In this document: piece by piece, positions 1 through 35,109 of the stretch
Numbering within the stretch: position 1 is the first letter of the stretch
Layout: every line of letters begins with the position of its first letter
UHGV virus genome: UHGV-0192935
Strand: one strand, 5' to 3'
DNA length: 35,109 nt
Origin: a virus
The notes under the pieces: model-generated
What the model saw: the letters and a program-made list of their open reading frames with translations, nothing else
What the model was told of the DNA's origin: nothing
Databases searched by the model: none
Program-made: the position numbers and the translations under genes

Positions 1-2
1 AA

Positions 3-2003
3 ATGCAACCACAATGTAATGATTGGTTTTCTGCAAAGAAATTAGAAGGGCTGATAGGTCTTCCAAAATCCTCTAGCGCGATCTCTCGTAAAGCAAGGTT
101 AGAACAGTGGGTGTTTCGACAGATACACGGGGTAAGAGGAGTAGCCTATGAGTTTCATATCTCATCTTTACCAAAGGAAACGCAAGCTGCGTTATTGCTT
201 AGACAAGGAGAGATTGAAACAAGCATGGGCCGTTTTGAAATCGCCCGCCCCACGCTGGAAGCCCACGATTATGATCGCGAGGCGCTGTGGAGCAAATGGG
301 ATAACGCCAGCGATTCCCAGCGCAGACTTGCTGAAAAATGGTTGCCTGCGGTTCAGGCCGCAGACGAAATGCTGAACCAGGGGATTTCAACAAAAACGGC
401 TTTTGCGACCGTTGCAGGACATTACCAGGTCAGCGCATCCACTTTGCGTGACAAGTATTACCAGGTACAGAAGTTTGCGAAGCCTGACTGGGCGGCTGCT
501 CTTGTTGATGGACGTGGTGCATCCCGTCGCAATGTTCACAAAAGTGAATTTGACGAGGATGCCTGGCAGTTTCTGATTGCAGATTATCTGCGACCGGAAA
601 AACCCGCCTTCCGCAAATGTTATGAGCGTCTGGAACTGGCAGCCCGCGAGCATGGCTGGAGTATTCCCTCCCGTGCCACGGCCTTTCGCCGGATTCAGCA
701 ACTGAACGAGGCAATGGTTGTTGCCTGCCGTGAAGGTGAACATGCACTGATGCATCTGATACCGGCACAACAACGAACTGTGGAACACCTGGACGCCATG
801 CAGTGGATCAACGGCGACGGTTATCTGCATAACGTCTTTGTACGCTGGTTTAACGGTGATGTGATCCGCCCGAAAACATGGTTCTGGCAGGATGTGAAAA
901 CCCGAAAAATTCTGGGCTGGCGCTGCGATGTGAGCGAGAACATTGATTCAATTCGCCTCTCGTTCATGGATGTTGTGACTCGCTACGGTATCCCGGAGGA
1001 TTTTCACATCACCATTGATAACACCCGTGGTGCTGCGAATAAATGGCTGACGGGAGGCGCGCCCAATCGCTACCGCTTTAAGGTAAAAGAGGACGATCCA
1101 AAAGGACTGTTTTTACTGATGGGGGCGAAAATGCACTGGACAAGCGTTGTTGCCGGTAAAGGCTGGGGCCAGGCAAAACCTGTTGAACGTGCTTTCGGTG
1201 TTGGTGGGCTTGAGGAATACGTTGATAAGCATCCGGCACTGGCTGGCGCATATACGGGGCCTAATCCGCAGGCAAAACCTGATAACTATGGCGACCGCGC
1301 TGTTGATGCAGAGCTGTTTCTGAAAACCCTTGCCGAAGGTGTGGCGATGTTCAATGCCAGAACAGGCCGTGAAACAGAAATGTGCGGAGGCAAACTTTCG
1401 TTTGATGACGTTTTTGAGCGTGAATACGCCAGAACGATTGTGCGTAAGCCTACCGAAGAGCAAAAACGGATGCTGTTACTGCCTGCCGAGGCGGTGAACG
1501 TTTCACGTAAAGGCGAGTTCGCGCTTAAAGTTGGCGGCTCCCTTAAAGGTGCGAAAAACGTTTATTACAACATGGCGTTAATGAATGCCGGAGTGAAAAA
1601 AGTTGTGGTCAGATTTGATCCACAGCAGTTACACAGCACGGTTTATTGCTACACCCTGGACGGTCGGTTTATCTGTGAAGCGGAATGTCTGTCACCTGTT
1701 GCGTTTAATGATGCTGCGGCAGGCCGTGAATATCGCCGCCGCCAGAAACAACTGAAATCTGCGACGAAAGCAGCGATTAAGGCACAGAAACAAATGGATG
1801 CACTGGAAGTGGCAGAGCTGCTGCCGCAGATAGCCGAACCTGAAGCACCAGAATCACGAATTGTCGGCATTTTCCGGCCTTCCGGTAATATGGAACGGGT
1901 GAAGAATCAGGAGCGTGATGATGAATACGAAACTGAGCGTGATGAATATCTGAATCATTCGCTGGATATTCTGGAACAGAACAGACGTAAAAAAGCCATT
2001 TAA
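3..2003 (+). CDS. A: DDE transposase A (MuA-type); the first ~65 aa differ from classical Mu A (D108-like enhancer/operator-binding domain), the rest is recognisably Mu A
   Basis: 666-aa ORF from ATG at 3. Catalytic DDE context is visible ([26 protein letters not shown]). From residue ~60 onward ([12 protein letters not shown]...) it matches my recollection of Mu A. The window begins 2 nt before the ATG, so an upstream start cannot be excluded. Confidence 0.93.
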
Positions 2004-2041
2004 TTAACGTTTAAACAAAATTTAATTACGAGGTTATTCAG

Positions 2042-2980
2042 ATGAATATTTCCGATATTCGCGCAGGACTGCGCACGCTTGTAGAAAATGAAGAAACCAC
2101 CTTTAAACAAATTGCTCTTGAGAGCGGACTTTCTACCGGAACTATCAGTAGTTTTATCAATGATAAGTACAACGGGGATAACGAGCGTGTTTCACAAATT
2201 CTGCAACGCTGGCTGGAAAAATATCATGCAGTTGCAGAACTACCTGAACCGCCCCGCTTTGTGGAAACGCAGACGGTAAAACAAATCTGGACAAGTATGC
2301 GTTTTGCCAGCCTGACTGAAAGTATTGCTGTTGTATGTGGCAATCCTGGTGTGGGCAAAACCGAAGCGGCCCGTGAATATCGCCGCACCAATAACAATGT
2401 CTGGATGATCACCATTACGCCATCCTGTGCCAGCGTTCTGGAATGTCTTACTGAACTGGCGTTTGAGCTGGGAATGAATGACGCACCACGCCGTAAAGGG
2501 CCGCTCTCCCGCGCCCTGCGACGTCGCCTTGAAGGTACACAGGGGCTGGTTATCATCGACGAAGCTGATCATCTTGGTGCCGAAGTTCTGGAAGAACTCC
2601 GCCTGTTACAGGAATCAACCCGTATTGGCCTTGTGCTGATGGGAAATCACCGGGTTTATTCAAATATGACGGGGGGTAACAGAACGGTTGAATTTGCCCG
2701 TCTGTTTTCCCGTATTGCAAAGCGCACTGCAATTAATAAAACAAAAAAAGCCGATGTAAAAGCTATTGCGGATGCCTGGCAGATTAACGGCGAAAAAGAA
2801 CTGGAGTTATTACAGCAGATTGCGCAGAAACCAGGTGCGCTTCGCATTCTGAATCATTCACTTCGCCTTGCCGCCATGACGGCTCACGGTAAAGGTGAGC
2901 GTGTTAACGAAGATTATCTGCGTCAGGCTTTCCGTGAATTAGACCTGGACGTTGATATTTCAACGCTGCTGCGTAATTAA
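2042..2980 (+). CDS. B: Transposition target-DNA activator MuB (AAA+ ATPase)
   Basis: 312 aa. Walker A GNPGVGKT and Walker B LVIIDEADHL are present. GAGG SD 8 nt upstream. It sits immediately after A, as in Mu. Confidence 0.93.
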   Translation: MNISDIRAGLRTLVENEETTFKQIALESGLSTGTISSFINDKYNGDNERVSQILQRWLEKYHAVAELPEPPRFVETQTVKQIWTSMRFASLTESIAVVCGNPGVGKTEAAREYRRTNNNVWMITITPSCASVLECLTELAFELGMNDAPRRKGPLSRALRRRLEGTQGLVIIDEADHLGAEVLEELRLLQESTRIGLVLMGNHRVYSNMTGGNRTVEFARLFSRIAKRTAINKTKKADVKAIADAWQINGEKELELLQQIAQKPGALRILNHSLRLAAMTAHGKGERVNEDYLRQAFRELDLDVDISTLLRN

Positions 2981-2995
2981 GAAGGAGAAGAAATT

Positions 2996-3223
2996 ATGAT
3001 GGCCCGAAATATAAAAATGGCAACGGATGCGCAGAACTGGTTACAGGCGCGCGGGAGTCATGTAAATGAATCATATCTCGGCGTGGCGCGTCCGATTCTT
3101 GAAATCACTTACCCACCGGTGGAACTGGTAAAAAGCGCGGTCAGAATTATGGAGCATAAGTCCGGGGTGGCCCGTTCTGTATGGACGGCCCGTCTTAATG
3201 GTTGCCAGATTATCTGGAGATAA
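2996..3223 (+). CDS. kil: Small early protein, probable Kil (host cell-division inhibitor) by position
   Basis: 75-aa ORF with GGAGAAG SD, the first ORF after B as kil is in Mu. Assigned by synteny only; I do not recognise the sequence itself. Confidence 0.55.
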
Positions 3224-3225
3224 CG

Positions 3226-3456
3226 ATGTGTATTAAAGCTGAAAAATATATTGAATGGGTTAAACACTGTCAGTGCCACGGGGTGCCGCTGACGACATAT
3301 AAATGCCCCGGATGTGGTGAACAGATTATGACGCAATGCTCACCCGAAAAGGAAATTCGGGATTCCCTGACATGTTGTCCGTGGTGCAGCGCGGTTTTCT
3401 TTAAGCAGGTAAAAGGCGCGAAGGTAAAAGCCAGCGCAGTTATTCAGAATCAATAA
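3226..3456 (+). CDS. Cys-rich zinc-ribbon-like early protein (76 aa)
   Basis: ATG at 3226 follows the kil stop (3221-3223) by 2 nt and a GGAGA SD. CPGC...CCPWC motifs. I prefer 3226 to the track start 3202 because of the SD and coupling. Confidence 0.65.
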   Translation: MCIKAEKYIEWVKHCQCHGVPLTTYKCPGCGEQIMTQCSPEKEIRDSLTCCPWCSAVFFKQVKGAKVKASAVIQNQ

Positions 3457-3467
3457 GGAGAAACAAA

Positions 3468-3737
3468 ATGGCAAAGGTTATCTTTGAGTTTACATGGCTG
3501 GAAAGTAGTGACGGTTGCAATGGGCGCAGAGAAGTTCTGGATGCAAAAGCATGTCTTGCAGATATCTCGCCAACGGAAAATACCGGGCCTCATGATTTAC
3601 TGGCAAATATCGTCCTGACTATGGCTCCTGAAATTATTAAAAAGGCCAAAGATGAGATGCTGACCACTATGAAGAAAGTGGGTATGGAAGCTGAATGTGA
3701 TTTAGTACCACATCCGGTGAATGCGGTTAAACATTAA
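3468..3737 (+). CDS. Hypothetical early protein (89 aa)
   Basis: AAGGAGA SD then ATG. Tightly packed in the early operon. Confidence 0.65.
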   Translation: MAKVIFEFTWLESSDGCNGRREVLDAKACLADISPTENTGPHDLLANIVLTMAPEIIKKAKDEMLTTMKKVGMEAECDLVPHPVNAVKH

Positions 3738-3757
3738 TTCGCAAAGGAACGCTGACA

Positions 3758-4177
3758 ATGAACGTCAAAATCCGAAATGAAATTCAGGCATTAATCCGAA
3801 TTCAGGAACGCAATAACAACGGTGGTGAATTACGCGAGTTTATTTGCGCCCGAAAAGTTGATGATTGTGGTGAAAAGACTTACCTGATTGCTTTCGACCA
3901 TTACAGCATCTGTGCGCGTTATTGCGGCGAAAGCATATCCCGCGCCATTGCATTTGGCGGTGCGTTCAACGTGGATTTATGGGAGTACGTCATGGACCGG
4001 GAATACATCTGCGCATCAGACCCTGAAGCCCGTGAAATGTGGCAGCGTATCTGGCGCGATTACCGGTTAATGGCAAAAGGCTGGGCGCGCTGCTGTTATT
4101 CCTCGCTTGCCCTGAAAGCGGTTCAGTTATCGCTGCGGCATATTCCGGCATCACTGCGCGAGCCTCTGCTGTACTGA
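3758..4177 (+). CDS. Hypothetical early protein (139 aa), Cys-containing
   Basis: AAGGAA SD then ATG. The stop is followed 1 nt later by the next start (coupled). Confidence 0.65.
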   Translation: MNVKIRNEIQALIRIQERNNNGGELREFICARKVDDCGEKTYLIAFDHYSICARYCGESISRAIAFGGAFNVDLWEYVMDREYICASDPEAREMWQRIWRDYRLMAKGWARCCYSSLALKAVQLSLRHIPASLREPLLY

Positions 4178-4477
4178 ATGGTGGCTGACATGAAGTGTAA
4201 TCGTAAGCGCTGGTCACGCGAAGACCGGGAATTTATCGAAGCCAACGTCGGGAAAATGACCGTTGAAGAAATGGCGGAAAAACTGAAAGTCGCCACAACC
4301 GCCCTCCGGGCACATGCCAGAAGGCACGGAATATCATTGTGTGTATACCGAATCAGTGAACACGACAAATATTTATGTCGTGAACTTTATAAAGAAGGAC
4401 TGGATATTCATGTCATTGCCCGAAAGATGGAATTAAGCAATCGAGCTGTATCCAGCATTGTATACGGCGGATATTAA
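4178..4477 (+). CDS. Small early protein with a GcrA-like N-terminal HTH pattern (99 aa)
   Basis: ATG at 4178 directly follows the upstream stop. The segment RWSREDREFIEANVGKMTVEEMAEKLKVATTALRAHARRHGIS resembles the W..E..LL...G.S..IA..LG.T.NAV.GK.HRLG pattern of GcrA-type DNA-binding domains. This is an inference from motif only. Confidence 0.6.
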   Translation: MVADMKCNRKRWSREDREFIEANVGKMTVEEMAEKLKVATTALRAHARRHGISLCVYRISEHDKYLCRELYKEGLDIHVIARKMELSNRAVSSIVYGGY

Positions 4478-4496
4478 TTAACAGGAGCTTTAATTT

Positions 4497-5021
4497 ATGG
4501 CTAAACCAGCAAAACGTATCAAAAGTGCCGCAGCGGCTTATGTGCCACAAAACCGCGATGCGGTGATTACCGATATTAAACGCATCGGGGATTTACAGCG
4601 CGAAGCATCACGTCTGGAAACGGAAATGAATGATGCCATCGCGGAAATTACGGAGAAATTTGCAGCCCGGATTGCACCGATTAAAACCGATATTGAAACC
4701 CTTTCAAAAGGCGTTCAGGGATGGTGTGAAGCGAACCGCGACGAACTGACGAACGGCGGCAAAGTGAAGACGGCGAATCTTGTCACCGGTGATGTATCGT
4801 GGCGGGTCCGTCCACCATCAGTAAGTATTCGTGGTATGGATGCAGTGATGGAAACGCTGGAGCGCCTTGGCCTGCAACGCTTTATTCGCACGAAGCAGGA
4901 AATCAACAAGGAGGCGATTTTACTGGAACCAAAAGCCGTCGCAGGTGTTGCCGGAATTACGGTTAAATCGGGAATTGAAGATTTTTCCATTATTCCATTT
5001 GAACAGGAAGCCGGTATTTAA
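4497..5021 (+). CDS. gam: Gam host-nuclease inhibitor (Ku-like dsDNA-end binding protein)
   Basis: 174 aa. The sequence MAKPAKRIKSAAAAYVPQNRDAVITDIKRIGDLQREASRLETEMNDAIAEITEKF... matches Mu Gam as I recall it. GGAG SD upstream. Confidence 0.93.
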   Translation: MAKPAKRIKSAAAAYVPQNRDAVITDIKRIGDLQREASRLETEMNDAIAEITEKFAARIAPIKTDIETLSKGVQGWCEANRDELTNGGKVKTANLVTGDVSWRVRPPSVSIRGMDAVMETLERLGLQRFIRTKQEINKEAILLEPKAVAGVAGITVKSGIEDFSIIPFEQEAGI

Positions 5022-5119
5022 TACCACCATTAATATTTAATTAATTCACATTCTTTTAATTATGGCGCGATGCGTCAGGGGATTGCTCGCGCCTGAAACA
5101 GATTACTGAGGAATAAAAC

Positions 5120-5650
5120 ATGGTTGATGCAAAAATTCTGAATGGTGTCAGCACATTATTACGGGCTTACGGACGCCTGACCTGCGGGGTTCTGGCTGAA
5201 AAAATGCAGATGCCATCCTCCGCGATGGTGTACTTCCTGCGTGATGCGGTTGATGCCGGAATGCTGACTGAACTTAATGGTTTTTACGACGTACCGCGTC
5301 CCCGTACAGAGCAGCCTGTAAGACGAAACACAACTGAGCAGCCTGCTGTTGATGATGCGGTGTGGTGCAACTGGCGTCGCTCATTACCCTGGGTGGAAGG
5401 TAATACTATCCCCGCGCTGGCAAAAGAGTTTGCAACAGGCGTGCTGACCTGTGAGTCCGTTCACATCGTTGCAGAAGTGGATGACGAGATGTGCAAACAG
5501 GGAATGCCCCGTTTTGTGATGGCTTATATCGATATCCGGCTGGGGCGGTTTATTTGCAGTTCAAGCGCCTGGAATATCACCGACCATGTACTGCGTTATC
5601 TCATTCTTGATTGTTCTCCGGCTCCCGCAGCGGTGCAGGAGGTGGCGTGA
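5120..5650 (+). CDS. Hypothetical early protein (176 aa)
   Basis: GAGGAA SD 6 nt upstream of the ATG. Follows an AT-rich 98-bp spacer after gam. Confidence 0.65.
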   Translation: MVDAKILNGVSTLLRAYGRLTCGVLAEKMQMPSSAMVYFLRDAVDAGMLTELNGFYDVPRPRTEQPVRRNTTEQPAVDDAVWCNWRRSLPWVEGNTIPALAKEFATGVLTCESVHIVAEVDDEMCKQGMPRFVMAYIDIRLGRFICSSSAWNITDHVLRYLILDCSPAPAAVQEVA

Positions 5651-6180
5651 TGTTTTTTAAAACGTCAAATCCCGCAGCACTGCTGGCATGGGACCAGTTT
5701 ATGGCGGACTGCCTGAAACTACGCGAAGAAGCCCGCCATCTTGATAAGGTTCTGGGCTGTGGTTGCCGGTCAGTATTCAGCACAGGTATTGGTGGGCGTC
5801 ATTTTCATGGCGTGAATTTTCCGGGGAATGAGCGCCCCTTCTCGCGGGAGCTGTGGACCGTACAACGGCCCGCATCAGGTAACAGTTGCAGGCCCAGAAC
5901 TTCGCGGATACCTGCTCATCTCAGGGAGCAGGCAAGAGAGCTGGCGAAAATATGGCAGGAGAATATTCCGGTCACTTACGCCCGCACAGATGCTCTCTTA
6001 CCCGCACTGGGACTGGATTTCAGCGCAACAATATTCGGACCTCTCCAGTGGTTCCGTGTTGGTGATGTGATTTACGTCATGACGGGGATGACACCCGCAC
6101 AAGGCCGCATGACTGAAATCCTTTCGGACGAATTTATCCGGGCGCAAAAACAGGCAGAGGTAAACAATGGAAAACAGTGA
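5650..6180 (+). CDS. Hypothetical early protein (176 aa)
   Basis: ATG at 5650 overlaps the upstream TGA (TGATG coupling). The track ORF begins at 5611, but 5650 is the first ATG and is coupled. Confidence 0.6.
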   Translation: MFFKTSNPAALLAWDQFMADCLKLREEARHLDKVLGCGCRSVFSTGIGGRHFHGVNFPGNERPFSRELWTVQRPASGNSCRPRTSRIPAHLREQARELAKIWQENIPVTYARTDALLPALGLDFSATIFGPLQWFRVGDVIYVMTGMTPAQGRMTEILSDEFIRAQKQAEVNNGKQ

Positions 6181-6358
6181 AACATCGTATTCGTGGCTGG
6201 GGAAATTTACCACGGTGAAACAGGAATGCCCGACCTGCGGTAATGAATCCCCTGAATATCTGAAAGAGTGCCCTCATTGTGGCAGGCAGAAATGCAACCA
6301 CTGCGATATGGGCGATGACACGGCGTGCATGAATTGTGAAGGTGAACAGAATGAATAA
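6167..6358 (+). CDS. Small double zinc-ribbon protein (63 aa)
   Basis: Four CxxC pairs (CPTC, CPHC, CNHC, CMNC). Overlaps the upstream stop. Confidence 0.65.
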   Translation: MENSETSYSWLGKFTTVKQECPTCGNESPEYLKECPHCGRQKCNHCDMGDDTACMNCEGEQNE

Positions 6359-6659
6359 TGGCGTATTTACAAAATCCGAGGAGCTGACAGCGTTGTTGAC
6401 GGCGGCTGGTTTTCCTGAAGATGTGATCGGTAACTTTGTGGCGGCGGTATATGCCCCGTCTTATAACCGTGCAATTGATGAGGTCATGGCGTACCGACTC
6501 GGCATTGTTGCTGAGTCACTGAGTCCTCACTGGATTATTGAAAATCTCCGCGCTATTGCTGATGGCAACGATAAATCAGCAGCCGTTGCTGCACTGGATG
6601 TGTTACGGCAAATGAGTCTGAAATTTTATCCTGAATTTATTCTGAGGACCGCAAAATGA
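6351..6659 (+). CDS. Hypothetical early protein (102 aa)
   Basis: ATG at 6351 overlaps the upstream gene end (coupled). The track ORF start 6336 is in the same frame. Confidence 0.6.
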   Translation: MNNGVFTKSEELTALLTAAGFPEDVIGNFVAAVYAPSYNRAIDEVMAYRLGIVAESLSPHWIIENLRAIADGNDKSAAVAALDVLRQMSLKFYPEFILRTAK

Positions 6660-6958
6660 ACAATGAAGATAAATTTACACCCCTTAATATTGATAACGTC
6701 ATGGCTGAAAAAAGGATGCTGGAACGTGTTCGCGCTATCGTTGAATATGGTATTAAGCACGCTCTCACTGCCAGAGAAGTTCGTGACATTATCAACCGCG
6801 AAATGAATCGTCTGGAAACAGTAGTGGCACTGCAAAATGAAACAGCCCGCGAGGAGTACATCCGCCGCAGGCTGGGGTTATCAGACCAGGATATTGTTAC
6901 TGACGCTCATGTATTTGAGGCTTTTGAGATCCGTCAGCATCTGGGTCTAACGAACTGA
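6656..6958 (+). CDS. Hypothetical early protein (100 aa)
   Basis: GAGGA SD then ATG at 6656, overlapping the upstream stop (ATGA). Confidence 0.65.
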   Translation: MNNEDKFTPLNIDNVMAEKRMLERVRAIVEYGIKHALTAREVRDIINREMNRLETVVALQNETAREEYIRRRLGLSDQDIVTDAHVFEAFEIRQHLGLTN

Positions 6959-7163
6959 TAATGTCTTCCATGATCTTTGACAGTTGCAGTTTTTCGCGGC
7001 GGCTTGTTCTCATTGCAGGCGCATCTTTTAAAATCTCTGCTGAAGAGCTGAAAATGGCTTTGCCCTCTTCTGCGGTGATGATCGCCTTCTTCACCAGAAG
7101 GCGCACCAGTGCTGATGCAATCGCATAACCTGCAACATCATAAGGTTGTACATTATTTTCCAT
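6897..7163 (-). CDS. Candidate opposite-strand small protein (88 aa), function unknown
   Basis: ATG (complement of 7161-7163) preceded by GAGAGGA plus a 5-nt spacer on the - strand. 88 codons with enterobacterial-looking codon usage. Lies in the 275-bp gap before gemA and overlaps the 3' end of the convergent + gene by 62 nt. Could still be a shadow ORF. Confidence 0.4.
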   Translation of the reverse strand: MENNVQPYDVAGYAIASALVRLLVKKAIITAEEGKAIFSSSAEILKDAPAMRTSRREKLQLSKIMEDIISSLDPDADGSQKPQIHERQ

Positions 7164-7232
7164 AAAATCCTCTCTGATTGATGTGTAAATTCAGGCGGTG
7201 TTGCAGCACCGCCTCTTTCCGGAGGTACGATC

Positions 7233-7784
7233 ATGAATCGCACATCCCTGATTAAATTAATCCATGTCGCCCGTCGGGAGCTACAACTCGACGACGACAC
7301 TTACCGCGCTTTTCTGATGCAGAAAACGGGCAAAATCAGTTGCTGCGAGCTGACTGTTACGCAACTGGAACAGGTGCTCGATGCCATGAAAGAACGCGGC
7401 TTTAAGAAGCTGAATAAACACCCACGCCGTCGCTTTAAGGGGCATGTCACACCCCGCGAGAAGGTCTATAAAGTCTGGCAGCAGATGACAGAAGATGGGT
7501 TTATTACCGACGGCAGTGATGTGGCGCTGGACAGATATGTTCAACGCCTGACCGCGAAACGCAACGGCGGACAGGGTGTTTCCACACTGGCGTGGTGTCA
7601 TGGCGACACGCTGCTGACAGTTCTCGAAACACTCAAGCAGTGGCACATCCGCTGTATTCGTGAAGCCTTTTCCCGTCACGGGCTTCCGTTGCCGGTCAGT
7701 CCGTCCGGGCGTGAACTGCGCGGCTATGATGCCATGACGGCGGCTTATGCCCATGCCAGAAAGACACGGAGGATGGCACAATGA
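7233..7784 (+). CDS. gemA: GemA (gene expression modulator, Mu gp16)
   Basis: 183 aa. GGAGG SD 7 nt upstream. Position immediately before mor; size and sequence are consistent with Mu GemA. Confidence 0.85.
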   Translation: MNRTSLIKLIHVARRELQLDDDTYRAFLMQKTGKISCCELTVTQLEQVLDAMKERGFKKLNKHPRRRFKGHVTPREKVYKVWQQMTEDGFITDGSDVALDRYVQRLTAKRNGGQGVSTLAWCHGDTLLTVLETLKQWHIRCIREAFSRHGLPLPVSPSGRELRGYDAMTAAYAHARKTRRMAQ

Positions 7785-8170
7785 CGGAAGATTTATTTGG
7801 TGATTTGCAGGATGACACCATTCTGGCACATCTTGACAATCCCGCAGAGGATACGTCACGCTTTCCGGCACTGCTGGCGGAGCTGAACGATTTACTGCGC
7901 GGGGAATTGTCCCGGCTGGGTGTTGATCCTGCCCATTCACTGGAGATTGTTGTGGCTATCTGTAAGCATCTGGGCGGTGGTCAGGTCTACATTCCACGCG
8001 GTCAGGTTCTGGACTCGCTGATTCGGGATTTGCGTATCTGGAATGATTTTAACGGTCGCAACGTCAGCGAACTGACCACCCGTTATGGTGTCACTTTCAA
8101 CACGGTTTACAAGGCTATTCGCCGGATGCGACGGCTGAAATACCGCCAGTACCAGCCCTCACTTCTGTAA
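7781..8170 (+). CDS. mor: Mor, middle operon regulator (activator of Pm)
   Basis: 129 aa. ATGA overlap with the gemA stop, GGAGGA SD. Matches Mu Mor in length and sequence as recalled. Confidence 0.9.
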   Translation: MTEDLFGDLQDDTILAHLDNPAEDTSRFPALLAELNDLLRGELSRLGVDPAHSLEIVVAICKHLGGGQVYIPRGQVLDSLIRDLRIWNDFNGRNVSELTTRYGVTFNTVYKAIRRMRRLKYRQYQPSLL

Positions 8171-8175
8171 ACAGT

Positions 8176-8200
8176 AAAGCCGGTTAATCCGGCTTTTTTT
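8176..8200 (+). terminator. Rho-independent terminator at the end of the early operon (Mu t9.2 equivalent)
   Basis: Stem aaagccgg / ccggcttt with a ttaat loop, followed by a 7-T run, starting 6 nt after the mor stop. Confidence 0.8.
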
Positions 8201-8247
8201 ACGTCCTCAATATCCTGTGATGAATAACCGTACCGGGGGAAATCATC

Positions 8248-8478
8248 ATGGGTAAAGGCTGGAATGCATCCTTTCATCTTGGCAGACGTGAGCGGCTGTG
8301 TCAGGAGGTTTTGCACCGTGTCGCCGGTGGGCCACGGCCTGCGCCCCGCGACTATACCGGTCATGATGGCACCCACGGAAGTTATTACATGAAAGGATGG
8401 CAGTCGGTTGATATGCCGGAAATTCTTCACCACTGTCAACGTTATAAGGAAAAATATTGTGTACAGAAAATTCAGTGA
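8248..8478 (+). CDS. Hypothetical 76-aa ORF in the middle-transcript leader
   Basis: ATG preceded by accgggggaaa, the same 11-nt module that precedes the C start. Coding status uncertain. Confidence 0.35.
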   Translation: MGKGWNASFHLGRRERLCQEVLHRVAGGPRPAPRDYTGHDGTHGSYYMKGWQSVDMPEILHHCQRYKEKYCVQKIQ

Positions 8479-8588
8479 TGAATGTTTCGGGCCATTCGCG
8501 CTGCTCACCGCAATAAAAGTGATCGCCCTGGTGGTTCTGATAAGCATCAGTGCCGTGGTGTCTTTCTGTCTGTTAACCGGGGGAAAAT

Positions 8589-9011
8589 ATGCAGCATGAT
8601 TTATTTGAACACGATCCGGCAATTCGCCAGTTAATCGGGCATATTGATAACATCCCGGCCCCGGAACTGGAATCACGCTGGCCCCGTTCGGTGGTTGATC
8701 TGATTGATGTTCTGGAAAACGAACTGAAACGCCAGAACGTCAGCAATCCCCGTGAGCTTGCCCGTAAACAGGCCGTTGCCCTGTCCTGTTTTCTGGGCGG
8801 ACGGCAGTTTTATATCCCCTGCGGCGATACTATCCTGACCGCGTTACGCGACGATTTGCTTTACTGCCAGTTCAATGGTCGTAACATGGAAGAACTGCGT
8901 CGCCAGTACCGCCTGTCCCAGCCGCAGATCTACCAGATTATTGCCCGCCAGAGAAAGCTGCATACACGGCGTCATCAGCCTGATCTGTTCTCACCTGAAA
9001 GCCAGAAATAA
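8589..9011 (+). CDS. C: C, late-gene transcription activator (Mor/C family)
   Basis: 140 aa, paralogous to Mor (shared C-terminal HTH pattern ...FNGRN..EL...Y..S....Y.I.R). GGGGG SD. Confidence 0.9.
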   Translation: MQHDLFEHDPAIRQLIGHIDNIPAPELESRWPRSVVDLIDVLENELKRQNVSNPRELARKQAVALSCFLGGRQFYIPCGDTILTALRDDLLYCQFNGRNMEELRRQYRLSQPQIYQIIARQRKLHTRRHQPDLFSPESQK

Positions 9012-9031
9012 CCGGCATCCTGCCGGTTATT
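9010..9031 (+). terminator. Hairpin after C (possible middle-transcript terminator or attenuator)
   Basis: aaccggca-tcc-tgccggtt overlapping the C stop, followed by a weak T-rich tail (atttcc). Confidence 0.45.
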
Positions 9032-9034
9032 TCC

Positions 9035-9102
9035 TGTCACCATAATCCCGCACCTGTCACCTGATTTTTTAGACTGCCATCAGAGCATTTTTTCAGGGAA
9101 GC
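9035..9102 (+). promoter_or_regulatory. Plys, C-dependent late promoter region (candidate)
   Basis: Motif ccataatccc (9040-9049), a T6 run (9065-9070) and tagact, arranged like the Pmom region (ccccaataacc, T6, taagat). Lies 63 nt upstream of lys. Confidence 0.5.
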
Positions 9103-9621
9103 ATGATGGCGGGGATACCAAAAAAACTGAAAGCCGCACTGCTGGCGGCAACGATTGCCGGTGGTGGTGTGGGTGGTTATCAGGAAATGACCCGTCAGTC
9201 TCTGATCCACCTGGAAAATATCGCTTATATGCCTTACCGCGATATTGCCGGTGTGCTTACGGTCTGTGTGGGACATACCGGGCCGGATATCGAAATGCGC
9301 CGTTACAGCCATGCGGAGTGTATGGCTCTCCTCGACAGTGATTTAAAACCGGTTTATGCGGCAATCGATCGTCTTGTCAGGGTGCCGCTGACGCCATATC
9401 AGAAAACGGCGCTGGCAACGTTTATTTTCAACACCGGTGTTACCGCATTCAGTAAATCAACGCTGCTGAAAAAACTCAATGCCGGTGATTACGCCGGAGC
9501 GCGTGACCAGATGGCCCGCTGGGTGTTTGCCGCAGGCCATAAATGGAAAGGACTGATGAACCGTCGCGAAGTGGAAATGGCAATCTGGAATATCAGGGGG
9601 GCGGATGACCTTCGCCAGTAA
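9103..9621 (+). CDS. lys: Endolysin, SAR-type true lysozyme (T4-lysozyme-like)
   Basis: 172 aa. N-terminal Gly/Ala-rich weak hydrophobic segment LKAALLAATIAGGGVGGY (signal-anchor-release type). Catalytic E-x8-D-x5-T triad visible (LENIAYMPYRDIAGVLT). Confidence 0.9.
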   Translation: MMAGIPKKLKAALLAATIAGGGVGGYQEMTRQSLIHLENIAYMPYRDIAGVLTVCVGHTGPDIEMRRYSHAECMALLDSDLKPVYAAIDRLVRVPLTPYQKTALATFIFNTGVTAFSKSTLLKKLNAGDYAGARDQMARWVFAAGHKWKGLMNRREVEMAIWNIRGADDLRQ

Positions 9622-9991
9622 AAGTTTACTGCTGGCAGCCGTGTTTACCGCCGTTCTGTCCGGGGTGTTGTGGCACAGGCTGGACAGCACCCGCCACGAT
9701 AACCAGACGCTGCGCCGTGAATTACAAACGGAGCAACAGGCCCGCCACACGGCTGAATGGTTGTTACACGGTCAGGAACAGACGATGCAGGTATTTTCCG
9801 CTATCCGTGCCGCAAATCGTGCCGCACGGCTGGCAGATGAGACAGAACATCATGATGCAAAAGAAAAAATTACAACCGCCATTACTGGTGACAATTGCAG
9901 CACTCGTCCTGTGCCTGCCGTTGCTGCTGACAGGTTGCGGGAACTCGAAAAACGCACCCGTGCCATCGGTGGTGATCCTGCCCGAAACTGA
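9605..9991 (+). CDS. i-spanin-like protein (Rz equivalent, Mu gp23)
   Basis: 128 aa. N-terminal TM segment LLLAAVFTAVLSGVLW followed by a charged coiled-coil-like periplasmic region. Overlaps the lys end. Confidence 0.6.
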   Translation: MTFASKSLLLAAVFTAVLSGVLWHRLDSTRHDNQTLRRELQTEQQARHTAEWLLHGQEQTMQVFSAIRAANRAARLADETEHHDAKEKITTAITGDNCSTRPVPAVAADRLRELEKRTRAIGGDPARN

Positions 9992-10193
9992 TGCAGAACT
10001 GACGGAAGCAACGCCCGTTCCGCCCATGCCACAGCCCCTGACGTGGGGAGCATCCCTTCTCTGGAATGCTGACCTGTTGATGGCGCTCGGGCAGTGCAAC
10101 CGCGACAAGGCATCAGTCCGGGAACAGGAGACCCGAAGGAAAGAAATTTATGAACGAAGACCAGAACCGGGCGGTGGCGCTGCTGCTCGCTGA
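9852..10193 (+). CDS. o-spanin-like outer-membrane lipoprotein (Rz1 equivalent), overlapped with the i-spanin gene
   Basis: Internal ATG at 9852 (track ORF 9717..10193). Signal peptide with lipobox LLTGC, then a Pro-rich mature region. Starts inside the i-spanin gene in another frame and extends beyond it. Confidence 0.55.
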   Translation: MMQKKKLQPPLLVTIAALVLCLPLLLTGCGNSKNAPVPSVVILPETDAELTEATPVPPMPQPLTWGASLLWNADLLMALGQCNRDKASVREQETRRKEIYERRPEPGGGAAAR

Positions 10194-10344
10194 ACTCTGG
10201 CAGGGGGATACCCGTGATATTCCCCGCCCGGCGGCGTATGACCCGCCTGTATTGTGTGCCGGTTGCGGTCGTGAGCTGCGGCCTGATGTGCTGAGACAGC
10301 AGCCGATGGCGAACTACTGCCACTGGTGCCGTGGAGCAGAATAA
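10150..10344 (+). CDS. Small Cys-pair protein (64 aa)
   Basis: CAGC ... CHWC pairs. AGGAA-type SD region. Confidence 0.55.
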   Translation: MNEDQNRAVALLLAELWQGDTRDIPRPAAYDPPVLCAGCGRELRPDVLRQQPMANYCHWCRGAE

Positions 10345-10643
10345 TGGATTTGATTTCAGTTTTAGCGTTATGGCCTTACCTGTTGCCTGTTGTGGCCGGT
10401 GGGGCCGTCTGGGCGATGCGTCGTAGTTTTGCCAGCACCGAGCGTGTGGAGCGTCTTGAAAACCGGATGACCGAAATGGAAACCCGCTACGCCAGCATCC
10501 CTGGCACAGAAGATGTACACGAAATGCGCCTGCGAATTGCAGAGCTGTCCGGCGATATCCGGGTGCTGTCCCAGCGGGTGCAGTCATTTTCCCATCAACT
10601 GGAGCTGCTGCTTGAAAACGCAGTAAACCGGAGTAATTCATGA
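10344..10643 (+). CDS. Small membrane protein (99 aa), possible lysis accessory
   Basis: ATG at 10344 overlaps the upstream TAA. N-terminal TM segment LISVLALWPYLLPVVAGGAVWAM, then a coiled-coil-like region. Confidence 0.6.
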   Translation: MDLISVLALWPYLLPVVAGGAVWAMRRSFASTERVERLENRMTEMETRYASIPGTEDVHEMRLRIAELSGDIRVLSQRVQSFSHQLELLLENAVNRSNS

Positions 10644-10930
10644 TTAACGATATTCTGACCGAAGACCGTCGTCTGGTCATCCTGCGTTCCCTGATGGACT
10701 GCAATAACGAAGCAAACGAATCCATCCTTCAGGACTGTCTGGATGCATACGGACACAACGTTTCCCGCGATGTGGTTCGCGGCCAGATTGACTGGCTGGC
10801 AGAGCAGCAACTGGTCACCGTGGAAAACCTGCGCGGCTTTTATGTCGTAACGCTGACCTCCCGAGGTCAGGATGTGGCAGAAGGCCGTGCCCGCGTTGCC
10901 GGTGTCAAGCGTCCTCGTCCCCGTGCATGA
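10640..10930 (+). CDS. Hypothetical late protein (96 aa)
   Basis: ATGA overlap with the upstream stop. Basic C-terminus. Confidence 0.6.
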   Translation: MINDILTEDRRLVILRSLMDCNNEANESILQDCLDAYGHNVSRDVVRGQIDWLAEQQLVTVENLRGFYVVTLTSRGQDVAEGRARVAGVKRPRPRA

Positions 10931-10941
10931 CAGGAGGCGTG

Positions 10942-11517
10942 ATGGACAGGAAAACACGGGGCCGGGCTTCAAAAGTGGATTTACTGCCGGAAAACGTACG
11001 TAAAACGCTGCATGAAATGCTGCGTGATAAAGCGATCCCACAGGCCCGCATTCTGGAAGAAATTAACGCACTGATTGAAGACGCAGGCCTGCCGGATGAG
11101 ATGAAACTCTCCCGTTCCGGTCTGAACCGTTACGCGACGAACGTCGAGCAGGTAGGCCATAACCTGCGACAGATGCGTGAAATGACGTCAGCACTGACCG
11201 CAGAACTTGGCGACAAGCCAATGGGCGAAACCACAAAGCTGATTCTGGAAATGGCCCGCAGCCAGCTTTTTAAGGCCATGATGCGGCAAATCGAAAACCC
11301 GGAATCTGACGTGGATATTGACCTGCTGAAAAATGCCATGCTGGCGGCACAGCGTCTGGAATCCACGGCAATGTCCAGCCACCGGCGCGAGAAAGAAATC
11401 CGCCAGGCGTTCGCAGAAGAAGCGGCAAACGCTGTCAGTGAAGAACTGCGCGGGCAGGATGGCATCAGCGAAGAACTGGAGCAGCGCATCCGTGATGTAC
11501 TGCTGGGGAAAGCGTAG
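10942..11517 (+). CDS. D: Mu gp27-like DNA-binding protein, probable terminase small subunit
   Basis: AGGAGG (10932-10937) then ATG at 10942, in frame with the track start 10927. Basic N-terminus, acidic C-terminus. Precedes the large terminase. The TerS role and the gene letter D are assigned from memory of Mu, with uncertainty. Confidence 0.65.
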   Translation: MDRKTRGRASKVDLLPENVRKTLHEMLRDKAIPQARILEEINALIEDAGLPDEMKLSRSGLNRYATNVEQVGHNLRQMREMTSALTAELGDKPMGETTKLILEMARSQLFKAMMRQIENPESDVDIDLLKNAMLAAQRLESTAMSSHRREKEIRQAFAEEAANAVSEELRGQDGISEELEQRIRDVLLGKA

Positions 11518-11791
11518 GCGTTACGTTATGAAAAATAATTACAAAGCACAGCTAATCAGTGCCCATAAAAAAGCCTTCAGGATTGCAACATTGTCTGATG
11601 TCCGGTTGATACACCAGATTCGGGATGTGCTTGTTCAGGCCATGGCTTCAGGCAATTCATGGCATACCACCATAAAGCAACTAAGGATGTTGTCCTGAGG
11701 AGATGAAAATGGCGGATGCCCGGCGACGGCAGGTCAGGTGATCGGTTGTTCCTGGATTCGCCGGTAACGTTTTACACCGGATTTTTCACCC

Positions 11792-13447
11792 ATGAGCACC
11801 AGAGAAAGCAAACTTAAAGCCCTTCATGCCCCCCGAAAAATCGACCTGCGTAAGGAAGCCGAACTGCTGGGCGTGAATATCGTGACCGATATCGGGGAAG
11901 CACAGCCCCGCAATGAACCGGTTTTTCTGGGCTATCAGCGCCGCTGGTTTGAGGATGAAAGCCAGATTTGTATTGCTGAAAAATCCCGTCGTACCGGTCT
12001 GACATGGGCCGAAGCGGGCCGCAATGTCATGACGGCAGCAAAGCCGCGTCGCCGTGGCGGTCGCAACGTTTTTTATGTGGGTTCCCGTCAGGAAATGGCG
12101 CTGGAATACATTGCCGCCTGTGCCCTGTTTGCCCGCGCCTTTAACCAACTGGCAAAGGCTGACGTATGGGAGCAGACCTTCTGGGACAGCGACAAAAAAG
12201 AAGAAATCCTCACTTATATGATCCGTTTCCCTAACAGCGGATTTAAGGTGCAGGCGCTGTCAAGCCGTCCGTCTAACCTGCGTGGTTTGCAGGGAGACGT
12301 GGTGATTGATGAGGCGGCATTTCATGAAGCCCTGGACGAACTCCTGAAAGCGGCTTTTGCTCTCACCATGTGGGGTGCCCGCGTGCGGATCATATCGACA
12401 CATAACGGCGTCGATAACCTGTTTAACCAGTACATTCAGGATGCGCGCGAGGGGCGCAAGGATTACAGCGTTCACCGCATCACGCTGGATGATGCCATCG
12501 CTGACGGGTTGTACCGACGTATCTGTTACGTCACGAATCAGCCGTGGTCGCCGGAAGCGGAAAAAGCCTGGCGTGATGGCCTGTACCGGAATGCGCCGAA
12601 TAAAGAGAGTGCCGACGAGGAATACGGCTGCATTCCCAAAAAATCCGGGGGCGCTTATCTGTCACGCGTGCTGATTGAAGCCGCCATGACGCCAGTGCGG
12701 GATATCCCGATTCTGCGTTTTGAAGCCCCGGACGATTTTGAATCGCTGACACCACAAATGCGCCACGGCATCGTTCAGGACTGGTGTGAACAGGAGCTGC
12801 TCCCGTTGCTCGATGCGCTGTCGCCGCTCAATAAACACGTACTGGGCGAAGACTTTGCACGCCGTGGCGACCTGACGGTGTTTGTGCCGCTTGCCATCAC
12901 TCCTGACTTACGCAAACGCGAATGTTTCCGCGTGGAGCTGCGTAATGTGACCTATGACCAGCAGCGACAAATCCTTTTATTCATTCTGTCCCGTTTGCCC
13001 CGTTTTACCGGCGCTGCATTTGATGCCACCGGTAACGGCGGTTATCTGGCAGAAGCCGCCCGTCTGATTTATGGCCCGGAGATGATCGACTGCATCAGTC
13101 TGACCGCCGCCTGGTATCAGGAGTGGATGCCGAAACTGAAAGGCGAGTTTGAAGCGCAGAACATCACGATTGCCCGGCATCAGACCACACTCGATGACCT
13201 GCTTCATATCAAGGTGGACAAAGGTATTCCGCAGATTGATAAGGGGCGCACAAAAGATGAAAGCGGTAAAGGCCGACGACATGGTGACTTTGCCGTGGCG
13301 CTCTGTATGGCTGTCAGGGCGTCTTATATGAATGGTTTTGTTATCGACGAGGACAGCATACAGGCGCTGCCACCACGCCACCGTGGTGATGATGTTGATA
13401 ACGATGATTTTGATGATTATCACCAGTTTGAACGAGGGGGCTGGTAA
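11792..13447 (+). CDS. E: Terminase large subunit (Mu gp28-like)
   Basis: 551 aa, at the Mu position between gp27 and the portal. No obvious SD before the ATG. Confidence 0.8.
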   Translation: MSTRESKLKALHAPRKIDLRKEAELLGVNIVTDIGEAQPRNEPVFLGYQRRWFEDESQICIAEKSRRTGLTWAEAGRNVMTAAKPRRRGGRNVFYVGSRQEMALEYIAACALFARAFNQLAKADVWEQTFWDSDKKEEILTYMIRFPNSGFKVQALSSRPSNLRGLQGDVVIDEAAFHEALDELLKAAFALTMWGARVRIISTHNGVDNLFNQYIQDAREGRKDYSVHRITLDDAIADGLYRRICYVTNQPWSPEAEKAWRDGLYRNAPNKESADEEYGCIPKKSGGAYLSRVLIEAAMTPVRDIPILRFEAPDDFESLTPQMRHGIVQDWCEQELLPLLDALSPLNKHVLGEDFARRGDLTVFVPLAITPDLRKRECFRVELRNVTYDQQRQILLFILSRLPRFTGAAFDATGNGGYLAEAARLIYGPEMIDCISLTAAWYQEWMPKLKGEFEAQNITIARHQTTLDDLLHIKVDKGIPQIDKGRTKDESGKGRRHGDFAVALCMAVRASYMNGFVIDEDSIQALPPRHRGDDVDNDDFDDYHQFERGGW

Positions 13448-14985
13448 TGGGCCGTATTCTGGATATTTCCGGGCAGCCGTTTGATTTTGACGATGAAATG
13501 CAGACCCGCAGCGATGAGCTGGCAATGGTCATGAAGCGTACGCAGGAGCATCCTTCCAGTGGTGTGACGCCGAACCGGGCCGCGCAGATGCTGCGTGATG
13601 CCGAACGCGGTGATCTGACCGCACAGGCTGACCTGGCCTTTGATATGGAAGAAAAGGACACCCACCTTTTTTCCGAACTGAGCAAGCGCCGCCTTGCCAT
13701 TCAGGCGCTGGAATGGCGCATCGCTCCGGCACGTGATGCCAGCGCACAGGAGAAAAAAGACGCCGACATGCTGAATGAATATCTGCATGATGCGGCGTGG
13801 TTTGAAGATGCCCTGTTTGATGCCGGTGATGCCATTCTCAAGGGTTATTCCATGCAGGAGATTGAATGGGGCTGGCTGGGCAAAATGCGCGTGCCGGTGG
13901 CGCTGCATCATCGCGATCCGGCGCTGTTCTGCGCGAACCCCGATAATCTGAACGAATTACGTCTGCGTGATACGTCTTATCACGGGCTGGAGCTGCAACC
14001 GTTCGGCTGGTTTATGCACCGGGCCAAATCCCGCACCGGGTACGTTGGCACCAATGGCCTTGTGCGCACGCTTATCTGGCCTTTTATTTTTAAAAACTAT
14101 TCCGTGCGTGATTTTGCAGAGTTTCTGGAAATTTACGGACTTCCCATGCGCGTCGGTAAATATCCGACCGGCTCCACGAACCGTGAGAAAGCCACGCTGA
14201 TGCAGGCCGTGATGGATATCGGGCGACGTGCCGGTGGCATTATTCCGATGGGGATGACGCTGGATTTTCAGAGCGCCGCAGATGGTCAGTCAGACCCCTT
14301 TATGGCGATGATTGGCTGGGCAGAAAAAGCGATTTCAAAAGCCATTCTGGGCGGCACCCTGACCACAGAGGCTGGCGATAAAGGTGCACGGTCGCTGGGT
14401 GAAGTGCATGATGAGGTTCGCCGGGAAATCCGTAACGCGGATGTGGGCCAGCTTGCCCGCAGTATTAACCGTGACCTGATTTATCCCCTGCTGGCACTGA
14501 ACAGTGACAGCACCATTGATATTAACCGCCTGCCGGGCATTGTGTTTGATACCAGTGAAGCGGGTGATATTACGGCACTGTCTGACGCCATTCCGAAACT
14601 GGCGGCGGGAATGCGTATTCCGGTCTCCTGGATACAGGAAAAACTCCATATTCCACAGCCGGTCGGTGATGAAGCCGTGTTTACTGCTCAACCGGTCGTC
14701 ATGGATAACGGTCCGCAGAAAGAGGCCGCATTATCCGCTGAAGATATCCCGCAGGAGGATGATATCGACCGGATGGGCCTCTCACCGGAAGACTGGCAGC
14801 GTTCGGTTGATCCCCTGCTGAAACCCGTCATTTTTTCTGTGCTGAAAGATGGCCCGGAAGCCGCCATGAACAAAGCTGCTTCATTATATCCGCAGATGGA
14901 TGATGCAGAACTTATCGACATGCTGACCCGTGCCATTTTTGTTGCCGATATATGGGGGCGTCTGGATGCCGCAGCAGACCATTGA
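13447..14985 (+). CDS. H: Portal protein (Mu gp29 / H)
   Basis: 512 aa. ATG overlaps the terminase stop. Length and position match the Mu portal. Confidence 0.85.
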   Translation: MGRILDISGQPFDFDDEMQTRSDELAMVMKRTQEHPSSGVTPNRAAQMLRDAERGDLTAQADLAFDMEEKDTHLFSELSKRRLAIQALEWRIAPARDASAQEKKDADMLNEYLHDAAWFEDALFDAGDAILKGYSMQEIEWGWLGKMRVPVALHHRDPALFCANPDNLNELRLRDTSYHGLELQPFGWFMHRAKSRTGYVGTNGLVRTLIWPFIFKNYSVRDFAEFLEIYGLPMRVGKYPTGSTNREKATLMQAVMDIGRRAGGIIPMGMTLDFQSAADGQSDPFMAMIGWAEKAISKAILGGTLTTEAGDKGARSLGEVHDEVRREIRNADVGQLARSINRDLIYPLLALNSDSTIDINRLPGIVFDTSEAGDITALSDAIPKLAAGMRIPVSWIQEKLHIPQPVGDEAVFTAQPVVMDNGPQKEAALSAEDIPQEDDIDRMGLSPEDWQRSVDPLLKPVIFSVLKDGPEAAMNKAASLYPQMDDAELIDMLTRAIFVADIWGRLDAAADH

Positions 14986-16285
14986 TCTGGCGTATGCCGC
15001 ACGCCTCCCGCCAAAGGAGGCTGTCGCGTATTTCCGCGCCAAAGGCTACAACATCACCTGGAACTGGTACGAACAACTGGCAGACGCGCACGCCCGCGCC
15101 TTTACCGTTGCCAAAGCCACCCGGATGGATGTACTGACCACAATCCGTGAGGAAGTGGAGCGGGCTGTCAGTGAAGGCATCACCCGTGAGGAATTTACCC
15201 GCACACTGGCCCCCCGGCTGCAAAAACTCGGATGGTGGGGAAAACAAATCATCGTGGATGCAGACGGAAACGCAAAGGTAATCGAGCTGGGCAGTCCGCG
15301 TCGTCTGGCAACCATTTATAACGTCAATACCCGTACGGCGTATGGGGCAGGACGTTATGCGCAGATGATGAATACCGCCGATTTGTACCCGTACTGGCAG
15401 TACGTTGCCGTTATGGATGGCAGAACACGCCCGGAACATGCGCGGCTGCACAATATGGTTTTCAGGTATGACGACATTTTCTGGCAGACGCATTACCCGC
15501 CCAATGGCTGGAACTGCCGCTGTCGCGTCCGGGCGCTGTCTGCGGCCCGCATGAAAGAGCTGGGGTTACAGGTCAGTTATGGTGCGTCATTCATGAATAC
15601 CCGCGAAGTGGATGCCGGTACGGATGAAAGCACCGGCGAGATTTTCCGCACATCGTCAACCACGTTTGACAACGGTCGGGTAAAAATGACGCCGGATGTG
15701 GGCTGGTCATATAACCCCGGTTCGGCGGCATTTGGTACGGATCAGGCACTGATACGAAAACTGGTGGAAATTCACGACGCGCAGCTGCGTGAGCAGGTTG
15801 TGCAGACGCTGAATAACAGCCGGGAGCGTCAGCTTGCTTTTTCCCTCTGGCTTAAACGTCTGGCGAAATCACGCCGGGCCGGACATGAGGTCCGTGCGCT
15901 GGGGTTTATGACGGGATCCGTGGCGGAGGCCGTATATCAGCGCACCGGGAATATGCCAGCCCGTCTGCTTGTAATGAATGGAAAAAGTCTGGCGACCACT
16001 GCTGATGCCGCCCTGAAACCGGAAGATTTACAGCATCTGCCGTCGCTGATGGCAAAACCACAGGCGGTATTGTGGGACAGGGAGAACCACCAGTTGCTGT
16101 ATGTTGTGGCAACCCGCGACGGCACTGCAAAAGTTGTGGTCAGAACATCACAGACAGTCGGCAGGCAGAATGACCGGGCGGATGTGCTGGTCAGTATCAG
16201 CCGCGTATCTGCACAGTCGCTTGAAGCCGCGATTGCTGACGGGATGATTGACATACTGGAGGGGCATGTGGAGGTGAATAAGTGA
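14966..16285 (+). CDS. F: Head morphogenesis protein F (Mu gp30-like)
   Basis: ATG at 14966 with GGGGG 7 nt upstream. The track ORF begins at GTG 14930 in the same frame. Confidence 0.8.
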   Translation: MPQQTIDLAYAARLPPKEAVAYFRAKGYNITWNWYEQLADAHARAFTVAKATRMDVLTTIREEVERAVSEGITREEFTRTLAPRLQKLGWWGKQIIVDADGNAKVIELGSPRRLATIYNVNTRTAYGAGRYAQMMNTADLYPYWQYVAVMDGRTRPEHARLHNMVFRYDDIFWQTHYPPNGWNCRCRVRALSAARMKELGLQVSYGASFMNTREVDAGTDESTGEIFRTSSTTFDNGRVKMTPDVGWSYNPGSAAFGTDQALIRKLVEIHDAQLREQVVQTLNNSRERQLAFSLWLKRLAKSRRAGHEVRALGFMTGSVAEAVYQRTGNMPARLLVMNGKSLATTADAALKPEDLQHLPSLMAKPQAVLWDRENHQLLYVVATRDGTAKVVVRTSQTVGRQNDRADVLVSISRVSAQSLEAAIADGMIDILEGHVEVNK

Positions 16286-16752
16286 GTCTTGATATGAACG
16301 TTGCCGTGGATGTGCGACGTATTCAGCTTGCGCTGGATGAACTGGGAACCGTCACACGTGACCGCGTCATTCCCCGTGTGATGGCTGCGGCGCTGCTGTC
16401 ATCCACGGAACAGGCATTTGAACGGCAGGCAGACCCGGATACAGGGAAAGGCTGGGAAGCGTGGAGCGATTCGTGGCTGGCATGGCGTCAGGATCATGGT
16501 TTTGTTCCGGGCAGTATCCTTACCCTGCATGGCGATCTGGCACGCAGCATTACCACCGATTATGGACAGGATTATGCCCTGATTGGTTCGCCAAAAATTT
16601 ATTCTGCCATTCATCAGTGGGGCGGTACACCCGATATGGCACCCCGCCCGGCAGGCGTTCCTGCGCGTCCTTATATGGGGCTGGATAAGACCGGGGAACA
16701 GGAAATTTTTGATGCCATCAGAAAACGCGTCAGCGCCGCTCTGAGGCAATAA
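16282..16752 (+). CDS. G: Virion morphogenesis protein G (Mu gp31-like)
   Basis: 156 aa. GTG at 16282 preceded by GGAGG; alternative ATG at 16294. Confidence 0.75.
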   Translation: MSLDMNVAVDVRRIQLALDELGTVTRDRVIPRVMAAALLSSTEQAFERQADPDTGKGWEAWSDSWLAWRQDHGFVPGSILTLHGDLARSITTDYGQDYALIGSPKIYSAIHQWGGTPDMAPRPAGVPARPYMGLDKTGEQEIFDAIRKRVSAALRQ

Positions 16753-16948
16753 ACAGAATCAGGCATAAAATCAGCCGCACAGATTTTTTAAAACGCGCCA
16801 CGGGATTTTTAAACCGGTATTTAACGGTGTATGAATCCCGTTTTATCTTCCTTCCACTTTCTTTCTCCAGTACTCAAATAGCATAACCCCAGATTTTCCC
16901 GCACCTCCCGCAAACTGACTGCTCACAAACCATGATGAGCAGCAGGAC
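16753..16948 (+). promoter_or_regulatory. G-I intergenic region: late promoter PI (candidate) and expected location of the central strong gyrase site
   Basis: The only sizeable (196 bp) non-coding gap in the structural block. Contains gcataacccc-agattttccc (16881-16900), related to the Plys and Pmom motifs, 67 nt before the I start. The gyrase-site location is from Mu biology, not directly readable. Confidence 0.5.
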
Positions 16949-18034
16949 ATGAAAAAACACGCGATTGGCATTGCCGCACTGAATGCGCTGTCCATTGACG
17001 ATGACGGCTGGTGCCAGCTATTGCCTGCCGGTCATTTCAGTGCCCGTGATGGTCGCCCGTTTGATGTGACAGGTGGTCAGGGGTGGTTCATCGACGGTGA
17101 GATTGCCGGGCGTCTGGTTGAAGGCGTTCGCGCGCTCAACCAGGACGTGCTGATTGATTACGAGCATAACCAGCTACGTAAGGACAAAGGATTACCCCCG
17201 GAACAACTCGTCGCGGCTGGCTGGTTTAACGCCGATGAAATGCAGTGGCGTGAAGGTGAAGGGTTATTTATCCACCCACGCTGGACGGCGGCGGCCCAGC
17301 AGCGCATCGATGACGGCGAATTTGGTTATCTCTCTGCGGTTTTTCCGTATGACACCGCCACCGGTGCGGTGCTGCAAATCCGCCTTGCTGCGCTGACCAA
17401 TGACCCCGGTGCCACCGGCATGAAAAAGCTGACCGCACTGGCGGCAGACCTTCCCGACATCCTTCAACAGGAGAACAAACCCATGAATGAAACGCTGCGC
17501 AAGCTGCTTGCGCGTCTTGGGGTGACTGTCCCCGAAAATGCAGACATCACCGATGAACAGGCCAGCGCGGCCCTGAGTGCGCTTGATGCGCTCGAAACAG
17601 ATGCCGGAAAAGTGGCGTCGTTATCCGCCGAACTGGAAAAGGCACAGAAAGCCGCCGTTGACCTGACGAAATACGTCCCTGTGGAAAGCTACAACGCCCT
17701 GCGTGATGAACTGGCACAGGCGACTGCACAAAGCGCCACAGCCAGCCTGAGCGCCGTTCTGGACAAGGCGGAACAGGAAGGCCGCATTTTCAAAAGCGAA
17801 CGTACCTATCTGGAACAGCTTGGCGGTCAGATTGGCGTGGCGGCACTGTCGGCACAGCTTGAGAAAAAACAGCCCATCGCTGCGTTATCTGCCATGCAGA
17901 CCACCACAGCGAAAATCCCGTCGCAGGAAAAACCGGAGGTGGCGGTGCTGTCTGCTGATGAACAGGCAGCAGTGAAGGCGCTCGGCATTACTGAGGCTGA
18001 GTATCTGAAAATGAAACAGGAACAAGAAAAATGA
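16949..18034 (+). CDS. I: Prohead protease / scaffold fusion protein I (Mu gp32)
   Basis: 361 aa. The C-terminal half is Ala/Glu/Lys/Gln-rich and helical (scaffold-like). Position after G, as in Mu. Confidence 0.85.
   Translation: MKKHAIGIAALNALSIDDDGWCQLLPAGHFSARDGRPFDVTGGQGWFIDGEIAGRLVEGVRALNQDVLIDYEHNQLRKDKGLPPEQLVAAGWFNADEMQWREGEGLFIHPRWTAAAQQRIDDGEFGYLSAVFPYDTATGAVLQIRLAALTNDPGATGMKKLTALAADLPDILQQENKPMNETLRKLLARLGVTVPENADITDEQASAALSALDALETDAGKVASLSAELEKAQKAAVDLTKYVPVESYNALRDELAQATAQSATASLSAVLDKAEQEGRIFKSERTYLEQLGGQIGVAALSAQLEKKQPIAALSAMQTTTAKIPSQEKPEVAVLSADEQAAVKALGITEAEYLKMKQEQEK
17483..18034 (+). CDS. Z: Nested in-frame scaffold protein Z (C-terminal 183 aa of I)
   Basis: Internal ATG at 17483, in frame, preceded by AGGAGAA (17469-17475) with a 7-nt spacer. 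The product is the coiled-coil-like scaffold portion. Confidence 0.55.
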   Translation: MNETLRKLLARLGVTVPENADITDEQASAALSALDALETDAGKVASLSAELEKAQKAAVDLTKYVPVESYNALRDELAQATAQSATASLSAVLDKAEQEGRIFKSERTYLEQLGGQIGVAALSAQLEKKQPIAALSAMQTTTAKIPSQEKPEVAVLSADEQAAVKALGITEAEYLKMKQEQEK

Positions 18035-18948
18035 TTGTCACCCCGGCATCCATTAAAGCCCTGATGACCTCCTGGCGTAAGGATTTTCAGGGCGGTCTTG
18101 AAGACGCCACGTCGCAGTACAACAAAATTGCAATGGTGGTGAACTCTTCCACCCGCAGTAATACCTATGGCTGGCTGGGTAAATTCCCGACCCTGAAAGA
18201 ATGGGTGGGTAAGCGAACCATTCAGCAAATGGAAGCGCATGGCTACTCCATCGCCAATAAAACGTTTGAAGGCACCGTGGGTATTTCCCGTGATGACTTC
18301 GAGGATGACAATCTGGGTATTTATGCGCCGATTTTTCAGGAGATGGGCCGTTCTGCGGCAGTTCAGCCGGATGAGCTGATTTTTAAACTTCTGAAAGATG
18401 GCTTTACCCAGCCCTGCTATGACGGTCAGAACTTCTTCGACAAGGAGCATCCGGTATATCCGAATGTGGATGGCACGGGCAGCGCGGTTAATACCTCCAA
18501 CATCGTTGAGCAGGACAGCTTCAGCGGTCTGCCATTCTATCTGCTGGACTGCTCCCGCGCAGTCAAACCGCTGATTTTCCAGGAGCGCCGCAAACCGGAA
18601 CTGGTCGCACGTACCCGTATCGATGACGACCACGTTTTTATGGATAACGAGTTCCTGTTTGGTGCCAGCGCCCGGCGTGCTGCCGGTTACGGCTTCTGGC
18701 AGATGGCTGTCGCGGTAAAAGGCGATCTGACGCTGGATAACCTCTGGAAGGGCTGGCAACTGATGCGCTCTTTTGAAGGTGATGGCGGTAAGAAACTGGG
18801 CCTGAAGCCGACGCATATCGTTGTACCGGTCGGGCTGGAAAAAGCCGCAGAGCAACTGCTTAACCGTGAACTGTTCGCGGATGGCAATACCACCGTCTCC
18901 AACGAGATGAAGGGCAAGCTGCAACTGGTTGTCGCTGACTACCTGTAA
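18031..18948 (+). CDS. T: Major capsid protein T (Mu gp34)
   Basis: 305 aa. ATGA overlap with the I stop. Followed by a strong terminator-like hairpin. Confidence 0.9.
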   Translation: MIVTPASIKALMTSWRKDFQGGLEDATSQYNKIAMVVNSSTRSNTYGWLGKFPTLKEWVGKRTIQQMEAHGYSIANKTFEGTVGISRDDFEDDNLGIYAPIFQEMGRSAAVQPDELIFKLLKDGFTQPCYDGQNFFDKEHPVYPNVDGTGSAVNTSNIVEQDSFSGLPFYLLDCSRAVKPLIFQERRKPELVARTRIDDDHVFMDNEFLFGASARRAAGYGFWQMAVAVKGDLTLDNLWKGWQLMRSFEGDGGKKLGLKPTHIVVPVGLEKAAEQLLNRELFADGNTTVSNEMKGKLQLVVADYL

Positions 18949-18956
18949 CCGTCATT

Positions 18957-18980
18957 AAAAGGCGGTTCAGACCGCCTTTT
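18957..18980 (+). terminator. Rho-independent terminator or attenuator after the major capsid gene
   Basis: aaaaggcggt-tcag-accgcctttt, a perfect 10-bp stem with flanking A and T runs. Confidence 0.75.
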
Positions 18981-19014
18981 AACCTGATTTAAAGGAAAAG
19001 GAGGAGCATGTGTT

Positions 19015-19425
19015 ATGTCAGGCACTTCGCTTAATTCACAATGGCTGGACACTTCTCGCATCACTTGCACGGCGATTATTAAATGCCTTCGTCCGGTCTA
19101 CCGCCGCGCCGGAATCGCCTTTACACGTGGCGAAAACACCGTGGAAGTCACCGAAGAACAACTGGCGATTATCCGTGCCGACAGCGTGCTGTCTGTTGTA
19201 TCGACAACGGCAGCAGAAACGCTCGCTGAGGCTGGGGGGCTGGACGTTCTGGGTGTGGGCGATCTGAATACCCGTATCCGTGCGACCGTTGCCGGTCTGG
19301 ATAAGGCAAATCCGGAGCACTTTACCGCAGGGGGAGAACCCAAAGTGAAAGCCGTCAGTGCGGCGCTGGGGGAACCGGTGAGCAGTGCGCAAATCAAAGC
19401 GGCGCTGGCTGAGGCGGATGCATGA
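19015..19425 (+). CDS. Mu gp35-like head/neck protein (136 aa)
   Basis: GGAGGAG SD 8 nt upstream of the ATG. Confidence 0.7.
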   Translation: MSGTSLNSQWLDTSRITCTAIIKCLRPVYRRAGIAFTRGENTVEVTEEQLAIIRADSVLSVVSTTAAETLAEAGGLDVLGVGDLNTRIRATVAGLDKANPEHFTAGGEPKVKAVSAALGEPVSSAQIKAALAEADA

Positions 19426-19847
19426 ATTACGCGACGGTAAATGACTTGTGCGCCCGCTATACACGTACGCGGCTGGATATTCTCACCCGCCCTAAAACAG
19501 CGGACGGGCAGCCGGATGATGCCGTGGCAGAACAGGCACTGGCAGATGCTTCGGCCTTTATTGATGGCTATCTCGCCGCGCGCTTTGTTCTACCGCTTAC
19601 CGTCGTCCCCTCACTGCTGAAACGGCAGTGTTGCGTGGTGGCCTGGTTTTATCTGAATGAATCACAACCCACCGAGCAGATCACCGCTGCCTACAGGGAC
19701 ACAGTGCGCTGGCTGGAACAGGTGCGCGATGGCAAAACAGATCCCGGCGTGGAAAGCAGGACGGCAGCCTCGCCGGATGGTGAAAACCTTGTGCAGGTGC
19801 AGTCTGACGCGCCGGTCTTCTCACGAAAACAGAAGGGGTTTATCTGA
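19422..19847 (+). CDS. J: Head-tail connector / head completion protein J (Mu gp36-like)
   Basis: 141 aa. ATGA overlap with the upstream stop. Named by synteny. Confidence 0.7.
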   Translation: MNYATVNDLCARYTRTRLDILTRPKTADGQPDDAVAEQALADASAFIDGYLAARFVLPLTVVPSLLKRQCCVVAWFYLNESQPTEQITAAYRDTVRWLEQVRDGKTDPGVESRTAASPDGENLVQVQSDAPVFSRKQKGFI

Positions 19848-20395
19848 TGCTGGAAGAAACCGAAGCCGCACTGCTGGCGCGCGTTCGTGAGTTGTTTGGG
19901 GCAACCCTGCGGCAGGTGGAACCCATTACCGGCACATGGACTAACGAGGATGTGCACCGTCTCTTTCTGGCCCCGCCATCGGTATTTCTGGCATGGATGG
20001 GCTGTGGTGAGGGGCGTACGCGTCGGGAAGTTGAAAGTCGCTGGGCATTTTTTGTCGTGGCGGAGTTGCTGAACGGGGAACCGGTAAACCGGCCCGGTAT
20101 TTATCAGATTGTGGAGCGACTGATTGCCGGTGTTAACGGTCAGACGTTTGGCCCGACCACCGGGATGAGACTGACGCAGGTCAGAAATCTTTGTGACGAC
20201 AACCGTATCAATGCCGGTGTGGTGCTTTACGGCGTTCTGTTCAGTGGCACTACCCCGCTGCCGTCTGTGGTGGACATGGATTCGCTGGATGATTACGAGC
20301 GTCACTGGCAGACCTGGAAATTCCCGGACGAAACCCCGGAATTTGCCGCACATATCAATGTGAATCAGGAAAAGGATCATGATGCTGAAAATTAA
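19847..20395 (+). CDS. K: Neck / tail terminator protein K (Mu gp37-like)
   Basis: 182 aa. Coupled start. Named by synteny. Confidence 0.7.
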   Translation: MLEETEAALLARVRELFGATLRQVEPITGTWTNEDVHRLFLAPPSVFLAWMGCGEGRTRREVESRWAFFVVAELLNGEPVNRPGIYQIVERLIAGVNGQTFGPTTGMRLTQVRNLCDDNRINAGVVLYGVLFSGTTPLPSVVDMDSLDDYERHWQTWKFPDETPEFAAHINVNQEKDHDAEN

Positions 20396-20585
20396 ACCCG
20401 CAGCGGGAAAAGCCATCCGTGACCCGCTCACGATGAAATTACTGGCTCCGGAGGGAGAAGAAAAGCCCCGTAACAGTTTCTGGATACGTCGCCTTGCAGC
20501 CGGTGATGTGGTTGAAGTCGGGAGCACCGAAAACACGGCGGATGATACCGACGCTGCGCCGAAAAAACGGAGTAAATCGAAATGA
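20379..20585 (+). CDS. Small tail-region protein (Mu gp38-like, 68 aa)
   Basis: Overlaps both neighbours in the packed late operon. Confidence 0.6.
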
Positions 20586-22069
20586 GCGATATTTCATTTA
20601 ACGCGATCCCGTCAGATGTTCGCGTTCCTCTGACGTATATCGAATTTGATAACAGTAATGCCGTCAGCGGAACACCGGCCCCCCGTCAGCGCGTGCTGAT
20701 GTTCGGACAAAGCGGAAGTAAAGCCAGTGCGGCACCAGACGTGCCTGTCCGTATCCGTTCCGGCTCACAGGCCAGAGCGGCGTTTGGTCAGGGTTCCATG
20801 CTGGCACTGATGGCAGATGCATTCCTGAACGCTAACCGCGTGGCGGAGCTGTGGTGTATTCCGCAGGGGAACGGCACCGGTAATGCTGCTGTCGGTGAAA
20901 TTTCACTGTCAGGAACGGCAGGCGAAAACGGCTCGCTTGTGACTTACATTGCCGGTCAGCGACTGGCGATATCTGTCGCAGCAGGTGCTACAGGGGCGGC
21001 GCTGGCTGACCTGCTGGTTGCCCGAATCAAAGGCCAGCCTGATTTACCGGTGACGGCAGAAGTTCGCGCAGACAGCGGGGATGATGACACCCATGCAGAT
21101 GTGGTTCTGAGTGCAAAATTTACGGGTGCATTATCTGCCGTGGATGTGCGCTGGAACTATTACGCGGGTGAAACCACCCCTTACGGGATTATCACGGCAT
21201 TCAAAGCCGCCTCCGGGAAAAATGGCAACCCGGATATCAGCGCAAGTATCGCGGGAATGGGAGATCTGCAATACAAATATATTGTGATGCCCTATACCGA
21301 TGAACCGAACCTGAATCTGTTACGCACTGAATTGCAGGAACGCTGGGGACCGGTCAATCAGGCTGATGGCTTTGCCGTGACAGTGCTGTCCGGCACGTAT
21401 GGGGATATTTCCACGTTTGGTGTCAGTCGTAATGACCATCTGATCTCCTGTATGGGGATTGCCGGTGCACCGGAACCGTCATATCTGTACGCCGCCACAC
21501 TGTGTGCTGTTGCCAGCCAGGCGCTTTCCATCGACCCGGCGCGTCCTCTCCAGACGCTGACGTTGCCCGGAAGAATGCCGCCTGCGGTGGGGGATCGTTT
21601 CACCTGGTCAGAACGTAATGCGCTGCTGTTTGACGGCATCTCCACGTTTAACGTGAATGATGGTGGTGAAATGCAGATTGAACGCATGATCACGATGTAC
21701 CGCACAAACAAGTACGGTGACAGTGATCCGTCTTATCTGAACGTGAATACCATCGCCACGCTGAGTTATCTGCGTTATTCACTGCGAACCCGCATCACGC
21801 AGAAATTCCCGAACTACAAGCTGGCAAGTGATGGCACCCGCTTTGCCACCGGTCAGGCCGTGGTGACACCATCCGTGATCAAAACGGAGCTGCTGGCACT
21901 GTTTGAAGAATGGGAAAACGCCGGACTGGTCGAGGATTTCGACACGTTCAAAGAGGAGCTGTATGTGGCACGTAACAAGGACGACAAAGACCGCCTTGAT
22001 GTGCTGTGCGGCCCGAATCTGATTAACCAGTTCCGCATTTTCGCGGCACAAGTTCAGTTCATTCTGTAA
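20582..22069 (+). CDS. L: Contractile tail sheath protein L (Mu gp39)
   Basis: 495 aa. ATGA overlap. Size and position of the Mu sheath gene. Confidence 0.88.
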
Positions 22070-22078
22070 GGAGCATTT

Positions 22079-22435
22079 ATGGCTGGAAATCAGCGTCAGG
22101 GGGTGGCGTTCATCCGTGTCAATGGCATGGAGCTTGAAACGATGGAAGGCGCCTCCTTCACGCCTTCCGGCATCACCCGTGAAGAAGTGACCGGCTCGCG
22201 GGTTTATGGCTGGAAAGGTAAACCTCGTGCCGCAAAGCTGGAATGCAAAATTCCGGGCGGTGGTGATATCGGTCTGGATGAAATCATCGGTTGGGAAAAC
22301 ATCACGGCAGAGTTTCAGGCAGACACCGGTGAAACCTGGATGATGGCGAATGCCTGGCAGGCAGATGAACCGAAAAACGACGGCGGCGAAATTTCGCTGG
22401 TACTGATGGCAAAACAAAGCAAACGCATTGCATAA
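22079..22435 (+). CDS. M: Tail tube protein M (Mu gp40)
   Basis: 118 aa, immediately after the sheath gene with a GGAG SD. Confidence 0.85.
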   Translation: MAGNQRQGVAFIRVNGMELETMEGASFTPSGITREEVTGSRVYGWKGKPRAAKLECKIPGGGDIGLDEIIGWENITAEFQADTGETWMMANAWQADEPKNDGGEISLVLMAKQSKRIA

Positions 22436-22444
22436 GGGGAAACA

Positions 22445-22879
22445 ATGGACGAAATGAATTTAAGTCCTGAAGCACAGGAACTGCGTGACAGTATTGTAGC
22501 TGAGCTTCAGTCCGGTGGTCTGAAACTGAAAGACGGCCTGCCGTTCGGCACCGGTGACGAGACTGAAATGCAGTATGACGTGACGCTGCGTGAACTGACC
22601 GCAGGCGATCTGATTGATGCCCAGGCGGCTGCAGAAAAGCTGGTAATGAGCAAGGAAGGCCCGGTGCTGGTCAGTTCCCCGTCCCGGATGGGACTGGAAA
22701 TGCTGCGCCGACAGATTGCCAGCGTGGGTTGCATCAAAGGCCCGTTATCGCTGGCGCTGATGCGCAAGCTGTCTGTTGATGACTTCCAGCGTCTGTCGCT
22801 GGCTACAGAGATGCACGACATGGCTGTGGCGGCATCGCTGACGCAAGAACGGGGGCGAGTGGCTGCGGTGCCGGAATGA
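22445..22879 (+). CDS. Tail assembly chaperone-like protein (Mu gp41)
   Basis: 144 aa, between tube and tape measure, the conserved chaperone position. Acidic N-terminus. Confidence 0.7.
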   Translation: MDEMNLSPEAQELRDSIVAELQSGGLKLKDGLPFGTGDETEMQYDVTLRELTAGDLIDAQAAAEKLVMSKEGPVLVSSPSRMGLEMLRRQIASVGCIKGPLSLALMRKLSVDDFQRLSLATEMHDMAVAASLTQERGRVAAVPE

Positions 22880-23023
22880 TATTGAGAAAGCGGCGACAGC
22901 GATTGGCGTTATTCTGAAAAGTGGCCCGGAATGGGCCTTGTCTCTCCCGCTGTCCCGCTTTTTCCGGCACTGCCAGCAGGCTAAAACCCTCTCTCAATAT
23001 CACCGTTAAATCAGGAAATCTCT

Positions 23024-25096
23024 ATGACCGGGAAACGCTTAAAGGCGTCTGTCATTATTGATCTTAATGGCAATCTTTCCCGGCGTTCCCGCCAGTATTC
23101 GAACCAGATAAACGCCCTGTCCCGTAGCGGGCAAAGTTCCCTTCGTGCCCTGCGTATGGAGGTTGTGCGCGTTTCTGGTGCCATTGACAGAATGGGTTCA
23201 CTGTCAACCCGTACATTCCGAATGCTGTCAGCCGGGGCGCTGGGTATCGCTGGCGTGGGTTACACCGCCAATAAACTGTTTATTGGTGCAGCCGCCCAGC
23301 GTGAGCAGCAGATCATCGCCATGAACTCGCTGTATCACGGCGATAAGGCCAGAGCACAGGCCATGATGGCGTGGGCGAAGCAGAACGCAAAAGAAACCAC
23401 CTGGGGGCTGGGCGGCGTTCTGCAGGAAATCCGCACATCAACGGCGTTTGGCATGACTGACGCCCAGGTAAAACAGTTCATCACCATGCTACAGAATCAG
23501 GGCGCGATGCATGGCTGGGATTTACCCACCGCGCAGGGGGCTTCGTTACAGTTCAAGCAGATGTTTGCCCGCCAGCAAATCACGGCGGCGGACGCCAACC
23601 TGCTGACCGGTTACGGTATCAACGTCTACAAGGTGCTGGCAGATGCAACGGGTAAGGATGAGAAAAAAATCCGTAAGCTGGGTGAAAAAGGCAAGCTGGG
23701 CCTGAAATCCATTCTGACGGTATTCCGGACCCTGCTGGAGCAGTCAGAAGGCGCACAGGCGGCTGCCATGAACTCCTGGGACGGGATGATGGCCCAGATG
23801 GAGGGCAACCTGCTTGAGTTTCGCACGAAGGTGGCAAACAGCGGCCCCTTTGAAGAAATCAAGAACGAGATGCGCCGGGTGCTTAACTGGCACGACATGG
23901 CGGATAAATCCGGGGAACTTGACGCACTGGCAGAAAACATTGGTCAGAAATTTCTGACCACGTTCAGAAAGGTAAAAATCGCGGCGCAGGAATTATGGCG
24001 CTGGCTGAAACCGGGTAAAGATGCGCTGGCATGGGTTGACCAGAATATTGTCAGCCTGAAAAAACTGGCTGCTGTTCTGGTGTCTGTCTGGCTTGCCAAT
24101 AAAGCCCTGAGAGCAGGCTGGGCCGTGGCAAAACCCTCATGGCAGGTTGCCAGTTATCCGTTTAAAACCGGGCGTCGTATGTGGCGCTGGATGCGAAACC
24201 GCAAACGTGGGCAGGCAGGTCTGCCGGTCCCGGATGCCATGACGTCTGAGACGCTGTTGCAGGGTATCGGCATTCAGCGTGTGTTTGTCATCAACTGGCC
24301 CCGTGGATTTGGTGGCTACGGGAGTGGCGGCGGTCGTCGCGGACGGAGCGGCGGAAGAATGGCCCCGCTGTTACCCCGCCAGCCGTTATTGCTGTCCGGG
24401 CCACAGCCGCTGGCATTACCTGCACCACGCCCTGTACTGGCATTACCCCCACCCGGCGTACCGGTAACAGCACGGCCTGCACCATTACCTTTACCCGGTA
24501 AATCCGGTCTTCTGAGCAGGCTTGCAGGCAGTGCTGCCGGGCAACTGGTTACGGGAACGGTCGGAAAGCTGGCTGATGCCGGGCGTGCTGTTGGCGGGTG
24601 GTTTTCCGGTATCGGAAACAAACTTGCAGGCAGTGCGATCGGTCGGGTTGTGACAAAAGGTGCCGGGGCGCTGGGCTGGATGGGGAAAGGTGCCAGTCGT
24701 GCGTTGTCACGTCTGGGTGGCCCGGTAATGGGGGCACTCCAGCTTGCCCCCGTCCTGATGGATGAGCAGGCGTCAACCCATGAAAAAGCAGGCGCAATTG
24801 GCAGTACAGCCGGTGCATGGCTCGGCGGTGCCGTTGGCAGCCTTGCCGGACCGCTGGGTACGGTTGCCGGTGCCACGCTGGGCAGTGTCGCCGGGGAGTA
24901 TCTGGGCGGTTTTGTAACCGACCTGTATCAGAAGTGGACGGCCACGGATAAGGAACCGCAGGAGCAAAAAGTGAATGCGGAAGCCTCGCTGCGCGTCGAG
25001 CTTGGCGAAGGATTACGTCTGACCAGTTCCCGCGTCACCGAGGACGGTATGGGGCTGAATATTTACGCGGGCGATAACTACATTACAGGCTGGTAA
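23024..25096 (+). CDS. Y: Tail tape measure protein Y (Mu gp42)
   Basis: 690 aa. Helical N-terminal half, an internal Gly/Arg then Pro-rich low-complexity segment, and a Gly/Ala-rich C-terminal region. Confidence 0.88.
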
Positions 25097-25100
25097 AACC

Positions 25101-26588
25101 ATGTTTGAAGATGCTTTAAATGCCGTTAATGCTGTCCGGGATAAAACCGGTGGAGGCAGGAAAACAACCGGCAAAGGCACGTTCCGTAACGTGCCGTTTC
25201 TCGTCATCGAGGAGCAAAAACAGGCTGGCGGACGTCGTCTGGTTAAACGTGAGTACCCGTTACGTGATACCGGCGGTGTCAATGACCTGGGGAAAAAGCT
25301 TCGCTCCCGCACATTCAGCGCCTGCATTCTGAACAGCAACGCAGAAACAGCCAGAGATGAAGCGGGTGCGCTGATGGATGCTCTTGATGCTCCGGGTAGC
25401 GGTGAGCTGGTACATCCTGATTTCGGCACTGTGGCCGTCATGGTGGATTCATGGGAATGCCGCACTAAAGCGGATGAACTGAATTATTACGCGTTCACCG
25501 TTACCGTTTATCCGTCGTTGCAGGATACAGCCCCGGACGCAGAAACCGACACCAGTGCAGCCGTATCTGCGCAGGCCGTTGCTGTAACCGGTTCGCTGGG
25601 GGATACGCTGTCCTCTGTCTGGCAGACCGTAAAAGATGGCACAGCGGCGGCAACAGCCGTAATGGATGCCGTAACCGGTGTCATCGATGATATCTGTGAT
25701 GCGGTGGATAATCTGGGGATCACCCAGACTGTCAGCGGCCTGATGGGGTCACTTTCTGCAATGAAAGGTTCTGTGACCGGCCTGATAAATAAACCAGCTA
25801 TGCTGACATCTTCACTGATGGGGGCGTTATCCGGCGTTTCATCGTTATGCGATACCCGGACAGCATTTTCCACATGGAACCGTCTGGCGCAGCGATTCGA
25901 ACGTCGCCATGCCGCCACCGCAGGCAGACAGGGGACAATCACAACCTCGTACAACAGTCCGGTTGCAGAAAAAAATATTGCCACACTGAACTACGTCATG
26001 CTGGCAGCGGCGCAGACATACCGGGCAGAAGCTGCCAGCCAGGCACTGACTGCGGCACTGGATTTCAGTCGCCGGATGGATAATGCCGCCAGTGCACCTG
26101 TACTGGATGCCCCGTCCACCACAACCGGCACAGCCAGCGGGGCCAGCAGCACATCTGCTACCGTCACACAGGGACAGTTACAGTTAACTGCCATAACCCC
26201 GGACGGCGGCTTTTCACAGGTATCCTTTTCAGACAGTGGTACAGCCACGCCCCCGGTATTTGAAAGTGTGTCCGATATCGGAAAAACAGCCACCATGCTG
26301 GGGGCTGCACTGGATACCGTCATTCTGACGGCATCTGAGCAGGGCTTTTCGAAAGACAGCGTTCAGCTTACGCAACTGCGTCTGCTGGTTGTTGCCGACC
26401 TGGAAAAACGCGGACTGCAACTGGCGGGCAGTGAAACGCACCGCCTGCCGGAGACGATGCCTGCAATGGTGGCCCTGTACCGTTACACAGGAAACAGCCG
26501 GAACTGGCAACGGCTGGCCCGCAGGAACGGTATCAGCAACCCGTTGTTTGTTCCCGGTGGTGTCAGTATTGAGGTGATTAATGAGTAA
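25101..26588 (+). CDS. N: Tail / DNA circularisation protein N (Mu gp43)
   Basis: 495 aa, directly after the tape measure. Ser/Thr/Ala-rich central region. Confidence 0.85.
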
Positions 26589-27714
26589 TACCGTCACGCT
26601 GCGAACGGATGGCAGGCTTTTTACCGGCTGGACGTCAGTCTCTGTCACCCGCTCGATTGAATCCGTAGCCGGATATTTTGAGCTGGGGGTGAACGTGCCA
26701 CCGGGCACGGATTTATCCGGGCTGGCACCGGGGAAGAAGTTCACGCTGGAAATCGAGGGACAGATTGTCTGCACCGGTTATATCGATTCACGGCGACGCC
26801 AGATGACCGCTGACAGTATGAAAATCACTATCGCCGGACGTGACAAAACGGCTGACCTGATTGACTGTGCTGCCGTTTACAGTGGCGGACAGTGGAAAAA
26901 CCGCTCACTGGAGCAGATTGCGCGTGACCTGTGCACCCCTTATGGCGTTACCGTTCGCTGGGAGCTGTCAGACAAGGAAAGCGCAGCGTCGTTTCCGTCT
27001 TTTACGCTTGACCATTCAGAAACGGTTTACGAAGCGCTGGTGCGGGCCTCCCGCGCACGCGGTGTACTGATGACCAGCAATGCCGCCGGAGAGCTGGTAT
27101 TCAGCCGGGCTGCCAGTACGGTCACTGATGAGCTGATCCTCGGGAAAAATCTGCTGACGGTGGATTTTGACGAAGATTTCCGTGACCGGTTCAGCGAATA
27201 CATTGTCAAGGGTTATGCCCGCGCAAACGGCGCTGACGGAGATGATATTGATGCAGAAAGTATCGTCTCCCGGAAAGGGACCGCCACTGACAGTGATGTG
27301 ACCCGTTACAGACCGATGATCATCATTGCTGACAGCAAAATTACGGCGAAGGATGCACAGGCCCGCGCCCTGCGTGAGCAACGCCGCAGACTGGCAAAAT
27401 CCATCACCTTTGAGGCAGAAATTGACGGATGGACACGCAGGGACGGGCAACTCTGGATGCCGAACCTGCTGGTCACTATTGATGCCTCGAAATATGCCAT
27501 CAAAACCACGGAATTACTGGTCAGCAAAGTCACCCTGATACTGAATGACCAGGACGGGCTGAAAACCCGCGTCAGCCTTGCACCACGCGAAGGCTTTCTG
27601 GTGCCGGTTGAAAGCGACCGCAAATCCAGAGGGGATGGTAATGATGGCGTTGATGCGCTGGTTGAAGATTATTATCGCAGACACCCGGAGAAAACGCCGC
27701 CGTGGAAAGAGTAA
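26581..27714 (+). CDS. P: Baseplate hub protein P (Mu gp44)
   Basis: 377 aa. ATG overlaps the N end. Confidence 0.85.
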
Positions 27715-28295
27715 ATGATTCCGCCCTGAACCGCCTGCTGACACCGCTGATGCGTCGTGTGCGCCTGATGCTTGCGCGCGCTGTTGTTAACGTGATTAAC
27801 GACGGGCGAAAAGTTCAGAACCTGCAGGTCGGTCTGCTGGATGATGAGGAATCCGATGAAGTGGAGCGCCTGCAAAATTACGGACATTTCAGCGTTCCCC
27901 TGCCGGGCGCAGAGGCGCTGATTGCCTGTGTAGGCGCACAACGTGATCAGGGGATTGCTGTTGTGGTGGAAGACCGCCGCTACCGCCCGACAAATCTTGA
28001 ATCGGGTGATGCAGGCATTTACCACCATGAGGGGCATCGTATCAGGCTGACAAAGGACGGACGCTGCATCATTACCTGTAAAACGGTCGAGGTTTACGCT
28101 GATGAAAGTATGACCGTTGACACACCCAGAACCACGTTTACCGGCGACGTTGAGATCCAGAAAGGCCTCAGCGTTAAAGGTGAAAGTGACTTTGCAGGCA
28201 ATATCAGCGCCCCGGATGCCATCATCAATGGCAAATCGACGGATAAGCATATCCACCGTGGCGACAGCGGCGGAACCACGGGGCCGATGCAATGA
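27702..28295 (+). CDS. Q: Baseplate central spike protein Q (Mu gp45)
   Basis: 197-aa ORF. The start is a GTG overlapping the P end; exact start uncertain. Confidence 0.75.
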   Translation: MERVNDSALNRLLTPLMRRVRLMLARAVVNVINDGRKVQNLQVGLLDDEESDEVERLQNYGHFSVPLPGAEALIACVGAQRDQGIAVVVEDRRYRPTNLESGDAGIYHHEGHRIRLTKDGRCIITCKTVEVYADESMTVDTPRTTFTGDVEIQKGLSVKGESDFAGNISAPDAIINGKSTDKHIHRGDSGGTTGPMQ

Positions 28296-28729
28296 CCGAT
28301 TTAGCCATTATCTGGACGAACGGACGCGGCGATATTGCACAGGATGGCATTGATATGCTGACCGACGACAGCCTGACAACCGATGTGACAATCTCCCTGT
28401 TTACAGACCGGCGCGCGCTGGATTCTGACACGCTGCCGGATGGTTCAGATGATCGCCGTGGATGGTGGGGTGACAGTTACCGCGACCGCCCCATCGGTTC
28501 GCGGTTGTGGCTGTTATCACGTGAAAAAGCCACGCCGGATACGCTGGAACGCGCCAGAGGGTATGCCGAAGAGGCGCTGGAATGGCTGAAAACAGCGGGC
28601 CGGGTAAGTGCGATTAACGTCAGAGCGGAACAGTTACATCAGGGCTGGTTATACCTCTACATTGCACTGACATTACCGGATGGTTCCGTTATTCCTTATG
28701 AGTTTAAAGCAGCATTTAACGGGGTTTAA
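28292..28729 (+). CDS. V: Baseplate wedge protein V (gp25/GPW-like, Mu gp46)
   Basis: 145 aa. ATGA overlap with the upstream stop. Confidence 0.8.
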   Translation: MTDLAIIWTNGRGDIAQDGIDMLTDDSLTTDVTISLFTDRRALDSDTLPDGSDDRRGWWGDSYRDRPIGSRLWLLSREKATPDTLERARGYAEEALEWLKTAGRVSAINVRAEQLHQGWLYLYIALTLPDGSVIPYEFKAAFNGV

Positions 28730-29812
28730 ATGGCTTATTCACCACCGACATTATCATCGCTGATTGCCCGTACAGAACAGAATATTGAACAGCGCCTGCC
28801 GGGTAGCTGGCCTCAGGCCCGTGAAAAAACGCTGAGTGCCATTGCTTATGCTCAGGCGGGCCTTGCTGCCGGTTGTCACGAGCATATTTCATGGGTTGGA
28901 CGGCAGATTATCCCGTCGACAGCAGATGAAGATGAGTTGCTGGAGCACTGCCGGTTCTGGGGCGTGCGCCGCAAACAGGCGACAGCCGCCAGCGGCCCGC
29001 TGACTGTCACCACATCGGCAGCGACCACCATTCCTGCCGGTACACGCTGGCAGCGTGCTGATGGTGTGGTTTACAGCCTGGCTGATGCCATTGTGATTGA
29101 CCGTGCAGGAACGACGGAAATTACCGTTACCGCACTGGCTGCCGGTGAAGCAGGAAATACCGGTGAGAATACCCTTTTAACGTTGATCACCCCGGTTGCC
29201 TGTGTTGTTTCCGATGCCATCACTGTAAAAGGGTTTTCCGGTGGGGCTGATATTGAGAGTGCAGCGGAGCTGCTGTCACGGCTGGAATATCGTGTCCAGT
29301 ACCCTCCGTTCGGCGGTAATCAGTTTGATTATGTTCGCTGGGCACGTGAAGTCAGCGGCGTTACCCGTGCCTGGTGTTTTCCGACATGGAAAGGCGGTGG
29401 CACAGTCGGGGTGACGTTTGTTATGGATAACCGGAGCAATATTTTTCCACAACCGGCAGACGTGGAACGCGTGGCGGATTATATCGCCGGTCATACTGAC
29501 CCGATCACCGGTCTGATTGTCGGACAGCCTGACGGTGTAAATGTCACTGTATTTGCGCCAAAGGCAAAGCCGGTAAATCCACGGATTTATATATCACCGA
29601 AGACAGCCGAACTAAAACAGGCTATTACCCACGCCATTAATACCATGTTTTTTAATGAGGTGACGCCGGGCGGCGCACTTGCCCCCTCCCGTATTATCCG
29701 TGCGGTGGCAGGTGTTACCGGTCTGGATGATTTTGAAGTGCGTTTCCCGACAGAGATCCAGCGTTCGGAGAATACGGAACTGTTAACACCGGGGACAATT
29801 GAATGGCTGTAA
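28730..29812 (+). CDS. W: Baseplate wedge protein W (J-like, Mu gp47)
   Basis: 360 aa. Starts 1 nt after the V stop. Confidence 0.8.
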   Translation: MAYSPPTLSSLIARTEQNIEQRLPGSWPQAREKTLSAIAYAQAGLAAGCHEHISWVGRQIIPSTADEDELLEHCRFWGVRRKQATAASGPLTVTTSAATTIPAGTRWQRADGVVYSLADAIVIDRAGTTEITVTALAAGEAGNTGENTLLTLITPVACVVSDAITVKGFSGGADIESAAELLSRLEYRVQYPPFGGNQFDYVRWAREVSGVTRAWCFPTWKGGGTVGVTFVMDNRSNIFPQPADVERVADYIAGHTDPITGLIVGQPDGVNVTVFAPKAKPVNPRIYISPKTAELKQAITHAINTMFFNEVTPGGALAPSRIIRAVAGVTGLDDFEVRFPTEIQRSENTELLTPGTIEWL

Positions 29813-30345
29813 CACCCTATCAGACGGCCTTTCTGCAATTACTGCCGTCAGGGCTTGCCTGGAATAAAAGCCCCGACAGCAAATTATCTGCGCTGGCGCA
29901 GGCCATCAGTGACGTGATTGCCACTGCGGCGGATGATGCGCGGCAAATGCTGCGGGAGCGTTTCCCGTCCACATCCCGCTGGTATCTGGGTGAGTGGGAA
30001 TCATTTCTGGGGTTGCCGGACTGTACAAGCGAAAACGGCACCCTGTCCGAACGCCAGCGGGCTGCCGCGAATAAAATGCGTATGACCGGCAATCTGAGTC
30101 GGCGCTTTTATGAATGGCTGGCTGCGCAGTACGGTTTTACCGTCAGGCTGACGGATTCCACAGAAGGCCAGTGGGTTACGCAGGTCAATATTTACGGTAT
30201 TAAAAATTATCGCAACGCAACGGTGCTGGATAATGTTCTGACGCCGTTACGTGTTTATGAATCGGGTGCGCTGGAATGTTTACTGGAGAAATATAAACCC
30301 GCGCATCAGATTTATAAATTTGTTTACCATGACGGAGATAACTAA
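29803..30345 (+). CDS. R: Baseplate / tail-fibre attachment protein R (Mu gp48)
   Basis: 180 aa. Overlaps the W end and precedes the tail-fibre gene. Confidence 0.78.
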   Translation: MAVTPYQTAFLQLLPSGLAWNKSPDSKLSALAQAISDVIATAADDARQMLRERFPSTSRWYLGEWESFLGLPDCTSENGTLSERQRAAANKMRMTGNLSRRFYEWLAAQYGFTVRLTDSTEGQWVTQVNIYGIKNYRNATVLDNVLTPLRVYESGALECLLEKYKPAHQIYKFVYHDGDN

Positions 30346-31562
30346 TGTTTTATATTGATAACGACAGCGGCGTAACCGTCATGCCGCCCGTATCCGCCCA
30401 GCGTAGTGCTATCGTTCGCTGGTTTTCAGAAGGTGACGGGAATAATGTTATCACATGGCCCGGCATGGACTGGTTTAATATTGTGCAGGCGGAGTTATTA
30501 AACACGCTGGAAGAAGCCGGTATTCAACCGGATAAAACAAAATTAAACCAGCTTGCACTGTCCATTAAAGCCATTATGAGCAATAACGCGCTGCTGATAA
30601 AAAATAACCTCAGCGAAATTAAAACTGCCGGGGCATCAGCACAGCGTACAGCACGTGAAAATCTGGATATCTATGATGCCAGCCTGAACAAAAAAGGACT
30701 CGTTCAGCTAACCAGTGCCACTGACAGCCCCAGTGAAACGCTGGCAGCCACCGCAAAAGCGGTGAAAATTGCGATGGATAATGCCAATGCCCGTCTGGCA
30801 AAAGACCGGAACGGAGCAGATATTCCCAATAAGCCGCTGTTTATCCAAAACGTCGGTTTACGAGAACTCGGCACAAGCGGGGAGAAAATACCGTTACTCA
30901 GTACAGCGAATACCTGGACCAATCGACAAACATTCAGCGGTGGCCTTTCTGGTGAACTATCCGGCAATGCTTCTACAGCTGCAAAATTAAAAACTGCCAG
31001 GAAAATAAGCAATGTGGCTTTTGATGGTTCCTCCGATATCACATTAAAAGCAGGTCATGTTGGTGCGTTTGCCTTAGGGAAAACAGGAAGCACCGTTGCG
31101 AATGATAAAGCAGTTGGATGGAACTGGAGTAGCGGAGCCTATAACGCAGCTATTAGTGGTGCATCAACGTTAATTATTCATTTTTATATGGGAGAAGGAA
31201 GTTGTCCTGCAGCTCAGTTTCGGATTAATTATAAAAATGGCGGTATTTTTTATCGTTCAGCCCGTGATGGTTATGGTTTTGAAGCCGACTGGTCCGAATT
31301 TTACACCACCACCAGAAAACCTTCAGCAGGAGATGTTGGTGCATATACTAAAGCGGAATGTAATTCACGATTTATTACAGGTGTCCGTTTAGGAGGACTG
31401 TCATCTGTTCAGACATGGAATGGTCCCGGCTGGTCTGACAGGTCAGGTTATGTCGTTACGGGTTCAGTTAACGGAAACCGTGATGAATTAATTGATACAA
31501 CTCAGGCAAGGCCAATTCAGTATTGCATTAATGGGACGTGGTATAACGCGGGGAGTATTTAA
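30345..31562 (+). CDS. S: Tail fibre protein S (constant part 30345-30854 fused to the variable part currently in the expressed orientation)
   Basis: 405 aa. gixL (30841-30866) lies inside the ORF. Ends with the motif RPIQYCINGTWYN shared with the inverted S' segment. Confidence 0.85.
   Translation: MFYIDNDSGVTVMPPVSAQRSAIVRWFSEGDGNNVITWPGMDWFNIVQAELLNTLEEAGIQPDKTKLNQLALSIKAIMSNNALLIKNNLSEIKTAGASAQRTARENLDIYDASLNKKGLVQLTSATDSPSETLAATAKAVKIAMDNANARLAKDRNGADIPNKPLFIQNVGLRELGTSGEKIPLLSTANTWTNRQTFSGGLSGELSGNASTAAKLKTARKISNVAFDGSSDITLKAGHVGAFALGKTGSTVANDKAVGWNWSSGAYNAAISGASTLIIHFYMGEGSCPAAQFRINYKNGGIFYRSARDGYGFEADWSEFYTTTRKPSAGDVGAYTKAECNSRFITGVRLGGLSSVQTWNGPGWSDRSGYVVTGSVNGNRDELIDTTQARPIQYCINGTWYNAGSI
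30841..30866 (+). repeat. gixL crossover site
   Basis: ttatccaaaacgtcggtttacgagaa; central dinucleotide tc. Matches the reverse complement of gixR at 22 of 26 positions. Confidence 0.8.
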
Positions 31563-31564
31563 CG

Positions 31565-32098
31565 ATGATGCACTTAAAAAACATTACTGCTGGCAACCCT
31601 AAAACAAAAGAGCAATACCAGCTAACGAAACAATTTAACATCAAATGGCTTTATTCAGAGGATGGAAAAAACTGGTATGAGGAACAAAAGAATTTCCAGC
31701 CAGACACTTTGAAAATGGTCTATGACCATAACGGCGTTATTATTTGTATTGAAAAGGATGTTTCAGCAATTAATCCGGAAGGCGCAAGCGTCGTTGAATT
31801 ACCTGATATTACAGCAAATCGCCGTGCTGACATTTCGGGTAGATGGATGTTCAAAGATGGCGTAGTGGTAAAGCGAACTTATACCGAGGAAGAGCAGAGG
31901 CAGCAGGCGGAAAATGAAAAGCAAAGCCTGCTACAGCTCGTCAGGGATAAAACCCAGCTATGGGACTCACAGCTACGGCTGGGCATCATTTCCGACGAGA
32001 ATAAACAAAAATTAACCGAGTGGATGCTCTATGCGCAGAAAGTCGAATCTACAGACACCTCCAGCCTGCCAGTAACATTTCCCGAACAACCTGAATGA
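31565..32098 (+). CDS. U: Tail fibre assembly protein U (currently expressed orientation)
   Basis: 177 aa. Paralogous to the - strand U' (shared [22 protein letters not shown]...DITANRRAD). Confidence 0.85.
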   Translation: MMHLKNITAGNPKTKEQYQLTKQFNIKWLYSEDGKNWYEEQKNFQPDTLKMVYDHNGVIICIEKDVSAINPEGASVVELPDITANRRADISGRWMFKDGVVVKRTYTEEEQRQQAENEKQSLLQLVRDKTQLWDSQLRLGIISDENKQKLTEWMLYAQKVESTDTSSLPVTFPEQPE

Positions 32099-32101
32099 GA
32101 C

Positions 32102-32128
32102 AAGGCCCGATAGCGGGCCTTAATTTTT
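32102..32128 (+). terminator. Hairpin terminator between the convergent U and U' genes
   Basis: aggcccg-atag-cgggcct followed by taattttta on the + strand. Overlaps the U' stop codon. Confidence 0.65.
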
Positions 32129-32654
32129 ATTCAGGCTTTTGTGGCCATTCGGGATTTGCTGTATCCACACGGCTGACCAGAACGCTGTAGCGTTCCCATG
32201 ACTCCAGTCGTGTGCGTTCCTCATCCGTCGCCATATTCAGCCTGACAGCGCGTTCCAGTGGCTGAATAACGCTTTCAGCTTCAGAAAGCAACGCGACCTT
32301 TTGTGATTCGGCCTGTTGTTGCTGTTCGTCTGCTGTATAAATCCGCTTAACCACAGTTCCGTCCTTAAACATCCACTTCCCTGAATCATCGGCACGACGA
32401 TTGGCTGTTATATCTGGAATCTCAACGACACTAAAGCCTTCGGGATTAAGCGTTGAGGCATCTTTGGTTATGGCAACAATAATATTATTTTCGTCGTATA
32501 CAATCTTTATGGTGTCGTCCTGAAAGTTATTTACTTCCTCATACCAGTTTTTACCGTCTTCGGACCATAACCAGATAACATCAAAATTCTTTGTTAGCTG
32601 ATATTGTTCTTTTGTTTTTGGATTTCCGGACTTAATATTTTTTAAATGCTGCAT
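32127..32654 (-). CDS. U': Tail fibre assembly protein U' (alternative host-range module, silent in this orientation)
   Basis: 175 aa on the - strand inside the invertible segment. Paralogue of U. Confidence 0.8.
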
Positions 32655-32657
32655 AAT

Positions 32658-33530
32658 TTACACCTGTGCGACGTTATACCATGTGCCATTGATGTATTTT
32701 TGTATTGGTCTGAAGATGGCTTCATCATCGCCATCTACTTCACCAATGATTCTTAATCCGGTAATTGCGTGTCCGGCTTTTTCATAACGACCACCACGCG
32801 CCATCAATTGAACAACACGCGTACCCAGGCGAACATCTTTTACATAGCGTGAATCAAAATTCCCCCAGTTGCTGGGCTGTATCTGACCGTTAACAGAAAA
32901 TATTACCGAGTTATCTGTATTTCGCTGGCTATAGAAATGCCATCCTGCCTCATCGCCTAACTCTGCAACTACTGGACGGGTTGAAGCACCCCATAAATTA
33001 AACGTTGCATTCTTTGTGGAGTTGTTGGAGCTGGATAGCGTGAATTTTTTACCATCCCCGGCCTGAATATTTTTAAAAGCAATAGCCACTCCATTCTGAA
33101 AGCGGAATACACGCTGACTATTAGCATAAACATCCAGAATACCGTCTCCATTCTGTTTAAATCCGGTGTCATTATCACCAAGAACAATAGAGCTACCACC
33201 TAACGCATTCGTCGAACCAACTCCAAGACTGCCATTAATGACGGCATTTACCAGAATATTTAGTGCATCCCATTTCAGCGTCATCAGGTCTTTTGTTGTG
33301 GTGCTCTGGCGGCTTCTCCATTTGAAATATTCATTGCCGTTGTCGCCTGTTTCAAACCACATGTATGAATCAGTGTCACCATCAGCATCATTTTTAAATC
33401 CAATCTTCGCCCAGTCAGTATTTCGAATCCAGGCAAGGATTGAGTCATTTTCAAAAGTAAGCCCACCGGACAAGGTATCGCCATTTTTTTGCACGGCGTT
33501 ACCAGCCCTGTTTACCGTTTCCTGTAAACC
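32658..33530 (-). CDS. S': S' variable tail-fibre segment (no start of its own; fuses to the S constant part after G inversion)
   Basis: The - strand frame is open from the gixR core down to the stop at 32658. I checked by hand that it continues the S frame across the gix crossover (junction reads ...FIQNV-GLQETVNRAGNAVQKNGD...), predicting a 460-aa S'. Confidence 0.75.
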   Translation of the reverse strand, partial: GLQETVNRAGNAVQKNGDTLSGGLTFENDSILAWIRNTDWAKIGFKNDADGDTDSYMWFETGDNGNEYFKWRSRQSTTTKDLMTLKWDALNILVNAVINGSLGVGSTNALGGSSIVLGDNDTGFKQNGDGILDVYANSQRVFRFQNGVAIAFKNIQAGDGKKFTLSSSNNSTKNATFNLWGASTRPVVAELGDEAGWHFYSQRNTDNSVIFSVNGQIQPSNWGNFDSRYVKDVRLGTRVVQLMARGGRYEKAGHAITGLRIIGEVDGDDEAIFRPIQKYINGTWYNVAQV

Positions 33531-33544
33531 GAGGTTTTAGATAA
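33519..33544 (+). repeat. gixR crossover site
   Basis: ttcctgtaaaccgaggttttagataa; central dinucleotide ga. Lies 55 bp upstream of the gin start. Confidence 0.8.
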
Positions 33545-33598
33545 TGGCTGTTTCCGGCCTGCATGGCATGATTTGCGCTTTTAAACGGGAGATCCAGA

Positions 33599-34180
33599 GT
33601 GCTGATTGGCTATGTAAGGGTATCAACAAATGACCAGAATACAGACCTGCAACGAAACGCTCTTGTTTGTGCAGGATGTGAACAAATATTTGAAGATAAA
33701 TTAAGCGGAACAAGGACAGACAGACCTGGATTAAAACGCGCTTTAAAGCGTCTTCAAAAAGGTGACACACTGGTTGTCTGGAAACTGGATCGCCTCGGGC
33801 GAAGCATGAAACATTTGATTTCTCTCGTAGGGGAATTACGAGAGCGAGGGATTAATTTTCGCAGTCTTACTGACAGTATTGATACGTCATCTCCAATGGG
33901 GCGTTTTTTCTTCCACGTTATGGGTGCCCTGGCTGAGATGGAACGAGAACTAATCATCGAGAGAACGATGGCTGGACTTGCTGCTGCCAGAAATAAAGGC
34001 CGTATCGGTGGGCGACCACCTAAACTAACCAAAGCGGAATGGGAGCAGGCCGGGCGTTTATTAGCACAAGGAATCCCCCGCAAGCAGGTCGCATTGATCT
34101 ACGATGTGGCCCTGTCAACGCTGTATAAAAAACACCCCGCCAAACGAACGCATATAGAAAACGACGATCGAATCAATTGA
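33599..34180 (+). CDS. gin: Gin serine recombinase (DNA invertase)
   Basis: 193 aa from a GTG start. N-terminal MLIGYVRVSTNDQ with the catalytic Ser context typical of resolvase/invertase family enzymes. C-terminal HTH. Confidence 0.93.
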   Translation: MLIGYVRVSTNDQNTDLQRNALVCAGCEQIFEDKLSGTRTDRPGLKRALKRLQKGDTLVVWKLDRLGRSMKHLISLVGELRERGINFRSLTDSIDTSSPMGRFFFHVMGALAEMERELIIERTMAGLAAARNKGRIGGRPPKLTKAEWEQAGRLLAQGIPRKQVALIYDVALSTLYKKHPAKRTHIENDDRIN

Positions 34181-34274
34181 ATCGATCGGTAATACAGATC
34201 GATTATGCCCCAATAACCACACTCAACCCACGATGTTTTTTAAGATAGTGGCGAATTGATGCAAAGGAGGTGAG
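34160..34274 (+). promoter_or_regulatory. Pmom regulatory region: three clustered GATC (Dam) sites, C-activator motif, T6 spacer tract and -10
   Basis: GATC at 34166, 34184 and 34197. ccccaataacc at 34208-34218. T6 at 34236-34241, then taagat. AAGGAGG SD before com. Confidence 0.8.
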
Positions 34275-34463
34275 ATGAAATCAATTCGCTGTAAAAACTG
34301 CAACAAACTGTTATTTAAGGCGGATTCCTTTGATCACATTGAAATCAGGTGTCCGCGTTGCAAACGTCACATCATAATGCTGAATGCCTGCGAGCATCCC
34401 ACGGAGAAACATTGTGGGAAAAGAGAAAAAATCACGCATTCTGACGAAACCGTGCGTTATTGA
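34275..34463 (+). CDS. com: Com, zinc-finger translational activator of mom
   Basis: 62 aa with CKNC ... CPRC zinc-finger pairs. Overlaps the 5' end of mom. Confidence 0.92.
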
Positions 34464-35109
34464 GTATGAAGGCCAGATTGTTGGCTATGGTTCAAAGGAA
34501 CTGCGCGTTGAAACCATATCCTGCTGGCTGGCCCGCACAATTATTCAGACAAAGCACTATTCCCGCCGTTTTGTGAATAACTCTTACCTCCACCTGGGAG
34601 TATTCAGCGGACGCGATCTGGTTGGCGTTCTCCAGTGGGGATATGCCCTTAACCCCAACTCAGGTCGTCGTGTCGTGCTTGAAACGGATAACCGGGGCTA
34701 TATGGAGTTGAATCGCATGTGGCTACACGACGACATGCCCCGCAACTCTGAATCACGGGCCATCAGCTACGCGCTGAAAGTTATCAGATTACTGTATCCG
34801 TCAGTGGAGTGGGTTCAGTCATTTGCTGACGAACGCTGCGGACGCGCAGGCGTTGTGTATCAGGCGTCGAATTTTGATTTTATTGGCAGCCATGAAAGCA
34901 CGTTCTACGAGCTGGATGGTGAGTGGTATCACGAGATAACGATGAACGCGATTAAGCGGGGTGGACAACGAGGCGTGTATTTACGGGCTAATAAAGAGCG
35001 TGCCGTGGTGCACAAATTTAATCAGTATCGCTACATCAGATTCCTGAACAAGCGAGCAAGGAAGCGGCTAAATACCAAACTATTCAGGGTTCAGCCATAC
35101 CCTAAGTGA
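34414..35109 (+). CDS. mom: Mom, DNA modification enzyme (anti-restriction adenine modification)
   Basis: Open frame from 34384 (ATG) to 35109. The start is given at in-frame GTG 34414 (231 aa) from my recollection of the Mu Mom length; ATG 34384 (241 aa) is the alternative. The start region lies inside com. Confidence 0.85.

Follow-up and report, generated by a model that had tools for sequence, protein, structure and literature searches.

The interval between gene 14 and gemA

The window, by which we mean the whole 35,109-nucleotide stretch of viral genome UHGV-0192935 that was analyzed, carries in its rightward early region an 88-codon ORF on the opposite strand, between gene 14 and gemA (Table 1). 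A first-pass annotation made from the sequence alone had pointed to this ORF, which starts with ATG and whose translation opens MENNVQPYDVAGYAIASALVRLLVKKAIITAEEGKAIF, and its description of the ORF, of the 62-nt overlap with the convergent 100-aa gene, of the palindromic hairpin before gemA and of a 55-aa rightward ORF that lacks a convincing Shine-Dalgarno (SD) sequence agrees with the sequence in each case. Two of its measurements require correction. The SD motif GAGAGGA is where it was placed, but it lies 4 nt (TTTT) rather than 5 nt before the start codon, and the spacer preceding gemA exists but is 274 nt long (6959–7232), not 275. The gemA and gene 15 ATG codons are 70 nt apart, and the two genes are divergent.

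Table 1. Features of the gene 14–gemA interval (window coordinates)
Feature	Position	Strand	Remarks
Gene 15 (Mu gp15/Mup15 homolog)	6897..7163	-	88 aa; NP_050619, phrog_8747, PGAP, codon log-likelihood, dN/dS, AlphaFold
Shine-Dalgarno GAGAGGA of gene 15	7168..7174	-	Read from the sequence; 4 nt before ATG
Gene 15/gene 14 tail-to-tail overlap, 62 nt	6897..6958		Last 20 gene 15 codons and stop over the gene 14 3′ end
Gene 14 (phrog_6075), 100 aa	6656..6958	+	Convergent partner of gene 15
Presence/absence segment, 223 nt	6960..7182		Alignment with Yersinia phage vB_YpM_3
55-aa ORF, Mu_54 in GenBank AF083977.1	6961..7128	+	Judged a shadow frame
GC-rich palindromic hairpin GGCGGTG-TTGCAG-CACCGCC, then TCTTTC	7194..7219	+	Just before the gemA SD
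gemA (PF06252)	7233..7784	+	Next early gene

By homology this ORF is gene 15 of phage Mu, an already catalogued gene whose identity the first-pass annotation had missed. Its product is 98.9% identical over 88 aa to Mu NP_050619 (tblastn), the single difference being I83 in the window protein and T83 in Mu gp15, and it matches phrog_8747 over residues 1–88 of 88 (E 1.3e-59); PGAP also calls the ORF on the - strand (WP_021560934.1). RefSeq NC_000929 places Mup15 at 7896–8162 on the - strand between Mup14 and Mup16 (window position equals Mu position minus 1000), so that gene, position in the gene 14–gemA interval, leftward orientation and length are all those of Mu, with no essential difference. 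An extra 107-aa gene at 6336–6659 places the window prophage itself closer to SfMu and vB_YpM_5 than to Mu. Mu is a textbook phage, yet its semi-essential early region consists mostly of genes without known function, and here two public annotations of it conflict on the coding strand: the revised GenBank record AF083977.1 has dropped gp15 and lists instead the + strand 55-aa Mu_54 plus a promoter feature. The choice of the + strand ORF by the curators of the current GenBank Mu record counts against a - strand gene; the analysis below favors - strand gene 15.

The palindrome at 7194–7213 is present as one copy only in the window, and the idea of a repeated protein-binding site there was dropped on that ground. 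On the + strand RNA it forms 8 pairs with a UGCA loop. A terminator scan, which requires a GC-rich stem and then a U-run of at least 5 in 8, does not call it in the window, where the tail is TCTTTCC, because the T-run is too short. A GC hairpin with a T-run occupies the same relative place in the relatives L082, L086, L093 and L096 (tails TCTTTTT in L082, TTTCTTT in L086 and TTTTT in L093), the hairpin is kept in phage vB_YpM_3, from which gp15 is deleted, and DNA homology between Mu and D108 restarts exactly at 7194. It lies outside gene 15 and is evidently a conserved part of the gemA flank, at the right-hand boundary of a variable cassette, and on the early (+) strand it resembles a weak intrinsic terminator or an RNA-stabilizing structure. 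No Rfam family matches within 6600–7400.

Coding strand of the interval

The length of ORF 6897–7163 is by itself within chance, and on the - strand of the window there are 82 ORFs of 60 aa or more, one of them a 219-aa shadow ORF opposite gemA. ORF 6897–7163 does, however, exceed chance in its coding signature. In codon usage it ranks second among these 82 (+0.196 per codon; - strand ORF mean -0.13 ± 0.12), and the remaining two of the top three scores belong to - strand ORFs at 32127–33494, which we take to be the G-segment tail-fiber genes. When the 67 non-overlapping gene 15 codons are scored by a log-likelihood of the coding versus the shadow frame that shares their third positions, gene 15 scores +22.9, compared with 22.1 ± 8.2 for windows of real genes and a maximum of 3.3 for shadow windows (n = 209). 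Mu_54 scores -7.6, which when scaled is lower than all 209 real-gene windows. The earlier remark that the ORF has the codon usage of a real gene is thus borne out, with the - frame at the median of real genes and Mu_54 shadow-like.

Substitutions point to the same strand. In comparisons with 53%-identical homologs of equal length and without indels, dN/dS is 0.25–0.32 in the gene 15 (-) frame, 0.44–0.56 in the Mu_54 (+) frame and ∼1–2 in the other four; Fisher p values are 0.001 and 0.0002 for the - frame and 0.10 and 0.018 for the + frame, and amino acid identity to the homologs is 0.47–0.49 versus 0.34–0.36. The comparison across Mu-like prophages that was proposed at first reading therefore finds the strongest synonymous bias, and the lowest dN/dS, in the - frame. 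In addition, GC skew is negative across 6900–7300, that is, it flips over gene 15, and an AGGA, GGAG or GGGG motif lies 5–9 nt before the gp15 start in 8 of 8 diverged variants. The frame equivalent to Mu_54 has 1–5 stops in each of the cassette variants described below, with at most 37 open codons in L086.

Some observations count against a - strand gene. Among close relatives dN/dS of gene 15 is ∼0.8–1.3, a value with few changes behind it that could reflect relaxed or diversifying selection. In the overlap (6897–6958) the gp14 frame is constrained (dN/dS 0.37–0.41) and the gp15 frame is not (1.3–1.4), so the last 20 gene 15 codons have no constraint of their own; and one E. coli copy of gp15 (P0004) has a frameshift after residue 58. 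For its part, the + frame is likewise open in the 53%-identical homologs, with dN/dS below 1. However, the two frames have their third codon positions in common, so that the Mu_54 frame owes its openness and some of its synonymous bias to gene 15, and it is for this reason judged to be the shadow. The null proposed at the outset, a shadow ORF on the - strand, is rejected by codon usage, dN/dS, skew, SD, the existence of a diverged family and conserved placement. Gene 15 is, on these comparisons, a genuine - strand protein-coding gene, and the Mu_54 CDS of AF083977.1 is most probably a shadow frame.

The gp15 family and its pairing with gp14

The gp15 protein is predicted to be an 88-aa soluble helical protein with a conserved N-terminal helix-turn-helix-like hairpin. 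In the AlphaFold model this helical hairpin (residues ∼8–47; pLDDT 86–93 for residues 11–40) is followed by a third helix and a disordered tail; the tail, whose codons lie opposite the end of gene 14, is poorly constrained. With Kyte-Doolittle means over 19 residues that peak at 1.45, the protein has no classical transmembrane segment, and the helical, membrane-free character first ascribed to the product holds. The hairpin carries the motif [FY]D-x-A-[AG]-[FY]-x-[LIV]-A-x-x-L-x-x-L-V-x-K-[GA]-[IVL]-[IL]-x(3)-[ED]-[AG].

The profile search that had been recommended for the 88-aa sequence does find relatives, about 20 diverged small proteins of Mu-like prophages of E. coli, Salmonella, Klebsiella and Vibrio. 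There are 22 matches among 1.84 billion representatives, and 16 of the 17 new ones are 60–98 aa long; the match to a 1076-aa protein (P0019) is spurious. The Mu type and the D108/P0008 type align by hhalign over 52 columns (probability 97.1%, E 5e-11), and a chain of homology connects them (P0006 to P0008, E 3e-7; P0008 to D108 ORF119, E 9e-15). Families phrog_8747, phrog_32893 and phrog_38610 share the N-terminal helical-hairpin motif by profile methods, with cross-matches to phrog_32893. This distant homology is carried solely by intermediates and profiles: BLASTP finds no match of gp15 to D108 ORF119 or P0008, tblastn with gp15 and D108 ORF119 against 50,697 phage records returns near-identical copies only, and genome-contig searches with P0017 and P0008 as queries give no match. 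The D108 119-aa ORF (phrog_38610) and the 80–91-aa phrog_32893 ORFs of Salmonella, Klebsiella and Vibrio have the slot and orientation of gene 15, start ∼67–72 nt from gemA, overlap the end of the gp14 homolog and have the same N-terminal motif, but their proteins are only 15–25% identical to window gp15 and family lengths run from 60 to 119 aa; unlike Mup15, the D108 ORF is unannotated in its RefSeq record. Taken together, gp15 evidently belongs to a small, fast-evolving family whose members to date all come from Mu-like transposable prophages in Enterobacteriaceae or Vibrio.

Searches of gp15 against Pfam, PADLOC and PDB sequences give no significant match, and Foldseek against BFVD finds only Mu itself. 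Residues 23–40 of P0006 resemble SHOCT or SHOCT-like domains (PF22746, PF20612) with 18.6 bits, where the Pfam gathering threshold is 27, and the window protein itself has no such match; with a score below threshold, this likeness is only a lead, a motif resemblance of the form K-G-x-I-T-x-E-E. A type I toxin-antitoxin toxin, usually a membrane peptide of <60 aa with a single transmembrane helix and a cis-antisense RNA, was considered and rejected, as these proteins are 68–119 aa long, have charged residues within the helix and have maximal 19-residue means of 1.05–1.48.

Gene 15 is no orphan in its placement either. Between B/kil/gam and gemA/mor, the homologs P0017, P0008, P0021 and P0026 are in each case the sole gene on the opposite strand, and their overlap with the gene upstream is 20–74 nt (the contigs with P0022 and P0023 are short and uninformative on context); the same type of 20–74-nt tail overlap is present in D108, L086, L089, L093 and L096. 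In every case the overlapped gene is a member of phrog_6075 (gp14), which has no Pfam or PDB relative. The observation that gp15 is the sole opposite-strand gene and overlaps the gp14 3′ end in every context examined indicates that the two form a convergent two-gene cassette with fixed antisense placement and a fixed partner. By count, both genes occur together in 27 cases, gp14 occurs without gp15 in 2, gp15 never occurs without gp14, and 44 cases have neither; because the genes physically overlap, this association could reflect linkage alone. The Mu type and D108 are 93% identical in GemA, 31% in gp14 and 15% in gp15, and the corresponding values for L018 are 96%, 43% and 25%. Between cassette types the nucleotide sequence is not conserved but the gp15 protein motif is, and GC content is 40–48% over gp14–gp15 versus 52–57% in the flanks. 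The cassette is by these measures hypervariable and exchanged as a unit between closely related, otherwise nearly identical phages.

Gene 15 is also subject to presence or absence. The 223-nt segment 6960–7182, which contains its SD, start and first 68 codons, is delimited by TGAT direct repeats (6956–6959 and 7179–7182), and vB_YpM_3 and vB_YpM_23, both of which form plaques, lack exactly this stretch; the short form without it is also found in L028. In other Mu-like phages gene 15 is missing or a different - strand gene fills the slot, an unrelated gene of 134–138 aa with weak DUF2513 similarity. Its absence from plaque-forming phages indicates that gene 15 is not needed for lytic growth. 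The indel, together with the atypical base composition, is what is expected of a moron, as the first-pass annotation had suggested; the accessory nature that it proposed stands, but a free-standing insertion does not, since gene 15 is half of a pair with gp14.

Possible expression and roles of gene 15

Gene 15 faces the Pe-driven early transcript, so that its expression from Pe is impossible. No sigma70-like - strand promoter is found in 6300–9700 at 9 of 12 matches (weak or activator-dependent types are possible), nor by a relaxed custom scan within 350 nt upstream. Of the sequence upstream of the ATG the indel module includes only ∼19 nt, which leaves the hairpin and the gemA 5′ flank as the place for any gene 15 promoter. 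Nor does gene 15 have its own terminator: the reading frame stops within gene 14, and the first terminator-like site on the - strand comes only after another ∼300 nt, at 6592–6579. A + strand promoter-like sequence within gene 15, at 7007–7034 (TTCTCA-16-TAAAAT), a candidate for an antisense RNA, was set aside, as it is not conserved in the 53% homolog. In Mu lysogens, Pe is reported to be transcribed at a low level (PMC3820752), and as cited in that paper the gem operon is reported to be expressed in lysogens (Paolozzi and Ghelardini 1992). In the literature searched on Mup15, the gem operon and Mu lysogen transcriptomes we found no gene 15 data and no strand-specific Mu lysogen transcriptome.

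That gene 15 is a genuine - strand gene of a helical family, paired with gp14 in an exchanged cassette and dispensable for lytic growth, is very probable as a whole. Early transcription would oppose gene 15 both through polymerase collision and through fully complementary RNA, so that gp15 should be made mainly when Pe is repressed; there is about an even chance that it is made chiefly in the lysogen or before full induction. The strict pairing and co-variation tentatively point to joint action of gp15 with its cognate gp14, or to action against it, although the odds are against such a partnership; for example, leaky early transcription might yield some gp14 that gp15 neutralizes up to the point at which induction turns gp15 off. 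We put the explanation as a whole at a probability of roughly 0.6. A further step, which we regard as unlikely, is that gp14 and gp15 are a previously unrecognized two-protein specificity cassette with the convergent layout as its switch: gp15, from the antisense strand, would be made only as long as the early promoter stays repressed and would neutralize or redirect its cognate gp14, induction would silence gp15 by transcriptional collision and release gp14, and the coupled rapid diversification of the two would mark an arms race (exclusion, anti-defense or addiction).

Gene 15 might instead be an independent lysogen-expressed moron, with a role such as superinfection exclusion, anti-phage defense or host modulation, that sits beside gp14 only because this junction tolerates insertions. 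Its presence or absence between near-identical phages, the low GC of gp14–gp15, the unrelated gene that fills the slot elsewhere and the fast diversification of gp15, typical of conflict genes, would all fit such a gene, and the lysogen expression of the gem operon reported via PMC3820752 would mean that the region is not silent in the prophage. We nevertheless consider it rather improbable: it has neither a recognizable promoter or terminator of its own nor a PADLOC match, gp15 always accompanies a gp14 homolog, even where GemA is 36–43% identical or the downstream neighbor is not gemA, and gp14 divergence tracks that of gp15. It is quite improbable that the main product of the - strand is an antisense RNA, with the ORF secondary, that pairs with early mRNA at the 3′ end of gp14 and over the gp14–gemA junction and tunes processing or read-through into gemA-mor. 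The convergent, fully complementary arrangement, the conserved 3′ overlap and the early-strand stem-loop with its T-run right at the junction are compatible with such an RNA, and in the - leader the complement of the gemA SD can pair with the gp15 SD (z = -1.7, not significant); but conservation lies in the protein motif rather than the nucleotides, codon usage and dN/dS are those of a translated gene, the SD is kept in all variants and there is no Rfam match. That the - ORF is a shadow and the real gene, if any, is Mu_54 would leave the early operon uniformly rightward and agrees with AF083977.1, but it is very improbable, as the + ORF has a codon score outside the range of real genes, lower amino acid identity, no credible SD and interruptions in other cassette types, and only the - frame yields a profile-detectable family.

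Lysogenic conversion has long been suspected of the region that holds gene 15, and should no function emerge, gene 15 would be an ordinary small accessory gene. In its layout it recalls the short non-coding antisense RNAs oop of phage λ, directed against cII, and sar of P22, directed against ant, which have mapped promoters and terminators. A putative leftward gene 15 transcript would likewise be complementary to the 3′ portion of an early message read rightward, but unlike oop and sar it has no mapped promoter and encodes a conserved protein. Another comparison is with the Pseudomonas transposable phage Fc02, in which one gene of the olg1/gene 10 pair is transcribed in the lysogen and overlaps an opposite-strand gene of the early lytic operon, and both products have a phenotype, superinfection exclusion (PMC9936078). 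Gene 15 shares with this pair the transposable phage host and the opposite-strand overlap with an early-operon gene; the Fc02 pair differs in lying beside the repressor and ner and in having an extensive, not a 3′-terminal, overlap, and there is no sequence similarity between it and gene 15. The morons of lambdoid phages, such as lom and bor of λ, are accessory genes inserted between conserved genes. Gene 15 is like them in its presence or absence in close relatives, its differing base composition and its proposed expression from the prophage, and unlike them in that no flanking promoter or terminator was found, in that it lies antisense inside an operon and overlaps its neighbor, and in that it is not a one-off insertion but a member of a conserved family with a fixed partner.

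Coding strand of the gap before gemA

The region is the early operon of a transposable prophage of Mu type. Prophages in E. coli chromosomes such as NZ_CP098214 match a 411-nt query (6850-7260) at 100%, and with a longer query of 801 nt (6600-7400) the identity to Yersinia phage vB_YpM_5, Shigella phage SfMu and phage Mu is 97-98%. Because gemA starts at 8233 in Mu (AF083977) and at 7233 in the window, a window coordinate is the Mu coordinate minus 1000. The first-pass annotation had pointed to a minus-strand ORF in the spacer ahead of gemA (here gene 15, product gp15), either a real gene expressed in lysogens or a shadow ORF. Every element it described is found in the sequence (table), including the 62-nt overlap with the convergent gene 14; two measurements needed adjustment, as the Shine-Dalgarno spacer is 4 nt rather than 5 and the spacer before gemA is 274 nt rather than 275.

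Features of the gene 15 region and of compared loci (window coordinates unless another locus is named)
Feature	Coordinates	Strand	Remarks
63-aa gene	6167-6358
107-aa early gene	6336-6659	+	phrog_1988
Gene 14 (gp14)	6656-6958	+	100 aa
Gene 15 (gp15)	6897-7163	-	ATG start, 88 codons
Mu_54	6961-7128	+	55 codons, no Shine-Dalgarno motif
Segment lost in some phages	6960-7182
Gene 15 Shine-Dalgarno	7168-7174	-	GAGAGGA
'Semi-early promoter'	7151-7217		Mu 8151-8217
Hairpin before gemA	7194-7213
Leader starting inside gemA	7164-7240	-
gemA codons 1-12	7233-7270
Hairpin after mor	8176-8196	+	Mu 9179-9200
Other two top-three minus-strand ORFs	32127-32654 and 32658-33494	-	clear coding signature by codon score
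D108 ORF	L006 (D108, NC_013594) 1611-1970	-	unannotated, 119 aa, gp14-gemA gap, start 70 nt from gemA
DUF2513-like gene (example)	L012:2054-2470	-

The length of an 88-codon ORF on the wrong strand is by itself unremarkable, since the window holds 82 minus-strand ORFs of at least 60 aa, one of them (219 aa) antisense to gemA. Five lines of evidence nonetheless agree in indicating that the minus strand codes, and the shadow-ORF null can be rejected, as codon usage, substitutions, skew, Shine-Dalgarno motifs and stops in the plus frame all favor that strand. The codon model was trained on 25 long plus-strand genes of the window against the antisense frame with the same third positions, since gp15 and Mu_54 (the plus-strand alternative) stand in exactly that relation. 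For gp15, the 67 codons outside the overlap reach +22.9, a value at the real-gene median (22.1 +/- 8.2 across windows) and beyond every one of the 209 shadow windows, which peak at 3.3. The score of Mu_54 is -7.6, when scaled lower than every real-gene window. On a general score for coding versus non-coding sequence, gp15 comes second among the 82, and the only other minus-strand ORFs with a clear coding signature are the two in the table, presumably the tail-fibre genes that lie inverted in the G segment, which served as an internal positive control.

The comparison of strand frames across Mu-like prophages that the first-pass annotation had proposed places the strongest synonymous bias in the minus frame. 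In five IMG/VR prophages the gp15 homologue is 53-55% identical, also of 88 codons and free of indels. Outside the gene 14 overlap, dN/dS is 0.25-0.32 in the minus frame, 0.44-0.56 in the plus shadow frame and ~1-2 in the other four. By Fisher tests the minus frame has a significant synonymous excess (p 0.001 and 0.0002), that of the plus frame being marginal (0.10 and 0.018). Across 6900-7300 the sign of the GC skew flips, as does that of the AT skew. An AGGA, GGAG or GGGG motif lies 5-9 nt before the start in 8/8 diverged gp15 variants, and no such motif is present at the Mu_54 start. The plus frame is broken by stops in other cassette types, and no more than 37 codons stay open in locus L086. 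The codon usage and conservation of Mu_54 are those of a shadow frame of gene 15.

The gp15 family and its pairing with gp14

Word-seeded searches of 5.8 billion proteins returned nothing beyond near-identical gp15 copies, and the first homology lead was synteny, the same slot in other Mu-like phages. In D108 this slot holds an ORF with a good Shine-Dalgarno (AAGGAAATATT-ATG) and a match to phrog_38610, and in other prophages an 80-aa ORF. The Mu-type, 80-aa and D108-type ORFs were linked via intermediates and profiles (P0006 versus P0008, E 3e-7; P0008 versus the D108 type, E 9e-15), phrog_32893 is touched by both the Mu and D108 proteins, and a profile-profile comparison of the Mu type with the D108/P0008 type gave 97.1% probability (E 5e-11, 52 columns). 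Mu gp15 and the D108 ORF are remote homologues. The profile search with gp15, also proposed earlier, found a diverged family: 22 proteins among 1.84 billion representatives at E up to 1e-3, with 16 of the 17 new ones sized 60-98 aa; P0019 (1076 aa) was discarded as a spurious, repetitive protein. The members with a named source (E. coli, Salmonella enterica, Klebsiella michiganensis, Vibrio mediterranei) are all labelled hypothetical; a SHOCT-like motif scored below threshold, and the databases searched with gp15 and gp14 gave no biochemical clue. In the AlphaFold2 prediction, made with an alignment of 21 sequences, gp15 has three to four helices, with high confidence for the N-terminal hairpin only and a disordered tail. 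P0004 (E. coli O5476_00185, 76 aa) is frameshifted after residue 58 and P0011 diverges beyond residue 67; these altered C-terminal thirds are consistent with weak tail constraint or sporadic decay.

In the four diverged members on long contigs, the gp15 gene is the sole opposite-strand gene from B/kil/gam to gemA/mor, and its 3' end overlaps that of the upstream early gene, in every one a gp14 homologue (phrog_6075), by 20-74 nt. The pairing is kept in two loci, L093 and L096, where the downstream neighbor is not gemA. An HMM scan of 73 loci, which are non-independent and represent ~8 cassette types, found both families in 27, gp14 only in 2, gp15 only in 0 and neither in 44. The pair is hypervariable relative to its surroundings: compared with the window, GemA, gp14 and gp15 are 93%, 31% and 15% identical in D108 and 96%, 43% and 25% identical in locus L018, and DNA homology between Mu and D108 restarts exactly at the hairpin, window 7194. 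Of the two frames in the 62-nt overlap, only that of gp14 is under constraint, in keeping with the C-termini being variable in both families. The gp15 family and gp14 form a cassette that is conserved, convergent and hypervariable; the evidence for this may be new. Strict pairing and coupled divergence suggest a cognate gp14-gp15 partnership, although physical linkage could produce the same pattern. The phrog_1988 gene lies between gp13 and gp14 and begins before the 63-aa gene has ended; Mu itself lacks it, and SfMu and the vB_YpM phages carry it.

A segment flanked by TGAT repeats is precisely absent, with gp14, hairpin and gemA intact, from prophage L028 and from two plaque-forming Yersinia phages, vB_YpM_3 and vB_YpM_23. 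Many Mu-like prophages lack the whole cassette. One group (L012-L014, L024, L025, L029, L030, L036, L039, L042 and L052), without gp14, gp15 and hairpin, has instead an unrelated 134-138-aa minus-strand gene, weakly DUF2513-like, which has its start 31 nt away from the gemA ATG and shares 39 nt with the 3' end of the early gene before it. Since a different leftward gene occupies the same place, the position is a recurrent slot for leftward genes.

Expression of gene 15 and the gemA flank

No sigma70-like minus-strand promoter was found within 350 nt of gene 15, nor a terminator for it. The indel module has only ~19 nt upstream of the ATG, so any promoter must sit in the hairpin and gemA 5' flank, which is common to different cargo types. 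From geometry alone, the rightward early promoter Pe could not serve gene 15 and its transcription would oppose it; expression biased to the repressed prophage would then be the most economical model. This model is compatible with the low-level Pe activity and the gem operon expression in lysogens that are reported in PMC3820752 and its reference 71.

The hairpin is a near-perfect 20-bp palindrome, single copy in the window, with an 8-bp stem and UGCA loop on plus-strand RNA, and belongs to the gemA flank because it is retained in gp15-deleted phages. All cassette types have a GC-rich stem with a T-rich run after it at the equivalent place on the early strand, its likeness to a terminator being convincing in L093, L082 and L086 and weak in the window. 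The hairpin is probably a terminator, an attenuator or an RNA-stabilising element of the early strand, and also the boundary of recombination on the right side of the cassette. In the minus-strand leader, the gemA Shine-Dalgarno complement (CCUCC) can pair with that of gene 15 (GAGAGG) around the hairpin; the leader fold does not significantly outperform shuffled sequences (z = -1.7). Within gemA codons 1-12, the nucleotide string ATTAAATTAATC (I-K-L-I codons, rare Leu TTA) is identical even in L086, whose GemA is only 43% identical, and may represent an AT-rich translation start under selection or an embedded signal, e.g., a minus-strand promoter. Directly after mor lies a strong terminator-like hairpin, AAAGCCGG-TTAAT-CCGGCTTT then TTTTTT, the feature annotated in Mu.

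Gene 15 in the Mu records

The object is the known, uncharacterised gene 15 of Mu. RefSeq NC_000929 has exactly this ORF as Mup15 (gp15), a minus-strand hypothetical protein, the same annotation is found in SfMu, vB_YpM_5 and NCBI PGAP (WP_021560934.1), and gp15 is the sole member type of phrog_8747; a longer version carries the label F-134 in the 1991 Mu left-end record. The current GenBank record AF083977.1 is the opposite of RefSeq, omitting gp15 and annotating Mu_54 (Mu 7961-8128); the 'semi-early promoter' feature is also from the GenBank Mu record. As these two Mu annotations differ by strand, they are the two alternatives of the first-pass annotation, and the evidence that the GenBank revision picked the wrong strand may be new.

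Follow-up and report, generated by a model that had tools for sequence, protein, structure and literature searches.

The question raised by this locus is whether an invertible DNA segment with two imperfectly matching recombination sites is still able to switch the tail fibre of the prophage that carries it. The segment belongs to a 35,109-nt stretch of viral DNA (UHGV-0192935), the whole of which is referred to here as the window and from the first letter of which all coordinates are counted. An earlier note on this DNA had proposed a host-range switch of the Mu type and had considered that the differences between the sites might affect its inversion frequency. As outlined below, the region is, with high confidence, a functional Gin/gix invertible G segment of a Muvirus prophage of Escherichia coli. 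The host of the window prophage is E. coli Z0117EC0036, which carries it beside lptG. Over window positions 1-25000 the DNA shares 97-98% identity with Mu, D108 and other Muvirus phages, with the Mu and D108 matches covering 95-96% of this stretch, and the close similarity to and collinearity with Mu are as expected of the genus Muvirus. Two further Muvirus features are the presence of com and mom at the right end (34275-35109) and varied insertion, the identical prophage being found at three different chromosomal sites. The segment itself displays the features of its class, namely an adjacent invertase gene, paired 26-bp sites, the half-site bases required by the invertase, an enhancer (recognised by sequence), a split fibre gene and the occurrence of both orientations.

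A split fibre gene between two gix sites

The two sites, given on the plus strand, are gixL (30841-30866; TTATCCAAAACG-TC-GGTTTACGAGAA) and gixR (33519-33544; TTCCTGTAAACC-GA-GGTTTTAGATAA). Comparison of TTATCCAAAACGTCGGTTTACGAGAA (30841-30866) with TTATCTAAAACCTCGGTTTACAGGAA, the reverse complement of 33519-33544, bears out the description of an imperfect inverted repeat with an identical core: 22 of the 26 bases are shared, the mismatches fall at site positions 6, 12, 22 and 23, and the central dinucleotide is TC at 30853-30854 on the left and GA at 33531-33532 on the right. The resemblance ends at the edges of the sites. The size of 2704 bp assigned to the segment is correct as the outer site-to-site span, and the invertible DNA between the core dinucleotides (30855-33530) measures 2676 bp. 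Relative to Mu gix, gixL has three mismatches and gixR has one. A search of the whole window with two degenerate patterns, each allowing up to three mismatches, returned only gixL and gixR as gix-like sites, and neither pattern had any match in 100 dinucleotide-preserving shuffles. Multiple inversion of the Min or shufflon kind, with more than two sites, was rejected as these whole-window scans (up to three mismatches) gave just two.

Outside the invertible DNA lies the constant N-terminal part of the fibre, Sc (30345-30854, plus strand, 170 codons), whose codon 170 (GTC) holds the TC crossover dinucleotide. Sc contains a Pfam Phage_fiber_2 domain (residues 113-153) and matches Mu Sc at 169 of 170 residues, the exception being V170 (L in Mu). 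In the window it is joined to the expressed variable part Sv (30855-31562, plus strand, residues 171-405), which consists of a short repeat-type proximal part followed by the tip; the fibre currently assembled (30345-31562) has the 405 aa previously reported and contains a Pfam gp37_C domain at residues 246-340. Co-expressed with this Sv is a U'-type tail fibre assembly protein (31565-32098, plus strand, 177 aa; Pfam Caudo_TAP, E 1e-36) that is 97% identical to Mu U'. The minus strand carries the silent cassette Sv' (32658-33530, 290 codons plus stop), without a start codon or promoter of its own, and the gene for a U-type assembly protein (32127-32654, 175 aa; Caudo_TAP, E 2.5e-36) that is 97% identical to Mu U, silent in the window and expressed after inversion. 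The frame continuity claimed for the alternative fibre S' holds, since fusion of 30345-30854 with reverse-complemented 32658-33530 yields 1383 nt that read through 460 codons to the final stop without an earlier one. The locus thus has the split-fibre architecture of two opposed promoterless cassettes, each in frame and each with its own assembly gene. In the window, the Sv' frame is closed on its upstream side by a TAA that lies in the outer half-site of gixR, 2 codons before the crossover. Between the convergent assembly genes, a GC-rich hairpin followed by a T run (32102-32121, plus strand) was picked up by a consensus scan and may be a terminator-like site for the current S-U' transcript; in the same kind of scan, terminator-like sites were no more numerous in the region than in shuffled sequence.

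Just to the right of the segment, gin (33599-34180, plus strand) encodes a serine DNA invertase of 193 aa, with catalytic Ser9 in a YVRVST motif and with Pfam Resolvase (E 7e-50) and HTH_7 (E 2e-17) domains. The protein is 99.5% identical to Mu Gin and 100% identical to SfMu Gin over 193 aa. A recombinational enhancer is predicted by homology inside the 5' end of the gene (33617-33688), a stretch that aligns with cin nt 19-90, the annotated enhancer of the P1 record, and lies in a part of the window (33588-33721) that is base-for-base identical to Mu. This element is Fis-dependent in Mu and P1, and enhancer function and Fis dependence are likewise expected of 33617-33688. A consensus promoter scan gave no gin promoter overlapping gixR above the threshold. 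By eye, a GATAAT is seen within the outer half of gixR, with a poor -35 region.

In the proposed mechanism, Sc and the upstream expression signals remain outside the segment, and each of the two opposed promoterless cassettes inside would encode the C-terminal part of a fibre and, after it, the assembly protein belonging to that part. Gin would pair gixL with gixR, cut both sites at the central TC/GA dinucleotide and rejoin them after strand exchange, for which Fis bound to the enhancer in the 5' end of the invertase gene would be needed, as in Mu and P1. Inversion would fuse either cassette in frame to Sc, and a lysogen population would yield two virions, one with a Mu S'/P1 S'-type tip (the state of the window) and one with a P2 gpH/P1 S-type tip. 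By analogy, the two orientations would differ in host range.

Both orientations in identical prophages

Detection of one orientation only, which the earlier note had regarded as the sign of a dead inversion system, is not what is observed. Five complete E. coli genomes carry the prophage with 100.0% identity over window positions 1-25000, two of them with the segment oriented as in the window and three with the segment flipped. When 30855-33530 was reverse-complemented in silico, the resulting window had 0 mismatches over 9765 nt with E. coli 21KM1392 and MEI3O-23, in which the prophage occupies the same lptG-adjacent site as in the window's host, and 2 mismatches over 9765 nt with 20AH011. 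The predicted junction is present at 100% over 1010 nt in the three flipped genomes, so that the same Sc is fused to either cassette among sister genomes, and the assembled 460-aa fibre gene is annotated in the flipped ones with the 175-aa U gene directly downstream. Their recombinant sites, TTATCCAAAACGTCGGTTTACAGGAA on the left and TTCTCGTAAACCGAGGTTTTAGATAA on the right, are exactly as predicted and retain the core-adjacent G of gixL. Because the sites are polymorphic at positions 12 and 22-23, the exchange can be confined to site positions 13-21 (30853-30861), a 9-bp interval that includes the core. Among IMG/VR sequences, a metagenome contig with 99.97% identity to the window combines an Sc-Sv junction with an Sv'-rc(Sc) one, showing that both junction types are present in one sample. 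Sites with the core-adjacent G are also joined in IMG/VR to at least four different cassette starts, of either cassette type; the SfMu-type relatives in this collection are 86-99% identical, which is too loose for calling them the same element and makes them supportive only. Their use as proof that a SfMu-type segment exists in both orientations was dropped because of these identities. Judged by the genome comparisons, the switch works despite its imperfect repeats and is not the dead one that they might have suggested, and its inversion rate may be lower than in Mu.

An alternative concerning the catalyst is that the segment is inverted in trans by another invertase resident in the host (e.g., one of the Pin type, from a P2-like or e14-like prophage), its own Gin contributing little. 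In its favour, invertases of the Gin, Cin, Pin and Hin types can substitute for each other, further invertible cassettes are common, with something similar to the G-segment region in 1526 of 5426 E. coli genomes, and the cassette together with the first ~118 invertase codons shows 97% identity to those of a P2-like prophage. However, the resident gin is intact, 99.5% Mu-identical and provided with a Mu-identical enhancer region, with no sign of inactivity, and action in trans would change the catalyst only and leave the mechanism as it is. This alternative is considered improbable, and Gin itself, with Fis, probably carries out the inversion. Far less credible is that the two orientations derive from RecA-type homologous recombination between inverted repeats or from assembly artefacts. 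Inverted repeats can in principle allow homologous inversion, and the fibre ends share a 40-nt, 78% inverted repeat (I1); yet the longest unbroken identity between the sites is 9 bp, a length at which RecA would not recombine them efficiently, no similarity extends beyond the edges of the sites, and the exchange maps in the 9-bp interval that holds the core and not at the longer I1. Artefacts are opposed by the finding of the three flipped genomes in separate records from different countries (two Swiss and one Japanese), and complete-genome assemblies are not confused by 26-bp repeats. Hardly tenable at all is a frozen switch, in which the imperfect sites, especially the core-adjacent C to G change, would abolish inversion by Gin and lock one host range: the same G is found in SfMu, whose induced and infection-grown lysates had the same host range, and its authors suggested that inversion might be reduced or lost (PMC4406740), and Gin is sequence-specific at half-site positions 3-2 (PMC3985619), but at one and the same chromosomal site the identical prophage occurs in either orientation without a single mismatch outside the flip, the G persists in the recombinant site, both junction types coexist in the metagenome contig, the G-bearing IMG/VR sites have varied cassette partners, and CG at positions 3-2 is tolerated by Gin (PMC3616721).

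For a switch operated by Gin at gix, the bases required in the half-sites (A/T at positions 6-4 and CC, CG, GG or TG at positions 3-2) are present: positions 6-4 read AAA in all four half-sites, and positions 3-2 read CC in three and CG in one. CG is one of only four combinations that Gin tolerates at positions 3-2, and any base is tolerated at positions 10-7, as determined with a hyperactivated Gin catalytic domain on zinc fingers and symmetric sites and not with native Gin on gix (PMC3616721). All four site mismatches are at tolerated positions, and none prevents inversion. In gixL, the outer half-site, in which a G replaces the C adjoining the core, is identical to that of SfMu gixL, and the two outer half-site mismatches are point differences common to SfMu. 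The inner half-site is of the type of P1 cix and P2-like prophages and, together with the downstream sequence, is common to a P2-like prophage; its two mismatches arrived with a foreign cassette of this P1/P2-like-prophage type. The inner half of gixR is of the Mu type, the outer half is one base off Mu (A for G), and the whole site is identical to SfMu gixR.

As the four half-sites are not alike, they are also reshuffled by inversion. In the window state, both deviant half-sites (the outer one with the G and the cix-like inner one) are in gixL and gixR is almost the Mu consensus, and in the flipped state each site has one deviant half-site. Forward and reverse rates could differ if the quality of the whole site matters for the binding of Gin dimers or for synapsis. 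A switch with unequal rates, intrinsically biased to one fibre type, is considered unlikely. It would differ from Mu, for which a roughly 1:1 mix is reported in lysates of induced lysogens. The orientation count of two versus three among the five genomes is uninformative on bias.

Fibre tips and related inversion systems

By homology, the expressed tip belongs to the Mu S'/P1 S' type, with 90% identity between residues 241-405 and residues 324-488 of Mu S' (PDB 8JU3) and with a match to P1 S' over the final 59 residues. On the same kind of evidence, the silent cassette combines a Mu S-like shaft with a tip of the P2 gpH/P1 S type. In Sv', the first ~100 residues are ~96% identical to Mu S (PDB 5YVQ), and the final 191 residues share 94.8% identity with P2 gpH and 96-98% with Mu-like and P2-like Yersinia phages. 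The labels are reversed relative to Mu, with a tip of the G(-)/C(-) type and a U'-type assembly protein accompanying the 405-aa fibre. The earlier statement that host range cannot be told from the sequence stands for the actual hosts, as SfMu illustrates, and does not stand for the tip type, which is assignable by homology. The SfMu tip is 96% identical to that of Mu S', yet SfMu relies on the O-antigen of Shigella flexneri, a species on which lysates of Mu fail to plate (PMC4406740); even 96% tip identity is thus no guarantee of the same receptor.

Both variable parts end in a shared motif, as the earlier note reported, the C-terminal 17-mers that it quoted having 11 of 17 residues in common. 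They are not otherwise unrelated, as it had also stated, since the last ~100 residues of the two can be aligned by BLASTP at 33% identity (E 3e-7) and a second motif, SR[FY][IV]..VRLG, is common to both. The footprint of the first motif, RPIQ..INGTWYN, in the DNA is I1 (arms 31509-31548 and 32672-32711). The two fibres of Mu (S and S'), of SfMu and of P1 all have RPIQ..INGTWYN as well, the shared C-terminal motif being a signature of the whole family and not a peculiarity of this locus. U and U' are 69-80% identical in their N-terminal domains and 35% identical in their C-terminal parts, which suggests that the motif could be a docking or folding element. On the fibre residues contacted by the Mu assembly protein, secondary descriptions in the open-access literature go no further than to say that its N-terminal domain binds the distal fibre and remains on the virion.

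The gene order S-U-U'-S'-gin-com-mom, the architecture of the 26-bp sites and the TC core are all as in Mu, in line with the backbone (97-98% over 25 kb), Sc (1 of 170 residues different) and U and U' (97% each). In contrast to the 22 of 26 bases shared here, the two 26-bp sites of Mu, which lie within 34-bp inverted repeats (PMC4406740), match perfectly, and the outer site-to-site span is 3084 bp in Mu versus 2704 bp in the window. The window's S'-type-tip fibre is 83 aa shorter than that of Mu and has a different proximal part, and the other fibre keeps the Mu S shaft with a tip stretch just 16-36% identical to Mu S. With the Mu reference record as the standard, the window is in a G(-)-like state. 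The best overall phage match to the region is SfMu (92% identity, 81% covered), in which Gin and gixR are identical, gixL has the same outer half-site with the core-adjacent G, and the expressed fibre also has an S'-type tip. Unlike in the window, the inner half-site of SfMu gixL is of the Mu type (CAGGAA), hence the fewer mismatches in the SfMu pair, the fibres have 488 and 510 aa, and the silent tip is of another type (43% over the last ~96 residues). Inversion has not been demonstrated in SfMu, whereas for the window prophage it is documented by comparative genomics.

The C segment of P1 (Cin/cix) follows the same principle, with the enhancer inside the invertase gene in both systems. Each of the two tips has a counterpart there: over the last 59 residues, the expressed tip agrees almost exactly with P1 S' [C(-)], and the silent tip is matched by P1 S [C(+)]. 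The inner half of the window's gixL, GGTTTACGAGAACTCG, resembles that of P1 cix, GGTTTAAGAGAACTCG. The P1 segment differs in its size (4.2 kb), in its core (TT/AA versus TC/GA), in its Sc of about 450 codons (from record coordinates), which is unrelated to Mu Sc, and in the location of cin on the opposite side, with its 3' end at cixL. In P2-like E. coli prophages with a Pin-type invertase (e.g., that of strain 2015C-3108), the match to window positions 30833-33954 (~97% identity) spans both cassettes, gixR and the first ~118 invertase codons, and the inner half-site (CGAGAA) is the same; however, these prophages have a P2 H-type constant part, a 661-aa fibre, a P2-like baseplate and tail gene set, a different outer left half-site (TTATCGAATACC) and an invertase gene whose 3' part diverges. 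The Hin/hix system of Salmonella likewise has a serine invertase of this family, 26-bp sites built around a 2-bp core and an enhancer that lies within the invertase gene and depends on Fis, but Hin flips a promoter and not coding cassettes, and its locus is not a phage tail-fibre gene. The cores of hix and gix have been compared (PMC3985619).

Meaning of a switch with imperfect sites

In all, this locus is an ordinary, mosaic representative of a well-known inversion system that requires no new biology, and its main value lies in this clean negative, i.e., familiar biology suffices. For annotation, the promoterless cassette that RefSeq records as a "hypothetical protein" or truncated pseudogene should read as an alternative fibre end. 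Specialists may find two minor points useful. The natural site mismatches serve as markers that bound the exchange to 9 bp and reveal the origin of the site differences. In addition, in natural isolates a gix site with a G for the C beside the crossover dinucleotide still recombines, which agrees with the specificity data on engineered Gin and bears on the question left open by the SfMu paper.

The switch and its components

The invertible G segment is bounded by two 26-bp inverted sites, gixL at 30841-30866 (TTATCCAAAACGTCGGTTTACGAGAA, core TC at 30853-30854) and gixR at 33519-33544 (reverse complement TTATCTAAAACCTCGGTTTACAGGAA, core GA at 33531-33532), which differ from each other only at site positions 6, 12, 22 and 23 (22 of 26 bases identical) and lose their similarity abruptly beyond the site edges. 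No further gix-like site was found when two patterns, the gix sequence of Mu and a degenerate consensus for invertase sites, were run over the entire window with at most three mismatches allowed, and neither pattern gave a match in 100 dinucleotide-preserving shuffles. As assembled, the fibre gene S (30345-31562, 405 aa) consists of the constant part Sc (30345-30854) and the cassette Sv. Fusion of Sc to the reverse complement of the silent cassette Sv' (32658-33530, minus strand) produces 1383 nt, i.e., 460 codons and a stop, without any internal stop. The crossover falls in codon 170 (GTC), and because both cassettes begin with GGT TTA the reading frame is preserved by construction. A minus-strand TAA in the outer half of gixR shuts the frame two codons upstream of the crossover, and the silent cassette thus lacks its own start. 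All numbers of the earlier note hold here, including the 22/26 repeats, the TC/GA core, the 405-aa S and the in-frame, stop-free S' of 460 aa.

The chromosome of E. coli Z0117EC0036 contains the region at 100% identity, next to lptG, and positions 1-25000 of the window share 97-98% identity with Mu, D108 and further Muvirus phages. Baseplate genes come first and are followed by S, tfa, a second tfa and Sv' (both on the reverse strand), gin, com and mom. Gin, a protein of 193 aa with Resolvase and HTH_7 domains, is 99.5% identical to Mu Gin. The stretch spanning the gin start (33588-33721) matches Mu base for base, and 33617-33688 aligns to the enhancer annotated within P1 cin. With Gin, the gix sites and the enhancer region all found, every component of the classical Gin/gix/enhancer system is present and, as judged from sequence, intact.

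Several smaller features accompany these genes. A -10-like GATAAT lies at 33538-33545, ~55 nt before gin and within the outer half-site of gixR, and a -35 matching it would sit in the inner half-site and be altered by inversion (TTCCTG vs TTCTCG); a consensus scan called no promoter at 33538-33545. Between the two convergent assembly genes, 32102-32121 forms a GC-rich hairpin with a T run 3' of it on the plus strand only, and transcription may terminate there with lower efficiency in the flipped state. The window finishes with com and mom (34275-35109), which overlap, and its end coincides with the mom stop codon. The 60 nt directly beyond this point in the source genome are identical in all four sister loci compared, even at a different insertion site in one of them, and are thus still prophage; we take them to resemble the Mu right end.

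Both orientations in public genomes

A 1010-nt query representing the predicted inverted left junction, Sc fused to Sv', was searched against complete E. coli genomes and matched three of them (21KM1392, MEI3O-23 and 20AH011) over its full length at 100.0%. All three are annotated with a 460-aa fibre gene followed by a 175-aa assembly gene, and carry the 177-aa assembly gene and the other cassette on the opposite strand. When 30855-33530 of the window is reverse-complemented, 21KM1392 and MEI3O-23 show no mismatch in 9,765 nt and 20AH011 shows two, as compared with ~1,960 mismatches each against the uninverted window. The first 25 kb of the prophage are 100.0% identical across the three flipped genomes, the window's host and E148, and the lptG-adjacent prophage site is common to 21KM1392, MEI3O-23 and the window's host. 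An identical prophage at the same insertion site indicates that the flip took place within one inherited prophage. The recombinant sites match the prediction exactly (TTATCCAAAACGTCGGTTTACAGGAA and TTCTCGTAAACCGAGGTTTTAGATAA). The differences between the parental sites at positions 12 and 22-23 place the exchange within positions 13-21 (30853-30861), an interval of 9 bp that includes the core.

The IMG/VR metagenome contig IMGVR_UViG_3300023289_000038 is 99.97% identical to window 27072-33544. Its left junction is Sc-Sv, and its right end consists of Sv', a recombinant site and 36 nt of reverse-complemented Sc; in the region 3770-6497, its G segment is thus flanked by Sc on both sides. This contig is an assembly chimera, expected only with reads of both orientations in that sample, and betrays a mixed-orientation population. 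Together, the flipped sister genomes and the mixed junctions of the contig show that the switch is live, or was very recently. The earlier note had taken the detection of a single orientation as the result that would count against it; public genomes hold both.

Related switches are seen elsewhere. Five places in E. coli 22KM0354 (NZ_CP151071.1) match the region, including a Mu-like copy near 889,752 in the window's orientation and another near 1,491,072 with the flipped Sc-Sv' junction, and two related switches thus stand in opposite states within one genome. In RefSeq, the silent cassette (32658-33494, minus strand) is a 278-aa "hypothetical protein" starting from an internal GTG, and the records of the flipped genomes list the other cassette as a pseudogene for a truncated tail fibre. 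These labels are annotation artefacts of promoterless alternative gene ends.

Cassette identity and mosaicism

By homology, the cassette labels are reversed relative to Mu. In alignments to Mu S and S', the expressed tip is of the Mu S' type and the silent shaft of the Mu S type. The expressed fibre is composed of the Mu Sc, a short repeat-type proximal part and residues 241-405, which share 90% identity with the tip of Mu S', the G(-) fibre (PDB 8JU3); the last 59 of these hardly differ from the end of P1 S', and the paired assembly protein is 97% identical to Mu U'. The silent cassette opens with ~100 residues that match the Mu S shaft (PDB 5YVQ) at ~96% identity. Over its last ~190 residues, identity is only 16-36% to Mu S, against 94.8% to the P2 gpH C-terminus and 96-98% to fibres of Mu-like and P2-like Yersinia pestis phages. 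The final 59 residues are almost those of P1 S, the C(+) fibre, and the assembly protein of this cassette is 97% identical to Mu U. Mu-like Yersinia phages reportedly depend on LPS core (PMC10434027). Despite its 96% identity to Mu S', the fibre of the Shigella phage SfMu uses the O-antigen of S. flexneri, a species on which Mu lysates failed to plate (PMC4406740). Because a Mu S'-like fibre can thus use a different receptor, host range should not be assigned from sequence, as the earlier note held, although tip type can be.

The C-terminal 17-mers of the two fibres, RPIQYCINGTWYNAGSI and RPIQKYINGTWYNVAQV, have 11 of 17 residues in common, and RP[IV]Q..ING[TI]WYN also ends Mu S, Mu S', both SfMu fibres and both P1 fibres. 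The two variable parts are not, as the earlier note had it, otherwise unrelated: over their last ~100 residues they show 33% identity (E 3e-7), and a second motif, SR[FY][IV]..VRLG, is common to both. The two assembly proteins are 80% identical at residues 1-40, 69% at 41-105 and 35% from 106 to the end. We infer that the conserved fibre end is a docking or folding element for the conserved chaperone domain of the assembly protein. A 40-nt, 78% inverted repeat (arms 31509-31548 and 32672-32711) is simply the DNA footprint of the shared fibre-end motif.

The classical literature has long documented that Mu, P1, P2 and cryptic prophages exchange fibre modules. A module ~97% identical to window 30833-33954 occurs in many E. 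coli genomes, including O145:H28 and O111:H8 strains, and spans 4001-7121 in the sequence of one P2-like prophage locus. It comprises the two cassettes together with gixR, the enhancer and the invertase gene up to codon ~118; its right-hand junction lies inside that gene, not at gixR. In P2-like prophages, the module is joined to a P2 H-type constant part inside a P2-like tail gene set. The prophage itself (window 1-25000, 100.0% identical) occupies three different chromosomal sites in five E. coli genomes from dogs, a horse and soil in Korea, Switzerland and Japan: three copies adjoin lptG, one has tonB and yciI on either side, and one disrupts a UTRA-domain gene beside yidE. This distribution points to a recently active transposable phage.

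Inversion between imperfect sites

In contrast to the window, Mu has two identical 26-bp sites. SfMu shares gixR with the window, and its gixL combines the same G next to the core with a Mu-type inner half. The SfMu host range was unchanged between induced and infection-grown lysates (PMC4406740), and its authors raised the possibility of weakened or lost inversion. However, the lineage studied here carries that G and does invert, as sister genomes exist in both orientations. Inversion with this base fits specificity profiling of the catalytic domain of Gin, for which half-site positions 3-2 may be CC, CG, GG or TG, positions 10-7 any base and the core TC or GA (PMC3616721; PMC3985619). The remaining two mismatches (CGAGAA vs CAGGAA) fall at inner half-site positions 9-10 and are carried by the cassette. 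P2-like E. coli prophages have the same CGAGAA inner half and downstream sequence as the window gixL, and P1 cix inner halves resemble it; the sites are Mu-like overall, with a cix-like inner half in gixL. Among 15 Mu-type Sc-gixL junctions in IMG/VR, position 12 is C in seven and G in eight, and each recovered partner site differs from its gixL at at least one position, which makes imperfect pairs the norm and the perfect Mu repeat the exception. That unequal half-sites intrinsically bias the switch is unlikely.

In all, the region belongs to the Mu G-segment class as an ordinary, functional member whose cassette pair is mosaic. What it adds is modest: proof from comparative genomics that imperfect sites leave the switch working, even when they include the base change that raised the suspicion of a dead switch in SfMu.
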